From Dehalococcoidia bacterium (GTDB taxonomy: Bacteria; Chloroflexota; Dehalococcoidia; DSTF01; WHTK01), in the NCBI GenBank assembly GCA_965247485.1, contig OZ252017.1, positions 366,478 through 430,477 of the forward strand: a DNA stretch of 64,000 nucleotides, given 5' to 3'. Under the pieces are notes generated by a model. It saw nothing but the letters and a program-made list of their open reading frames with translations. It made no database searches and was not told the origin of the DNA. Shown piece by piece: positions 1-64,000 of the stretch (position 1 is the first letter of the stretch; each line of letters starts with the position of its first letter). The position numbers were made by a program, and so were the translations under genes.

Positions 1-37
1 CAATAAGATTTAGCAATGGGCTGGCAAAGCGGTTCAT
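1..37 (-). CDS. 5' end of a gene running off the left edge (MNRFASPLLNLI...)
   Basis: Minus-strand AAAGGAGAAGAT followed by ATG at 37, frame open to the window edge. Confidence 0.6.
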   Translation of the reverse strand, partial: MNRFASPLLNLI

Positions 38-207
38 ATCTTCTCCTTTACGAACGAACCAGTCACAGGGCAGGGAATACCCCTGAGTCAAAGGGGATAA
101 TACTCCAGCAGAGCCGCGAAGAAAACGCCCCGCAGCATCTTCAAGCGGAAAACGGCACCATGCTAGAATGCGCTCACTAAATCGAATCGAAACCTTGAGG
201 TGTTGCT

Positions 208-1083
208 CTGCTCCAAGTTCGTAAGGCGGTGATTCTCGCTGCCGGCTACGGCACCCGCTTGCTCCCGCTCACCAAGGCTCAGCCCAAGGAGATGCTGCCT
301 CTTGTCGACCGGCCAATTATTCATTACGCCGTTGAAGAGGCCGTTCTGGCCGGAATTGACCAGATCATTATCGTGACCGCAGTCGGTAAACGCGCCGTTG
401 AAGATTACTTTGACCGCTCGCGTGACATTGAGGACCTTTTGGAGCAAAAAGGCGACCTGGAGCGGCTGGCAGAGGTGAAAGCTGTCTCCCAGATGGCCAA
501 CTTCGCCTACGTTCGCCAGGGCGAAGCCAAAGGCATCGGCGACGCGGTGCTTACCGCGCGGCACCTTGTCGGTGATGAACCGTTCGTTTTGATCCTGCCG
601 GACGACGTTATGATCTGTGATCCTCCGGCCACTAAACAGCTGATCGACACTTTCGAGGAACACCACGGCAGTGTCGTTGCGGTCGAGGAGGTGCCAGAGA
701 CGGAGATTTCCAGCTACGGCATCGTCGATGGCAAGCGAGTTGCAGATCGCGTTATCGCGCTGGAGAGCCTGGTTGAAAAGCCGCCGCTTGGGACAGTTCC
801 AAGCCGTCTTGGCATCGTTGGCCGCTATCTGCTGACCCCAGCCATATTCGAGGCGATCGCGCGGACCGCTCCCGGCGCCGCGGGCGAGATCCAGATCACT
901 GATGCTATGCAAATACTCGCCAACGAGGATGGCATGTATGCGTATCAATTCACTGGCCAACGATTTGACACTGGACGGCCCCTGCTGCTGCTCATTGCCT
1001 CGATTGCCATGGGTCTCAACCGCCCAGACATCGGACCAGCGCTGCGCGAACACCTGCGCGGCCTTGATTTGAACCAAGACTAG
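208..1083 (+). CDS. galU: UTP--glucose-1-phosphate uridylyltransferase
   Basis: VRKAVILAAGYGTRLLPLTKAQPKEMLP and VEKP motifs. The conserved VRKA lies upstream of GTG 229, so the start is probably CTG 208 behind GAGGTG. Confidence 0.9.
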   Translation: MLQVRKAVILAAGYGTRLLPLTKAQPKEMLPLVDRPIIHYAVEEAVLAGIDQIIIVTAVGKRAVEDYFDRSRDIEDLLEQKGDLERLAEVKAVSQMANFAYVRQGEAKGIGDAVLTARHLVGDEPFVLILPDDVMICDPPATKQLIDTFEEHHGSVVAVEEVPETEISSYGIVDGKRVADRVIALESLVEKPPLGTVPSRLGIVGRYLLTPAIFEAIARTAPGAAGEIQITDAMQILANEDGMYAYQFTGQRFDTGRPLLLLIASIAMGLNRPDIGPALREHLRGLDLNQD

Positions 1084-2456
1084 TGCGGATTCTCTCACTC
1101 GGCTATGGGCTGCCGGACAGCCAAATTGACAACCACAATTGGGCTAACGCACCCGCCTTTTTCGATTATGACGCCATGGTCGTGGATCCGGCTCAAGCGG
1201 TTTCGGGGCTGATAACGGAGCTCACACAGACTGGCGAGACCTACGTAACCTACACCGACGAACCCGTCTTGGATGGACCGACGACCGATTCGTCCGTTGG
1301 CCTCGCAGACCTCCTTCGGCAGCGTCGCGGTGAGACCGAGCGCATGCTCGCCAAGGGCGGTCTGATCATCTGCTTCACCTATCCGGACGTTCCGCACCCA
1401 AAGGTGACGGGTTTTACCGGCTGCCACCGCTATTACTGGCTGCCGGCGCCGCTTGACTGCGACTACGGACCTGACTTCGTCCGACCGGCGACAGGCAAGC
1501 ATGTTTCCAGCAGCGATTATGAAAACCCTTTCGCGGACTTCCTCGATCTGATGCGCGACAACGTTTTGTACCGGGCATTTCTGACAGAAGGCGCCGCCGG
1601 TTTTGGTGAGTCTCTGAGGGTGATTGGTCGCAGCCCTGGAGGCGCGGCAATTGCCACCGAGCTTTCGGTCGGCGGCGGCCGAGTAGTCTTTCTGCCGGCG
1701 CTACCACCCAACCTCTCTCACTCGGAACGCAGCAAAGCCGCCGGAAAGTTGGTCAGCGCCGTCCGCAACGCCCTACTCCTGGAGGCAGATGACGAGCCGC
1801 CGGAATGGCTCGCCCATCACCTTCTACCTGAACTCACCGATGCAAAAGAGCGTGCGGATACGGCGGAGACGCGGCTTGACGAAATCGAACTAGAGATGAC
1901 GGAGGCCCGAAACGCCTATCGCGGCATTGACCGCTACCGGCGTTTGCTCTGGCAAGAAGGCAAATTTGGCCTCGATCTGCCAGTGCGTGATGTCCTGGGG
2001 ATGCTTGGCTTTAAAAACATGGCCAAAGTGGATGACCCACCAAGTTTTAATTTTGATGGTGAGAGCGTCTTCGTAGAAATCGAAGGCAGCAGCGGCAGCA
2101 TCGGAATGAACCCGCATTACCGCCTCCGGCAGCGTCTAGAGCAGCGCATCGCTGAGACAGGCAAGCGTACTAGGGGGCTAATCGTCGTCAATGGCCAGCG
2201 TGAGCTAAACCCTTCCGAGCGGTCCGAGGCGATTGACGATTCCCTCCGGGTTGCCGCCGAGAGCATGCGCTACTGCATCGTAGACAGCACCCATCTCTTC
2301 GACGCGTTGCGAGACCATATGGAGGGCAAGGGCGACACCAAGGGGTTCTGCCGCGAACTTCTCGCGACGGAGGGCGTATTCAAGCCGATGGCTCCGGCGG
2401 AGAACCCAAGCTCGGAAGAGACCAACGAACCTGGAGAGGAAACAAATGACAGCTGA
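1083..2456 (+). CDS. Hypothetical protein with central coiled coil and C-terminal restriction-endonuclease-like region
   Basis: 457-aa ORF overlapping the galU stop (TAGTG); ends with D...VEIEG...GLIVVNGQR pattern. Confidence 0.7.
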   Translation: MRILSLGYGLPDSQIDNHNWANAPAFFDYDAMVVDPAQAVSGLITELTQTGETYVTYTDEPVLDGPTTDSSVGLADLLRQRRGETERMLAKGGLIICFTYPDVPHPKVTGFTGCHRYYWLPAPLDCDYGPDFVRPATGKHVSSSDYENPFADFLDLMRDNVLYRAFLTEGAAGFGESLRVIGRSPGGAAIATELSVGGGRVVFLPALPPNLSHSERSKAAGKLVSAVRNALLLEADDEPPEWLAHHLLPELTDAKERADTAETRLDEIELEMTEARNAYRGIDRYRRLLWQEGKFGLDLPVRDVLGMLGFKNMAKVDDPPSFNFDGESVFVEIEGSSGSIGMNPHYRLRQRLEQRIAETGKRTRGLIVVNGQRELNPSERSEAIDDSLRVAAESMRYCIVDSTHLFDALRDHMEGKGDTKGFCRELLATEGVFKPMAPAENPSSEETNEPGEETNDS

Positions 2457-3264
2457 CAGCGGCGAGCCCAAAGCGTCAGATCAGGGCTGGGCGCTAATTC
2501 TCGGCGCCTCCAGCGGCTTCGGCGGCGCTACCGCTGTCGAGTTGGCCCGCAACGGTCTGGATATCTTTGGTGTGCACTTGGACATGCGGTCAACGTTGCC
2601 GAACGCGGAGGCCGTAATAAGCGTAATCGAGAAGGAAGGGCGCCAGGCTGTCTTCTTCAATGTCAACGCCGCGGACGCGGACAAGCGATCCGGCGTGATC
2701 GACGCAATTACTGAAAAAATCCAGGCCACGGACTCACACATCCGTGTTCTCATGCACTCGCTGGCTTTTGGTGCGCTAAAGCCGGTGATAGCCGCTGACC
2801 CCAAGGATTCCTTAAACCAGCGCCAAATGGAGATGACCATAGACGTCATGGCAAATAGTTTGATCTACTGGGCGCAGGATGTTGCGACCCGCGGACTTTT
2901 CCGCCGAGGCAGTCGAATTTTCGCCATGACCAGTTCCGGTTCAACGCGGGTCCTTCGTAGCTACGGAGCAATTTCGGCCGCCAAGACCGCGCTTGAATCG
3001 CATATCCGCCAGCTTGCCTTCGAGCTGGCACCGAGTGGCGTCGCTGCCAACTCTGTTCGCGCTGGCGTAACCGACACGCCCGCTTTGCGACGAATCCCCG
3101 GGTCTCCGGAACTACTGGACCGTGCCGCCAACTTCAACCCGAGCGGACGCGGCACTACCCCGGACGACGTGGCACAGGCTATCTCAGCTCTGATCGACAA
3201 ACGGCTTTACTGGATGACTGGCAACGTTCTTGGCGTCGATGGCGGCGAGGATATTACCAGCTAG
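2446..3264 (+). CDS. SDR oxidoreductase, enoyl-ACP reductase (FabL/FabI-like)
   Basis: GASSGFG Rossmann motif, Y-x6-K (YGAISAAK), GVTDTPAL. Confidence 0.8.
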   Translation: MTADSGEPKASDQGWALILGASSGFGGATAVELARNGLDIFGVHLDMRSTLPNAEAVISVIEKEGRQAVFFNVNAADADKRSGVIDAITEKIQATDSHIRVLMHSLAFGALKPVIAADPKDSLNQRQMEMTIDVMANSLIYWAQDVATRGLFRRGSRIFAMTSSGSTRVLRSYGAISAAKTALESHIRQLAFELAPSGVAANSVRAGVTDTPALRRIPGSPELLDRAANFNPSGRGTTPDDVAQAISALIDKRLYWMTGNVLGVDGGEDITS

Positions 3265-3350
3265 CCACTCGGCCAAAACTAGAAAACAAGCTCCTAGCCC
3301 TGACGCTCCTGGAAGGCGCTTAAGGCCGCGAAGCGTCATACTAATGCCCT

Positions 3351-5255
3351 ATGGGCGCAGCCTGGGCTTACCTGCGATGGTTCGGGGCGTACTGGCTTTC
3401 GCGATCCGGTTTGATGGTAGGACGCTTGCTCCCCGCTCGGCTGCTTTACGGCATCGCCGACCCATTTGCCTTGATCGCCTACTTCCTTCTCGGACGCCAC
3501 CGGCGAAATCTGATCAAGAATTTGCGGCCGGTGGTCGGAGAGCAAGACGCCGCGGCCACTGCCCGGCGCGTCTTTCGCAACTTTGCTCGCTACATTATCG
3601 ATTTCTACCAATTGCCGGCACACGGTAAGCAAGCTTTACGCAGACGTGTTGATTTTCATAATTGGCGCGAGCTGGACCAGGCCCTCGAAGCGGATAGGGG
3701 CACGATTTTTGTCACCCTGCATTTGGGCCAGGCCGAACTTGGCGCCGGCGCCCTATCAGCCTATGGCCACCCGATCAGCGTCATCGCAGAAACGTTTGAC
3801 TACGGCCCGATGAACAGATTCCTCCAGGACCTCAGGCGATCCTTGGGAATGAAAATCATCCCTGCCGGTTCGGCCAAACCTGGTGTACTGCGCTGCCTCA
3901 ACCGCGGTGAGGCGCTCGGCTTGATGTTTGATGCCGTCGAACCAAGCGAAGGAATAACCGTAGATTTCCTCGGCCAGCCGGCTGAATTTTCTGCGACACC
4001 AGCACGTATCGCCGTCCGAACCGGTGCCAAAATCATGCCAGGCGTCGTTTCCCGTCAGGATTCAGACGACACCCGGTTTCTCACCGAAATAGATTTCGAT
4101 CTGGAATTTGAGCCGACCGGCGACGAAAATGCAGATGTTCATTCCTTGACTCAAGCGATTGCCAATTCTTTGGAGCCGATGGTGCGGCAACATCCAGACC
4201 AATGGTTCGCCTTCCACCCGGTTTGGCAGCAGCCATCGGAGCCAAAAGCCACAACCGCGGCCTGGATGCAATGGTCATTGACGCTGGCGACGTGGGCTGG
4301 CGGGGTTCTGCCGCGTAGGGCAGCGTATGCCCTGGCGGGAGTCGCGGGGGATCTGGCGTTTTTGGCTCGCGCATCGGCCCGCGCCAATGTCCAGGACAAC
4401 ATGCGCCACGTCCTCGGCAACTCCGCGTCTGACAGCAAGGTTTCCCGAGCCACGCGAGAGGTTTTCCGCAGCGTTACGCGCTATTACGTCGATCTTGTTC
4501 GACTGCCTCATTCAACCGCCGCGGAGTTGCTAAATCACGAGATCAAGATTCACGGCCTGGAGCAGCTCACCGAGCCAACATCTCGAGGTCAAGGAGTGGT
4601 AGTCGCGGCGGCCCACTACGGCAGCCCCGAAATGGGCGCTCAGGCGGGAGCGCTGCTGGGACTCGACGTGCTAGTGATGGCAGAACCGCTCCAGCCACCA
4701 GCGTTCGCCAAGGCTATGCACCATATGCGCACGGTCCACGGAGCGCGCTACGAAAATGTCAGTTTCAGCGGGATGGCCGGTGCCTTGCGTCACCTGAGAG
4801 CGGGAGGAGTTCTCGCGATGACCTGCGACCGAGATATTCAGAAAACCGGCTCTCCTCTGACCTTCTTCGGCGAAACGGCTCGGATGCCACTCGGCGCCGT
4901 CGAACTCGCCGCTCGCACTGGCGCCGTCCTTGTGCCCGGCTATAGCCACCGTTCTGGCAACAGAATTGATGTCTTCTTCGATCAGCCACTTGAACTGGTA
5001 AACACGGGTCGCCCGAAAGAGGACGCCTTAGTCAACGGCGCGGCGACGCTCGCCCGCATTGAGCCTTGGATCAAAAAGGACCCAGGTCAGTGGATGATCC
5101 TCGAGCGAATCTGGAAACCGATGAGCAAGAATTCCAAGAAAGCAATCGCTGAGTACCCAGATCCGACTCAAATAAACTCGGGATCGGTGGCCAACGCTTC
5201 CGAAGACGGCCTTCACGAGCGCGACCGGCCCGCGTCAACTGCCGTTATACAATGA
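3351..5255 (+). CDS. Tandem two-domain lysophospholipid/PIM acyltransferase (PatA/LpxL family)
   Basis: Two repeats, each with H-x4-E (HLGQAE, HYGSPE), FFG/FLG and PxQW...W termini. Confidence 0.85.
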   Translation: MGAAWAYLRWFGAYWLSRSGLMVGRLLPARLLYGIADPFALIAYFLLGRHRRNLIKNLRPVVGEQDAAATARRVFRNFARYIIDFYQLPAHGKQALRRRVDFHNWRELDQALEADRGTIFVTLHLGQAELGAGALSAYGHPISVIAETFDYGPMNRFLQDLRRSLGMKIIPAGSAKPGVLRCLNRGEALGLMFDAVEPSEGITVDFLGQPAEFSATPARIAVRTGAKIMPGVVSRQDSDDTRFLTEIDFDLEFEPTGDENADVHSLTQAIANSLEPMVRQHPDQWFAFHPVWQQPSEPKATTAAWMQWSLTLATWAGGVLPRRAAYALAGVAGDLAFLARASARANVQDNMRHVLGNSASDSKVSRATREVFRSVTRYYVDLVRLPHSTAAELLNHEIKIHGLEQLTEPTSRGQGVVVAAAHYGSPEMGAQAGALLGLDVLVMAEPLQPPAFAKAMHHMRTVHGARYENVSFSGMAGALRHLRAGGVLAMTCDRDIQKTGSPLTFFGETARMPLGAVELAARTGAVLVPGYSHRSGNRIDVFFDQPLELVNTGRPKEDALVNGAATLARIEPWIKKDPGQWMILERIWKPMSKNSKKAIAEYPDPTQINSGSVANASEDGLHERDRPASTAVIQ

Positions 5256-6016
5256 CCGCTCCTGACATGGGAAAAGCAGACCTCCACATCCACACAAATG
5301 AAGGGGATGGCCTTGATTCCATCGAGGCCATCCTGGAGCATGTCGATGCCAAAACCGACCTCGACCTGATCGCCATCACCGAGCATGACAATCTGGAAGT
5401 CTCCTTGCGCGCTCGCGAACTCTGGGCTCGGCGACACTACGATTTCGATTTCGTGGCTGGATGCGAAGTGACCACCTTGGAAGGTCATCTAATTGCCCTT
5501 TTCCTTGAGAAGCCCGTCCCCAGCCTGCGCCGAGTAGAGGAGACCTTGGAGGCTGTGCACGGCCAGGGCGGCGTCTGCTTTATTCCCCACCCCGCAAACT
5601 GGCTGACTCGCAGCATCGGTCCTGGCACTCTGCAGCGGGTCAAGAACCAGAATCGAGACGACGTTTGGTTCGACGGGATTGAGACTGCGAACGCCGGACC
5701 AGCTTCCCGGATTTACCTCCAAAAGGCCAAGCGGTTGAGCCATGAATACGGCCTCGCCGGGGTTGGGTCATCAGACGCCCATTTCCGGCAAGCGATTGGT
5801 AGCGCCTACACCGAGTTCGGCGGCTCTACCGCCCAGGATTTGAAGCAAGCTTTCGAGCACGGACGAATCCGCGCGAAGCAGCGCGATTACCCGCGCCTCC
5901 GAGATCTCGGCCTCGGCCGCAGTCTGACTCTGCCGATCGCGGGTCTGCGCGCCACACCGCGAGCCCTGGGCTGGCGCCGCACAGCCTGGAGCTTTGTCGG
6001 CAGGTACATCGGGTGA
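5252..6016 (+). CDS. PHP-domain phosphoesterase
   Basis: DLHIHT, ITEHD, PHP and GSSDAH motifs; ATGA overlap with upstream gene. Confidence 0.88.
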   Translation: MTAPDMGKADLHIHTNEGDGLDSIEAILEHVDAKTDLDLIAITEHDNLEVSLRARELWARRHYDFDFVAGCEVTTLEGHLIALFLEKPVPSLRRVEETLEAVHGQGGVCFIPHPANWLTRSIGPGTLQRVKNQNRDDVWFDGIETANAGPASRIYLQKAKRLSHEYGLAGVGSSDAHFRQAIGSAYTEFGGSTAQDLKQAFEHGRIRAKQRDYPRLRDLGLGRSLTLPIAGLRATPRALGWRRTAWSFVGRYIG

Positions 6017-7170
6017 AGATTGCCCTGGTATCGCCTTACGATCTCGCCGTTCCTGGCGGAGTCAACTCGCACATCAACCATCTAGCAGAAAACTTCAAAC
6101 TCCTCGGTCACGAAGTCCGGACGATCTTCCCGTCCTCTGACGTCAGCAATCTAAAACGCGACACAATCGTAATTGGCCGCCCCTCATCGATTCCGGCGGG
6201 GGGGTCCATCGCCCGAATGTCCCTCTCGCCGCGGCTGGCGAGACCGGTCAAGCGGGTTCTGGCAGAAGAAGCCTTCGACGTCGTACATGTCCACGAACCG
6301 CTGGTTTCGTTTATGCCACTTCAGTTTTTGCGTTTCTCCAATGCCGTCAACGTCGGAACCTTCCACGCTGCCCGCGAAAGTGGCGCCCATCTTTACACCT
6401 ACACCCGCAGACTCCTTACGGAGGCCTTTCGCCGGCTAGACGGAAAAATCGCCGTTTCCCAGGCGGCAGCCAGCCTAATCGAGCCGCACTTCCACGGCTA
6501 CTACAACATCATCCCAAACGGGGTAGATACCAAGCACTTTTCCGCTGTCCACGAACCTTTGCCGGACTTGGACGACGGCATGATCAACATCCTTTTTGTC
6601 GGGCGCCCAGAGAAACGCAAGGGACTCAGATATCTGCTGCGCGCCTTTGCCAAGATCAAAGCGGCCCAGCCGAAAACCCGGTTGGTCATCGTTGGCGGCT
6701 ACGACGCCCGTCAGAAGCGCGCTTACGAACGTTGGGTTGGCGAGTCAAACCTCAGTGATGTTGAGTTCATCGGCTTCGCTCCGGATGGCGAACTACCTCG
6801 CTACCATCGCTCAGCCCACATCTTTTGTGCACCCAACACCGGTAACGAAAGCCAAGGGATTATCCTTTTGGAAGCAATGGCTGCCGGATTGCCGGTGGTC
6901 GCTAGCAACCTCGGCGGTTTCGCCGAGGTCATCACCCACGGCGTCGATGGGTTGCTGGTACGACCAAAGGACAGTGATGCATTGACCGATTCACTGATCG
7001 AACTGGTGAAATATCCTGAACTGAGAAGAGAGCTTGGTGCTAAAGGCAAGGAGAGCGCCGAGCACTACAGTTGGGAGCGAGTCTCTCAACGAGTTCTTTC
7101 CTACTATGAGCGTCTCGCCTATGAAAAGAATTCCAGCCCAGACAGCACAATAATGGCTAAGGAGGCGTAG
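6013..7170 (+). CDS. GT4 glycosyltransferase, PimA-like (phosphatidylinositol glycosyltransferase)
   Basis: SPYDLAVPGGVNSHI, HVHEP, KRKG and ESQGIILLEAMAAG match PimA signature segments. Confidence 0.85.
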   Translation: MKIALVSPYDLAVPGGVNSHINHLAENFKLLGHEVRTIFPSSDVSNLKRDTIVIGRPSSIPAGGSIARMSLSPRLARPVKRVLAEEAFDVVHVHEPLVSFMPLQFLRFSNAVNVGTFHAARESGAHLYTYTRRLLTEAFRRLDGKIAVSQAAASLIEPHFHGYYNIIPNGVDTKHFSAVHEPLPDLDDGMINILFVGRPEKRKGLRYLLRAFAKIKAAQPKTRLVIVGGYDARQKRAYERWVGESNLSDVEFIGFAPDGELPRYHRSAHIFCAPNTGNESQGIILLEAMAAGLPVVASNLGGFAEVITHGVDGLLVRPKDSDALTDSLIELVKYPELRRELGAKGKESAEHYSWERVSQRVLSYYERLAYEKNSSPDSTIMAKEA

Positions 7171-7770
7171 GTGTTTTCCTTACCTCGCGCTCTACCCACC
7201 CAGGTGACCAGTCCAGTCGTCGCGGTTCTGGCACGCCTCGGCGTCACGCCAAACCAACTCACGCTGACACAATTTGGCGGAGGATTCATCGCCGCCGGTC
7301 TGATCGGCGCCGGGGAGTTGTTCTGGGGAGGCATCGCCCTGCTAGCCGCCGCCTCGCTGGACGCGTTTGACGGCACCTTGGCGCGCACCACCGGAAAAGT
7401 CACAAAATTTGGCGGCATTCTCGATTCTACGGTTGACCGGCTCTTCGAGGGCGCGGTGCTCGGTGGCGTGCTCTACTATTTCCTGGATTTGGGGGCCAAG
7501 GAAGAGAGCCTTTTAGCTTTCGTGACAATGGTCGGCTCGTTTGGTGTGAGCTACGTTCGGGCCCGCGCCGAGGTAGAAGGAGTCAACATTTACGACGGCT
7601 TCTTCACGCGTGCCGTGCGCATTCTTTTGCTCTCTGCCGGGCTCATGGTGGCGCAGCTCGGAATCGTCCTTTGGATTCTTGCCGTCATGACGCTGATCAC
7701 CACGGCGCAGAGATTGTATGTTGTCCGGCTTCGACTGAGGCCATCCGAAGAAGAGGGCTCGAATCAATGA
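7171..7770 (+). CDS. CDP-alcohol phosphatidyltransferase, phosphatidylinositol-phosphate synthase type
   Basis: DAFDGTLAR-x8-G-x3-D-x3-D motif, TPNQLT, SYVRARAE. Confidence 0.85.
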   Translation: MFSLPRALPTQVTSPVVAVLARLGVTPNQLTLTQFGGGFIAAGLIGAGELFWGGIALLAAASLDAFDGTLARTTGKVTKFGGILDSTVDRLFEGAVLGGVLYYFLDLGAKEESLLAFVTMVGSFGVSYVRARAEVEGVNIYDGFFTRAVRILLLSAGLMVAQLGIVLWILAVMTLITTAQRLYVVRLRLRPSEEEGSNQ

Positions 7771-8540
7771 TTGATCCAATGGACCAAGAGGCTCTGCGCG
7801 CGAAATTTTCCAAGGACCTCACGAGTCGAGTCCGGCTCGACCTATTCACTCAAGAGCCGACCAAGGTGTTCCTACCCGGCCAAGTGGAATGTCCCTTTTG
7901 CGAAGATGCCAAAACCTTGCTCGAGGAGATCGCCTCCCTTAGCGAACGAATCGTCTTGAGCGTGCACGAATTCGGCGACTCAAAAAAACTTGCCGAAGAT
8001 CTCAGAGTCGACCATATTCCCGCCATCGTAATTCGTGGCAAAAACAACCGGCCACTACGGTTCCTTGGTCTGCCAACGGGAGCCCAATTCACTGGCTTTG
8101 TTGAAACGCTGGTCGATGCGTCTCGCGGTGTTGGAAAACTCAGACCAGAAACCACGCGTGAACTCCGCAAGGTGAAAAACGATGTCGACCTCAAGATTCT
8201 CGTAGCCCCGAGTTGCACTCACTCGCCACCCCTGGTCCGCACTGCCTTCAACATTGGGCTGCAAAAAGCCGGGGTCAAGGTGACGGTCATAGAGGCCAGT
8301 GAATTCCCGGACCTAGTCCAACGTTATGTCCTCAGCGCGGTGCCAACAACAGTGATTAATGAAGCCGTGGCAATACGCGGCGCGATGGATAAGGAAACTC
8401 TGATTGAGGTCATCCAGAGGACAGTAGAGGGCAAGCCAATAGAAAACGACGTTAAGACGGGACCATTTACTCCACTGGCAGCGCCAAGAGCGAAATCAGC
8501 GCCCAAACCGCAATCTCACGGCCTGATAATTCCCCGCTAG
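7767..8540 (+). CDS. Two-thioredoxin-fold protein disulfide oxidoreductase (AhpF N-terminal/PDO-like)
   Basis: CPFC and CTHS motifs, AVP cis-Pro motif; ATGA overlap gives the start at 7767. Confidence 0.8.
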   Translation: MIDPMDQEALRAKFSKDLTSRVRLDLFTQEPTKVFLPGQVECPFCEDAKTLLEEIASLSERIVLSVHEFGDSKKLAEDLRVDHIPAIVIRGKNNRPLRFLGLPTGAQFTGFVETLVDASRGVGKLRPETTRELRKVKNDVDLKILVAPSCTHSPPLVRTAFNIGLQKAGVKVTVIEASEFPDLVQRYVLSAVPTTVINEAVAIRGAMDKETLIEVIQRTVEGKPIENDVKTGPFTPLAAPRAKSAPKPQSHGLIIPR

Positions 8541-8548
8541 AAACTCCA

Positions 8549-10051
8549 ATGAATCAGCTCACGCTCAGAACCGCGGTTAGGGAGAAAATTGCCCTCGCCG
8601 CCGAGACTGACTTCACCCGCGTTAGGCCCTTCATAGTCCTGGGCTTGCTGTTTTTAGTTTTGCGCGCGCCTTTCCTCAATTACGGTCACGGAACAGACCC
8701 AGACGCCTGGCGCGTGGCCCTGACTGCCCATCACTTGCTCGATACCGGCGAGTATTTCCCCTCGCGCCTGCCCGGCAACCCATTGCACGAACTTGTGATG
8801 ACCCCGCTGATCGCCGGCGGCTGGGTGTCAACAAACCTGGCTACAGCCTTGGTTGCGCTGCTGGGTGTCTTTCTTTTCGCCATGATAGCCAAGCACCATC
8901 AATTGCCGCATCAAGGATTGCTAACGTTTGGCTTTGCATTTACGCCACTGCTGTTTATTAACAGCATTTCGACCATGGACTACATGTGGACGCTAACCGC
9001 AATCCTGGCCTCGTATCATTCGGTGCTACGGCGGCAGCCGGTTTGGGCCGGACTTTTCCTGGGTATCGCCATCGGCTTCCGCCTGCAAAGCTTCTTATTC
9101 TTTCCCCCTCTGGCGCTGCTTCTATGGCGCCAGGACCTCGGCCGGAGCATTCTTCCGTTTGGCCTCGCAGCGGCCGGCGCGGCATTGCTGGCTTTTGCCC
9201 CAGTCCTCGCTGTATACGGGCTAGATTTCTACAACTTTTTCGATACATCCGTAGCTGCCGAAGATGTCCTGCGCCTGCTTGGCAAGGAAGCACTAGGGGT
9301 GTTCGGCGGCCTGGGAGTGCTGGCAGCGGCGTTAGTCTCACGCCGTCAGCTTGCGCAGCTACCGCGAGACCTTGGCAAGGACCCGTTAGCCGCCGTATGG
9401 GTCCTGATCATCCTCCTCTACTTCGTCTCCTTTTCCAGGCTGCCACATGAGATCGCTTATCTGATTCCGATTTTTCCCTTTGCCTACTTCCTCATGGCTC
9501 AGTATTTCACGCGCCTCGCTCTGACAGGCGCGATCGGCGCCATACTTCTAGCCGGCGTCGTCGATCTGACTACACCTTCAGATTCGCTCAGTCTGTCTTC
9601 TCTCAGCACGGCGAAGATTGGACGCGGTCTGGTCCTATCCAACGCGCAGACAATGACCAGTCAACGTGAGTTCGTCGAGGAAGTTGTCAGTGCTGACCTG
9701 CCGAACCATTCGATCGTAATGACCGGTTTTATCTTCCCCCAGCTCGCTGTTCGTGAGCGCGGTCGCCTTGCAACCCGAATCCTAGAACGTGACTACGCTG
9801 CGATAAGCATGCTTTCCGACCGTGGTGAGGCGGCCGCCGACCAACGCGATGTCCGCTACGTCTGGCTTCTGACCTATGACACCTTTGATGCGCTGAGAAG
9901 CCAGGGTTATGCGTTCTTCCTGGTGCCGGACGCCGCCGGCGGCACAGCAGCCCTTTACGATTACCGTCCAAGCCTATTCGGTGCTACGTTCTTGCGACTA
10001 GATCAACAGAGGCCATCGTCGGGCAAAGGTGCCGCCAGCACCGATCGCTAA
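8549..10051 (+). CDS. Polytopic membrane protein, GT-C-like glycosyltransferase
   Basis: Many TM segments, acidic first loop (GTDPD), SRLPG and GFR motifs. Confidence 0.55.
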   Translation: MNQLTLRTAVREKIALAAETDFTRVRPFIVLGLLFLVLRAPFLNYGHGTDPDAWRVALTAHHLLDTGEYFPSRLPGNPLHELVMTPLIAGGWVSTNLATALVALLGVFLFAMIAKHHQLPHQGLLTFGFAFTPLLFINSISTMDYMWTLTAILASYHSVLRRQPVWAGLFLGIAIGFRLQSFLFFPPLALLLWRQDLGRSILPFGLAAAGAALLAFAPVLAVYGLDFYNFFDTSVAAEDVLRLLGKEALGVFGGLGVLAAALVSRRQLAQLPRDLGKDPLAAVWVLIILLYFVSFSRLPHEIAYLIPIFPFAYFLMAQYFTRLALTGAIGAILLAGVVDLTTPSDSLSLSSLSTAKIGRGLVLSNAQTMTSQREFVEEVVSADLPNHSIVMTGFIFPQLAVRERGRLATRILERDYAAISMLSDRGEAAADQRDVRYVWLLTYDTFDALRSQGYAFFLVPDAAGGTAALYDYRPSLFGATFLRLDQQRPSSGKGAASTDR

Positions 10052-11403
10052 TTGCTAACGCGAACTCGACGGCGAATTATGAAGAAACCAGTAGCACCTG
10101 ACCCCAAGACCACGACTACCACCGCAACAACAAGAGGCAAAGAGGACGACCCTGTATCGCCTTTCTCAGGCTCGGCCGTTACCGCATCCGGTGTAGGCTC
10201 AGTATTCGCTGGCGTGACTCCAACCTCTGGTGGCCCTTGCCCAGAACCCAGCGGAACCAAAGTAGGAATTGGCTCGTCGGAGGTTTGGTTGCCGTCGCCG
10301 CTTACGATCACCTCGGGCAGTCCCACACTCAGGCGCCAGGCATTTTCGAGGCCGAGGCCGTCGAAGCCATAGACTTCAGCCAGCGCGCCATCAAGGTTGT
10401 TCAGACGGAGCGCCGCGACAAACTCAGCGAACCTCTGCTCACCAAATTCCTCAATCATGAAGCCAACGATGGCGCCCGACTGGCCGTAAAACAAAGAAAC
10501 CGTGCCCGCCGCTCCTTGAGCCGAACCTGTCAGACTGGTTATCGGTAAGACAGCGTCCCGCCGGATGGCGATGGCAAGAGCCGCCTCCTCATCGGGCAGC
10601 AACTCACGTTGCGCGTAGGTCGAGATGCCTTCATTTATCCAACCGGGAAAAGCAATGTGGTTTTGGGTCGCCTGACCAGTGACGATATGGGCCAACTCGT
10701 GACGAACGATGTTGAGGAAATCAACATCTCGGGAAACCAGTGCCGTGTCAGAAGCGCCAACCTCACCCAAGGTCCGAACACTTGAGTCCGGACCTCGGCC
10801 GCGCCGCGCGGCAACAGCTGGCTGAAGGTCATCAGCGGTGGTGTAGACCCAGATCTTTATCTCAAAATCAACGCTGGTATCGAGCAGTGCGCTCAGGCTG
10901 TCTACAGTTTCACGTGCAATGCGCAGGACCGTTCTGTGTGTATCCTCACTGCCAAAGTAGAAATAGACCGTCAGATTGCCGTCTGAAATCGACTCCCAGT
11001 CAAACCGATCATCGTCATAGGTTGCTGTCATCTCTTCGGTCGAGAGGGTATTGCCGTCCTCGTCCTCGAGTTCCCAGTGGTAGACCACCTTGCCTCCGGG
11101 AACCAGGTTGCTCAGGTTCGTGTTGCCAACGCTGGCTTGACAGTTCACTACAAGGCCTGACGTGCACTGTGCACGCACCGAAGCAGAGGGACGATCCGGC
11201 AGAACCTTGTAGCGCAGCCGCACCGAGGTTATTTGGGCATCGCTCGCCGCAAAAACTGTGAACAAAATGCCATCGGGAAAGCGATTGCTTGTCGACTGAT
11301 TGCGGATTTCAATGCCATCCGCCGCAACTAGGTCATGCGAGACCACGCTGAAGGCGACAAGGATCAGGGCAAGAGCCGCCGCGAAGGCGAGAGCACGCCT
11401 CAC
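10048..11403 (-). CDS. Secreted, C-terminally anchored peptidase MA family zinc metalloprotease
   Basis: Signal peptide, HELAH + WINEG motif, Pro/Thr linker, C-terminal TM followed by RRR. Confidence 0.8.
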   Translation of the reverse strand: MRRALAFAAALALILVAFSVVSHDLVAADGIEIRNQSTSNRFPDGILFTVFAASDAQITSVRLRYKVLPDRPSASVRAQCTSGLVVNCQASVGNTNLSNLVPGGKVVYHWELEDEDGNTLSTEEMTATYDDDRFDWESISDGNLTVYFYFGSEDTHRTVLRIARETVDSLSALLDTSVDFEIKIWVYTTADDLQPAVAARRGRGPDSSVRTLGEVGASDTALVSRDVDFLNIVRHELAHIVTGQATQNHIAFPGWINEGISTYAQRELLPDEEAALAIAIRRDAVLPITSLTGSAQGAAGTVSLFYGQSGAIVGFMIEEFGEQRFAEFVAALRLNNLDGALAEVYGFDGLGLENAWRLSVGLPEVIVSGDGNQTSDEPIPTLVPLGSGQGPPEVGVTPANTEPTPDAVTAEPEKGDTGSSSLPLVVAVVVVVLGSGATGFFIIRRRVRVSN

Positions 11404-12501
11404 GTGGCGGTTCCTATCGTCGACCGCAAGTAAGCCATCATCAAGCCGTCAAGATCGCCATCCAGGATGGCAGCCGCGTTCGAGGTCTCGAAGTCCGTGC
11501 GATGGTCCTTAACCATCTTGTAGGGATGCAAAACATAGCTGCGAATCTGGTTTCCCCATCCGGCTTCGACGTGCTCTCCCTTGAGTTTAGCTTGCTCCTC
11601 CTGACGTCGCACCAGCTCCTGCTCAAGAAGACGTGACTCGAGCACGCGCATCGCCAACTCCTTGTTGCGTCCTTGTGATCGCTCGTTCTGACAGGTGACG
11701 ACAATGCCCGTGGGAAGATGGGTAATCCGAATCGCCGTAGCCACCTTTTGTACGTTTTGTCCCCCGTGCCCCGATGAGTGGTAAATGTCGATGCGCAAGT
11801 CCTCTTGCTTTATTTCCACGTCTACTTCGGCGTCCGCCTCGGGCATCACCTCAACTAAGGCGAAAGAGGTGTGTCGGGCATGAGCAGCATCGAACGGTGA
11901 GAGACGGACCAGCCGATGCACGCCGCGTTCGCCCTTGAGGTAGCCGTATGCTGACTGACCCTGGATCTCAACCGTCACGCTCTTGACCCCCGCTTCCTCA
12001 CCAAGCGTCGAATCAATTACCTCCGCCTTGAAGCCACGGGCCTCACACCAGCGGACGTACATTCTTAGCAGCATCTCTGCCCAGTCCTGGGATTCCGTGC
12101 CGCCGGCACCAGCGTGGATTGCCAGTATCGCGGTGCGCGCATCATAAGGGCCACCAAACGCCAACTGATCTTCCAGCTTGTCCAGTTGCCTCTCCGCCGC
12201 GTCTGCATCGAGAGAGATTTGAGAAATTAACTCATCCTCGGCCTCGGCTTGAGCAAGCTCAAGGAGACCGATAGCTTCGTCCACGCGGTGCGCGATTCCA
12301 CGCCAAGTGGAAGTGGTTTCGTTTAACGATGCAAGGCGACGCATTGCAGTTTGGGCCGAGGATTGGTCATCCCAGAAACCGGCCTCTTGTGATTTGGACT
12401 CAAGCTTCTGTGCCTCAAGTTCTAAATTTGCGACGTCAAAGACGCACCATTGCGTCTGAGATTCGCGCCGCTAGCACTGGTAAGAGCTCACCTGGTTCCA
12501 C
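11400..12501 (-). CDS. prfB: Peptide chain release factor 2, with programmed +1 frameshift
   Basis: SPF and GGQ motifs. GTG 12501 reads 21 codons to CTT-TGA-C (12441-12435); the +1 frame continues DVANLELEAQ...GFWDD into the long ORF. Confidence 0.95.
12435..12450 (-). other. prfB +1 frameshift site (ATGGTG CGT CTT TGA C)
   Basis: Canonical CTTTGAC slippery/stop site with an SD-like element just upstream. Confidence 0.9.
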
Positions 12502-12624
12502 GTTGAATGGCCTTTCCGCATTTATTCCGATCCTACGATTCAGTTTAGCAGCACCCTGCCTGCGAGCCTGTAACGTCGGCTCCTTCAGAAGATTTTACAA
12601 ATCAGGCTGTATGATTCATGAGGT

Positions 12625-13086
12625 TTGCGAACCTCTCATATTTCCGGACTTATTGCGGCTGTCCTGATTTTCGTCAGCATCACGGCGTGCGGTATCCAAT
12701 TCCGCAGTCCATCTGACGAGACGGAGCTTTTTAAGAGCATTGACCTGAGTGGGGATTTGCAACCCGGCGCCGAATTAACCGTAACGATTTTCCTGACGCG
12801 GTCCTATCCAGTACCTGTGATCATCGCCTGCTTTTATGAAATGCCGGCAAGATTAACCAAGGACCAGCAGAATGTAGCCTTCCACGAGCGAGCCACGAAG
12901 ATTGGCGAAACGCTGCTTCAGCCCCTTCCAGCAGCGAACCGATCTGAAGATCTGATTCTGGAAACCGTGACCTTCAAATTTGCCGTAGCCGATCCGGGTG
13001 ATTTCTTCCTTGCCTGCCTGACACCGGCCGCACCCGAAAATCGTCTCGACATCTCCTTCACTACTGTGGCCGGAATTTCAAACTAG
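12625..13086 (+). CDS. Hypothetical lipoprotein
   Basis: Hydrophobic signal ending in ITAC lipobox. Confidence 0.6.
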   Translation: MRTSHISGLIAAVLIFVSITACGIQFRSPSDETELFKSIDLSGDLQPGAELTVTIFLTRSYPVPVIIACFYEMPARLTKDQQNVAFHERATKIGETLLQPLPAANRSEDLILETVTFKFAVADPGDFFLACLTPAAPENRLDISFTTVAGISN

Positions 13087-13700
13087 GAGCTCGTCTCTTC
13101 CTTCATCAGCCGGGCCAATTCACGCCAATCCTGCTTCTGCTGCTCGTCTTGCCTATGGACTGTCGCCCGGCGGCCAACGTGGTAGAGCGGCATTAGGCGT
13201 CTGTTAAACCACGAAACCTCACGACCGCAGGAATCCTTCAAGGTCAGGTCATGTGATTCGATCTGCCCGAGCGCGAAAAGCGCGACCCCACCCAACGCGA
13301 CCACAATGCTAGGCTCAACGGCTGTCACTTGAGCGCGCAGGAACGGCAGACAGCGGCGGACCTCAGCCACCGAAGGCCTTCGGTTCCGACCCGGCGTGTC
13401 GAGGGGGTTGCAGAGAACTGCGTTGGTGACAAAGACGTTTTCTCGGCTGAGTCCAGCCAGCACCAGAAAGGCCTCGAAGCGGCGGCCCGATTCATCGCCG
13501 GAAAATGGAACGCCGGTGCGACCGGCACCAAGCCTTCCCGGCGCTTCGCCAACGAACATCACCTTCGCGCCCAAAGGTCCGTTGCCCTCGCTGAGCACGT
13601 GGCTGAAGGCCACGGATTCACAGACATAACAAGCCGCAACCTCGCCCACAAGGGTTTGGAATTCGGCACCCGTTTTCACATCGGTTGAGCCTGCCATCAC
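13083..13700 (-). CDS. Uracil-DNA glycosylase (family 4/5, Fe-S type)
   Basis: GEAPG, PF, TNAVLC, YH motifs and four Cys. Confidence 0.85.
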   Translation of the reverse strand: MMAGSTDVKTGAEFQTLVGEVAACYVCESVAFSHVLSEGNGPLGAKVMFVGEAPGRLGAGRTGVPFSGDESGRRFEAFLVLAGLSRENVFVTNAVLCNPLDTPGRNRRPSVAEVRRCLPFLRAQVTAVEPSIVVALGGVALFALGQIESHDLTLKDSCGREVSWFNRRLMPLYHVGRRATVHRQDEQQKQDWRELARLMKEETSS

Positions 13701-13848
13701 AGTATCCGATTCCTGAATTCCGCCGAGCCTATGGACCGCCGTACCGGGGAATGCGCCGAACCTGCTAACCTTGCCCGCGGCATTAGCGTGGACTTATCTA
13801 GTCCGGTTTGACCGAGTTAATCAGGCGCTGACATGATTAGTCAGCGCC

Positions 13849-14685
13849 TTGAGTGTTGAGTCCCTTCCCTACACCTTACTTCTCTTGCTGGCTCAGCTAA
13901 CAGCCGGGGTGGCAGCGCTCGTTTTTTTCGTTCTGCTACGGGGAACCTTTCAGGCCGGTTTTATCCGGGCCTGCAGCTGGATTATTGTCGCCTGTGCGGT
14001 TATGACAACTGCAACGGCGATGGTAGTCGATCCCACCTCAAGCGTGGAAAACTACGCTCTGGATGCGAGTTTGCTCGATCCGATTCGTGCCGTCGCCATG
14101 GCCCAACTGCTGTTCAGTCTCGTGTTTCTCGTCTACGTCCGCCGCACCGAAGAACCATTTCTTGCCTTTGCCACCGGAGCCACCACCGTTGGACTCGGGG
14201 CAATTTTGTTGGTCCTGCTCGCCTCGCTAGTTCGCATACCAGCCTGGAGCGTCGCCGGACCGCTCTTCACCCTTTTCACCGGAGCCGCGATCCTTGGGTC
14301 ATCAACGGTAGCGATGGTTTGGGGTCATTGGTATCTGGTGAACCCAAAGCTGGAAGAGGGGCCGCTGAACCAGCTTGTACTAATTACGCTTGCCGCAATT
14401 CTGCTTGGACTGGTGGCTACGGCGATTAACGCGATCATTCCGGTTGGTTCGCCGTTCGAGTCCAATGCGCTGCTCGCAATCGACCTTCCGCAGAATCCTG
14501 GGTTCTGGCTGCGTATCGGACTTGGTTTGATCTTCCCCGCGGGCCTGGCTTTCCTCGCCTTTGTTTCGAGCCGAGAGCGATCGATGATGTCCGCGACTGG
14601 ACTGCTGTACATCGCCGTCGGCTCCGTTCTCGCCGGTGAAGCAGTCGCAAGGGGTCTGATGTTCGTCACCGGCGCGCCCGTCTAA
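13849..14685 (+). CDS. Hypothetical multi-pass membrane protein
   Basis: About 8 TM segments, GHWYL and SATGLLY motifs. Confidence 0.75.
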   Translation: MSVESLPYTLLLLLAQLTAGVAALVFFVLLRGTFQAGFIRACSWIIVACAVMTTATAMVVDPTSSVENYALDASLLDPIRAVAMAQLLFSLVFLVYVRRTEEPFLAFATGATTVGLGAILLVLLASLVRIPAWSVAGPLFTLFTGAAILGSSTVAMVWGHWYLVNPKLEEGPLNQLVLITLAAILLGLVATAINAIIPVGSPFESNALLAIDLPQNPGFWLRIGLGLIFPAGLAFLAFVSSRERSMMSATGLLYIAVGSVLAGEAVARGLMFVTGAPV

Positions 14686-14744
14686 GTCCGTCCCGAAACG
14701 CTGGCAAAACAGTCGGGCCCGTGGAGCCACTTGGCTGGCGGTAG

Positions 14745-15236
14745 CTAACGAGACAGCGTCCAGCTCCGCGCAGTTTTCTCGATTAGCTTCGCCTGATCGC
14801 CGGTAGCGCGAAACAAGAGTGCACTTGCTTCAGCCAGGATCTTGCCGGGTTCGGCGCTTAATTCGGCGACAACATCAAGTGTGCGGCCACGGTCCCGTTC
14901 GATATGCCCGCGAACCAAAAGTGGCAGGCCGATCGGCACTGGCTGCCGAAAACGCGATTCCATTTTGCCTGTAAGCGCCCAGATCCCTACACCATAGGTC
15001 GCCCAGCCCATAGCCTCATCCAGCAGAGTCGTCACCACCCCGCCGTGAACAAAGCCCGGGTAACCTTGATGCTCCCTTTGGGCTTGGAATGAGGCCACGG
15101 CCCATCCATCAGCTTCCATCCGGAAGTGGAGGTGAAGACCGATCGGGTTGAGTTCGCCGCACGCGTAACACCAGCGCGCGAGATCTACTTCGTCATCAGC
15201 CTCGGTGGATTGAGGCGCGTTTACAGGGTCAGTCAC
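14745..15236 (-). CDS. PaaI family hot-dog thioesterase
   Basis: CYACGELNPIGL, HGG...LLDE. Confidence 0.85.
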   Translation of the reverse strand: MTDPVNAPQSTEADDEVDLARWCYACGELNPIGLHLHFRMEADGWAVASFQAQREHQGYPGFVHGGVVTTLLDEAMGWATYGVGIWALTGKMESRFRQPVPIGLPLLVRGHIERDRGRTLDVVAELSAEPGKILAEASALLFRATGDQAKLIEKTARSWTLSR

Positions 15237-15616
15237 AGGTTTACTTCAGTTCGACCCGAAATCAGCAACTCACCTTGCTGATTCGTACACTCTATCAAGT
15301 ATCTTTGGCGCCCTTCGGCGGCTCCGTCACTGGCGCTGGCACTGGCGGTAACAACGTCGCCAGGACGAGACGGCGCTCGAAACCGAACATCTAACTTGCC
15401 ACTTTCCAACCATTCACGGCCGAAAGTAGCCGTCATCATCTCGGAAACGATCGCCAGGACCAGCATCCCGTGGGCAATCGTCCCACCCATTGGCGTTGTT
15501 CTGGCGTAGTCCTCGTCAGTATGAATCGGGTTGTGGTCTCCGCTGGCCACGGCGTAGCCATTGATCATTTCCTGCTGCAAGGTCCGAACGACAGAACTGA
15601 CCGGGGGAGCACTCAT
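15233..15616 (-). CDS. MaoC family dehydratase, catalytic subunit (HadB-like)
   Basis: SGDHNPIH hydratase motif, IAHGM. Confidence 0.88.
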   Translation of the reverse strand: MSAPPVSSVVRTLQQEMINGYAVASGDHNPIHTDEDYARTTPMGGTIAHGMLVLAIVSEMMTATFGREWLESGKLDVRFRAPSRPGDVVTASASASDGAAEGRQRYLIECTNQQGELLISGRTEVNL

Positions 15617-16014
15617 GAACCGTCAACCGGAGACATCACCGTAGCCTTTGCAGTAGAAACCGTGCGCCCTTCGATAGATACCTCTGTCTCAAGCACTGAG
15701 ACTATCCAACCAGATCTCTGGGAACGCTGTGCAAGGCGGGCGTGGTATTCGACTGAATCTCCAATATTCACGGCTCCAAAGAAATCCACGCTTTCGTTCA
15801 CGTGGAGGCTGCCAGACGGCAGACCCACAGTTTCAAGCAAATTGCCAAGCGCAAAAGCGACAACGGCAAGTGGGGGCACAAGCCCGGCATCTTGGTAGAA
15901 AGACTGCGTGTCGCCGGTGGCTTGGATATAGCCTTCAACCCGCTTCGGTTCAATTTTGATGGCTACTGAATCGAAAACATGGCCGACTGGCAGATCGGCG
16001 ATCGTACCGGCCAC
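15613..16014 (-). CDS. MaoC/FAS1-like dehydratase N-terminal subunit (HadA-like)
   Basis: ATGD, VPP, LH motifs, no D-x4-H; ATGA overlap with the catalytic partner. Confidence 0.75.
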   Translation of the reverse strand: MAGTIADLPVGHVFDSVAIKIEPKRVEGYIQATGDTQSFYQDAGLVPPLAVVAFALGNLLETVGLPSGSLHVNESVDFFGAVNIGDSVEYHARLAQRSQRSGWIVSVLETEVSIEGRTVSTAKATVMSPVDGS

Positions 16015-16016
16015 TC

Positions 16017-16379
16017 TTAAACTACTGGGTCAGCCATATTGGCTCGGCCCCACTCTTCTAGACGAAGCAATGCGGCGCCAAGTTCTGTACCTTTTGATGT
16101 CAGATTGTATTCCACCCAAGGAGGCATGACTGCCACAACATTACGTTCGATTATGCCCAACTCTTCCAAACCTTTGAGACGGTCTCGCAGGGTCCGAGAG
16201 TTGCAACCACCGACAGCGCCGGCAAGCTCATTGAAACGCCGTTTGTCGCGCATTAACTCGTAAATAATTCGCGGCACCCATTTTTGGCCAAGCAGGGCCA
16301 ACGTCGCCCGAACCGGGCAATAGACAGACTCCTCATCCAAAGCCAGCCTGATATCCACCAGAATCGATGACGTTGACAC
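16017..16379 (-). CDS. HxlR family winged-helix regulator
   Basis: CPV...LGQKW, RFNEL, PPWVEYNLT. Confidence 0.9.
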   Translation of the reverse strand: MSTSSILVDIRLALDEESVYCPVRATLALLGQKWVPRIIYELMRDKRRFNELAGAVGGCNSRTLRDRLKGLEELGIIERNVVAVMPPWVEYNLTSKGTELGAALLRLEEWGRANMADPVV

Positions 16380-16427
16380 GCCGCTATTTTATAACATGTG
16401 CTGAGACGGTGAGAGCTAGAGAGACCC

Positions 16428-17339
16428 TTAGCGCGAGGCCTGTTGGTCTGGCTCACGACTCAGGACAACGACGCCTTCCGATTCAGTACGCGTAGCGCTT
16501 GTGTTCCGCTCCAGTGTGATCCACAAGTCAGTTACCGGCCCCTCTGCCTCCTCCGGGAACTCAATCAGCAATTGGGCCATACCATCGATGTCGGGAAGAA
16601 AATTGGCCACGCGGACCAATGTGTCACCTTTCGTTGCCCACAGCTCATAGGCCAATCCCAATGAAGTCGAAGGAAGGTCCGTGCATGTCAGCGCACCAAC
16701 CGATTGCTGAGTACTCCAAACGTAGATGCAGGTTGCGTCTGGGGCGAGAATATTGCCCTTGAGTTCGGTCGGAATCAACTCAGGATCGAGCGCGATAACA
16801 ATCAGCGTGGCTTGCTCTTCAAGCGTCGTCTCCAACCGTTCTTGCTGGTTCTTGGCGGAGGTTAGGTCACCCTGGAGTCGTAAAAGCGCAAACCTTTGCT
16901 CAGCGTCAAGCTCCGCAAGCTCCTCAAGCACCTGGTTGTCCTCCGCCAACCGCGTCACCTCATCGGCGAGCACTTGGTTGTCATTTTGCAGTTCCGTGAG
17001 TTTATTGGAGAGCGTCATCGCCCACGCCACGGCTCCAACCGCCAATCCAAGAATCAAGACGGCGGCCGCCGCTCCCAGCCAGGGACTCCTCAGACCGGAC
17101 CACCATTGCCTTGTCTCGCCGCCCTGCACGGCTCCCATGATTCGTTCTTTTAAACGGGACGGCGCGCCGTAGATTGGCACGACGAGGCTCAGTTGATCAG
17201 CCGCCATAGCATAGGCCTGGTGCTTAGCCTCACAATCCGGACAGGTTAGGATATGGGCCTTTAGCCGGGCCTCAGCCTCCGGGTCCAAAGCGCGAAGCGC
17301 AAGAGCTTCAAGGTCTTCCTGGAAACCTTCGCAGTTCAA
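16428..17339 (-). CDS. Anti-sigma factor (zinc-binding H-x3-C-x2-C, TM, RskA-like C-terminus)
   Basis: HILTCPDC, single TM, YELW...ITLE; overlaps the sigma gene. Confidence 0.85.
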   Translation of the reverse strand: MNCEGFQEDLEALALRALDPEAEARLKAHILTCPDCEAKHQAYAMAADQLSLVVPIYGAPSRLKERIMGAVQGGETRQWWSGLRSPWLGAAAAVLILGLAVGAVAWAMTLSNKLTELQNDNQVLADEVTRLAEDNQVLEELAELDAEQRFALLRLQGDLTSAKNQQERLETTLEEQATLIVIALDPELIPTELKGNILAPDATCIYVWSTQQSVGALTCTDLPSTSLGLAYELWATKGDTLVRVANFLPDIDGMAQLLIEFPEEAEGPVTDLWITLERNTSATRTESEGVVVLSREPDQQASR

Positions 17340-18034
17340 GAAGGATCGCTCCCCACGTCTCTTAAGTCGATGAGCATAGTACGGAGCTTTTGTAGTCCTA
17401 GCCTGATCCGGGTTTTAACTGTGCCAAGTGGCTGGCCCAGACTCTCGGAAATTTCTTGCTGGGTGAAACCTCCGAAGTAGGCCAATTGAATGACTAGCCG
17501 CTGGTCCGAAGGCAGACTGGTAAGAGCGGACTGGACGGCAATTCTTTCGTCAGTCGCGACTGCAGGATCCTGCCGGCTGGCGGCCGCTGGTGCGGCCGCC
17601 AGAATTTCCTCCACCGCCAAACTGGGAGGTTCCTCAAATCGGAACCTCCGACTACGGCTGCGCTGTTCGTCGATCGATCGATTGCGAGAAACGCTGAGCA
17701 GCCAAGTTAGAAACCGGCCGCGTCCAATGTCGTAAAGCTCTGGCCGTCGCCAGATGCGGAGAAACACTTCTTGAGTCAAATCTTCGGCCAGTTGGATATC
17801 ACGCACCATTCGCAGACACATTGAATAGACATAGCTTCCGTGCCGGTCGTAGAGGACCTCCATCCCCTTCACATCTCGTTGCGCCAACGCCTTGACCAAA
17901 CGTTCGTCGCTAGCAGAGGAGTACTCGGCTCCCGACAGACGTCCGTCCTTACTTCCGGCGTCCTCCCTTATGTCTACGTCCCACGCGGCAGGACGGATTG
18001 CTTTCTGTTTCTCGACAGGGGTATCCAATGACAA
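17336..18034 (-). CDS. ECF RNA polymerase sigma factor (SigK-like)
   Basis: AEDLTQEVFLRIW, TWLL, PLGTVKTRIRLGL. Confidence 0.9.
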   Translation of the reverse strand: MSLDTPVEKQKAIRPAAWDVDIREDAGSKDGRLSGAEYSSASDERLVKALAQRDVKGMEVLYDRHGSYVYSMCLRMVRDIQLAEDLTQEVFLRIWRRPELYDIGRGRFLTWLLSVSRNRSIDEQRSRSRRFRFEEPPSLAVEEILAAAPAAASRQDPAVATDERIAVQSALTSLPSDQRLVIQLAYFGGFTQQEISESLGQPLGTVKTRIRLGLQKLRTMLIDLRDVGSDPS

Positions 18035-18364
18035 TTTTTTGCCCTCCTAAGATCGGAATCTCAAGATTCGATGCTTTGATCTTAGCTCAGAACGGGCTGC
18101 TTGGGACTATGCCGAGAATTGAACCTATCTATCAATTGGTCGCTGGCAATCAGACCCCTTGGGCACACCCGGCATGACCCTGAACCCTCGTCGCTGCCTT
18201 CAGCTGAATTCCAAACCGCTTGGCCATCGAGCGTTGCAAGTCCAGGCATCGAGAACCGCTCGGACCCTTAGCCACAGGCGAAATGTTTGTTCGGTTGACG
18301 CATCGTGCTATATTTACTAAAGCGTCTTAGCAACTTAAGGTGTGGGCGGTCCGCCCAGAGGACA

Positions 18365-18580
18365 ATGGCCACCGATCCATTCGATAACTACATGGACCTT
18401 GTTGAAGCCGCAAGGATTCTGGGTATTCACCCTCAATCGCTGCGCCGGCTGATCAAACAAAAGAAGGTACCGGCAATAATTTTTGCCGGTAAGTATTTGA
18501 TAGCCCGTGACAAGTTGGAGATGTTCCAGTCCAACTATGACCCTCGGCCTGGCCGCAAGCCCCTGAGACGCCTGCTCTAG
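18365..18580 (+). CDS. Small excisionase/MerR-like helix-turn-helix protein
   Basis: EAARILGIHPQSLRRLIKQKKVPA; GAGGA RBS before ATG 18365; TGCTATATT extended -10 upstream. Confidence 0.8.
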   Translation: MATDPFDNYMDLVEAARILGIHPQSLRRLIKQKKVPAIIFAGKYLIARDKLEMFQSNYDPRPGRKPLRRLL

Positions 18581-18600
18581 TCGGTCTTCAGCCCAAACAC

Positions 18601-18630
18601 AAAAGGACGGCCAATTCTTGGCCGCCCTTT
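18601..18630. terminator. Bidirectional intrinsic terminator
   Basis: AAAGG-CGGCCAA/TTGGCCG-CCTTT hairpin between convergent genes. Confidence 0.7.
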
Positions 18631-18650
18631 CCTATTCACTCACCGGAAAA

Positions 18651-19451
18651 TTAAGCAGGCGGTTTGATTTCGATTGAGTCATCATTAAAATCGCTGAGAA
18701 TTAACTCAAATTCGACAGTCATGTCTTGACCCTGTTCATCTTTGCCGCTTGCCGTCATAACAATCTTGATTGGCACTCCATCAGCTGTCAGCCACAAATC
18801 GAGGCTTGCTTCAGTCAGGTCGGGAATGCCGCTCGTGTCACCCATTGCCTCGCCGGCCGCGAGCAGGGCGGCTTTGTCAAAGGAGTAATGGGTGGTTGAA
18901 ATACCGTTTATCTCTTCAGAGCTGGTTTCTGCCGCTTCGAGCACTTCGACCGGCAGCAAATCGCCGAGCATCTCAGTCGGCACCCCGTCGCTCAGATCGA
19001 GTGATTCTGTGCCGGCCGGCGACTCCTGCCAAACGCCGTCAAACTTTACCCATGACTGGCTGCCAATTTGGACCAGCGAGATATCTTCACCGCCAAATGA
19101 CAGTGTTACCTCGAATCGGTCTGGCGCGACGAAGGCACCCTCTGCCCGGAGGTCAGCTAGCGCACCCAGCAGCAAGGCTGCAATCGCACCACCTAGTTCG
19201 TCCTCTGGGTCGGTCGCCAGGGCTTCGCCTACGTCGAGCTTCACTGCGAGATTAAAGCGAAAACTCTGCAGCTCGGTAAGTGCCGAGGCCGTCTTCTCCA
19301 AGTTAACGGATTGAATCGTGCCAGTGCTCGACCCATCCGACGATGGACTTGCGCCATCAGAAGTCGCGGCTTTGTCGTCGCCCCCGCAGGAAACTATCAG
19401 CGCGAGCAGAAAAACAAACCCTGTCACAAGCCAGTGCGTCAATTTTGGCAT
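18651..19451 (-). CDS. Lipoprotein, LppX/LprAFG-like
   Basis: IVSC lipobox, Ser-rich linker, C-terminal SDFN..IEIKPP; GGAGGTGG RBS before ATG 19451. Confidence 0.7.
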   Translation of the reverse strand: MPKLTHWLVTGFVFLLALIVSCGGDDKAATSDGASPSSDGSSTGTIQSVNLEKTASALTELQSFRFNLAVKLDVGEALATDPEDELGGAIAALLLGALADLRAEGAFVAPDRFEVTLSFGGEDISLVQIGSQSWVKFDGVWQESPAGTESLDLSDGVPTEMLGDLLPVEVLEAAETSSEEINGISTTHYSFDKAALLAAGEAMGDTSGIPDLTEASLDLWLTADGVPIKIVMTASGKDEQGQDMTVEFELILSDFNDDSIEIKPPA

Positions 19452-19500
19452 TCGCCACCTCCCCACCTGAAATTAGTGTCGGCAGCATGGAGCGATTTCG

Positions 19501-20172
19501 CTAGAAGCTAGACTCGCCACGACTCGACTCCAAGTATTCGACTGAATTGCGGTAGGACTCTTCCTCTATGAAACCGCTGGACATCAAGTAGTTGAGGATT
19601 ACTTCAAGCGTTAGAGCTGCGCGCAGATTGATACCTTCTCTATGCAGCCGCTCGCGAGCCCCTTGCTGCCGGTCTACGAGAACAAAAGCATCCTTTACGA
19701 ATAATCCAGCCTCTCGTAGCCGCTCCGCCGTCTCAAATATGCTGCTGCCGCCTGTCACCAAGTCATCGATAATCATCGCATTCTGGCCCGGCGTGTAGAC
19801 ACCCTCGATCGGACCATCGTCCGTCGGGCTTGGATGGAGGTAAATCATTGGAATCTTGGCCGCTAAAGAGTAGGCCGTCGCCACTAGCAATCCACCGAGC
19901 GGGACACCGGCGGCAAGTTGGAATTGATCCATCTGCGGATTGCGCATGGCTTGGAGTGCAGTTATCTCTTCATGCATGACGTGCGCCGCCCGCCAAAGAG
20001 CGGTTGGATGACCGATCAGTTTTCGAACATTGAGAAATACCGGAGAACGAACAGCCGTCCGGCCACGCGTGAACTCGCCAAATTCAACCGCGCCGAGCCG
20101 CCACAGGGCGTCAGCAAGCCAGAGGTTAGAATTGTCGGATTGCACCATGCGCTTCAAAAGGACAGAGGCCAA
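19501..20172 (-). CDS. Orotate phosphoribosyltransferase-like type I PRTase
   Basis: FGEFT...SPVFLN and IIDDLVTGGS PRPP motif, VDRQQG. Confidence 0.7.
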   Translation of the reverse strand: MASVLLKRMVQSDNSNLWLADALWRLGAVEFGEFTRGRTAVRSPVFLNVRKLIGHPTALWRAAHVMHEEITALQAMRNPQMDQFQLAAGVPLGGLLVATAYSLAAKIPMIYLHPSPTDDGPIEGVYTPGQNAMIIDDLVTGGSSIFETAERLREAGLFVKDAFVLVDRQQGARERLHREGINLRAALTLEVILNYLMSSGFIEEESYRNSVEYLESSRGESSF

Positions 20173-20440
20173 TTGACTGGCCTCCGGCTAGATCCAAAAC
20201 ATTTCCCGATGAGCGCTTCCCCTGCCCAAATCTGAGCCTGAACGGTCAGAATATAGGCGCTAGAACGTCTGCTCTAGACTATCATTGACGAAGCAAATGT
20301 CAACCTGGATCTGCACCGCCGCGCCGCGGTTGCTCGGCCTAGGAATGTGTCGGCATACCATCGGGCACGGGTCACCCTGCGAGTTCAGGGGAAATCCAGC
20401 CTGCCTCTTGCACTTGGACCCGATTTTGTACAAAATGCAT

Positions 20441-20467
20441 TTAGCACTCGCCTTCGGTGAGTGCTAA
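20441..20467 (+). promoter_or_regulatory. CIRCE element (HrcA operator)
   Basis: Perfect TTAGCACTC-N9-GAGTGCTAA upstream of groEL. Confidence 0.97.
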
Positions 20468-20506
20468 TCCCGTAAATCAAAACTAGACATCTCAGGAGGT
20501 CTAAAC

Positions 20507-22117
20507 ATGGCGAAGCAATTGCTATTTGATCAGGAAGCCCGGTCGGCCATGAAGGATGGCATTGACGCGCTGGCTGACGCGGTGAAAATCACCCTTGGCC
20601 CCAAGGGGCGCAATGTCGTCCTCGACAAGAAATTCGGGGCGCCTACGATCACCAATGACGGCGTCACCATCGCCAAGGAAATTGAGTTGTCGGAGGCGTT
20701 CCCCAACATCGGTGCCCAGCTGGCCAAGGAAATCGCTTCCAAGACCAACGACATCGCCGGTGACGGTACAACAACCGCCACGGTTCTTGGGCAGGCAATC
20801 GTCGCTGAGGGTCTAAAAAATGTGACAGCCGGTGCCAATCCCATGGCTCTGAAACGTGGAATTGAGAAGAGCAGCCAGCAGGTCATCGACCACCTGCGGG
20901 CAACTGCCACTCAGATCACTGAGCGCGACCAGATGGCTCAAGTGGCCGCCATTTCTGCCAATAATGACGACGCAGTTGGTGACCTAATCGGCGAAGTCAT
21001 GGAAAAAGTTGGCAAAGACGGTGTTGTCACGGTTGAGGAGTCCAAAGGAATCCGCACCGAGGTCGAGTACGTCGAAGGAATGCAGTTCGACCGAGGCTAT
21101 ATTTCACCCTACTTCGTTACCAATACCGACAAGATGGAAGCGGAAATCGAAGATCCATACGTTCTGATTACCGACAGGAAAATCTCCGCCGTCGCAGATA
21201 TCCTACCGGTGCTCGAGCGGGTGCTTAAGGTATCCAAGAACTTCCTGATCATCTGCGAGGACTGCGATGGCGAAGCTCTCGCCACCTTGGCCGTGAACAA
21301 GCTTCGCGGAACAATCAATGTCGTGGCCGTAAAGGCGCCTGGATTTGGCGACCGCCGCAAAGAGAACCTTGGTGACATTGCCGCGCTCACTGGAGCCACC
21401 GTCATCAGCGAAGAGCTTGGCCGCAAGATTGACTCCGCTGAGCTTGAGGACATGGGCCGCGCCCGTCGAATCGTGGTAGCAAAGGAAGACACGACCATCA
21501 TCGAAGGCCACGCTTCTAAGGAAGATATTGAGAATCGCATCAACCAAATAAAATCATCCTTGGAAACCACTACCTCTGATTGGGACCGTGAGAAGCTTCA
21601 GGAGCGCCTCGGCAAGCTGGCTGGCAGCGTCGCTGTAATCAAGGTTGGTGCCGCCACAGAAGTCGAACTCAAGGAACGCAAGCACCGCGTGGAAGATGCT
21701 TTAAGCGCAACCCGCGCCGCAATCGAGGAAGGCATAGTCTCTGGTGGTGGCGTAGCCCTAATCAATGCCCTCGGCGTCCTGGAGAATCCCGATCTCGAAG
21801 GCGATGAGCGCACCGGCGTCACTATCTTGCGACGTGCGCTGGAGGAGCCACTGCGACGCATTGCGATAAACTCCGGCCAAGATGGGTCTGTTATCGTCCA
21901 GGAGGTCCGCACTCTACCAGCAGGCCAGGGTTATGACGCTGCCCGTGATGAGTTTGGTGAAATGATTCAGCGTGGAATTATTGACCCCCTAAAGGTCACG
22001 CGCTCCGCTCTTGAAAACGCTGTCAGCATTGCCGGCATGGTTCTCACGACAAACTGTCTGGTGACAGACATTGTCGAGAAGCAGGGCGCTGTACCCGGGG
22101 CACCGCCGCAGTACTAG
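20507..22117 (+). CDS. groL: Chaperonin GroEL
   Basis: [24 protein letters not shown]; AGGAGG RBS. Confidence 0.98.
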
Positions 22118-22145
22118 ATTCGCACAAGGGGCTTGAGGGCAAAAG

Positions 22146-22595
22146 TTGTACAGCGAAAACGGCGTTCAGGTTGACTTTGAAGAAGTAACTCGACTTGTCG
22201 ACACTGCTGACGTTTTTGTGGTTGGTTTCGGCACGTTCCAAAATCGATTGCTGGTCGATACTCGCTCGGACGCATCCGAAATGCCGATGGTGCGGGTTGT
22301 CAAGCCAATCAGTTCCCCACGCGCGCGCCTGGCCTGGCTTGCGAAGAGACGGCCGTCCTTGGCTGAGCCGCAATCATTTACTTTCATCCCATGGCCGCAC
22401 TCGATCAACTTCCTTGCCGATACCGGCGTTTGGGACAAGATCTGCAGGAGTGTTGGAGCTGACCTTGAGCCTGCGGTGCAAACGCAGTGCGCTATGGCGT
22501 TCGGAGAGTTGGGAGCCCTGGACCGAGAGGCAACTCTAGAGATCCTCAAAGGTGAAAACTGCCTCACCCTCTGGCCACCTGAGGATCAAGCCTAA
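22146..22595 (+). CDS. Hypothetical protein
   Basis: 149-aa ORF with GAGG RBS, followed by a terminator. Confidence 0.7.
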   Translation: MYSENGVQVDFEEVTRLVDTADVFVVGFGTFQNRLLVDTRSDASEMPMVRVVKPISSPRARLAWLAKRRPSLAEPQSFTFIPWPHSINFLADTGVWDKICRSVGADLEPAVQTQCAMAFGELGALDREATLEILKGENCLTLWPPEDQA

Positions 22596-22608
22596 ATCTA
22601 AAGCTGAC

Positions 22609-22645
22609 AAATAAGGGGGCGCCGTTGTGACGTCCCCTTATTTAT
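22609..22645 (+). terminator. Intrinsic terminator
   Basis: AAATAAGGGGGCG...CGTCCCCTTATTT hairpin. Confidence 0.75.
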
Positions 22646-22768
22646 TACTCCGGCCTGCCGGCTCGAGGCCGCCAATTAAAATATCTGGATTAGCCCGCGC
22701 CTCGTAGTGGCACTTGGGTCACGTTCGGCGATAATCGTAAGGCATGTTTCAAATTTCCTCCCTGCCGC

Positions 22769-23440
22769 ATGACTAAAGGCGACAAGGTCTACTCACCCAC
22801 CGAAATTATCGCTGGCCTGGTCGGCCTTTATGGCGAACCGGAGTGGCGACCTCACCACGATCCGATGAGCGAACTAGTCCTCACGCTGCTTTCGCAAAAC
22901 ACATCGGACACCAATTCCGGCAGGGCATTTTCGCGGCTTCTACAGCGGTTCCCTGATTGGCAAGCCGTCCTCGAAGCTCCGGTAGATGAGATTGAGGAAA
23001 CGATTCGGCCCGGCGGACTGGCGCCCACGAAAGCACCGAGGCTAAAGGCTATGTTGAAGGAGATTCAGGACCGGACCGGCGGTCTAGACCTCTCTTTTCT
23101 TGCCGCATGGGAAACCAGCGAAGTGCGCGAATGGTTGCGCACACTACCTGCTGTTGGACCCAAGACCGCGGCCTGTGTCCTCCTGTTCGGCATGGGCAAG
23201 CCGGGCCTGCCAGTAGATACTCACGTGCATCGCGTTGCTGGCCGTCTTGGCCTCATCGATGCCCGGCTTACACCAGAAAAGGCACAAACCTTATTGGAGG
23301 AAACTATTCCGGACGCGGACCACTACAGATTCCATATGCTATTAATTCGCCACGGCCGACACACCTGTATCGCTCGCGCTCCTGCCTGCGGCACGTGCCC
23401 CTTAAATCAGCACTGCCCGGCGAGCGTGACCCGCGCCTGA
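22769..23440 (+). CDS. Endonuclease III family HhH-GPD DNA glycosylase with 4Fe-4S motif
   Basis: LLSQNT, VGPKTA, PVDTHV, C-x6-C-x2-C-x5-C. Confidence 0.9.
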   Translation: MTKGDKVYSPTEIIAGLVGLYGEPEWRPHHDPMSELVLTLLSQNTSDTNSGRAFSRLLQRFPDWQAVLEAPVDEIEETIRPGGLAPTKAPRLKAMLKEIQDRTGGLDLSFLAAWETSEVREWLRTLPAVGPKTAACVLLFGMGKPGLPVDTHVHRVAGRLGLIDARLTPEKAQTLLEETIPDADHYRFHMLLIRHGRHTCIARAPACGTCPLNQHCPASVTRA

Positions 23441-23499
23441 AGGGCCACACAGAGGCCACAGATAGGGTGGTTTCGCAAGGCCGCTTCGCCAGCCCTTCG

Positions 23500-23529
23500 T
23501 TGACACCAACAATGGCAAAAATCTATGAT
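23500..23529 (+). promoter_or_regulatory. Sigma-70-type promoter of the rny operon
   Basis: TTGACA-N18-TATGAT. Confidence 0.65.
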
Positions 23530-23608
23530 CCATTTATAAACACTCTGAAAATTACGCAGGTTTTTACTTTGACTAGTTTGATCAAAACCCAGGGAAAGGA
23601 AGGTCTCA

Positions 23609-25147
23609 ATGTCCACAATGGCCATTGCAGCGATCGCCGTAATCGGCGTTCTCGCGCTGGTTGTTGGGGCTCTTTTCGGCCAGGCTTTACACGATCGGAG
23701 GGAGAAGGCAAGGAAAGCGACCGCGTCTGATGACGCGGACCGCATAATTTCTGAAGCCCAAACCAAGGAAAAAGAAGTCCTCCTTCAGGCCAAGGAGGAA
23801 TCGATCCGAATTCGCGGCCAGGCCGATTCTGAAGCCAAAGAGCTCCGCCAAGAAGTTCTGCGCCTTGAACAACGAGTAGCACAAAGGGAAGAAAACCTCG
23901 ACCGCAAGCAAGATGTCATAGACCGTCGCGACAGTACGCTTTCAGATCGGGAGGAAAAGCTCGAAGAGGCGCGCGCGATAGTAGAAGAGCTCACCGGTCA
24001 GCGGACAGCAGAGATTGAACGAGTCGCCCACCTTACTCAAGCCGAGGCGGGCGCGATCCTCATGACCGAGACGGAAGCGGAAATTCGCGAGGATGCTAAC
24101 CGGCTGGTTCGCCAGATTGAAGAAGAAGCACGTGAAAACGCCGGCCCCAAAGCACGCGAAATAATCACCGCGACAATCCAACGAATCGCTACGGAGGCCG
24201 TGTCCGAGTCAACGGTCAGCGTCGTCCAGATTCCAAGCGAAGACATGAAGGGTCGAATTATTGGCCGCGAGGGACGAAATATCCGCGCACTGGAGCACGC
24301 CACCGGCGTTGACCTAATTATCGACGACACTCCAGACGCTGTGATGCTGTCTTCGTTCGACGGTGTTCGTCGCGAAGTCGCCCGCGTGGCGCTGACGCGG
24401 CTGCTTTCCGATGGCCGCATCCACCCGACACGCATCGAGGAAGTAGTAGAAAAATCTCGGCAAGACGTTGAGAACGATCTGAGAACCGCTGGCGAAGAGG
24501 CCATGGTAACGGCGAACTGCGCCGGTTTGCATCCGGAACTCGTGCGCACTCTGGGCCGGCTGAAATACCGCACGAGCTACGGCCAAAATCAACTCATGCA
24601 CGCGGTTGAGTGCTCACAAATCGCGGCATTGCTCGCGCGGGAAACCGGCACCGACGTGAACATTCTGCGACGTGGCGCCTTGCTGCACGACATCGGCAAG
24701 GCCATCGACCGCGAGCTAGAGGGAACTCATGCCATCCTGGGCGCCGAACTGGCTCGACGTTACTCGATTTCCGAACCGATAGCTCACTGTATCGAATCGC
24801 ATCACGAGGAGGTCCCGGCACGCACGCTGGAAGCGCTCCTGGTCCAAGTAGCGGACTCGATCAGTGGTGGCCGTCCTGGCGCACGGATGGAGGCGCTCGA
24901 GTCCTACACCAAGCGACTGGAAGCGTTGGAGACAATCGCCGTCGGCTTTACCGGTGTGGAGAAAGCCTTCGCCATTCAAGCCGGCCGCGAAGTGCGAATC
25001 CTGGTCAAGCCCGAGCAGATCGACGACCTTGCTGCCATGCGTCTGGCGCGTGACGTGAGTAAGCAGATCGAGGAGTCGATGGAATATCCCGGTCAAATCA
25101 AGATCACCGTAGTACGCGAAACACGGGCAACTGATTTCGCCAAATAG
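23609..25147 (+). CDS. rny: Ribonuclease Y
   Basis: N-terminal TM, coiled coil, KH (GRIIGREGRNIR), HD (LLHDIGK). Confidence 0.97.
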   Translation: MSTMAIAAIAVIGVLALVVGALFGQALHDRREKARKATASDDADRIISEAQTKEKEVLLQAKEESIRIRGQADSEAKELRQEVLRLEQRVAQREENLDRKQDVIDRRDSTLSDREEKLEEARAIVEELTGQRTAEIERVAHLTQAEAGAILMTETEAEIREDANRLVRQIEEEARENAGPKAREIITATIQRIATEAVSESTVSVVQIPSEDMKGRIIGREGRNIRALEHATGVDLIIDDTPDAVMLSSFDGVRREVARVALTRLLSDGRIHPTRIEEVVEKSRQDVENDLRTAGEEAMVTANCAGLHPELVRTLGRLKYRTSYGQNQLMHAVECSQIAALLARETGTDVNILRRGALLHDIGKAIDRELEGTHAILGAELARRYSISEPIAHCIESHHEEVPARTLEALLVQVADSISGGRPGARMEALESYTKRLEALETIAVGFTGVEKAFAIQAGREVRILVKPEQIDDLAAMRLARDVSKQIEESMEYPGQIKITVVRETRATDFAK

Positions 25148-25156
25148 GCGTGACGC

Positions 25157-25933
25157 GTGCGGGTCCTCTATATCGGTGATATCGTCGGCTCGCCGGGCCG
25201 GCGCGCGTTTGCCGCGCTGCTGCCTGGCTTAAGGCACGAGTTGAATCTGGATGTCGTAATTGCCAATGGTGAAAACGCCGCGGCTGGACGCGGGCTCACA
25301 CTGAAAACTGCCAAAGAGCTGTTTGACGCCGGCGTGGATACAATCAGTTCCGGAAATCACATTTGGGACCAAAAGGAGTTCATCGAGGAACTAAATCGCG
25401 ATTCGCCGATCCTGAGGCCGGCAAACTATCCTGCCGGCTCGCCAGGCAGAGGAATGCTGACCAACAAGGGCGTCACCGTCCTCAATCTACAGGGCCGAAC
25501 CTTCATGGCGAATATCGACTGTCCATTTCGCACCGCTGACGCGTTGCTAAATGACGACGTCCGCCAGCCAATAATCGTAGACATGCACGCGGAGGCAACC
25601 AGCGAGAAGGTAGCGATGGGGTGGTACCTAAACGGCCGTGTGGCCGCTGTCCTTGGTAGCCACACTCACGTGCCCACCGCGGACTTGCGCATCCTGCCCG
25701 GAGGCACGGCCTACGTTTCCGACGCCGGCATGTGCGGTGCGCGCGACAGCGTGTTGGGATTTGAGGTGTCCGCCTCTCATCGTCTCTTCCTGTCGCAGCT
25801 TCCAACTCGCCTGCCGGTCGAAGAAAAGACCCACGAACTGATTCTCAACAGCGTCATGGTTGAGGTTGACGACTCCTCCGCAAAGGCCGGAACAATTCAA
25901 CGCGTCTATCGGGAGCACACAATTGACAGCTAA
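25157..25933 (+). CDS. YmdB-like metallophosphoesterase (TIGR00282)
   Basis: GDIVG, NGEN, GNH, HAEATSEK, GSHTH; downstream of rny. Confidence 0.92.
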   Translation: MRVLYIGDIVGSPGRRAFAALLPGLRHELNLDVVIANGENAAAGRGLTLKTAKELFDAGVDTISSGNHIWDQKEFIEELNRDSPILRPANYPAGSPGRGMLTNKGVTVLNLQGRTFMANIDCPFRTADALLNDDVRQPIIVDMHAEATSEKVAMGWYLNGRVAAVLGSHTHVPTADLRILPGGTAYVSDAGMCGARDSVLGFEVSASHRLFLSQLPTRLPVEEKTHELILNSVMVEVDDSSAKAGTIQRVYREHTIDS

Positions 25934-26783
25934 AGCCGATTTTCACAATCACAGCACCGCTTCTGATGGTCGCCTCAAGCCATCGGAACTTGTTGACTTG
26001 GCCGCCGCCAACGGCGTCCGGGTCTTCGCCATGACCGACCATGATTCGACAGAGGGCATCAAAGAAGCCCGCCAAGCCGCCGACCGCCATCCCGACCTTT
26101 TTCTAATCCCCGGCTGTGAGCTAAGCACCGACATTGAAGGGACCGAGGTCCATATTCTCGGCTACCTGACTGACGAGATTCTAGACAACCCAGAATTCCA
26201 GGAAAGGTTGCTAGCCTTTCGTGCCGGCCGCTTCGAGCGCGGACGCTTGATGACCGAGAAACTAGCCGCGTTGGGCGCGCCGATCAGCTGGGAACGGGTT
26301 CTAGAAATCGCCGATGACGCCTCGGTAGGCCGGCCCCACGTTGCACAGGCACTGCTGGAAGCTGGCCACATAGCCTCACTAAAAGAGGCATTCGACGTGT
26401 ACATTGGAAGAGACGGCCCTGCTTATGTCGAACGGGAGAAAATGACCCCAAGAGAGGCAGTTGAAACGCTAAAGCGGTACGGCGCGCCACCTGTGCTTGC
26501 TCATCCTAGCTATATCAAGGGCCTTGAGGATGTTCTGCCTGACCTCAAGGAAGCCGGCCTGGTTGGCATGGAGGTCTACTATAAGGATTACGATGAAACG
26601 CTGGTGGAGCAGCTAGCCACGATCGCCAAGAAATACGATCTCATGCCACTGGGCGGAAGCGATTATCATGCGCTCAAAGGGCCCGGCGAGCGCGAACCCG
26701 GCGATATTCCACTCCCAAGCCGCATCGCCAAGGACTTTGTTGAAAGGGAGTTGCCGTGGGTCCCGACGGGAGCGCTGACCTAG
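25923..26783 (+). CDS. PHP domain protein (TrpH/YciV-like)
   Basis: DFHNHSTASDG, TDHD, GRPH, GGSDYH; TTG start at 25923. Confidence 0.88.
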   Translation: MTAKADFHNHSTASDGRLKPSELVDLAAANGVRVFAMTDHDSTEGIKEARQAADRHPDLFLIPGCELSTDIEGTEVHILGYLTDEILDNPEFQERLLAFRAGRFERGRLMTEKLAALGAPISWERVLEIADDASVGRPHVAQALLEAGHIASLKEAFDVYIGRDGPAYVEREKMTPREAVETLKRYGAPPVLAHPSYIKGLEDVLPDLKEAGLVGMEVYYKDYDETLVEQLATIAKKYDLMPLGGSDYHALKGPGEREPGDIPLPSRIAKDFVERELPWVPTGALT

Positions 26784-27292
26784 CACCAGACACTGACGAC
26801 ACTACCTACTGCGCTCGCCATCCGCAGGTTGAAACCACACTCGCTTGTGCCCGCTGCGGCACATTGATCTGCCCGCGCTGCCTGGTGCAAACGCCGGTCG
26901 GCGCCCGCTGCCGGGAATGCGCCGGCGTGACTCGGTTGCCTACCGTCACCATCAGCCCCATGTTTATGGCGCGCGGACTCGCTGCCGGCATTGCCGGCGG
27001 GGCCGCGGCCGGCGCCGCGTGGGGCTACTTGAGCCGTGGCGGCAGCTTTATCGGACTATTTCTTTTCGTCATCGCGCTCGGGATTGGTTGGGCGATCTCA
27101 GAATCGATTAGCTTCTCGACGAATCGCAAACGCTCGCCAATCTTGCAGGGTTTCGCGGTTGTCGGCGCTATCGTCGCCTACCTGGTTCATAACCTGGTCA
27201 TTGGCGGTGCAATCCTACCTGGTAACGACGCCTGGGGATATTTAGCCGCCGGCCTTGCCGCGGTGTTCGCCTCATCGCGGCTGCGCTCCTAG
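26756..27292 (+). CDS. B-box-type zinc finger membrane protein
   Basis: CARHP...CARC...CPRC...CREC followed by about 4 TM segments. Confidence 0.75.
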   Translation: MGPDGSADLAPDTDDTTYCARHPQVETTLACARCGTLICPRCLVQTPVGARCRECAGVTRLPTVTISPMFMARGLAAGIAGGAAAGAAWGYLSRGGSFIGLFLFVIALGIGWAISESISFSTNRKRSPILQGFAVVGAIVAYLVHNLVIGGAILPGNDAWGYLAAGLAAVFASSRLRS

Positions 27293-27627
27293 CGCAAAAC
27301 GACGGCCAAGAAGATGATCAGAGCAAACATCGATGCTGAGATCAGACCGATTTGTTTTAATTCCTTCGCCAAATAGCCACGCCCAAAAACAGGGAGTTGG
27401 CCGGGCGCGGCGCGCACGCTTGAGCCTTCGCGTGCTCGGGTCACCATATCCAACCGCCGTCGAGGGCGAGGTTCACCTTGATGACTCTGAGCCGGCTCAG
27501 AATCCTTGGCATCGTCTTCAGCCTCAACCGCCTCTCCAGCACCCTGAAAAGTAGACGAGGCGGTCCGTCGGACCTTTCGCTTCTTGGCCTGGCCCGGAAC
27601 GTGAGCTTGGCGAGACTTTTTCGGCAT
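27289..27627 (-). CDS. Hypothetical basic protein with C-terminal TM
   Basis: MPKKSR... ending in YLAKELKQIG + hydrophobic tail; TATAAT 6 nt before ATG. Confidence 0.65.
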   Translation of the reverse strand: MPKKSRQAHVPGQAKKRKVRRTASSTFQGAGEAVEAEDDAKDSEPAQSHQGEPRPRRRLDMVTRAREGSSVRAAPGQLPVFGRGYLAKELKQIGLISASMFALIIFLAVVLR

Positions 27628-27902
27628 TGCCAAATTATAGATGCGCCACCTTAGGAGAAACAACGGTCAACTGCCTAGGGCCCGCAATCGATTCGAGCCA
27701 CAGGCCAACTTTGACCTACAGCACGTTTGTAGCAATGCAGCAAGGAAGTGACAGCTTTGCGCGCCCACACGAAAAGCGATGCTGATAAGCCACGGCCTGA
27801 TTCTCACCGACGCGACGCGTGGTCTTCGTGGTCTTTAAGGTGAGATTTAGAAGCCAGATGCTGGTAAACTGCACTCCAGGTGAACAGGAAGGAAGGTCAC
27901 AA

Positions 27903-28409
27903 ATGCTGGAGCAGACACGCGAGCATGGCGGCTACAACCGGAACACGTTGCGCCATGAGGCAATGGCCACAGTCGCCTGCGAAGAACTCGAGATCGAAAC
28001 AACCGCCGCGCCCGGTTTCCAGGACATCACCGACCACATAGCTTCAATCGTGGCAGACTCTGGCGTACACTTCGGACACGTAACTGTTTTCTCTACTCAC
28101 ACGACCGCCGCGATCCGCATCAACGAAAATGAACCATTGTTACTGCGCGACATGGCCCGCACGCTTCGTCAGCTCGCACCGTCAAACGCATACTATGAGC
28201 ACAACGACTTTGGGCGCCGCACCGTAAACATGAACGACGACGAATGTGCCAACGGACATGCTCACTGCCAGCACCTTTTCCTGTCCACCAGTGAGACAAT
28301 CCCGGTCATTGAAGGACGGCCGGCGCTGGGAACCTACCAGCGCATTTTTCTTATAGAGCTCGATCACCCTCGCCTGAGGAAGATCCTTGTTTCGACCATC
28401 GGCTGCTGA
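27903..28409 (+). CDS. YjbQ/UPF0047 family protein
   Basis: HTTAAIRINENE, NGHAH, LGTYQRIFLIELD. Confidence 0.88.
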   Translation: MLEQTREHGGYNRNTLRHEAMATVACEELEIETTAAPGFQDITDHIASIVADSGVHFGHVTVFSTHTTAAIRINENEPLLLRDMARTLRQLAPSNAYYEHNDFGRRTVNMNDDECANGHAHCQHLFLSTSETIPVIEGRPALGTYQRIFLIELDHPRLRKILVSTIGC

Positions 28410-28455
28410 GCAAGCAGTCGTTCCGCCTCACTGAATACAACAACAGCCGGAATCG

Positions 28456-29607
28456 ATGAACCTTCAAGACCTTGGAGGCGTGGATAACGCCGAGCTGCGC
28501 GAACTGCTACGGCAGCGTATAGCCGATCAGGGTTCAATCCCGTTCTCAGAATTTCTTGAGCTCGTCCTCTATCACCCAACTCACGGCTACTACGTCGCTT
28601 GCGATCCATCACTCGATTACCAATCGAGCCCAAACGTGCATCCCCTATTCGGCGCCTGCATCGCCAGACAGATCGCGGACTTTTGGCGACTCCTGGGTCA
28701 GCCAGAGACCTTCACAGTTTTTGAGGCGGCAGCCGGTAGCGGGCGGCTGGCTAGGGACATCCTCTCATTTCTGGCAGCGGAGGAAACAGAACTCTCAGAG
28801 CTCTTACGTTATGTAATCCAAGATCCATTCTCGCGGTCTGGACCCGAGTTTGGCTCGGAAAGCAAGTTGGCGCCTGGCCAAGGCAAGCTTGAAGTTGCCA
28901 CGGAGCTCCCTACGTCTGAAGAAATCGATGGATGCATTATCAGCAACGAGTTGCTGGATGCACTGCCGTTTGAGCGGGTATGCCGGCTGGATGGACGGCT
29001 CCTGGAACTACGGACCAGCTACGAAGATGGTCATTTTCTTGATCTGGCTCAGCCGCCGTCTCCGGAAATTCTGGCCCACTTTCAGGCTTTAGGCATCGAG
29101 CCCGGAGAAGGCTGCCGAGCTGAGGTCAGCCTGGAAGCTCCCCGATGGCTCACGAGGGCGAGTGCGGCCTTGCGGCGTGGCTACATCCTGACTCTAGATT
29201 ATGGCTACAGTGCCTCAGAACTCTACGCTCCATGGCGCCGCCAAGGTACCTTGCTGACATTTTATCGCCAAGCGTCCGGCGAGGACCCTTACGCTCACAT
29301 AGGCCGGCAGGATATCACCGCAAGCGTCGATTTTTCGACCCTAACTTCAGCCGGGGAGGCGGCGGGCCTGCGGACCATCGGTGGAACATCGCAAGCCGAG
29401 TTCCTTGCAGCGCTTGGCATCGGCGATGCGGTGTCCCAACAACCTGCGGCCGCTGAGCTCGAAGCCTTTTATGCATTGCGCCGTGCCGCTATCGAATTGA
29501 CCGACCCCGGCAACCTCGGACGGATTCGCACCCTTTTCCAAGGCAAGAATGTTCCAGATAAATTGCCGCTCGGCCTATCGTTGACGCCCTCGAGCGGAAG
29601 CTTCTAG
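28456..29607 (+). CDS. SAM-dependent methyltransferase, MidA/NDUFAF7 family
   Basis: LYHPTHGYY, EAAAGSG, SNELLDALP, DYG, QDITASVDF. Confidence 0.88.
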   Translation: MNLQDLGGVDNAELRELLRQRIADQGSIPFSEFLELVLYHPTHGYYVACDPSLDYQSSPNVHPLFGACIARQIADFWRLLGQPETFTVFEAAAGSGRLARDILSFLAAEETELSELLRYVIQDPFSRSGPEFGSESKLAPGQGKLEVATELPTSEEIDGCIISNELLDALPFERVCRLDGRLLELRTSYEDGHFLDLAQPPSPEILAHFQALGIEPGEGCRAEVSLEAPRWLTRASAALRRGYILTLDYGYSASELYAPWRRQGTLLTFYRQASGEDPYAHIGRQDITASVDFSTLTSAGEAAGLRTIGGTSQAEFLAALGIGDAVSQQPAAAELEAFYALRRAAIELTDPGNLGRIRTLFQGKNVPDKLPLGLSLTPSSGSF

Positions 29608-29617
29608 ACTTCAGCCA

Positions 29618-29992
29618 GTGGAGTCCTACAGCGACATCGTCCTCGATCACGCTCGCAATCCCCGGAATCAGGGCGTGCTGGAAAATGCCGACGCCAAAGG
29701 CGCCCAGACCAACCCGGTATGCGGCGATACTTTTATTCTGACCTTGCAGATTAAGGATGACAGGATCAGCGACGTTCGCTTTCTGACTCAAGGTTGCACG
29801 GCATCAGTAGCCACAAGCAGCATTATCACCGAGATGATAAAGGGTCTGTCGTTGGCTGAGGCTCTGGACATCACCCACAACGATGTTTCTGATGCCATGG
29901 GAGGACTGCCGACCAGCAAGCTGCACAGCGCAGCCCTGGTCATCGATGGGTTGAGGCGAGCGATCACCGGCTACCGTGAGGCAGGATCCTAG
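29618..29992 (+). CDS. IscU/NifU-type Fe-S scaffold protein
   Basis: HARNPRN, NPVCGD, GC; third Cys replaced (KLHS). Confidence 0.85.
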   Translation: MESYSDIVLDHARNPRNQGVLENADAKGAQTNPVCGDTFILTLQIKDDRISDVRFLTQGCTASVATSSIITEMIKGLSLAEALDITHNDVSDAMGGLPTSKLHSAALVIDGLRRAITGYREAGS

Positions 29993-30009
29993 AGCCTAAC
30001 GCCGGCAAT

Positions 30010-30039
30010 TTGACATATGACTCTGCCCAAGACTACGAT
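30010..30039 (+). promoter_or_regulatory. Sigma-70-type promoter for a small ORF
   Basis: TTGACA-N18-TACGAT. Confidence 0.6.
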
Positions 30040-30081
30040 TTTTTTGCCTCCCAGAGGTGGCACTGGCAGGCGGAGGCAATC

Positions 30082-30174
30082 ATGCGCTTTATTTTCGGAT
30101 TTGTTGCCGGTCTGACGATAGGCTACAGCCTGTCGACTAAGCTTTCGAACCAAGCCAGGACAGCACATCACTAG
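30082..30174 (+). CDS. 30-aa small membrane protein (MRFIFGFVAGLTIGYSLSTKLSNQARTAHH)
   Basis: GGAGG RBS, upstream promoter, GxxxGxxxG hydrophobic helix; below the ORF-track cutoff. Confidence 0.65.
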   Translation: MRFIFGFVAGLTIGYSLSTKLSNQARTAHH

Positions 30175-30210
30175 ACCCTGGCCAGTCACGTCCGCGCTGA
30201 TTTAACCGAG

Positions 30211-31545
30211 CTAGGCTACGACTCCGCTCAGGAAGATATCTACTAGCTCTGGATCGAGTTGATCGCCGGCCGCGGCTCGCAAACGGCGCGCGGCTTCGCG
30301 TCCATCCACCCGTGGGCGGTGCGGCCGCTCAGAAGTCATCGCCACATAGGCATCGGCGATTGCTAGGATTCGAGCCTCGATTCGAATCTCGTCCGCAAGG
30401 CGGCCGTCTGGATAGCCGCGCCCATCCGGGCGTTCGTGATGCGCTCCGATCCACTCGGCGACCTCTTCGAGGCCATTGATCGCGGCAACGATATCGCGTG
30501 AGTAGCCTGGGTGCAGACGCAGTAGTTCGAGCTCATCAACACTGAGGATGCCCGGCTTCGGCATAACGCGCTCCGAAACCGCTAATTGGCCCGCGTCGTG
30601 CAGCAAAGCCGCGAGGCGCAGCTGCTTCAAATGCGCTTCCGGAAACCCGAGGTTTCGTCCCAGCGATTCGACAAGCCCAGCCACTCGGCCCGAAACGCCG
30701 GCCGTAAAGCTAAAGCGTGAGTCAACAAGGTTGGCAAGCGTCTCCACAGACGGCACCAGCCGGAACGCCTTTGATTCCTTGACTCTGCCACAATGGGCCG
30801 CTATCTCTCTTGGCAGGTTTGCACCGAAAAGTCCAAGCCAAAACGTGTCTCCAGCCCCCAAATTGCGCAGTGCAGATGCAACATCCGGGTCGCATTCTTT
30901 GCCGGAGAGTCGACTCAGCCAAAAGGGTAGATTGCGGCGAGCAGAAAGAGGCGAGCTCTGACCGATGAGCCCTTCGACCTGATCGGCAATCGTGACCACT
31001 CTGCTAATGATTGAAATTTCTTCTCCTACAAGACCGTCCGGATAGCCGCTGCCATCCCAATTCTCATGGTGGCTGGCCACCGCTTTAACGGCGCTCTCAG
31101 GCAGGACCATTTCCTGCGCCGCCCTGGCGCCATGCATGGTGTGGGCAACAATCCGCTCGACTACGAGCTCGGGTGTGTCGCTAGCGCCAAGTGCCACTTC
31201 CTCAGGGGTCATCAGAGGCAAAGATGCCAGGAGCAAGCGTTCGTCGCCGCGCGTAACCTGGGCAAGAGTGGCGCCAATGACAATTGCCCCAATATCGTGG
31301 GCGAGACCCGCGTAACAGCTGGCGAGACGATCCGCACCATCAAAGCCGAGTTCTTCAGCGAGCGCCACGGAGATATAGGCAACTCGTTGGGCATGGCCGG
31401 GAGACCGGCCCTCAGCCAAATCAAGCGCGGTGCTGAACGGTACCAGCAGATCGCTCAGAGTATGTTGGGGTAGACGTTTGGTGGTGGGTTCGCTGTCTCG
31501 GGCCCGGCCTTGGACTTGAACACTCCGGTCACTGACTTCACTCAC
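30211..31545 (-). CDS. Tandem HD-GYP cyclic dinucleotide phosphodiesterase
   Basis: LAHDIG...HHENWDGSGYP and LLHDAG...HHERPDGRGYP. Confidence 0.9.
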   Translation of the reverse strand: MSEVSDRSVQVQGRARDSEPTTKRLPQHTLSDLLVPFSTALDLAEGRSPGHAQRVAYISVALAEELGFDGADRLASCYAGLAHDIGAIVIGATLAQVTRGDERLLLASLPLMTPEEVALGASDTPELVVERIVAHTMHGARAAQEMVLPESAVKAVASHHENWDGSGYPDGLVGEEISIISRVVTIADQVEGLIGQSSPLSARRNLPFWLSRLSGKECDPDVASALRNLGAGDTFWLGLFGANLPREIAAHCGRVKESKAFRLVPSVETLANLVDSRFSFTAGVSGRVAGLVESLGRNLGFPEAHLKQLRLAALLHDAGQLAVSERVMPKPGILSVDELELLRLHPGYSRDIVAAINGLEEVAEWIGAHHERPDGRGYPDGRLADEIRIEARILAIADAYVAMTSERPHRPRVDGREAARRLRAAAGDQLDPELVDIFLSGVVA

Positions 31546-31598
31546 GCTTCGCCTATCTCCCCTCGATTGGACCCGTGATCCGAATTGCTTCGTCTTAG

Positions 31599-31626
31599 TT
31601 ATCGGCAGGCTGGCGCCATCGGTTCA
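31599..31626 (-). promoter_or_regulatory. Sigma-28 (FliA/WhiG)-like promoter
   Basis: TGAA-N16-GCCGATAA upstream of the HD-GYP gene. Confidence 0.55.
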
Positions 31627-31883
31627 TAGACAAGCCCACCGGGCAGCCGCATTCCTGGCAGATGATTGGTCCAACCGTGAGTCGGCGTTCTGGCCCCGGT
31701 TCCGTAGCCTTGGCGCCGCTAAGCGTGTCTTTGGCTGAGACCTAATGGCCATCCTGATGAGGCGAATTGCGGTGGCTGAAGCCGTTTGGACGTTGCTTCC
31801 TTGATTTAAAGTCGCTCAGTCAGTAGATTCTCGTTGGGCCTTACGCGTTGGAGGTTTCTTTTTTTCGCGGAGCGGAGGGATTA

Positions 31884-33953
31884 ATGACGCTCTTGATCGT
31901 TGCTCTATTTGCCAGTTTTGGCGCACTTGCGTTCGCTTTTGGCGTATCCCGGATCATTCTCAAGGAGGATGAAGGGGACGACGTCATGAAGGAGATCGCC
32001 GTCGCCATTCAGGAGGGCTCCAGCGCCTTTCTTCGGCGGGAGTACTCTTTCCTGGCCGTTTTCGTCGTGGCAGTTTTTGTCATTCTTGCCATCTTCATTG
32101 ACTACGATGCCCTTGATCGTTTGGGTGAGCAGCGAGGCAATCTGACCGATCTGCCTCGAACCGCAATCGCTTACGTCATCGGCGCGGTGGCTTCGGGCCT
32201 CGCCGGGTTGATTGGAATGCAGATTGCCGTGCGCGCCAACGTACGGACGGCTGCAAAGGCACGCACCGGCTTGAACGCAGCTCTTAGAGTCGCATTCTCA
32301 TCTGGCGTTGTGATGGGCATGACCGTGGTCGGTATCAGCCTTCTCTGTCTATCCCTCCTTTACATCGTCCTCGAAAGTGTCCAGCCCTTGACCGGCTTCG
32401 CCTTCGGTGCCTCTTCGATCGCCCTGTTCGCCCGCGTCGGTGGCGGAATCTACACCAAGGCCGCCGATGTCGGCGCCGACCTGGTTGGCAAGGTTGAGGC
32501 AGGTATCCCGGAAGACGACCCTCGCAACCCTGCCGTTGTCGCTGACAACGTCGGTGACAACGTCGGCGATGTCGCCGGTATGGGAGCTGACCTTTTTGAG
32601 TCCTACACCGGAGCTATCGTGGCGACGATGTCGTTGGCAACAATCGCGATCGTCGGTTTAGGGACTAACGCCGTCTTCAGTCCCGCTGCCGTTGTGGATT
32701 TTGACTCAGACGCCTTTGTCTTACCTCTTTTGATCATGGCCATCGGCATTGGGGCTTCAATCATTGGCACGCTGCTGGTCCGCACCAGCGAGCAAGCAAA
32801 CATCGGTCGGCTGCTCTGGGCTTTGCGTACCGGAATTTTCTCAGCCAGCGGCCTTGTCCTTGCCGGCAGCGCCGCCGCGATTCTGATCCTGGACCTTGAT
32901 TTTGCCTTGTTCTTCTGCGTGCTGGCCGGGCTCGCGGCCGGTCAGGTGATCGGCACCGCAACCGAGTACTACACGGCGTATGAATACAGCCCAACCAAGA
33001 AACTGGCCGACCAAGCTGAAACCGGCGCCGGAACCATCGTCATCGGCGGCCTCGGTCTCGGAATGATTTCAACCGTAATTCCTATCTTGGTCCTCGCTGC
33101 GGCAATCTGGGTCACGTTTGAGATCGCCGGCCTCTATGGCATCGCCCTTGCGGCAGTGGGAATGCTCTCGCCTCTTGGCGTTACGCTAGCGTCGGACGCC
33201 TACGGACCGGTAGCGGACAATGCCGGAGGCATCGCCGAACAGGCTCACCTGCCGCCGGAAGTACGTGAGCGGACCGATGCACTCGACAGCCTCGGCAACA
33301 CGACAGCAGCCACCGGCAAAGGATTCGCTATTGGCTCTGCAGTCCTAACCGCCCTTGCTTTGACCGTCACCTACTCTCAGATAGTGGGGATTGAGGTCCT
33401 CAACCTCTTGGATGTGAACGTGCTGATTGGCCTGCTGATCGGTGGGCTCATGCCGTTTATCTTTGGCGCCCTCACGATGGCGGCCGTCGGCCGGGCAGCC
33501 ATGAGCATGGTCTCAGAGGTTCGACGCCAATTTCGGGAGATACCTGGGATTATGGAAGGCACGGCTCGGCCGGAATACGCCAAGGCCGTGGCTATCGCCA
33601 CTGACGGAGCAATCAAAGAAATGGTTTTGCCGGGGCTGCTGGCCATCTCCGTGCCAGTCGCGGTTGGCGCGATTATCGGCGCCGAAGCGCTCGGCGGCTT
33701 GCTAATCGGCTCCATCGTTTCCGGGTCCATGCTGGCCTTGATGATGGCAAATGCCGGTGGGGCCTGGGACAACGCCAAGAAATTCATTGAGGCTGGGCAC
33801 CTGGGCGGCAAGGGTTCTGAGGCCCACAAGGCTGCCGTGGTTGGTGATACCGTCGGCGACCCATTCAAAGACACTTCCGGCCCAGCCCTCAACATTTTGC
33901 TCAAGCTGATGTCGATTGTGGCCGTAGTCTTTGGCCCGCTATTCGTCGGATAG
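31884..33953 (+). CDS. hppA: Membrane-bound K+-dependent pyrophosphatase, probably Na+-translocating
   Basis: [33 protein letters not shown]; GGAGG RBS before ATG 31884. Confidence 0.95.
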
Positions 33954-33980
33954 CGGACGGGCTGCTGCCCGTTGTCAACA

Positions 33981-34023
33981 CCAAGAGAGAAGGCCCGGAA
34001 GTTTTCCGGGCCTTCTCTCTTGG
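33981..34023. terminator. Long perfect hairpin, probable bidirectional terminator
   Basis: 20-bp stem CCAAGAGAGAAGGCCCGGAA/TTCCGGGCCTTCTCTCTTGG between convergent genes. Confidence 0.8.
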
Positions 34024-34025
34024 CG

Positions 34026-34670
34026 TTAGCTCAAACGCTCTTCAAACTCGCGCAGCCGATCCTCAAGCTGGCTCTGCCGGATCACCAGAGCCAAATCACC
34101 GCGAGTCCGCTCCAAAATGCCGCGCACGCTGTCCGTTGTTCGGCGCAGGCCACCCGTCATCGCGTCTGGGTAATCGATGGTAACTAGAATGCCGTAGACC
34201 TCATCCATTACTTCCAGCGTCTCTTTGCAGTTTTCGATCTCGCCGGAAGCCAGCGAATCTAGTAGGTGGCGCCTCAGCTCGCCAACAACCTCTCCAAGGC
34301 CGTTCAGATAGGATGCAAGGCCAACATCCAGGTCTTCGTGAGTTGGCAGGCCCCCACGGCCGCTGATCAAAGCCAAGGTAATGCGAGCTTCGGCGTACTC
34401 TTTCGCGGAGTCGTGAACGAAACCAGCGTGGAGGATGTCAGGGTGGTCACTCAGAGCCGTCTTCGCTTCGGCCAAAAGTGCGCCGGCCTTCGCGGACAGC
34501 TCCTCCGCCCGGTCGAATTCGCCTCGATGAACCGCCCTAATTGCGTTGGCAGAGTAGCGAATCGCCTCGCGTGAACGGGTCAGGCCGGCCTCACGTGCGA
34601 CATTTTTCGCGGCAAACGCCTCCCGGGCGCGCTCGGCGATTAACTCTATCTCAGCCACAACCCTACGCAC
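34026..34670 (-). CDS. Translin/TRAX family protein
   Basis: SREAIR...AIRAVHRG, KEYAEA, YLNGLGEVVGELRR, LRRTTD. Confidence 0.8.
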   Translation of the reverse strand: MRRVVAEIELIAERAREAFAAKNVAREAGLTRSREAIRYSANAIRAVHRGEFDRAEELSAKAGALLAEAKTALSDHPDILHAGFVHDSAKEYAEARITLALISGRGGLPTHEDLDVGLASYLNGLGEVVGELRRHLLDSLASGEIENCKETLEVMDEVYGILVTIDYPDAMTGGLRRTTDSVRGILERTRGDLALVIRQSQLEDRLREFEERLS

Positions 34671-34704
34671 GTCTCAGCGCTCGCCCCTGGTGAGTGCCAT
34701 CAAA

Positions 34705-35004
34705 CTAGTCCTGATTTCCATCGTGTTCATCACCGCCGTAAGCAAATTCAGACGCCATGCCGCCTCCAGAATCAGCGTGCAACTTCCGAGACCAGGCAGC
34801 CACGGCTTGTGGGTCTTCCGCATCGACAGAATCAAGATTGCCGCTGCCAGCCAGAGAATGGTGTACCGAAAAGCTCGAAATCAGCCGGCGCAGGTCAGTT
34901 CCACCACAGCTCTGGCAAACCGCTCCGACGGGTGAGTTGACGGTCCGCACAAAAATCGAAACGGTCGCACCGCAGTCGTTGCAATTGAACTCGTATATTG
35001 GCAT
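34705..35004 (-). CDS. FmdB family zinc ribbon protein
   Basis: MPIYEFNCNDCG...CQSCG. Confidence 0.85.
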   Translation of the reverse strand: MPIYEFNCNDCGATVSIFVRTVNSPVGAVCQSCGGTDLRRLISSFSVHHSLAGSGNLDSVDAEDPQAVAAWSRKLHADSGGGMASEFAYGGDEHDGNQD

Positions 35005-35027
35005 ACAGGTAGAATTCTTGTGAGGAG

Positions 35028-35426
35028 TCAGGCTTGCGGGCTGGACTGCTCGTCCTCGATCGCGTTCTCGATCTGCTCCACCCTCAGGACCCGGCCTTTA
35101 GCATCAAGCTCAATCACCACAGCATCTATGCGGTGATTGACTGGCGCTTCCGGGTGTTCCTGAACGTACGTTGCGGCGGCTGACCGGATATGATCGGCCT
35201 TGCGGCCGGTAATCGACTCTTCCGGTGTTCCCATCGATCGACCGCGACGGCTCCGAACCTCGACAAAAATCAGGTCCTCATCCCGGCTGACGATAATGTC
35301 GATCTCGCCTTCCTTCGTACCCCAGTTTCGCTCAAGGATTTTGTAGCCCTTTGCCTCCAGGTGCGAAGCGGCTACCCGTTCCCCGAAGTTTCCCAGCCGG
35401 CGAACTCGTCGCCTATCGTGAGGCAT
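35028..35426 (-). CDS. YraN family endonuclease-like protein (UPF0102)
   Basis: LGNFGE..AA..L, GEIDII, FVEVR. Confidence 0.9.
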   Translation of the reverse strand: MPHDRRRVRRLGNFGERVAASHLEAKGYKILERNWGTKEGEIDIIVSRDEDLIFVEVRSRRGRSMGTPEESITGRKADHIRSAAATYVQEHPEAPVNHRIDAVVIELDAKGRVLRVEQIENAIEDEQSSPQA

Positions 35427-36093
35427 CGACAAACTCCGTTTCGTGAGCCTCGCCCTCGGCCGCAAACTTCTGCACCGCAAGCCAGCTCCGGCGATGTTGG
35501 ACCGAAGGCCCGTAACGCCGCAAACGCTCAAGGTGACCTTGGGTACCGTAGCCCTTGTGGGCGGCGAAGCCGTACGCCGGATAAACGGTGTCGAGGTCTT
35601 GCATCAGACGGTCACGCGCGACCTTTGCAACGATCGATGCCGCGGCTATTGAACAACAGGTCGCGTCGCCCCTGACCACCGCACGTTGATCCGCTGGGTA
35701 ACCCGGTAAGGTTGCCGGCCCATCAATAAGGACATGCTGCGGGCGCATGGGAAGTGCATTCAAAGCACGCATCATCGCGGTGCGATTGGCGGGAGCGATT
35801 CCCCACCCGTCAATTTCAGCCACCGATGACCAGCCAATCGCATACGCCAGGGCCTCCTGCCTGATTGCTTGAGCGAGGCGCTCACGGTCGATGGCGCGCA
35901 GCACCTTGCTATCTCTAATTTCGCTAAGCCAGTCCGGACGCCAGTCCGGCGCCAGGATGACCGCGGCCGAGAACACGGGACCCGCCAGCGGCCCTCGACC
36001 AACTTCATCGACTCCAGCGACGTAGGGGCAACCGGTAGCCCAAAGGGCTTCCTCAATTGAAGTGGATGGCGCGGGTCGGGAACCTGCCACCAT
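35413..36093 (-). CDS. rnhB: Ribonuclease HII
   Basis: GVDEVGRGPLAGPV, RDSK, SIAAASIVAKVARD, HKGYGT. Confidence 0.95.
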   Translation of the reverse strand: MVAGSRPAPSTSIEEALWATGCPYVAGVDEVGRGPLAGPVFSAAVILAPDWRPDWLSEIRDSKVLRAIDRERLAQAIRQEALAYAIGWSSVAEIDGWGIAPANRTAMMRALNALPMRPQHVLIDGPATLPGYPADQRAVVRGDATCCSIAAASIVAKVARDRLMQDLDTVYPAYGFAAHKGYGTQGHLERLRRYGPSVQHRRSWLAVQKFAAEGEAHETEFVDASR

Positions 36094-36191
36094 ACGTCGC
36101 ATGTTAGCACGGGGTCGGCGGAAGGTGGCGGTGGCAGCGGGCTTTCCTGTCAGTATCCGCTATGATTCTGACGAATGAGAGGTAAACCAAG

Positions 36192-36377
36192 ATGCCAGTA
36201 ATCCATGTTGAAATGTGGGCCGGCCGGACCCAAAGACAAAAACAAGAGCTCGCCAAAGCCATAACTGACGCGGTCGTAAAGGTTACAGACACTTCGCCCG
36301 ACGCGACAATCGTGATATTTGATGACGTCCCAAAGGAAAATTGGGCTCAGGGTGGCGTCCTTTCGTCCGAAAATTAG
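36192..36377 (+). CDS. 4-oxalocrotonate tautomerase family protein
   Basis: N-terminal Pro, GRT..QK, NWAQGG. Confidence 0.9.
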   Translation: MPVIHVEMWAGRTQRQKQELAKAITDAVVKVTDTSPDATIVIFDDVPKENWAQGGVLSSEN

Positions 36378-36497
36378 AGGAGGGACCCGTCGATGAGGAC
36401 CAGCCAGATCGCAAAGCTCAAATGCTATAATCGAAAAGTATTCTGGGCGTTGGCGTAATCTTCGAGAGAGAAGTCCGTTCCTTTGTAAAGGGGTCAC

Positions 36498-38450
36498 ATG
36501 GGTTCACGCTGGATGCGCAACAGTTTCGTTTACCTGCTTATCCTGGTCGCCGTCATTGCGATCGTGGTCATGTTCTTCCGCCCCTCCTCAGGAGCGGACT
36601 CTAAGCAGGACCTCAGTGCCGTTATTGCGGATGCGAAAGCCGGGTCGATAGAAAGGCTCGTCGTTTCTGGCAATGGGCTAAAAGTGACCCTTACAGACGG
36701 CTCGAGTTACAGCTCCCGCAAAGAAGAGGGCTCAAGCATCTTTACTGTCCTCGCGGACAACGGCGTTTCTCCGGCGACAACCGCGGGCACCGCAATCGAG
36801 ATAAAGGAGCCCAGCGCCTTCGGCAATTGGGTTGGCTTGCTGCTTCAAACTTTGCCAATTCTCATTTTCATCGGTCTGATCATTTTCATGATGCGCCAGG
36901 CCCAAGGATCGAACTCCCAGGCGATGAGCTTTGGCAAGAGCAAGGCCCGTCTGTTCACCACCAACAAACCCTCGGTGTCTTTCGTGGATGTCGCCGGCGT
37001 TGAAGAGGCGAAGGAAGAACTACAGGAAGTCGTCGAGTTCCTTAAGTACCCGGAAAAATTCGTCGCCCTTGGGGCACGAATACCGCGTGGCGTTCTGCTG
37101 GTCGGGCCTCCCGGTACTGGCAAAACCCTCCTCGCTCGGGCCGTTGCCGGTGAAGCGGGGGTTCCCTTCTTCTCAATCAGCGGCTCCGAGTTCGTCGAAA
37201 TGTTCGTTGGCGTTGGTGCGTCCCGCGTCCGTGACTTGTTTGACCAAGCCAAGCGAAATGCGCCCTGCATAATTTTCATCGATGAAATTGACGCGGTTGG
37301 CCGTCAGCGAGGTGCTGGCCTTGGCGGAAGCCACGATGAGCGTGAGCAAACCTTGAATCAGATCCTGGTCGAAATGGACGGATTCGAGACTAACACCAAC
37401 GTGATCGTCGTTGCAGCGACGAACCGGCCTGATATCCTCGACCCGGCTCTGCTTCGGCCCGGACGATTTGACCGCCAGGTCGTAATCGACGCCCCTGATG
37501 TCAAGGGCCGCGCGGCAATCCTTGAGGTTCACTCCAAAGGCAAGCCCATGGAAAAAGACGTTGAGCTAGATGTTTTGGCAAAGCGCACACCGGGATTTTC
37601 CGGCGCTGATTTAGCGAACCTCGTAAATGAAGCCGCTATCATGGCGGCTCGCTTCAACAAGAAGCGCATCAGCATGCCTGAATTCGACGAGGCAATTGAC
37701 AGAGTGACCATGGGCCCGGAGCGCAAGAGCCGTATCCGCAGCGCCCATGAGATCGAAATGGTGGCATTCCACGAATCCGGCCACGCTGTTGTCGCGTACA
37801 TGCTCGAAGACTTTGACCCGCTCTTTAAGATAACAATCGTCTCGCGCGGTATGGCCGGCGGCTACACGCTTGCCTTGCCGGATGAGGACCGGCACATCAA
37901 CACCAAGTCTTACCTCGAAAAACGTCTAGCGATGGCCCTGGGCGGTCAAGCCGCCGAAGAGATCATCTACGGCGAAATGTCCACCGGCCCAAGCGATGAC
38001 ATCAGCAAGGTCACAAAGCTGGCGCGAACCATGGTTACGCGCTACGGCATGAGCGACCAGCTTGGCCCGCGGACCTTTGGCCAGAAGGAAGAAATGGTGT
38101 TCCTCGGCCGCGAAATCTCCGAGCAACGCGACTACTCGGAAAAAATCGCCGAGGAAATTGATGATGAGGTCCGCGTGCTCATAGAAACCGCACAGGAAGT
38201 GGCCAGAAATATCCTCACTGAAAACCGCGCCAAATTGGACCAGTTGGCTCACAAGTTGCTAGAGGTGGAATCTCTTGAAGGCGAGGCTCTAATGGCCCTC
38301 ATGAGGGCGCCAAGCGATAAGGATCCTCCATTAGATCTGCCTTCTCGGACACCTCCTGCCCCGACAGTTCCAGTCGAGCCCGATCCTCAGCCCGAAGACG
38401 ATGCGCCGCGGCAGCGAAAACCGCGGCGGGGTCTCGCCTGGGGAAATTAA
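36498..38450 (+). CDS. ftsH: ATP-dependent zinc metalloprotease FtsH
   Basis: 2 [20 protein letters not shown]; TGCTATAAT extended -10 at 36423-36431. Confidence 0.98.
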
Positions 38451-38469
38451 CGCCGGCACAGTTTAGAAT

Positions 38470-38492
38470 GAGGGGAGCTTGAGGCTCCCCTC
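38470..38492 (+). terminator. Hairpin after ftsH
   Basis: GAGGGGAGC-N5-GCTCCCCTC, weak U tract. Confidence 0.55.
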
Positions 38493-38583
38493 GATCATGT
38501 CTGAGGCCTCAGGCCGGGCTGTAGGGCATATCTATTCCCGCGTGTGCCATTGATTTAGGCAAATTAGAACCGAGAGGCATTTG

Positions 38584-38691
38584 ATGAACAAAGCGAAAAG
38601 AGTGGCTTGGGAAAAGCACCGGCGCACGAAGAAGAAGCTACAAGAAAAGAATAAGGCAGCCAAGGCTGCACCTGCTGCCAAACCAAGCTGA
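38584..38691 (+). CDS. 35-aa highly basic small protein (MNKAKRVAWEKHRRTKKKLQEKNKAAKAAPAAKPS)
   Basis: GAGAGG RBS, Lys/Arg/Ala-rich protein-like composition; below the ORF-track cutoff. Confidence 0.7.
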   Translation: MNKAKRVAWEKHRRTKKKLQEKNKAAKAAPAAKPS

Positions 38692-38904
38692 GCCACGGAC
38701 CAAACATTTAATTGAGTGTTCAGTCAGTCAGACAGGACCACACGATCGCCAAGAATTCTTTTCAAATACCGATCGATTATCGTTTCCAAACGTAGCCCGG
38801 CATTACAATTGTCAAGACAATTCGGCTCACCAGCGTCTACGCAGGTGCTCCGCTTTTGCGCGATAAAAGGATCAATCCATTTCCTTGCTTAGACCGGTGC
38901 TAAT

Positions 38905-41793
38905 TTGCCTCTAGACGCGATAATCGTCCGCGGCGCCCGCGAGCATAACCTCAAGAACGTTGACGTGAGAATCCCGCGCGATCAGTTGGTCGTCGTGACC
39001 GGCCTGTCCGGCTCGGGAAAAAGTTCGCTTGCCTTTGACACAATCTATGCTGAAGGTCAGCGTCGTTATGTTGAGTCTCTATCCGCGTATGCTCGCCAGT
39101 TTCTCGGTCAAATGGAAAAGCCCGACGTTGATTACATCGAAGGTCTTTCGCCGGCTATTTCGATCGACCAGAAGGGCGCCAGCCGTAATCCACGCTCCAC
39201 GGTCGGCACTGTCACCGAGGTGTACGACTATCTGAGGCTGTTCTTCTCTCGAGCTGGCCGCCCTCACTGCCCCAACTGCGGCCGGCCTATCGAACAACAG
39301 ACGATTCAGAAAATCGTCGACTCGATCATCGATCTAGAGCCCGGAAAACGGCTTCTGATCCTTGCGCCAGTTATCGCAGATCGGAAAGGTGAACATCTGG
39401 GGGTCCTGGAAGATGCTCGGCGAGCCGGATTCGTACGTGTCCGCGTCAACGGCGAGGTTCGAGACCTCGAAGAATCAATTGAACTCGACAAGAACAAACG
39501 CCACACAATCGAGATTGTTGTTGACCGCCTGATAACTGAAGCAGAAGGCGAGGAGGGGTCGGCAGGCTCCAGCAGCCGCCTCGCAGATTCGGTTGAAACA
39601 GCGCTAAAACTCGGCAGCGGATTGATACGTGTCTCAATCGACGATGATCAGGAACGGCTCTACTCCGAACATCTCGCCTGTCTGCATTGCGATCTCTCAT
39701 TTGGCGACCTAGCGCCGCGAAACTTCAGCTTCAACAGCCCTCATGGCGCCTGTCCGGACTGCACCGGTCTGGGCGTAAAGATGGAGATAGACCCTGATCT
39801 GGTCTTGCCCAACAAGAACTTGAGCATTGCTGAGGGCGCCATTATTCCCTGGTCACGTTCGGCTTCCCATAGCGGATGGTATTACCGAATCATCGAAGCA
39901 GTCGCGCAAAAGCACGGCTTCGACCTCAAAGCTCCGGTCAAGGACTTGACCAAGGATCAGCTTCAAATCGTCCTCTACGGCGATCCGGATCCGGTTTCGG
40001 TTAGCTACAGGGGCTCCAGTGACAACTCACATCAGTGGGAGACCAAATTCGAAGGCGTAGTCACCAACATCGAGCGCCGCTACAAGGAGACCGACTCCGA
40101 CTACATTCGCAACGAGTTTGAGCGATACATGGCTTCAGTGCCCTGCCCCGCTTGTAAGGGTGCTCGCCTCAAGCCGGAGTCTCGTTCGGTGAAGATTGGC
40201 AGCAAAAACATCACCGAAACGACGGCTCTGAGCATCGTCGATGCGCAGGAATGGTTTGCTCATATCGGCTCGGCTGACACGCCCTTGAATCACCGGGAAC
40301 AAACAATCGCCTATCAGATCCTCAAGGAAATTCGGGCACGTCTTGATTTCCTGATCGAGGTCGGTCTGGATTATTTGACGCTTGACCGGGGAACGGCCAC
40401 GTTATCCGGAGGCGAAGCTCAACGCATTCGCTTGGCTTCCCAGATCGGCTCGGGATTAATGGGGGTTTTATATGTCTGTGATGAGCCGACCATCGGCCTG
40501 CATCCAGCCGACGACGCCCGTCTTATCCGCACCCTGGAACGGCTGAGGGACCTCGGCAACACCGTGCTGGTTGTAGAGCATGACGAGTCGATGATGCGCG
40601 CGGCTGACTACTTGATAGACATGGGTCCTGGTGCAGGTTCACACGGTGGTGAAATTGTCTCGGCGGGAGAACCAAGCCACGTAATGTCTGATCCAAACTC
40701 CATGACAGGGCGTTACCTCAGTGGGGCCAAGCTGATTCCAATTCCCTCCTCACGGCGGCCAGGCAGCGGTGAGTACGTTCAGATTAAAGGCGCTCGGGAA
40801 AACAATCTCAAGAATCTCGATGTCGAAATACCCCTCGGCAAGTTCGTTTGTATTACCGGCGTCTCCGGCTCCGGCAAGAGCACCCTGATCACCGATATCT
40901 TGCACAAGAAGACCGCTCAATTGCTCTACTCTGCCCGGGATCGGCCTGGTGAATGCGACGCGATTCTGGGGCTCGAACAACTCGACAAGGTCATCAACGT
41001 TGATCAGTCACCTATCGGGCGGACGCCGCGCTCCAATCCCGCAACCTACACCGGGCTTTTTACGCCGATCCGCGAGCTATTCGCCTCGGTTCCAGAAGCT
41101 CGGCTGCGCGGCTACAAGGCAGGCCGTTTCTCCTTCAACGTCAAAGGCGGCCGCTGCGAAGCCTGCCAAGGGGCCGGCTATATCGAAATTGAAATGCAAT
41201 TCTTGCCGGACGTTACGGTGCCCTGCGAAGTCTGCAAAGGCCAGCGATACAACCGCGAAGCGCTCGAGATCTTGTTCCGCGGAAAGACCATCGCGGAGGT
41301 CTTAGCAATGACGGTGGAAGAGGCGCTAGAGATGTTCGCCGCCTTTCCCAAAGTGCGCACGCGGCTAAAGACATTGATGGATGTTGGACTCGGCTACATC
41401 ACCTTGGGACAGCCAGCAACAACCGTCTCCGGCGGCGAGGCCCAGCGCATCAAGCTGTCCACGGAGCTATCGCGCCGGTCAACCGGCCGCACTCTATACA
41501 TCCTGGATGAGCCGACCACTGGCCTTTCTTTCGACGACGTAACCAACTTGCTGTCCGTTCTCCAGCGTTTGACTGACGGCGGCAACACAATAATCGTGAT
41601 CGAGCATCACGTCGATGTTTTGCTCAACGCCGACCACATCATCGACTTGGGGCCGTTAGGCGGCTTTAGGGGCGGTCATATTGTCACTCAGGGGACACCG
41701 GAAAAGGTCGCCAAGCACAAGAAAAGCCTCACTGGCTTCTACCTCCGCCAGGCCCTCGAGCGCCGAAGGTCGTTGGCAGCGGCTCGAAGTTGA
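38905..41793 (+). CDS. uvrA: Excinuclease ABC subunit A
   Basis: Two GxSGSGKS Walker A motifs, SGGEAQR signatures, zinc fingers. Confidence 0.98.
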
Positions 41794-41794
41794 G

Positions 41795-43582
41795 ATGGCC
41801 GATCTAGCATCTCCTGACACAATACCCAGTGCCCTTGACTTGGCGGCTCGCGATTTTGCCGGCCACCTGGCGTACTTGGACTATAGCGGCGACGGCCAAA
41901 GGACTGTCACCTGGAGTGAGCTATCGCACCTGGCCCGTGAAGCAGCCGCCGGGCTGATTGCCGATGGACTAGGACGGGCTGATAGAGTGGCGATTTGCTG
42001 TGAAAACAGCATCGACTGGATCGTCGGCTACATGGCAACAACTTACGCCGGCGCCGTTGGAGTTCTGGTCTACTACGATCTCAAGCCGGAAGAGATCCGC
42101 CGCCAGGTCACCTGGGCCCAGTGTCGTTACCTTATGGCATCGAGGTCAGTCCTCGAAAAGCTCGATCCGGGGATTGATGGAGTTGAAAACGTCGTCGTCC
42201 TCAAGAGCGAAGGCCTGCAAGGAGCCACTGCCTTGGCAGACTTGTCAGCCAAAGCCACGACCTCTAGCCGGGACGAACTGGCGAGGCGTGGACCGGCAGC
42301 CAATGACCTCGCGGCGATAATTTATACGTCCGGCACCACGAGCGGAGCCAAGGGCGTGATGCTCACACACGACAACCTGATTTCAAATGCGCGCGGTGCC
42401 AAGCAGGCAATTCGTTTCAGTAGCAAGGACTCCACCCTGCTCGTCCTGCCTCTGCATCACGCCATGCCATTCCTTGCTGCCATCGTGTTGGTGGCGTTGG
42501 TAGGCGCTCCTGTTGTCATTGAGAACGATTTGCGGCGCATCCGTGACCGGCTCCAGGAACACCAACCGACGGTCTTTTTTGGCGTCCCAGCCCTTTTTGA
42601 AATCCTTTATCGGGGCATTCTGACGCGGGCAGAAGCTGAAGGCAGATTGGCCGCTCTCCGGAGGGCCCAACGCATCGTGCGGGTGGTAAAGCAGCTTACG
42701 GGTCTCAATCTCGGTCCATTGATCTTCAGGCCAATCCACAAGGCGCTCGGTGGCCGTATGCGCTTCTTGATGAGCGGAGGCGCCGCGCTCAATCCAGCAA
42801 CGGAAAGAGATTTCTTTAGCCTTGGCCTCCCTTTGTTACAGGGATGGGGAATGACTGAAGCATCCCCAGTGGTCAGTCTGCAGCGCTTTTCGCCTTGGCG
42901 TTTTCGCTTTACTCGATACTATGAGCAGCACATTGGCAGCGTGGGCCAACCCATAGCCGGCGTCGAATTAAAGCTAGCCGACCTGCCAGAAAAAGGGTTG
43001 CGCGTCGCCGACCAAGGCGAAGGCGAAGTGCTGGTTCGCGGGCCGGGAGTGTTTCACGGATATTGGAACGCAGAAGACCAGACCAATGAGGCAAAACGAG
43101 ACGGCTGGCTGCTCACCGGAGATCTCGGCCGCATCGAAAAGGACGGAAGCATTTATCTGACCGGGCGCAGCAAGTACATAATCGTGCTCGACTCGGGTGA
43201 AAAAGTGCATCCGGAGGAGCTCGAGGAGAAGTTGAGCCAGAGCGACCTGATTGAGGATGTATGCATTGTTGGCCGGCAGCAACGCGGGCGGACACAAGTG
43301 ACGGCCGTTCTTTATCCCAATGTCGAAGAAACCGCTCGGCGTTGCGCGGCAGATGGTCTGCCTGTCACTGAGCCGGCGCTTCGCGACCTTGTCACTCAGG
43401 ACGTGGCACGAATTTGCAAAGAGGCCGCGGCGTACAAGCGAGTTGGCCTAATAGAATTCAGCGACCAGCCGCTGCCCAAGACCGCACTGAGAAAAGTCGC
43501 GCGAGGCCAGATATCCGAGGATTATCAATTCTCATTCAGCCGCTGGCTTGAATCCGCCGAAACGCCTGATGGCGCACCATAG
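41795..43582 (+). CDS. Long-chain fatty acid--CoA ligase (AMP-binding)
   Basis: YTSGTT..AKG, GWGMTE, TGDLG, GEKVHPEE; ATG 41795. Confidence 0.88.
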   Translation: MADLASPDTIPSALDLAARDFAGHLAYLDYSGDGQRTVTWSELSHLAREAAAGLIADGLGRADRVAICCENSIDWIVGYMATTYAGAVGVLVYYDLKPEEIRRQVTWAQCRYLMASRSVLEKLDPGIDGVENVVVLKSEGLQGATALADLSAKATTSSRDELARRGPAANDLAAIIYTSGTTSGAKGVMLTHDNLISNARGAKQAIRFSSKDSTLLVLPLHHAMPFLAAIVLVALVGAPVVIENDLRRIRDRLQEHQPTVFFGVPALFEILYRGILTRAEAEGRLAALRRAQRIVRVVKQLTGLNLGPLIFRPIHKALGGRMRFLMSGGAALNPATERDFFSLGLPLLQGWGMTEASPVVSLQRFSPWRFRFTRYYEQHIGSVGQPIAGVELKLADLPEKGLRVADQGEGEVLVRGPGVFHGYWNAEDQTNEAKRDGWLLTGDLGRIEKDGSIYLTGRSKYIIVLDSGEKVHPEELEEKLSQSDLIEDVCIVGRQQRGRTQVTAVLYPNVEETARRCAADGLPVTEPALRDLVTQDVARICKEAAAYKRVGLIEFSDQPLPKTALRKVARGQISEDYQFSFSRWLESAETPDGAP

Positions 43583-43652
43583 CCTCCGGCGCCAAAACGT
43601 GCTCAGATATCGTGCTAACTTCAGCTTTGGTTTGCAACCTGGCTTTCTCAGT

Positions 43653-43692
43653 CAAAAAAGACGCCCTGGTGGGTACTCTCCAGAGTGTCTTC
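43653..43692 (-). terminator. Minus-strand intrinsic terminator
   Basis: AAGACACTCTGG...CCAGGGCGTC followed by TTTTTT on the minus strand. Confidence 0.6.
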
Positions 43693-44062
43693 CTATCACT
43701 TCCCCAACGCACTTCCGGCTCCAACCCAGCTAACACCACCGCAAATCAGCGTTACAATCGCTGCCTGAACCGTCCGCCCGTAAGTGGAACATCGTTCCTA
43801 GCCTGGTTCTTCACCTGTCGCGGTTCGGTAGCCTGGAGTCGGGTCAAGGCTCGCCTCATCAGCGCCAACCATTACGCCCCAACCACCTTCTCTTTCTTCT
43901 TCTGTCTTTACAGGAACCCCATCCCTCTACGTCTGTTTTACACCCAAGTGCGGCGGTCTGTCGTTGTCGATGGAGCTGAAATGCCTCTGCAATCTGGCCG
44001 GATTTGCCCCGCATAACCCATCGAGATTTGACACAAAGACGCTGCGAAGTACCATCCCAAGT

Positions 44063-45076
44063 ATGGAAGGTCCAGAAATTCTCTTTCGATACCGCGGCTA
44101 TGTTCAGGATGAAGTTGGCGAGTTTCTGGGAAAGGCCGATCAGCCCCTGGATGACCTTCTCCGCTACCAGCTAGGCTGGACCGAGGATGGAGTTCTAAAT
44201 CTCGGCAAATGCTTGCGACCAGCAATGTGTTTGTTGGCCTGCGAATCCCTCAATGGAGATCTCAATCACTGCATTCCGATAGCGGCCGGCATCGAAATGG
44301 TCCATAACTTCTCGCTTATTCACGACGACATTGAGGATGGTGACGAACTCCGGCATCACCGCTCGACTGTTTGGGCCCAATTTGGCCGCAATCCGGCAAT
44401 GCTCTCGGGCCTCGGCCTCTGGACCGTGGCGTACAAGATTATCGGACAAGCGTCCAATCGTGGAATGTCTGCAACGAAGCTCCTTGAAGTCAGAAGCATC
44501 CTAAACGAGACCTGCAGTGAAATTATCCAGGGGCAGGAACAAGACTTAAGCTTTGAAACTCGACGCGATGTTGCCTTGGCGGAATACATCGAAATGATCG
44601 GTCGCAAGAGCGCGGCCCTTTTCGGGACTTCGCTTCGTCTCGGCGCTCTCGTCGCTGGCGCAAGCTCCGAGGAGGCCGAACGCCTCGACTTATTTGGTCG
44701 TCAACTCGGTCTGGCCTTTCAAATTCGCGACGATATCCTCGGCATCTGGGGCGAAGGCAGTGCCACTGGTAAGCCGGTAGGTGCCGACATTATTCGTCGA
44801 AAAAAATCGCTGCCCGTGGTTCACGCCTTCGAGCAGGCTGTGGGGAGCGACCGGGACCTGTTACGGTCCGTCTATACCAAGGACGATGTCAGCGACGCGG
44901 ATGTGAACGACGTCCTCGAAGTCCTACAGAGATGGAACTGTCGCTACTTCGCTCAGGGTTTGGCCGAAGATTATCGGTCAACAGCGATGGATGCCCTGTC
45001 CAAGGCCCATATCGATGGTGAGGCCCGCCAGCGCTTTGACGAACTGATGGCCTTCATTCTGGAAAGAGACTACTAA
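44063..45076 (+). CDS. Short-chain polyprenyl (GGPP-type) synthase
   Basis: GKCLRP, FSLIHDDIED (FARM), GQ..D, FQIRDD (SARM); TTGACA-N16-TACCAT 7 nt before ATG. Confidence 0.9.
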   Translation: MEGPEILFRYRGYVQDEVGEFLGKADQPLDDLLRYQLGWTEDGVLNLGKCLRPAMCLLACESLNGDLNHCIPIAAGIEMVHNFSLIHDDIEDGDELRHHRSTVWAQFGRNPAMLSGLGLWTVAYKIIGQASNRGMSATKLLEVRSILNETCSEIIQGQEQDLSFETRRDVALAEYIEMIGRKSAALFGTSLRLGALVAGASSEEAERLDLFGRQLGLAFQIRDDILGIWGEGSATGKPVGADIIRRKKSLPVVHAFEQAVGSDRDLLRSVYTKDDVSDADVNDVLEVLQRWNCRYFAQGLAEDYRSTAMDALSKAHIDGEARQRFDELMAFILERDY

Positions 45077-45135
45077 GACTTTCCACAATGCCCCTCGCTA
45101 CTCGACGGCGCGAATCCGGTCGAGAATAAGATAAG

Positions 45136-45924
45136 GTGTTGAAATTTTTCAAAAAGACACAAACACAAAAGAGCAAGGCCTCATCCGCCTTGTTCCAGTC
45201 CTACCAGAAAGCTCTTTTCTGGCGCAGATTGATGCTCGCCGCCTTTTTTACTTTATTCGGCGCAACACTCCTCTGGGTAATACCCTGGTTCCCCTACGGC
45301 CTCTCTAAGGAAGATTACAACAGCAATATTTCCCTCCTAATCAGCCTAATGCTGCTCGCTACTACCGCGGCATTTGCCGCCATATATCTGCGCGAAACTA
45401 GCCGCCGTATAGAGCAATCCCTGGTCGTTTGGTCAAGCATGAGCGACGGCCTAAGCGATTGGAGCAGGAGGGAGTACTTCCTTGAACGGATCGTTCTCGA
45501 ATGCTCTAGGGCGCGCGCTGACCATGGATTCTTCGCAGTGATCTCATTGCGACTAAGCGTGCAGTTTGGCAGTGACAATGAGAATGTCCTTAAGTCAATG
45601 CGGGTTCTAGAGCGATTGGTTCCCGACTACGATTGCCTGTCCTCGCTGGGCCCACATGAAATCGGCGTTCTTGCGAGAGACCTCGAAGACCGAGAGATCA
45701 AGGAAATCGCACGGCGGCTCGTTCAGGCTGTGGTCGAGGGATTTTCCGATGATGAGTCTGGAGAAGTCGATGTACAGGCCGGCTGGGCGGTCTACGGAAA
45801 GGACGCCAGCGAGGCTGGCGCGCTGGTAGGAATTGCCAGGGAAAGGCTGATGCGAGAGCGGCAGACCAACACCACCGGATTGGCTGGATCTGAGGAAGCC
45901 GACGATTCCGCGTACGCCGCCTGA
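45136..45924 (+). CDS. Two-TM protein with degenerate GGDEF domain
   Basis: DGLSDWSRREYF, LGPHEIGVL in place of GGDEF, AGWAVY. Confidence 0.7.
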   Translation: MLKFFKKTQTQKSKASSALFQSYQKALFWRRLMLAAFFTLFGATLLWVIPWFPYGLSKEDYNSNISLLISLMLLATTAAFAAIYLRETSRRIEQSLVVWSSMSDGLSDWSRREYFLERIVLECSRARADHGFFAVISLRLSVQFGSDNENVLKSMRVLERLVPDYDCLSSLGPHEIGVLARDLEDREIKEIARRLVQAVVEGFSDDESGEVDVQAGWAVYGKDASEAGALVGIARERLMRERQTNTTGLAGSEEADDSAYAA

Positions 45925-45983
45925 CACATCGAGTGATCGCGTGTCACGACACTAGATGCTCTAACGACACCGACACACGGCCT

Positions 45984-46589
45984 CTAGGAAGTCTGCCACT
46001 GGCCGGCTTGGATGATATCCTTCCGGCTCTTTTGCCAAACTGCCTCTAGCATTTGCTCCATGCGATCAGTGAGGAGACTGCGTTTTCGCGTGTCCTGAGG
46101 GGTCATCAAGCGTTCAATACGTATATCTGCCCAACGCACGTGCCTCTCCTCGTCGCAAGCGATGCGATCTAACAATTCTCCCGCTCCCCGCTCAACAAAA
46201 GGCACTAACTGACCGATGCGGCGCATGGTGAACAGCTTGATTCCGCCATAGCAGGCAATTAGCTTGTAGAGGTCCCCTTCTTGGGCTCGGGCCAATTCAT
46301 ACGCTCTACTAACGAGGCTTTCGCGACGATCCGACGAAACACGACCGCCGAGTCGGATTATTTCTTCACCGATTAGGCGTAGATGACGTCTCTCATCCTC
46401 AAGATGTGATTTCAAACCGACCTTGAGGTCAGCATCACTTGAGTCTTCACGCCATTGGTCAAGAAATGTAACCCCTTCAATCTTCGTCTGCCACAATCGA
46501 TCAAGGACTTCGAGAACCGAGGATAATTCGTTTGCTTCTATTGTTATTCCCATCACATCCCTCAGCTTAAGAATCGGCAGCCGAATCAA
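45984..46589 (-). CDS. Ferritin-like four-helix-bundle protein
   Basis: Two ExxH motifs (DERRH, DEERH); start uncertain. Confidence 0.65.
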   Translation of the reverse strand: MIRLPILKLRDVMGITIEANELSSVLEVLDRLWQTKIEGVTFLDQWREDSSDADLKVGLKSHLEDERRHLRLIGEEIIRLGGRVSSDRRESLVSRAYELARAQEGDLYKLIACYGGIKLFTMRRIGQLVPFVERGAGELLDRIACDEERHVRWADIRIERLMTPQDTRKRSLLTDRMEQMLEAVWQKSRKDIIQAGQWQTS

Positions 46590-46655
46590 ATATCCGTTGT
46601 GCTTCGAATGGGAAATGTTGCAATCGGCAGGCGATTTGGCAGCTTGCGGGCGCTC

Positions 46656-47866
46656 TTAGGCCTCGTGACGTTTGCCGGAAATTCGCAATTGCTGAACCGG
46701 TGTCAGCTGCCGTTGAGGGGCCGCCCTCTCCTGCCGCTCCCGCTTGGACTGTTCCAGAGAAATCTCAGCCGCGGTGAGCAGCTCTTCGCGCGTTGCACCG
46801 TCTTCGGGATATGAAACGATCGCCGCCGAAGCTGAGACACGCAGCGGCTCGCGTGCCTCGTCGCCAAATAGGGATACGGCCGCGAGTTTATCGACGATTT
46901 GAGAAGTCAGCAAGGACGCTGCGGCCCGATTAGATTCCGGCAGTAGCACTACAAATTCATCGCCACCGTAACGCGCCACGACCTCAGGCATGGCTACCAA
47001 GCCAACCAGGGTCATTGCCACAGACCGAAGCAGCCGATCGCCGATCGAGTGCCATTGAACTGACTAAAGTCATCGATGTCGAAAAAAACCAGGGAAAAGT
47101 CTCGATTGTAGCGCCGGGCTCTCACCACCTCTTCTTCAAGCGACTCAAGAAAGTAACCGCGGCTGTGAGCCCATGTCACCGGATCGATGCCACCAAATCG
47201 CGTCGTTTCTTCGCCGGCCATCATGTCCTTCAGAGCCAGCGTGCAATGACCAGAGGCAAGTTCAAGTATTTCCAGGTCTGGTTCTTTGCCCGAAAAGACA
47301 AAGACGCATAGACCGAAAGCTTCCCCCTCCATTACAAGCGGAGCGACTGCGACTTGGGATATTTCAAGTCGATGACGGAGGTTTTCGCAGGTTTTTTGGC
47401 CTATTTCATCTTCGAGGACAGTCCGGAGGTCATCCGTTAAGGCCACTTCCCCGCTCTCGAGCACCTCCCGGCGCCAACTACGCAAAGGTATTGACAATTC
47501 CAATTCTGAAAGGTCCCGCTCGGCTGCCAGACACGCCTGCTCAAGGCCATAATCCTCGAGCGTGGCCAGGCACTGGGCACTGAGCATTTCGCGGCGGCGA
47601 TCCAGAAGCAAAGGAATGGTAACTACCGCTCCCGTGACCCGCGGTGAACGTTCCAGGAAAAGAGAAAGCATCTCTTCCAGCGTACCCGCGCTATGCAGGA
47701 AGAGGCTAAGAACGCTCAATTCGCGCAGGCGTTCGCCCTGTTCACGCAATGCCTCGCCACTGAGCTTGCTATCTCTGCGTTGTTCAACCCGGGTCGAATC
47801 TCGAAGGGTGTCCGGGTCAAGCCCCTTCGGGGATTTACGCGATGAAATGTTTGGAAGGAGTTTCAA
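46656..47866 (-). pseudogene. GAF-GGDEF diguanylate cyclase interrupted by a frameshift near 47047
   Basis: Frame 1 ends ...DIDDFSQFNGT; another frame continues IGDRLLRSVA...RYGGDEF; conserved HGH missing. Confidence 0.85.
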
Positions 47867-47870
47867 CGTC

Positions 47871-49037
47871 CTACGCGACCTTTCTCAGCCCGACCAGAAT
47901 TGAAATCTCGCTTCCATGACTTTTGACGCTACATTCCTTGCCAAACACTTCCTCGGCTGCTTTGACAAGTTCATCCGGGTCTAGCGGATCAGAGAGCAGG
48001 TTCAGCCCGACAGATATGCTGCTGGATGAGTGATTTATCAGCGCGGCCTGAGCCGACTGCTGCACCCGATTTAGGGTCTCAAAAACCTGTACCAGTTCGA
48101 CACGGCCATCGGTATTCTCAATAATTAGCACCGGTGGCTTGACGTCCAAGTCATCTGAAACGCGCCCCTCCGCTCCTGCCATTGAAGCCATAAGAATCGA
48201 GCGCGGTTCCTCGGGCTTGGACGCCTCGGCAGGATTTGCGTCGCCGCCAATTTCGGCCCGAGCCTGCTCCACGGCCCGGCGCACTTCTTCCCTGCGGTCC
48301 TCTTCCTCTGCTGAGGGCTCGGTTGCACTTTCTGAGGCCGAATCAGTCGTCGAACGGTTAATTTCTAGGCTGTGTTCTACCTCAAGCGTGGACTGCTCAT
48401 CATCTGATTCGACTGATCCATGCTCTGGTGTCTTGGCGGCAAAATCCGTCTGGGTTCGAAGCTCTTCGGACATCGGAGGCCAATTGATTGTCGGTTCCGC
48501 TAGCGGAGGAGTTTCAACGCCAGGAATCTCCGATGAATCGACAGCTGACTCTACTTCCTGAGCCTGCTGAGCATCCTCTGATTCTAGTGGTCCGTCATCG
48601 ATCTCAGCTCTGACCTGTGCGATGGCTCGTTTGACTTCTTCCCTGGCGGCTTCAGCATCCTTTTGGGGCGTCTCAGATCTGGATTCATCCTGGCTGATCT
48701 CAGCCTTGGCCTCCTCCACCGCCCTTCTGACATGGTCCCGGCTGGTTTCCATCGCCATGGACTCGTCCAGATGATCGCCACCGGCTTGGACGTCATCGGC
48801 TTCCGGGACTGGAGTTGCGCCGGCTGTGGCGTGCGGTTCGGGTGCCTCGGACTGCCCTACAGGCAGATAGAGGTCAGGCACGCTCTGCTTTTCTTCAATG
48901 GCCGCCGCGAGCTTGCCCACGCTGGCACGCACGTGATCGAGGCCGGACGCCAGCGAACCCATAGCATCCTCGAGTTCTTTTACTGCCGCCAGAAGGTGAT
49001 CGGTGTCAGACGTTTCGGGTTTGTTGTTTTCGATCAT
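47871..49037 (-). CDS. Acidic low-complexity protein with three helical repeats
   Basis: HVRRAVEEAKAEI / EVKRAIAQVRAEI / EVRRAVEQARAEI repeats; start ATG 49037 or GTG 49064. Confidence 0.7.
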   Translation of the reverse strand: MIENNKPETSDTDHLLAAVKELEDAMGSLASGLDHVRASVGKLAAAIEEKQSVPDLYLPVGQSEAPEPHATAGATPVPEADDVQAGGDHLDESMAMETSRDHVRRAVEEAKAEISQDESRSETPQKDAEAAREEVKRAIAQVRAEIDDGPLESEDAQQAQEVESAVDSSEIPGVETPPLAEPTINWPPMSEELRTQTDFAAKTPEHGSVESDDEQSTLEVEHSLEINRSTTDSASESATEPSAEEEDRREEVRRAVEQARAEIGGDANPAEASKPEEPRSILMASMAGAEGRVSDDLDVKPPVLIIENTDGRVELVQVFETLNRVQQSAQAALINHSSSSISVGLNLLSDPLDPDELVKAAEEVFGKECSVKSHGSEISILVGLRKVA

Positions 49038-49460
49038 TCCAGAACAATCCTTCGAATATTCCACACATTATTTTCGACCGCCAGGCGCTACTTCTGAAGG
49101 ACGTTTCGAACCCGACGAATCGGCAAGTTTCCCTGAAAACTGAATCTGCTCCGCTGTTGCTCTCTCCGGCCGCTAAACGGTTCACCGCCATTCCCCGAGT
49201 TGAAACCCGCCGATGGATAAAGAAAAAACTAGACAGCGACCGCGCGTCGCTGCACGTCTACAGAGTCTGTGTGGTCAAAAAATTGTGTTCTGCACTCACC
49301 TTTCCAGCTACAATGCGCACGTCGAGTCAGGTATCTCTGGATCGACAAAAGTGAAGTGGACCGGGGCCATTGCACGCGGCCATGACTTGCCGGCCGGAGT
49401 CGTAACCATCTTCATTGGCTCCAGCTTGAAGGCCTTTGACGAAAGGAAAAACCAAGCGAA

Positions 49461-50117
49461 ATGCCAGCCTCAGTAGTTGCTCTCTCTGTACAAGCGGGTT
49501 CAGGTGGCTTTGACATCGCTCGCCAAGTTGCCGACCAGCTAGGCTTTCGTTATTACGACTGGGAAATAACCTCGGAGGCCGCCGCCCGGGCCGGAGTCTC
49601 TCCAACCGAAGTGATTGCATCCGAACACATGCCCGGCTTTTTCGAACGGATCATGCGCCGTCTTGCCGCCTCATCCACGGTGACGCTGGAGGGTGGAGGG
49701 GCGCTGGCCGAGCCATCGCCGGCCATTTGGGCGACCGCTCTCCAAAGCATGGACTCGGATGAGTACCGGCCTTTTATCGAAAAAGTAATCCTTGAGCTTG
49801 CTGATCAGGGCGATGCGGTTATCGTCGGTCATGCGGCCCAGCACATCCTCCGTGAACAACCCGGTGTCCTGAAGGTTATGCTCCACGGGGCAGCAAAGGA
49901 ACGCGCGGAGCGTCTTTCCGGAGAGCAAGAGCTCAACTTTGAACAGGCTCTCACAAATATCAATCAGCTCGACAAGGATCGCGGCGACCTCCTGAAGAAG
50001 CTCTACAAGTTTGACTTGCTGGATGTCAGGAAATATGACCTGACGCTGAGCACTGATCAGATTAGACCTGACACGGCAATCGAGACCATCATGGCTGCGG
50101 TCAGGGGTTTGTCCTAG
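49461..50117 (+). CDS. Cytidylate kinase-like family protein
   Basis: SVQAGSGG, LGFRYYD, VIVGH, YDLTLST. Confidence 0.82.
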   Translation: MPASVVALSVQAGSGGFDIARQVADQLGFRYYDWEITSEAAARAGVSPTEVIASEHMPGFFERIMRRLAASSTVTLEGGGALAEPSPAIWATALQSMDSDEYRPFIEKVILELADQGDAVIVGHAAQHILREQPGVLKVMLHGAAKERAERLSGEQELNFEQALTNINQLDKDRGDLLKKLYKFDLLDVRKYDLTLSTDQIRPDTAIETIMAAVRGLS

Positions 50118-50315
50118 CGGTCAACCGCCGCATCAGGACAGAACCAGCGATTAGCTCACCGCTCAGCCAAACCCAACCTTTAGCCGTGGGCCTACTCAGG
50201 GCCAGGCTCATTATTTGAAGAATTTGGTTCACCTACCAGCCTCCTGATTTTTTCTTTCCGAGGACCACCCATGCTACGCTCTGACTGCTTGGTTTATCGG
50301 GAGAAGGATTCGTTC

Positions 50316-51020
50316 TTGACTGATCCCATCCATCTGCAAAGGCTCGGAACTGTCGACTACGAGACAGCCTGCCGCTGGCAAAAGCAGACCGCCGAAATCG
50401 TGCGTGAGGGTGGCGAAGATGTTTTGGCCTTGCTCCAGCATCCGCCGGTTTTTACTTTCGGGCGCCGGATTCGGCCGCAGCACTTGCTTGTGACAGCGGC
50501 CGAACTACAGAGCCGTCGCGCAAGCCTTGTTGAAAGCGAGAGGGGCGGAGATATCACCTTCCATGGGCCAGGCCAGTTGGTAGCCTACCCGATCATTAAC
50601 CTCAAGCAACGACACCTCGGACCCAAGGCCTATGTGTGCCAGTTAGAAGAAACCATGATTCAGGCCTTAGCCACGCTTGGCCTGCGGAGTAGGTCGATCA
50701 CAGGCCGCCCGGGAGTTTGGCTTGATGGCGAAAAAGTCGGGGCCATTGGCGTGCGGGTCCGCGACGGCGTAACCACTCACGGCTTCGCCCTCAATGTCGA
50801 GACTGACCTTTCCTGGTTTGAATCGATCATCGCCTGCGGTTTGAAAGACGCCGCAGTGACCAGCATCGAACGGGCCCTTGGATTCAGCCCGGGTCTCAGA
50901 GTGGTCGAAGATGCCATCGCCGGTGCCTTTGCCACGGTTTTCGACTGCAGTCTGGAGGAGGGCACCTCAGCCTCCGGACTGTCTCGCAGCTTCGCGACGG
51001 TGTTGGCTGATGGTGTCTAG
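50316..51020 (+). CDS. lipB: Octanoyltransferase LipB
   Basis: QHPPVFTFGR, RGGDITFHGPGQL, HGFALN, IIACG; start uncertain (50271 or TTG 50316). Confidence 0.93.
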   Translation: MTDPIHLQRLGTVDYETACRWQKQTAEIVREGGEDVLALLQHPPVFTFGRRIRPQHLLVTAAELQSRRASLVESERGGDITFHGPGQLVAYPIINLKQRHLGPKAYVCQLEETMIQALATLGLRSRSITGRPGVWLDGEKVGAIGVRVRDGVTTHGFALNVETDLSWFESIIACGLKDAAVTSIERALGFSPGLRVVEDAIAGAFATVFDCSLEEGTSASGLSRSFATVLADGV

Positions 51021-51912
51021 CCCTCGGTCGCCGAAGCCGGAGTGGCTGAAGGTTCGCTTCCCCGCCGGAGAGCGCTTTAGCGAGATCAAGGGTCTGATGC
51101 GCCAACATGACCTTCATACCGTCTGCGAGGAAGCCCGCTGCCCAAACATCGGCGAGTGCTTCAACCAAGGTGAGGCCACTTTCATGATTCTCGGCGATAT
51201 CTGTACTCGCTCCTGTGGCTTCTGCTCCGTGACCTCTGGCCGGCCAAAGGCTGTTGACTTGGTGGAACCCTTGCGTCTCGCCAGTACCGTAAAGACCCTT
51301 GGCCTAGACTACGCCGTGATCACATCCGTCAACCGCGACGACCTGCCCGACGGTGGCGCCGGCGTCTTCGCGGCCTGCATTCGAGCGATCCACCACCGTT
51401 CGCCATCCTGCCAGGTTGAGGTTTTGGTTCCCGATTTTGAGGGTAATTCGAACGCTCTCGAGACAGTGATTGAAGCCGGACCAATCGTTCTCAACCACAA
51501 CACCGAGACGGTGCCAAGGCTCTACGCTCAGGTCCGCCCAAAAGCTCGCTACGAGCGCTCACTAGATCTAATCAGCCGCGTCAAAGAGATCGACCCCGAG
51601 CTGACAACCAAATCCGGCATCATGGTTGGACTTGGTGAAACTCTCAAAGAAATCGTTGAAACAATGAGTGATCTGCGCGACCACCAATGTGACCTGATCA
51701 CGGTTGGGCAGTACCTTCAGCCAGACCAGAAGCACTTGCCGGTCGATCGTTATTATCACCCTGATGAGTTCGCCGAGATTAAAGCCATTGGTGAGCGACT
51801 AGGCTTTAGTCACATCGAGTCTGGGCCCTTCGTGCGCAGCTCATACCACGCGGGGGAGCAGGCGCGCGCCGCCGCCGTGTCTCGGCCGGAATCTGACCGC
51901 CAAAATGGCTGA
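51010..51912 (+). CDS. lipA: Lipoyl synthase
   Basis: CEEARCPNIGEC, CTRSCGFC, RSSY. Confidence 0.96.
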   Translation: MVSSPRSPKPEWLKVRFPAGERFSEIKGLMRQHDLHTVCEEARCPNIGECFNQGEATFMILGDICTRSCGFCSVTSGRPKAVDLVEPLRLASTVKTLGLDYAVITSVNRDDLPDGGAGVFAACIRAIHHRSPSCQVEVLVPDFEGNSNALETVIEAGPIVLNHNTETVPRLYAQVRPKARYERSLDLISRVKEIDPELTTKSGIMVGLGETLKEIVETMSDLRDHQCDLITVGQYLQPDQKHLPVDRYYHPDEFAEIKAIGERLGFSHIESGPFVRSSYHAGEQARAAAVSRPESDRQNG

Positions 51913-53305
51913 ATATGACCTGGCGATCATCGGCTCTGGCCCCGGCGGCTACGTGGCCGCCATCAGAGCTGCCCAACTCGGTCTCCGCGCCGCCGTAATC
52001 GAGAAAGACGCCATCGGCGGTCTTTGCCTCAACTGGGGCTGCATCCCCAGCAAGGCGCTGCTCTACTGCGCTGAGTTGGTAAACCTGTTCCAGCGCGGTT
52101 CCGAATTTGGCATTGGCTTTAGCGATTTTTCTGCAGACCTCGGCGTCGCCATCGACCGCAGCCGCGACATCGTCGCCACCTTCGTCAAGGGAATCGAGAC
52201 TCTATTGAGCCAAAACAAGGTGACGGTCCTTAGAGGCACCGCGCGGATCACAGCCCCCAATAGCATCGAACTCCTACCCAGCAACGAGACTGTCCAAGCC
52301 AAGAACATTCTGATTGCCACAGGGGGCCATACCCGCTCATTACCCGATGTGCCGATCGATGGCGAGCGAGTGATTACCAGCCGCGAAGCCTTAGAGCTGC
52401 GCGACCGTCCATCCTCGATCATCATCGTCGGCGGTGGTCCAATAGGCGTTGAGTTCAGTTACCTGTACCGCTCTTACGGAGCCGACGTGACAATAATCGA
52501 AGCCCTTCCTCGTCTTTTGCCCAGTGAGGATGATGATGTTAGCCGGCAAATCGAACGCTCATTCAAGGCCCAGGGCATAAAGATCGAGACCTCCGCTCGC
52601 GTAGACGGTGTTGTCGCGACGGAAGCTGGAGTCACCCTCGCCATAACTGCCGGCGACCGGAGCCAAGAGTTGCAGGCGGAGAAAGTGCTTATCGGCGTTG
52701 GCTTTGGCGGCAACACTGAAGACTTGGGATTGGAAGACCTTGGCGTGGAACTCGAAAACGGATTCATAAGAGTTGACGACTACTGTCAGACCAACCTGCC
52801 GGGAGTCTGGGCTATCGGCGACGTCACCGGCAAGTTGCTGCTTGCCCACGTAGCATCACACCAGGGGGTCACAGCGGTTGAAAAGATCGCTGGCAGGAAC
52901 CCCAAGCCGCTGGATTACCAACAAATTCCGCGGGCAGTGTACTGCCAGCCTCAAGTGGCAAGCCTGGGACTCACTGAAGCTCAGGCTCGCGAGCGAGGCC
53001 ACGATGTACGTACGGGCCGTTTCCCTTTTCGAGCCAACGGGAAGGCAATGGCCGCCGCTGATACCGAAGGGTTTGTAAAGGTTGTTTCTGATCGACTGTC
53101 GGGAGCAATCCTTGGCTACCACATGATCGGCCATGACGTTACTGAAATGCTCGGCGAAGCGACGCTTGGAAATGCACTGAATGCGACCAATCTGGACTTC
53201 AGTGTGGCCGTCCACGCCCATCCAACCCTATCGGAGGCGATCAAAGAAGCGGCCTTGGCGCTCGACGGCGAGGCAATTCACTTTTTTTCTAAACCACGCG
53301 ACTAG
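51905..53305 (+). CDS. lpdA: Dihydrolipoyl dehydrogenase
   Basis: GSGPGG, CLNWGC, HPTLSE. Confidence 0.96.
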   Translation: MAEYDLAIIGSGPGGYVAAIRAAQLGLRAAVIEKDAIGGLCLNWGCIPSKALLYCAELVNLFQRGSEFGIGFSDFSADLGVAIDRSRDIVATFVKGIETLLSQNKVTVLRGTARITAPNSIELLPSNETVQAKNILIATGGHTRSLPDVPIDGERVITSREALELRDRPSSIIIVGGGPIGVEFSYLYRSYGADVTIIEALPRLLPSEDDDVSRQIERSFKAQGIKIETSARVDGVVATEAGVTLAITAGDRSQELQAEKVLIGVGFGGNTEDLGLEDLGVELENGFIRVDDYCQTNLPGVWAIGDVTGKLLLAHVASHQGVTAVEKIAGRNPKPLDYQQIPRAVYCQPQVASLGLTEAQARERGHDVRTGRFPFRANGKAMAAADTEGFVKVVSDRLSGAILGYHMIGHDVTEMLGEATLGNALNATNLDFSVAVHAHPTLSEAIKEAALALDGEAIHFFSKPRD

Positions 53306-53396
53306 CAAAATTCTGCCTCCAATTCCGCAATTCCACGCCGCGCCTGGCGTTGGCGGGTTCCTTGACTCCAAAAAGGGTCTGCATAACACGCAATGA

Positions 53397-53990
53397 ATGC
53401 GGACCACGCGGGCAGCATTTGTCCGATCAGAGACTAACAACGCCATCCTTCTTGGCAGCAGCGACCAAGTTGAGCGACTGCGCAATTCCGCGAAAGCCGG
53501 CAGTAGTTCGAAGAACATCCTGCTTGAATTGGTTCGCCAAGGCCGGTTCTCAGACGCCCGCGAGTGGAAGTTCTGGGATCAAGCCAACACGAGCGTCTCA
53601 GCCCCTGGCCTTCTGCCGGTTAGTGTCTTCGAAATGGACCAGGAGCAGCTTCCCGGCTTGGAAAAGGAGATCCAGGAGCATGGACCGCCAGAAATTCTCT
53701 GGGTTGAAGGTCCCCACAATCCAGCCTACCTAAAAAGAATCTTTGAACTCTGCGAATCAAGCTTTAAGGTTGTCTATTCCAAGGACTGGAAACCTTGGAA
53801 GATTGAAAACCTCACCGCCTTCGACCTCTGTCTGGTCGACGAAGAATCGCAGGCCGAAAGAATTCATCGTAAGGCGCCGGCGCTGCCATGCGGGGTTTGG
53901 GACAAGCTGATCAATTAGGAGACCGCGTACTATCCCATCGACTGCCAGAAGGAATTCGCCCTCTGCTACTTCTTGCGGGGCCAGAAGTAA
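53397..53990 (+). pseudogene. Truncated glycosyltransferase-like gene remnant
   Basis: In-frame TAG at 53916; the frame continues ETAYYPIDCQKEFALCY, then ends abruptly. Confidence 0.5.
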
Positions 53991-54294
53991 GCCGCACCTC
54001 CTGGAGGTAAGTCCCTTCTCCGTTCCGGCCGCGAGCAATTCCTGCTTCGGAGCGAAGCTCGGCCGAAGCTAGAAGCTGGTCCCCATCTTTAGGCTCGGTG
54101 AACGTCCACTGCACGACACAGCGGCGTCCCGGCCAGTAGCGCACATACGACCGCTGCACCTCCCACCCGTCGAGTGGCAACCCCGAAAGTGCGCCCACGG
54201 CTTCCGTGACGTACGGCGGCGCCCCCCGCACCGCGGGGAATTCATCAAGACCCGGTAGGGCTGGAGCTTCAGGCTTCGAACTAAAAGTTCTCAT
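53975..54294 (-). pseudogene. N-terminal fragment of a phosphotransferase (APH-like) family gene
   Basis: VRYWPGRRCVV motif, no kinase catalytic region; collides with the convergent remnant. Confidence 0.5.
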
Positions 54295-54468
54295 GGAGTC
54301 CGTAAGAGAATGCCAGATTCTCGCCCTCTCAACCAATATCTCCTCAAACCTAGGTCAATTTGGACGGCAGAATATTGATTAAATTGAGACCAGTCGGCGC
54401 TCCTATCCCTATCATGCCCCCTGGATGTTTGGTAACCTACGTCGATAGGGATAGAAAAGGAGTGTCAG

Positions 54469-54948
54469 TTGATCGAAGGCGTACGCGTCGTTCCGCTTGA
54501 GCGTCACATTGATGACCGCGGTTACCTCTACGAAGTTATTCACGCGACCGATGACTTCCTGCCGAAATTTGGCCTAACCTACGTCGTTGGTTCGCCAACC
54601 CGGAACACCATCCGAGGTTTCCACCGCCATGACCTGCTCTGAGACTACTTCTGTGTGGTCAAGGGTGCGGGAAAGTTCCTCGTGGCTAGCGCGCCTGATG
54701 CGGAGACTATGGCGGCGTCGAACTCGGGCAAATCTGTAACGCCGGCGGCCTTGGAAAGCTTCGTTCTCAGTGATCTCAAGCCCGGCGTGCTGATTGTCCC
54801 GCATAGTAACTGGCACGGCTGGATGTCGCTCGAGGATGCCACGATTGTAGTCTCAACCGGTTCCGAAGTTTATAGCCAGAAAAATCCCGACGAATTCCGC
54901 GTTTCTCCAGACGTTTTTGGCGATGTCTGGACCGTGAAGGGACGCTAG
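54469..54948 (+). pseudogene. dTDP-4-dehydrorhamnose 3,5-epimerase (RmlC-like cupin) with internal TGA
   Basis: AAGGAG RBS, TTG, IEGV...DDRG...IRGFHRHDLL*DYFCVVKG; stop at 54640. Confidence 0.8.
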
Positions 54949-54950
54949 CC

Positions 54951-56003
54951 ATGCAAGTGCTGGTTACCGGCGGTGCCGGCTATATCGGCTCCGTTCTCGT
55001 GCGGCGCTTGCTTCTGCGAGGCCACAAAGTCCGTGTCTTGGACCGGCTCTATTGGGGCCTTGATCCGATCAATAAAGTCATCGATAACCTGGAAATCATT
55101 CACGCCGACGTTCGTGAAATTCAGGATCAGTGGTTCGAGGACGTCGACAGCGTTATTCACCTTGCCGGTCTCTCTAACGATCCAACCGCCAATTTTGACC
55201 CGGCCGCGAATTGGGAAATGAACGCCGTGGCCACGGCCGACGTGGCCGCGGCTTGCCGCAGAACCGGCGTCAGACGTCTGGTTTTCGGATCTAGTTGCTC
55301 GTTGTACGACGGCCTGCCGGACGGCGCCGTCTATGACGAAGAAGCACCGATTGCGCCGCGCGGACCCTATGCCGAGTCAAAGCGTTTCGGCGAAGAAGCA
55401 TTGCTGGAATTGGCCGGACCTGATTTCTGCCCGGTGATTTTGCGCCAGGGAACCGTGTATGGCTTCAGCCACCGCATGCGTTTCGATCTCGTGGTCAACA
55501 CCTTTGTCAAAGATGCCTTGACCCGGGGGAAACTGATGCTTCACGGCGGAGGCTCAATGTGGCGACCGCTGGTCGACGTGCAGGATGCTGCCGACGTTCA
55601 GATTGCCTGCATCGAAGCGCGGGACCAGGATGTTTGTGGCCAAATTTTCAACGTCGTCCAGGATAACTACCAGATTCGCCAATTGGCGGAGCTCGTGGCC
55701 GAGGTGGTTGGCCGCTTCCGCGAGAACGTCGAACTTAGCATTGCTCCCGAACCTCCCTTGGTGCGCAACTACCAATGCTCCAGCGAAAAGCTGTTCCAGA
55801 CGCTAGGCGTCCGGCCCACTCGCAGTGTTCGCGAGTCCGCCGACAACATGGCAGAGATCTTTAACGGGATGGAAAACGGCGCGTTCAGCAACTCCAAGTA
55901 CTACAACCTGGATTGGATGGTTCTCCTCAACGAAGTCCATGCCAGTCTTCGACCCTTTGACTACGTTCTGCGACGCGACGAAGCGACTCGCTGGAAAGAA
56001 TAA
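54951..56003 (+). CDS. NAD-dependent nucleotide-sugar epimerase/dehydratase
   Basis: TGGAGYIG, SSCSLY, YAESK, RMRFDLVVN. Confidence 0.9.
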   Translation: MQVLVTGGAGYIGSVLVRRLLLRGHKVRVLDRLYWGLDPINKVIDNLEIIHADVREIQDQWFEDVDSVIHLAGLSNDPTANFDPAANWEMNAVATADVAAACRRTGVRRLVFGSSCSLYDGLPDGAVYDEEAPIAPRGPYAESKRFGEEALLELAGPDFCPVILRQGTVYGFSHRMRFDLVVNTFVKDALTRGKLMLHGGGSMWRPLVDVQDAADVQIACIEARDQDVCGQIFNVVQDNYQIRQLAELVAEVVGRFRENVELSIAPEPPLVRNYQCSSEKLFQTLGVRPTRSVRESADNMAEIFNGMENGAFSNSKYYNLDWMVLLNEVHASLRPFDYVLRRDEATRWKE

Positions 56004-56893
56004 ATGGGCCGCGTAGCCCTAATCGGCAGCAACGGCCAACTGGGCACAGACATCATGCGCCTGTGGGGCGCCTCAAGCCTTTCCGCGGAGAACAACGGCA
56101 TCGTCGCGCTCGTCCACGCTGACATCGAAGTCCAGGATCCGGATCAGGTCCGCTCCGTCCTTAACGGAATCCAGCCTACCGCCGTAATCAACACCGCGGC
56201 CTTCCATCGCGTGGATGACGGCGAGCTAACGCCAACGGAAGCCCTTTCCGTAAACAGCCTCGGGTAAAGAACCTGGCTGAAACCTGCCGTGAACTGGGAG
56301 CGGCCCTGCTGCATGTCAGCACTGACTATGTTTTCGATGGCGCATCAGGCTCGCCGTACGACGAATCCGACTCACCAAGTCCCGTCAGCGCTTATGGCGT
56401 CTCCAAAGCAGCAGGCGAGCAGTTCCTGCGCTACTTGCTTCCCAACGACCACATTTTGGTGCGCTCTTCCGGCCTCTACGGCACCGCAGGCGCCAGCGGC
56501 AAGGGCGGAAACTTTGTCGAAACCATGCTCAAGTTGGCCGCCGCGGGTAAGAGCATTCGCGTGGTAAATGACCAGGTGCTGTCACCTACTTATACCCCTG
56601 ACCTGGCCGAGACCATTCTGGATATCATCGCCAAGAATGGCCGCGGCACATTTCATGTTACAAACTCCGGCCAATGCTCATGGTTTGAATTCGCGGCAGA
56701 AATCTTCGCCCAGTCGGGTGCGCAAGCCAGCCTCTCACCGGTTACTTCAGCCGAATACGGCGCACTGGCTCGCAGGCCGGCCTACTCAGTGCTGCGAAAC
56801 AGTAGATTGAGCGAGCTTCCCATCCCACAACTGCGACCGTGGCAGCAGGCATTGACGCACTATCTGACGACAAAAGAACGTAGCGGTCCATAG
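56004..56893 (+). pseudogene. rmlD: dTDP-4-dehydrorhamnose reductase with a 1-nt deletion
   Basis: GSNGQLG...NSLG|KNLAETC...HVSTDYVFDG...YGVSK; one G missing at 56262-56264. Confidence 0.85.
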
Positions 56894-56929
56894 GCCAGAT
56901 TATGGCACCCCACGCTGGCGCAGCCAAAG

Positions 56930-57466
56930 CTACTTCAAGCGTTTGATCATCCGGTAGGACATTTCTTCTTGCCGATCGCGGCTGCCGTCGTCATTAAAGC
57001 GCAGCCAAGAGTTGAGGAACGCTCCGCCGACGCGGCGAAAGCCGAGACGGTGATAAAGGCGGCGAGCCGGATTTTCGACATAAACTTCAAGGGTGACGCG
57101 GTCGCAATCCCGCAGACGAGCCTCCTCGATCACGAAATTGACGATCGCTGCTCCAATTCCACGGCCGCGGAGTTCAGTCGCCACTTCGAGGGCAAAAAGG
57201 TGTAAGGAGCGATGGACATCGCGAACCTCACGAATGCTGACGGTGCCAACCAGCACTCCCTCTACCTCGACCCCTAGCAATTCGCGGTATCCCGAGTCTT
57301 GCTCTCGCCAGCGGTTTGCAATTTGAGCTTCGCTCGTCTCTTCAATTGCCTCGGCCAGTGGTCGCATCTCATGATGACGCAACGGCCGCACCTGGACAGA
57401 CTCGCTTGAAACTTGGCTCACGACGGCGTGCTTCAGCAGAAATGCTCCTTTGCCCGACTGAATCAT
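56930..57466 (-). CDS. GNAT acetyltransferase
   Basis: RGRGIG, NPARRLYHRLGF; true start may be CTG 57439/57436 after AAGGAG. Confidence 0.85.
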   Translation of the reverse strand: MIQSGKGAFLLKHAVVSQVSSESVQVRPLRHHEMRPLAEAIEETSEAQIANRWREQDSGYRELLGVEVEGVLVGTVSIREVRDVHRSLHLFALEVATELRGRGIGAAIVNFVIEEARLRDCDRVTLEVYVENPARRLYHRLGFRRVGGAFLNSWLRFNDDGSRDRQEEMSYRMIKRLK

Positions 57467-57537
57467 AGCCGAGCAGCGGCCATACCCGCATTGACGCGCC
57501 GCAAAGCTGCCCAGGATAATAATTAGGAGATAGTGTC

Positions 57538-59265
57538 ATGACAACACTAAGGGTCGCACTGGCCCAGATAAACACCACCGTCGGCGACTTGGAAGGTAAC
57601 TCCTTCAAGGTTATCGAATACGCGTCCCGAGCTCGGGAACGCGGTGCCGATATTGTGGCCTTCCCAGAACTTACCCTCACAGGGTATCCACCAGAGGATC
57701 TGCTCCTCAGGCGCTCATTCATCAACGACAATCAGAAAGCGCTGCACTCCGTGGCAGAGCGCATCCACGGGATCACCGCCATTGTCGGCTTTGTCGATGG
57801 CGACCAGGAAATTTTCAATTCCGCGGCCGTAATCCATGACGGCCGCGTGGTGAGCGTGTACCGGAAGCAGTTTCTGCCCAACTACGGAGTGTTCGACGAG
57901 AAACGCTACTTCGAGGCTGGAACCAGGTCACAGGTCTTTACCATTGCCGGCGTACGCATGGGCGTGAATATTTGCGAAGACATCTGGTTTCCAGAGGGCC
58001 CAACTCAATCGCAGTCCTTGGCCGGCGCCGAGGTAATCGTCAACATTAACGGGTCACCCTTCCATCATCAAAAGCGCGATATCCGTCAGGGAATCGTCGC
58101 GACACAAGCAGCGGAAAACGCCGTCTACGTCTGTTACGTCAACTTAGTGGGCGGGCAAGATGAGCTGGTCTTTGACGGTAACAGCGTCGTCTTCAACCCC
58201 GAGGGCAACGTCATCAGTCAGGCCGATTCATTGGCAGAGGACCTGCTTTTCACCGATATCAACCTCGAAGAACTGCGGCTAGCCCGCCAAACCGATCCGC
58301 GAACCAAGTCTCAGAGTTTGCCCGATTCGGTGGACCCAGTGCACGTGTCCGACGAGCCGGTTCAGCAGTCGCGCCAGCCCCTGCCAGAGCACCAACCCAC
58401 CCTGCTCGATGATGATGCCGAGGTTTACCAGGCGCTGGTTCTTGGCACCCGTGACTACGTTCGCAAGAATGGCTTTGAAACCATCATAGTCGGCGTTTCC
58501 GGTGGTATCGATTCTAGTCTTGTCGCCGCGATTGCCACCGACGCTCTGGGACCCGAGCACGTTGTGGCGATTTCCAACCCGTCTCGATACTCCTCCGAAG
58601 GTTCAATCGCCGACGCTCAACAGTTGACCGAAAATCTTGGCGTTAAGCTGATGATTATTCCGATTGAGACCGGCCACGCCGCCCACCTGCAAATGCTTGG
58701 CGATGCATTTGCAGGAACCACCCCGGGAACCGCGGAAGAGAACCTGCAATCGCGGATTCGCGGAAACATATGGATGGCCTTGTCCAACAAATTCGGTTGG
58801 CAGCCAGTCCTGACCTGTGGCAATAAGAGCGAAATGGCTACTGGCTATGCAACTCTCTACGGGGACATGGCCGGCGGATTCGCCGTAATCAAGGACGTAC
58901 CTAAGCTCATGGTTTACCGGCTAGCCCGGCATCGCAATCAACTCGCCGGCCGGGATTTGATTCCCAACGCCGTGATCGAAAAGGCACCTTCAGCCGAACT
59001 GAAGCCGGAGCAACTGGATACTGACACGCTCCCACCATACGAAATTCTCGACCCGATCCTCGAGGCCTACGTCGAGAATGACCGCAGTCTGGACGAGATC
59101 GTTGCGATCGGTTTTGACCAGGCCATAGTGCAGCGGATTATGGCCTTGGTTGACCGCAATGAATACAAGCGACGCCAGGCTCCACCCGGCGTAAAAATCA
59201 CTCCACGTGCCTTCGGACGCGATCGGCGTCTACCAATTACAAACCTCTATCGCAATCGCGCATAG
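57538..59265 (+). CDS. nadE: Glutamine-dependent NAD+ synthetase
   Basis: Nitrilase domain (FPEL, K, ICED) plus SGGIDS, ENLQSRIRG, KRRQAP. Confidence 0.96.
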   Translation: MTTLRVALAQINTTVGDLEGNSFKVIEYASRARERGADIVAFPELTLTGYPPEDLLLRRSFINDNQKALHSVAERIHGITAIVGFVDGDQEIFNSAAVIHDGRVVSVYRKQFLPNYGVFDEKRYFEAGTRSQVFTIAGVRMGVNICEDIWFPEGPTQSQSLAGAEVIVNINGSPFHHQKRDIRQGIVATQAAENAVYVCYVNLVGGQDELVFDGNSVVFNPEGNVISQADSLAEDLLFTDINLEELRLARQTDPRTKSQSLPDSVDPVHVSDEPVQQSRQPLPEHQPTLLDDDAEVYQALVLGTRDYVRKNGFETIIVGVSGGIDSSLVAAIATDALGPEHVVAISNPSRYSSEGSIADAQQLTENLGVKLMIIPIETGHAAHLQMLGDAFAGTTPGTAEENLQSRIRGNIWMALSNKFGWQPVLTCGNKSEMATGYATLYGDMAGGFAVIKDVPKLMVYRLARHRNQLAGRDLIPNAVIEKAPSAELKPEQLDTDTLPPYEILDPILEAYVENDRSLDEIVAIGFDQAIVQRIMALVDRNEYKRRQAPPGVKITPRAFGRDRRLPITNLYRNRA

Positions 59266-59486
59266 CAGCATCTTGCCGTCGGACTGTAACGGCTCTGCCA
59301 CCCGACCCCTTTGATCGGTGCCAAACTTACCTTGACTCATATTTGACCCGGACATAGGCTAAAATCCAGTGTCCTTGCACATATTTCAGGCAATTCGCCT
59401 GCTCGCCGGCCTCGGTATGTCGGCAAGAAAGGCCACCTCTGACCAATGACCAAAGGCTTCAGGCTTTCAGAGAGGCGAAACCGGCG

Positions 59487-60428
59487 ATGATCGGTTTCCA
59501 GCGACTCTGCGTCATCACCGGTGTTGTGATTTTTGGCTTGATTGTTCTTGGCGGCGTAGTACGAGCCACCGAGTCCGGCCTCGGCTGCCCGGATTGGCCG
59601 CGCTGCAATGGAAGCTTCATTCCCGAAACTAACAAGGCAACATTGATCGAATTTTCTCACCGGCTGACCGCATCTGTCGCCGGACTACTTGTCCTCGCTG
59701 TTTTTGTCTGGGCCTGGCGCTCCTACCGGCGGAATCCAGCCATAATTTTCCCAGCCACGCTTGTCCTTATCTTGATCATTCTTCAGGCTGGCCTCGGCGG
59801 CATCGCGGTTCTCAACGAACTGCCGCCCGAAATCATCACGATTCATCTTGGATTGGCGCTAACGATTCTTTCGCTGGTATTGCTGCTGACGCTGACCGCA
59901 GGATCGCTCGATCGCCCTCAACCACGGATCACAGCTAGCCCCAATTTTGCCCGCTTCGCGCTCGCCGCCGCCGGACTAACCCTAGCCCTCATGTTGGTCG
60001 GAGCCTACGTGGCTGGCGCCGGTTACGGCCTCGCTTGCAACGGCTGGCCCGCGTGCAACGGCGAGCTCATCCCTGGGTCCGGAGGGACGTCGGTTCAGGT
60101 CCACTTCTTACATCGGTTCCTGGCCCTCTTGCTAGGAGCCATCCTGGTGGCCCTTGTCTGGGTAGGCTGGCGTGAACGCCAAATCGCCCCGCTAGCCTCA
60201 GCCGCCGCCGTTTTGGCATTTGGGATTTACCTGACACAGGCTCTTCTCGGCGCCGCGAACATTTGGAGCAAGCTGGCTGACACAGCTTCGGTTTCCCACC
60301 TTGCAGTCGCGGCCCTCCTCTGGGCTGTACTCTCCCTTCTTAATATCCGCCTGCATGCCCTTGACGGACTGCTGCCGCGTTCAACCAGCTTGGCGGATCG
60401 GTCCAGGCTCGTGGAGGCTTCTCAATGA
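59487..60428 (+). CDS. ctaA: Heme A synthase
   Basis: GLGCPDWPRC, EFSHR, second Cys pair, HFLHR. Confidence 0.9.
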   Translation: MIGFQRLCVITGVVIFGLIVLGGVVRATESGLGCPDWPRCNGSFIPETNKATLIEFSHRLTASVAGLLVLAVFVWAWRSYRRNPAIIFPATLVLILIILQAGLGGIAVLNELPPEIITIHLGLALTILSLVLLLTLTAGSLDRPQPRITASPNFARFALAAAGLTLALMLVGAYVAGAGYGLACNGWPACNGELIPGSGGTSVQVHFLHRFLALLLGAILVALVWVGWRERQIAPLASAAAVLAFGIYLTQALLGAANIWSKLADTASVSHLAVAALLWAVLSLLNIRLHALDGLLPRSTSLADRSRLVEASQ

Positions 60429-61345
60429 CGGCGCGCGCGCGTCCATTGCCGCTGTCCGACCCTCGCCCGCTGCAAGGCTGGAGAGAGACGGCCGGTGCCT
60501 ATTTCGCCCTGACCAAGCCACGCATAATTGAGCTCCTGCTAGTTACTACCTTCCCGGCTATGGTCGTGGCCGAGAACGGCCTGCCAAATCTTTGGCTGGC
60601 ACTTGCGACTTTGATCGGTGGGTCACTCTCCGCTGGTGGCGCCAACACCATCAACTGCGTTATTGACCGTGACATCGATGCAATCATGCGCCGAACCCAG
60701 CACCGGCCGATTCCGGCCGGCCTGATCGCCCCAGAGCGAGCCCTTATCTTTGGCATAGGCCTGGGCGTGATTTCTTTCGCCTTCATGACCATCACCGTGA
60801 ACCTGCTGACCGCATCTCTCGCCTTGGCTGCACTCCTGTTCTACGTGTTTGTCTACACGATGTGGCTGAAGCGGACCACGGTTGAAAATATCGTAATCGG
60901 CGGTGCCGCTGGAGCTGTCCCGCCGCTCTGCGGTTGGGCGGCGGTTACCGGCAGCCTTGAGCTGGCTCCACTAATAATGTTTGGCATCGTCTTTCTCTGG
61001 ACGCCGCCTCACTTCTGGGCTTTGGCAATCGGCTACACCAACGACTATGCCAGCGCCAACATCCCAATGCTCCCCGTGACCCACGGTGCAAGGGAGGCGC
61101 GTCGGCGCAGCATGGTCTACGCATTAGCCATGGTTGCGCTCTCGCTCACGCTTTACGCAACCGACACCGTTGGCTGGGTTTATCTGGCCGCTGCCCTAAT
61201 CTCCGGTGCAATTTTCATCGCACTGGCCGCGGCTCAGCTGGTTCAAGCTTCGACCAGAGCCGCTATGAATCTTTTCCGTTATTCAATGGCCTATCTGTCG
61301 ATTATTTTCGTGGCCATGGTCGTGGATAGACTGGTTTCTGCCTAA
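60425..61345 (+). CDS. ctaB: Protoheme IX farnesyltransferase
   Basis: LTKPRII, DRDIDAIMRRT..RP, WTPPHFW. Confidence 0.95.
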   Translation: MTARARPLPLSDPRPLQGWRETAGAYFALTKPRIIELLLVTTFPAMVVAENGLPNLWLALATLIGGSLSAGGANTINCVIDRDIDAIMRRTQHRPIPAGLIAPERALIFGIGLGVISFAFMTITVNLLTASLALAALLFYVFVYTMWLKRTTVENIVIGGAAGAVPPLCGWAAVTGSLELAPLIMFGIVFLWTPPHFWALAIGYTNDYASANIPMLPVTHGAREARRRSMVYALAMVALSLTLYATDTVGWVYLAAALISGAIFIALAAAQLVQASTRAAMNLFRYSMAYLSIIFVAMVVDRLVSA

Positions 61346-61361
61346 TTCAGGAGTGAAATAA

Positions 61362-61820
61362 ATGCGATTAGCTGGACCCAACCTCGTCATCGGCTCAATG
61401 CTTTTCCTCGTCGTTTTCGGAATCTCGGCGGCCACGCTGTTCGGATTGGCCAAGCTGGTTCAAACCGACCAACCGATCGCCGCAGCTGATGATGGTGGCG
61501 GTGATGCGTCCGTGGAAGCGCCTAGCGAAACTGGGATCCTTGATCTCGTGGGCAAGGACCAGCAGTTCGACAGGCGGACTCTGACAGTATCTGCTGGCGC
61601 CGAAGTCACGATAGTATTCGACAACCAGGATGCGGGCATTCTGCACAACGTCGCTGTCTACACTGACAGCGACGCTGGCGAACTGATCTTTCGGGGCGAG
61701 CTTTTTACGGGGCCAGACACGCGTGAAGAGAAGTTTACGGCGCCTTCAGCACCGGGGAGTTACTTCTTCCGCTGCGATCTCCACCTGGACACGATGACGG
61801 GTACTTTTACAGTTCGATAA
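61362..61820 (+). CDS. Membrane-anchored cupredoxin (type 1 copper protein)
   Basis: N-terminal TM, HN...C-DL-H-x3-M ligand set. Confidence 0.85.
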   Translation: MRLAGPNLVIGSMLFLVVFGISAATLFGLAKLVQTDQPIAAADDGGGDASVEAPSETGILDLVGKDQQFDRRTLTVSAGAEVTIVFDNQDAGILHNVAVYTDSDAGELIFRGELFTGPDTREEKFTAPSAPGSYFFRCDLHLDTMTGTFTVR

Positions 61821-61826
61821 GCCGCC

Positions 61827-62123
61827 CTAGGCAGCTTTCGGCGGTTCATCTTCCTCGCTCCGAGCCGCCTTGGGGCCACGATGCGGCCTTGATTCGGCGA
61901 GAGACATCTGTCGAGCCTCCTCAAGAAAAACCGGGCCGTCGCAGCGTTCGCAGCGAAGACGAGATCCGGGCTTGATTTCCGGACCCTTGTATCCCGGGCG
62001 TGGGATGAAATTTCTGATTTTCAACTGGTTCTGTATCCGGCCAATGATCTGACCGCTGACATGCCCACAGTGGTAGCATTTCACGTCTGCAGCGACCTTG
62101 CTATCAAGTTGAGTAACCGACAT
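61827..62123 (-). CDS. Small zinc-ribbon protein
   Basis: CYHCG...CERCDGPVFLE; ATG 62123 after GGAG. Confidence 0.7.
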   Translation of the reverse strand: MSVTQLDSKVAADVKCYHCGHVSGQIIGRIQNQLKIRNFIPRPGYKGPEIKPGSRLRCERCDGPVFLEEARQMSLAESRPHRGPKAARSEEDEPPKAA

Positions 62124-62250
62124 CCTTTTTTGCTCCCCGGGAATATTTATCTCCCTGAGGAAAGTTTCGGTTGCGAGGCCGCGAAATATAGACACCTTGC
62201 CGTCTCGATTGCTCACGCCCAAGCAAATTAAGCCCGGTTTCCGCTGGCCA

Positions 62251-62279
62251 CTAGGGGAATCCCCTAGAGTCATTCCCTA
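62251..62279. promoter_or_regulatory. Palindromic operator-like site(s) in a divergent intergenic region
   Basis: Perfect CTAGGGGA-A-TCCCCTAG followed by degenerate TAGAG-N5-CCCTA. Confidence 0.5.
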
Positions 62280-62411
62280 TGGCGCCCAAAGTAGTCCCCC
62301 GAGAAACAGGGTGCTATACTGTGCGCGGTCCAAACTCGGGGCCTCTGGAGTCTCTTGTGCCCTGGTGAACCAGGGTATTTTCTTGCTGGAAAAACGAGGG
62401 GGAATATAGCT

Positions 62412-63542
62412 GTGTCGGAAACAACGCTCGCGCGCGGACTCAAGGACGTAGTACTTGATACGACTGAATCGAGCTACATCGACGGAGAGGCGGGCATCCT
62501 TCTCTATAGAGGCTATTCAATCCATGACCTGGCTGAACATTCCACGTTTGAGGAGACCACCTACCTCCTCCTCCACGGCGAATTACCCAAGCGCCAGGAG
62601 CTGGCGGATTTCAGCAAGAGACTTGTAGGTTTTCGGACTCTTCCGGACGAAGTCCTGGGTGTGATCAAGCTGATTCAAAGCGCTCACCCAATGGATGTGC
62701 TGCGCACTGCTGTGTCCGCGCTCGCCGCCTTCGATTCCGACGTGGCTGACAATTCGCGCGAGGCGACAATACGCAAGTCTGAACGCCTCACGGCGCAGTT
62801 CCCCTCCATCGTCGCCGCCCATCACCGAATTCGCCAGGGACTAGTGGCTCTCGCACCGCGAGCCGACTTGGGCCACGCCGCCAACTTCCTCTACATGCTT
62901 GATGGCAAGGAGCCGGATGCGGAAGCCTCCGCTGCCATCGACCTCGATTTCCTTCTCCACGCCGAGCACGGTGCTAATGCGTCCGCGTTTGCGGCGAGAG
63001 TTACAGCCTCAACCCTGGCCGATCTGCATGCCTCCATCGTCACCGCGATCGGCACCCTCAAGGGTCCGCTACACGGTGGCGCCGCCGAAGCGGTGCAAAA
63101 GATGACCTCGGAAATCGGCGATCCAAGCCGCGCCGCGGCATATCTCAAGGAGAAAATCAGCCAGGGCGAAAAAATAATGGGCTTCGGCCATAGGGTTTAT
63201 AAGGCAGAAGACCCTCGCGCCCGCCACATGCGTGGAAAATCCAAGGACCTCGGCGCCAAGACCGGGCATGAGGAGTGGTACCAGATCCTGGAGCAGGTTG
63301 AGAAGGACATGTCGCCCTATCAGTCGCGCGGCATCTTCGTCAACGTCGACTTCTACGCCGGTTCGGTCTACGCGCTGCTCGATTTGCCTGAGGACCTATT
63401 CGTGCCGATCTTTGCCATCGGCCGCATACCCGGCTGGTGCATCGAAATCCTCGAGCAATTCGACAATAACATGCTGATCAGGCCGCTACTTCAGTACACC
63501 GGCCCAATGAACCAGGAATACGTTCCAATCGACAAGCGCTAA
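62412..63542 (+). CDS. gltA: Citrate synthase (citrate/2-methylcitrate synthase family)
   Basis: LLYRGY, HAEH, GPLHGGA, GFGHRVY, NVDFY; GTG 62412 after GAGGGGG. Confidence 0.93.
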   Translation: MSETTLARGLKDVVLDTTESSYIDGEAGILLYRGYSIHDLAEHSTFEETTYLLLHGELPKRQELADFSKRLVGFRTLPDEVLGVIKLIQSAHPMDVLRTAVSALAAFDSDVADNSREATIRKSERLTAQFPSIVAAHHRIRQGLVALAPRADLGHAANFLYMLDGKEPDAEASAAIDLDFLLHAEHGANASAFAARVTASTLADLHASIVTAIGTLKGPLHGGAAEAVQKMTSEIGDPSRAAAYLKEKISQGEKIMGFGHRVYKAEDPRARHMRGKSKDLGAKTGHEEWYQILEQVEKDMSPYQSRGIFVNVDFYAGSVYALLDLPEDLFVPIFAIGRIPGWCIEILEQFDNNMLIRPLLQYTGPMNQEYVPIDKR

Positions 63543-63563
63543 AGCAATCGCCGAAGAAATATT

Positions 63564-63595
63564 AAGGGGAGCTAAAAAGCTCCCCTTCTATTTTC
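63564..63595. terminator. Bidirectional intrinsic terminator
   Basis: AAGGGGAGCT-AAAA-AGCTCCCCTT with A/T-rich flanks. Confidence 0.8.
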
Positions 63596-63631
63596 TGGAA
63601 TTTGACCTTTTAGGTCCAAGCTGATTCGAAT

Positions 63632-64000
63632 CTAAGACGTAATACTCTCGACCCTGAAGCGCACGGTGCCGCTTGGAGCTACGACTTCAACCACGTCACC
63701 AGTCCTCTTGCCAACCACCGCCAGACCAACCGGAGACTCGGCCGAAAGACGGCCCGTACCCGGCTTCGCCTCGGCCGCGTTTACTATTTGGTACTCAAGC
63801 GCAGCCCCGCTGGCCAAGTTGGCTAGAACAATGCTGGACCCAACATGGGCCGTGCCGGGAGCCACGCCAATCCCGGCATCATCAACTACGACCGCCAAAC
63901 GCAGCATACCTTCGATTTCGCGTACCCTGGCCTCCATCTTGCCCTGAGCCTCTCTGGCTGCCTCTAGCGGTGCGTTTTCGCGCACGTCGCCATCCGCACG
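63632..64000 (-). CDS. greA: Transcription elongation factor GreA (5' part beyond the window)
   Basis: DGDVRENAPLEAARE, LSAESPVGLA, APSG. Confidence 0.85.
   Translation of the reverse strand, partial: RADGDVRENAPLEAAREAQGKMEARVREIEGMLRLAVVVDDAGIGVAPGTAHVGSSIVLANLASGAALEYQIVNAAEAKPGTGRLSAESPVGLAVVGKRTGDVVEVVAPSGTVRFRVESITS

Follow-up and report, generated by a model that had tools for sequence, protein, structure and literature searches.

The early steps of phosphatidylinositol mannoside (PIM) synthesis in mycobacteria and corynebacteria are encoded by an actinobacterial operon comprising the genes for phosphatidylinositol-phosphate (PIP) synthase (pgsA1), PatA and PimA. PIM elongation that depends on polyprenyl-phosphate-mannose is the task of PimE (GT87), which, like ArnT (GT83), is a lipid-directed GT-C enzyme. 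A second described system, the inositol lipid cluster BT_1522–BT_1526 of Bacteroides thetaiotaomicron, contains inositol-1-phosphate synthase (MIPS), PIP synthase (PIPS) and a PgpA-like PIP phosphatase, BT_1525, according to the parts of Heaver et al. 2022 (PMC9246714) drawn on here, in which PgpA is the only bacterial PIP phosphatase family with experimental backing.

The window (the whole 64,000-nucleotide stretch analysed), from an uncultured, soil-type Chloroflexota bacterium, holds six co-oriented genes spanning positions 3351–10051 (Table 1) that probably form an operon directing the synthesis of PIM-like membrane lipids, namely acylated glycosyl-phosphatidylinositols. This reading was put forward in an earlier note on this DNA, and is supported by homology to PimA, PatA and PIPS and by the presence of a MIPS gene in the genome. 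The gene labels proposed there agree with the domain calls for all six genes, and the junctions—in operon order, overlaps of 4 nt at ATGA and then at GTGA, direct adjacency, another 4-nt overlap at ATGA and a gap of 8 nt—were confirmed from ORF coordinates and direct reading of the sequence. The longest ORF of the PDO-like gene is 7671–8540; the ATG at 7767 was taken as its start, giving the second ATGA overlap. The arrangement is not due to chance: 20 loci from relatives within the order share the gene order of the window, as do 80 named Chloroflexota loci.

Table 1. Features of the PIM-like locus and the upstream galU gene (window positions).
Feature	Position	Strand	Details
galU	229..1083	+	TIGR01099 321.6 bits, slightly below cut-off 326.8
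Fused tandem acyltransferase, two PatA/LpxL-type domains	3351..5255	+	634 aa; PF03279 x2
Acyltransferase N half	~3351..4250	+	
Acyltransferase C half	~4251..5255	+	
PHP-family metal-dependent phosphoesterase, candidate PIP phosphatase	5252..6016	+	254 aa; PHP_C/PHP
PimA-like GT4 glycosyltransferase	6013..7170	+	385 aa, GTG start; PF13439 + PF00534
Phosphatidylinositol-phosphate synthase (CDP-alcohol phosphatidyltransferase using inositol-1-phosphate)	7171..7770	+	199 aa; CDP-OH_P_transf
PDO-like double-thioredoxin protein	7767..8540	+	TIGR02187
GT-C fold membrane glycosyltransferase with C-terminal alpha/beta domain	8549..10051	+	500 aa; AF2 model, Foldseek

As in the actinobacterial PIM operon, homologues of PIP synthase, PatA and PimA are clustered and co-oriented, and PI would be reached by an inositol-phosphate route. 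The gene order is different, however, and the window has two paralogous acyltransferases (fused) rather than one; the Chloroflexota cassette further contains a PHP phosphoesterase and, in most Chloroflexota, MIPS, while in the window's order PDO-like and GT-C genes are attached. A Corynebacterium glutamicum control genome yielded no PHP_C family member, indicating that this component is not shared with the actinobacterial system. With the B. thetaiotaomicron cluster, as portrayed in the same parts of Heaver et al., the locus has in common the clustering of MIPS, PIPS and a phosphatase, and a two-step route via PI-phosphate, and the BT_1523-type PIPS model matches the window's PIPS (89.7 bits). 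On the same description of that cluster the two differ in that a PHP protein stands in place of the PgpA family, which was not found in this genome, and in that the Chloroflexota cassette, rather than leading to inositol sphingolipids, would proceed to glycosylate and acylate PI.

The locus is not an oddity of one genome: a PimA-like gene was present in 221/301 sampled Chloroflexota genomes, and a MIPS/acyltransferase/acyltransferase/PHP/PimA/PIPS cassette occurs in 13 other families. Two acyltransferases, PHP and GT4, together with PIPS, were found in 13/20 loci sampled from other families (18 genomes), and among named loci an acyltransferase preceded PHP in 60/73 and PIPS followed GT4 in 61/70. 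MIPS, present in 38/41 relatives, heads the same cassette in 59/89 loci with room for it (7/13, 39/59 and 13/17 of these in the three locus sets, with MIPS on the same strand as the PimA-like gene and ≤6.5 kb upstream of it), and three small-genome Dehalococcoidia carry a minimal MIPS–GT4–PIPS triplet. The synteny comparison suggested in the earlier note thus shows a recurrent cassette order, with MIPS part of it in relatives. The same note had counted three components as additions, which holds for the order-specific GT-C (40/41 genomes of the window's order vs 2/301 of the phylum sample) but not for PHP, which like the second acyltransferase is an old, phylum-wide part; as for PDO, none of the 20 other-family loci had a match adjoining the cassette.

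By its sequence, the CDP-alcohol transferase is of the PIP-synthase type. The top NCBIfam match was NF045883 (PIPSynth) at 134.6 bits, below the cut-off of 170, with archaetidylinositol-phosphate synthase at 123.8 and pgsA at 27.6 bits; the top PDB match was mycobacterial PIPS (6h53, 6.5e-22), and that alignment shows the CDP-alcohol motif in full, DxxDGxxAR(x8)G(x3)D(x3)D. Two PF01066 genes were detected in the whole genome, the second being PssA-like, and PgsA was not found there. A search of the genome for ino1 recovered a MIPS gene unlinked to the operon. This MIPS would provide inositol-1-phosphate, which PIPS would join to CDP-diacylglycerol to form PI-phosphate.

The PimA-like GT4 is most likely a phosphatidylinositol hexosyltransferase, with mannose as the hexose, and would act at the cytoplasmic face, placing mannose from GDP-mannose on the inositol. 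It matched PimA (PDB 4n9w, 2gej) over its full length (residues 1–368, E 1.1e-55, ~36% identity by hand count of the alignment midline), whereas the next solved GT4 scored 1.2e-22, 33 orders of magnitude weaker. Nine residues corresponding to donor and catalytic positions of PimA (G16, H118, R198, R202, K203, E279, S280, G282 and E287) were invariant in 107/107 orthologues, and the gene adjoins PIPS or MIPS across the phylum. The alignment also shows Arg68 to be retained, together with three of the four basic positions in the membrane-binding helix of PimA. It is very improbable that the enzyme acts instead on soluble inositol phosphate in the manner of MshA (mycothiol), with the CDP-alcohol transferase handling a glycosyl-inositol phosphate or with a soluble solute as product. 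In the minimal cassette GT4 does lie between MIPS and PIPS without a phosphatase, and MshA-type enzymes are among its weaker matches (TIGR03449 91.4 bits; PDB 7qsg and 3c48, ~1e-17), but the PimA match is far stronger, Arg68 and most of the basic membrane-helix residues are retained and two lipid-type acyltransferases accompany the gene.

The identity of the sugar had been questioned on the strength of galU, which indeed lies 2.3 kb upstream of the operon on the same strand, although two further genes and a gap of 86 nt intervene. Were the GT4 to take UDP-glucose supplied by this neighbour, the product would be glucosyl-PI instead of mannosyl-PI. The pyrophosphate, ribose and mannose contacts of PimA (Gly16, Arg196, Lys202, Glu274 and Glu282, as given in the portion of PMC9883506 used here) are all conserved in the window's GT4 and in 107/107 orthologues. 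The counterpart of the guanine-reading Asp253, in contrast, is present here (D258) but in only 24/107 orthologues, so donor nucleotide specificity is not fixed by sequence, which leaves some room for UDP-glucose. Against this, the galU–unk457–SDR unit was upstream in just 6/80 named loci (L042, L043, L045, L050, L054 and L055), all of them within the 14 closest matches (62–74% PHP identity); in kin such as L050 and L055, MIPS lies between this unit and the operon, and in the window the 86-nt gap splits the two. The linkage being confined to close kin, the PimA donor residues being invariant, and the genome search for GDP-mannose genes having yielded a ManC-like/phosphomutase (PMM)/PGI-PMI cluster, glucose is an improbable substitute and mannose the preferred hexose.

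The PHP protein matched PF13263 (PHP_C) at 52.8 bits (cut-off 21.3) and PF02811 at 19.5 bits, under the cut-off; its metal ligands are all conserved, with H12, H14, E72, H79, H113, D175 and H177 invariant in 15 orthologues. In at least 13 other families it is consistently flanked by the acyltransferases on one side and PimA on the other, which makes it a candidate PIP phosphatase, and we tentatively suggest that it strips the inositol phosphate from PI-phosphate to give PI. The PimA-like gene follows immediately in 76/77 named loci, the pathway has just one phosphate ester to remove, that of PIP, and the search of the genome for PgpA-family genes found none. There is nevertheless a nearly even chance that the protein cleaves another phosphoester, such as a nucleotide formed as a by-product or an intermediate of lipid turnover, and that an unlinked enzyme dephosphorylates PIP. 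PHP is absent from the minimal MIPS–GT4–PIPS cassettes and from one acyltransferase–acyltransferase–GT4–PIPS locus, and paralogues without the cassette are common (7/20 loci from other families; three PHP_C proteins encoded in this genome). The protein has no membrane segment, and the solved structures nearest to its AF2 model (pLDDT 77) are the uncharacterised PHP proteins 3e38 and 2anu, followed by RNase AM, making a nuclease its nearest characterised structural relative.

Acylation of the lipid is suggested by the first gene, in which PF03279 was matched in two stretches (Pfam, E 5.4e-69), the only such domains in the genome. PatA was the top PDB match of both halves (5f2t: 2.3e-17 with the whole protein, which aligned best over its N half, and 1.3e-11 with the C half). 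When each half was scored against NCBIfam, the top match of the N half was an LpxL-type model (NF006270, 147.8 bits), not PatA, the PIM acyltransferase model reaching 124.3, whereas the C half matched the PIM acyltransferase model at 123.1 bits, with the next family at 63.7; all of these per-half scores lie under the cut-offs (about 124 vs 209), and the full-length protein, passing at 244, does so as the mere sum of its two domains. As no LpxC was found in the genome, lipid A can be set aside as acyl acceptor. Most relatives encode the two domains in separate paralogous genes that keep a set order, and upstream and PHP-adjacent copies separated 21 vs 21 on the tree (support 96/88): the two are ancient paralogues in fixed order, fused in this genome. 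Judged by homology, the PatA-like domains would attach one or two further acyl chains, and their ancient, ordered paralogy suggests that each may have its own target.

The last two genes extend beyond this core. The PDO-like protein (TIGR02187, 179.2 bits against a cut-off of 185) has one CPFC and one CTHS motif and is without a hydrophobic leader; its gene lies between PIPS and GT-C in 52/65 named loci with room. The GT-C identity proposed for the final gene was upheld by structure: Pfam gave weak PIG-U/GT87 matches, but the top Foldseek matches of the AF2 model (pLDDT 86.5, pTM 0.88) were all GT-C enzymes (ArnT, 5ezm, 1.5e-4), and VIA-align Z scores reached about 22 (Pmt4 22.0, ArnT 21.3, ALG12 20.9, PimE 16.4; the ArnT and PimE structures were 5ezm and 9dm5). 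Residues D52, R55, R73, E81, H300 and E301 were invariant in 27 homologues, D52 being an acidic residue of the first outer loop, where D50 is nearly invariant. The protein thus resembles PimE and ArnT in its GT-C fold, acidic first-outer-loop residues and large membrane domain, and in the linkage of its gene to those of PI synthesis. It differs from PimE in scoring below threshold for GT87 (PF09594, 8.7 bits vs 25), in its lower structural Z score and in its C-terminal alpha/beta domain, and from both in belonging to a family that, across the samples searched, is restricted to a single order of Dehalococcoidia.

From fold and gene linkage, it is plausible that the GT-C extends the lipid on the outer face, and the odds are about even that it does so by adding a further sugar from a polyprenyl-phosphate sugar; two polyprenyl-phosphate-hexose-synthase-like GT2 genes are present in the genome, both weak matches. 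The GT-C lies nearer to ArnT and the protein O-mannosyltransferases (Z 21–22) than to PimE, and GT87 is sub-threshold, so a protein-glycosylating role is conceivable. The GT-C would then be a protein O-glycosyltransferase, or another envelope glycosyltransferase, merely downstream of the lipid pathway and possibly paired with the thioredoxin-like protein, which would also lie outside it. Protein O-mannosyltransferases are in fact the best structural matches (Z 22.0 and 21.9), although tied with ArnT; no GT-C was found in the cassette outside the window's order (20 other-family loci; phylum sample), and the gene is missing downstream in 22/53 named loci with room. To our knowledge, PDO-like proteins have no tie to lipid synthesis. 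Such a separate role is nonetheless unlikely: the 8-nt gap and co-orientation point to co-transcription, lipid-head-group GT-C enzymes (ArnT, PimE) exist and were also matched, and in L025–L027, where the cassette is split, GT-C remains directly 3′ of PIPS without a PDO match between them.

Extension of the lipid by GT-C would be peculiar to the window's order, whereas the MIPS-headed cassette, the minimal triplet and the PimA-like gene in 221/301 genomes show the PIM-like pathway to be phylum-wide in Chloroflexota and not an isolated case. Its core, made up of MIPS, PimA-like GT4 and PIPS and as a rule joined by PHP and two acyltransferases, is an old and widespread Chloroflexota cassette, of which this genome carries a version with the acyltransferases fused, MIPS gone from the operon, and PDO and GT-C joined to it.

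On homology and gene context, the operon is best described as a local, embellished form of what appears to be a phylum-wide cassette for inositol glycolipids like the phosphatidylinositol mannosides (PIMs). The earlier note had read it as a PIM-like inositol glycolipid operon outside Actinobacteria, and the core of that reading holds, by homology to PimA, PatA and PI-phosphate (PIP) synthase and by context. The core enzymes add members to known families; the novelty of the variant lies in the conserved PHP phosphoesterase, the paired acyltransferases and the order-specific GT-C protein. As judged by homology and context, PIP synthase would convert inositol-1-phosphate to PI-phosphate, the PimA-type enzyme would glycosylate PI, and the PatA-type enzymes would be responsible for acylation. 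The six co-oriented ORFs were confirmed in place, and their junctions are, in order, ATGA, GTGA, directly adjacent, ATGA and an 8-nt gap.

Genes of the operon and its immediate neighbours (nucleotide positions in the window)
Feature	Position	Strand	Remarks
Gene 1, fused tandem acyltransferase	3351-5255	+	ORF listing
Gene 2, PHP phosphoesterase	5252-6016	+	ORF listing
Gene 3, PimA-like GT4	6013-7170	+	ORF listing
Gene 4, CDP-alcohol phosphatidyltransferase (PIP synthase)	7171-7770	+	ORF listing
Gene 5, PDO-type double thioredoxin	7767-8540	+	start ATG at 7767 read from sequence
Gene 6, GT-C membrane protein	8549-10051	+	ORF listing
galU	229-1083		upstream unit of operon
457-aa gene, no assigned family	1083-2456		upstream unit
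SDR/enoyl-reductase-like gene	2446-3264		upstream unit; best match FabL-like
MA-superfamily peptidase gene and prfB	10048-12344	-	convergent on operon from downstream

Upstream, the unit of galU, the 457-aa gene and the SDR gene, whose own starts and stops overlap (229-3264), is set off from the operon by 86 nt. The 457-aa protein matched no Pfam or NCBIfam family, and its nearest atlas clusters were hypothetical proteins of Chloroflexota, Bacillota and Actinomycetota. Downstream, the MA-type peptidase and prfB both adjoin the GT-C gene in 17/20 loci of the order (prfB in 19/20) and are convergent on it in all of them except locus L033; the prfB ORF of the window begins at position 29 of the PCRF profile, which would fit the usual programmed frameshift splitting off the first codons. 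Scans of positions 1-12500 were uninformative on the limits of the operon, returning one promoter-like site (3.7 expected from shuffles) and 15 terminator-like sites (13.6 expected), and no RNA dataset covering the operon was listed among public runs.

Conservation was assessed in three sets of loci: 20 from the order, centred on the GT-C gene; the best 80 of 435 relatives recovered with a PHP profile; and 20 from other families, around the best PHP matches of 18 genomes. The first two sets overlap and are not independent, at least three loci are identical in sequence, and positions in the PHP-profile set were counted only where the contig leaves room. Within the order, the arrangement PHP-GT4-PIP synthase-PDO-GT-C recurs in four of five families, the other having PIP synthase and GT-C alone, or GT-C alone. 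Among the PHP-profile loci, GT4 directly followed PHP in 76/77 and an acyltransferase lay ahead of PHP in 60/73, followed on the other side by PIP synthase (61/70), the thioredoxin (52/65) and GT-C (31/53); the galU/457-aa/SDR trio preceded the operon only in close relatives. Two acyltransferases, PHP and GT4, with PIP synthase in the same cassette, were also present in 13/20 loci from other families, the other seven being PHP paralogues outside any such cassette. More broadly, a PimA-like gene (E <= 1e-60) was found, usually as one copy, in 221/301 sampled Chloroflexota genomes (216/296 without five genomes flagged unpublished). The homologues and related loci are all metagenome-assembled and titled Dehalococcoidia or Chloroflexota bacterium.

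The strongest single result is that inositol-1-phosphate synthase (MIPS) is part of the cassette. Linkage, taken as a MIPS gene on the same strand and no more than 6.5 kb ahead of the PimA-like gene, was scored in loci with 4.5 kb or more of room and was found in 7/13 loci of the order, 39/59 PHP-profile loci and 13/17 loci from other families. Three small-genome Dehalococcoidia, which carry neither PHP nor acyltransferases at GT4-PIP synthase, reduce the cassette to its minimum: MIPS ends about 100 nt ahead of GT4, giving MIPS-GT4-PIP synthase. Placed thus between MIPS and PIP synthase, GT4 very likely acts on an inositol lipid. The window genome (3.06 Mb in a single contig, 93% complete) has lost MIPS from the operon and carries one long-type copy that is unlinked to it. 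A presumed source of inositol-1-phosphate is therefore present in the genome, and in relatives within the cassette itself; L050 and L055, among other close relatives, have MIPS between the galU unit and the acyltransferase gene. A search of relatives for MIPS was positive in 38/41, with matches directly beside the operon. The linkage counts were obtained with two queries, the genome's own long-type sequence and a short-type sequence from relative locus L017 (PF01658, 124 bits); tblastn with the long-type query alone missed the short-type MIPS beside the cassettes of relatives.

Several features of the MIPS genes themselves were recorded. The window genome's copy (L001:556-2079) is a 507-aa ORF whose first ~80 residues fall outside the MIPS domains and have weak helix-turn-helix matches (E about 1e-3), and its start has perhaps been called too early. 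The order holds both MIPS types, and one relative's genome (G004) has both. At L095:7812-8167 and L098:7739-8006 there are short fragments that resemble the short-type MIPS (48-72% identity) and directly follow an intact long-type gene at the head of the cassette, which looks like replacement in place of one type by the other.

Gene 3 has the two-domain GT-B/GT4 architecture (PF13439, residues 14-174; PF00534, residues 191-347) and matched M. smegmatis PimA (PDB 4n9w, 2gej) over residues 1-368 with E 1.1e-55 and ~36% identity (131/368 columns, counted by hand on the alignment), far ahead of the next-best solved GT4 enzymes (6kih, 1.2e-22; MshA, 1.2e-17; PimB', 1.6e-17). Excerpts of PMC9883506 assign Gly16, Arg196 and Lys202 of PimA to the pyrophosphate of the donor, Glu282 to the ribose, and Glu274 with the following main chain to the mannose; counterparts of all five residues are conserved in the window GT4 and in 107/107 orthologues. 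The reaction of PimA is transfer of mannose from GDP-mannose to O-2 of the inositol of PI. The earlier note had proposed, from the upstream galU, that the sugar might be glucose. That proposal lost ground, as linkage to galU is confined to a few close kin and the donor contacts of PimA are conserved. GDP-mannose, moreover, is plausibly made in this genome, judging from a cluster of genes for a ManC-like nucleotidyltransferase (279 bits, under the cut-off, on the model for the mycobacterial mannose-1-phosphate guanylyltransferase), a phosphomutase and a bifunctional PGI/PMI. Mannose is thus the better guess for the sugar added by GT4, with glucose possible. The guanine-reading Asp253 of PimA corresponds to D258 in the window protein and is kept in 24/107 orthologues, where the local alignment may shift; because it varies among orthologues, this position was rejected as uninformative between mannose and glucose.

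Gene 4 carries the CDP-alcohol motif DxxDGxxAR...GxxxDxxxD (DAFDGTLAR, then 8 residues, G, 3, D, 3, D) and matched PF01066 with 59.9 bits. Its best model was that of bacterial PIP synthase (NF045883, 134.6 bits, short of the cut-off of 170), followed by archaeal AIP synthase (123.8 bits), with PgsA at 27.6 bits, and its best solved relative was the mycobacterial PIP synthase (6.5e-22). The 93% complete genome yielded only two CDP-alcohol transferases, this one and a PssA-like one, and no gene of PgsA type. The start of the PssA-like gene, which lies outside the window, is overlapped by a gene for a 618-aa protein in which a sugar/alcohol-phosphate nucleotidyltransferase is fused to a CobD/HisC-like PLP enzyme (L038:2309-4803), and the phospholipid head-group set of the organism may be unusual.

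Gene 1 encodes two PF03279 acyltransferase domains, the only ones recovered by profile search of the 93% complete genome. Among solved structures, both halves matched PatA (PDB 5f2t) best: E was 2.3e-17 with the whole protein as query, the strongest stretch lying in the N half, and 1.3e-11 with the C half. On the PIM acyltransferase model NF005919 the whole protein scored 244 bits against a cut-off of 209, a sum of two domains, each of which misses that cut-off singly (N half, 124.3 bits; C half, 123.1 bits). This model was the clear best for the C half, while the N half scored higher on the LpxL-type model NF006270 (147.8 bits). The catalytic pair of PatA is His126/Glu200. Aligned with PatA, the C half has HYGSPE for HSGNWD and CDRD for AERD; HLGQAE and FDAV were read in the translation of the N half and set against PatA by eye. 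Both halves therefore retain the PF03279 fold with His and an acidic partner, the position of the catalytic Glu being Asp in each. Service to lipid A was considered for these acyltransferases and rejected, since neither LpxC nor any other PF03279 gene was found in the genome.

The pairing of the acyltransferases is old. In the 20 loci of the order they are either fused or two adjacent genes, and in a maximum-likelihood tree built on 42 domains or genes, drawn from 21 genomes after three duplicate loci had been dropped, the upstream copies and the PHP-adjacent copies were split by one branch with support of 96/88, a separation matched by none of 500 label shuffles. On this phylogeny the two are not a recent duplication: their fixed order predates the divergence of the sampled classes, and the fusion in the window genome is derived. 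So ancient and ordered a paralogy argues for two distinct acylation steps.

The PHP protein, encoded by gene 2, matched PHP_C with 52.8 bits (cut-off 21.3) and the PHP N-terminal model with 19.5 bits, under the cut-off. Its metal ligands (HxH, E72, H79, H113 and DxH) do not vary across 15 orthologues, and its fold matches PHP proteins at E 6e-11, although the fold search gave no functional lead past 'PHP phosphoesterase' and an atlas search returned only Chloroflexota clusters of hypothetical PHP_C proteins. The C-terminal tail is rich in basic and aromatic residues (11 Arg/Lys among its final 49 positions) and was not singled out by a hydrophobic-moment scan.

Removal of the phosphate of PIP is a possible role for this protein, to which we give somewhat less than an even chance. 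In its favour, the pathway has no other phosphate ester to remove, PHP enzymes that stand alone are often phosphomonoesterases, the gene has a fixed place in the cassette in at least 13 families, and no PgpA homologue was found in the genome (PF04608 was absent by search of the 93% complete sequence, and PHP is unrelated to the PgpA family). Counting against it are its absence from the minimal cassettes, the occurrence of paralogues elsewhere and the uninformative structural neighbours. PHP_C was not found in the control genome of C. glutamicum, so the PHP lead alone does not identify the mycobacterial enzyme. According to PMC9246714 and its bioRxiv version, experiments support just one bacterial PIP phosphatase, a PgpA-like enzyme of Bacteroides.

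The presence of PHP follows that of the acyltransferases: 13 of 17 other-family cassettes have both, three have neither, and one has acyltransferases only (AT-AT-GT4-PIP synthase, in a single genome). The phosphate of PIP sits on the inositol position that bears the fourth acyl chain in Ac2PIM, and this, with the shared travel of the genes, suggests, as a speculation, that one of the acyltransferases gains access to that position through dephosphorylation. Extended to a complete route to a tetra-acylated glycosyl-PI, the scheme becomes unlikely: PHP would be the PIP 3-phosphatase, not orthologous to the PgpA-like enzyme of Bacteroides, the second PatA paralogue would acylate the freed inositol O-3 and the other the sugar, and in this order a new family of GT-C enzymes would extend the product outside the cell into a PI-anchored glycan. 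Two of the roles in this route have, to our knowledge, no assigned protein in mycobacteria and would here be taken by identifiable proteins. Freeing of O-3 by PHP for the second acyltransferase would explain both why PHP travels with the acyltransferases and why it is absent from minimal MIPS-GT4-PIP synthase.

Gene 6 gave only sub-threshold matches to PIG-U and GT87 (PF09594, 8.7 bits against a cut-off of 25), and a precomputed PF09594 match was present in 9 of the 120 homologues listed. Its AlphaFold model (pLDDT 86.5) is nevertheless clearly that of a GT-C glycosyltransferase: all leading Foldseek matches were GT-C enzymes, and VIA-align Z scores were 22.0 for Pmt4, 21.3 for ArnT, 20.9 for ALG12 and 16.4 for PimE, with OST within 20-22. 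The acidic first-loop residue of GT-C enzymes is present (D52 invariant, D50 nearly so, just after helix 1), and the N-terminus is basic. The gene was found in 40/41 genomes of the order and, at E <= 1e-25, in 2/301 genomes of the phylum sample, both belonging to the window's genus, which makes it an addition at the level of the order. GT-C would add sugar on the outer face, with a polyprenyl-phosphate sugar as donor. Two small GT2 proteins of the genome weakly resemble polyprenyl-phosphate hexose synthases. As acceptor, a PI-glycolipid is favoured because GT-C stays with PIP synthase, a protein acceptor being possible. The neighbouring thioredoxin is of the PDO type (179.2 bits, cut-off 185); it carries a single CPFC and a single CTHS motif and lacks a leader.

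Two genes of the window genome that lie outside the window (L040:3422-4123 and L041:3125-4618) match GT87 PF09594 above threshold, with 82 and 49 bits, and are possibly further GT-C enzymes directed at lipids or glycans. In five relatives (contigs G005:C3, G006:C1, G012:C14, G014:C1 and G020:C1) GT-C was matched as two or three adjacent pieces in different frames, which points to frameshifts from assembly or to copies in decay.

PIMs and the genes that make them are usually regarded as actinobacterial; inositol lipids are not made by E. coli. The closest known system we take to be the actinobacterial pgsA1-patA-pimA operon. Cultured Chloroflexota reportedly contain phosphatidylinositol, and Thermomicrobia are said to contain diol-based phosphoinositol (acyl)mannosides. 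Our search of the literature on Chloroflexota and Thermomicrobia lipids and on PIM genes found no gene-level description of the cassette, subscription journals lying mostly outside it, so that a prior mention is possible; most matches combining 'PimA' and 'Chloroflex' were unrelated words. As described in excerpts of PMC9246714, the Bacteroides cluster follows the same logic of MIPS, PIP synthase and phosphatase, although the Chloroflexota phosphatase candidate comes from another family.

The PIM enzymatic core, physically tied to MIPS, is thus present in much of Chloroflexota, including lineages known from metagenomes only, and the cassette would be the genetic basis for the inositol lipids of the cultured members. 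It also offers three leads. The first is a PHP-family candidate for the PIP phosphatase step, the enzyme for which is, according to excerpts of PMC9246714, not known in bacteria besides Bacteroides. The conserved second acyltransferase may reveal how Ac2PIM-type lipids gain their extra acyl chain, and the order-specific GT-C may build a PI-anchored surface glycan.
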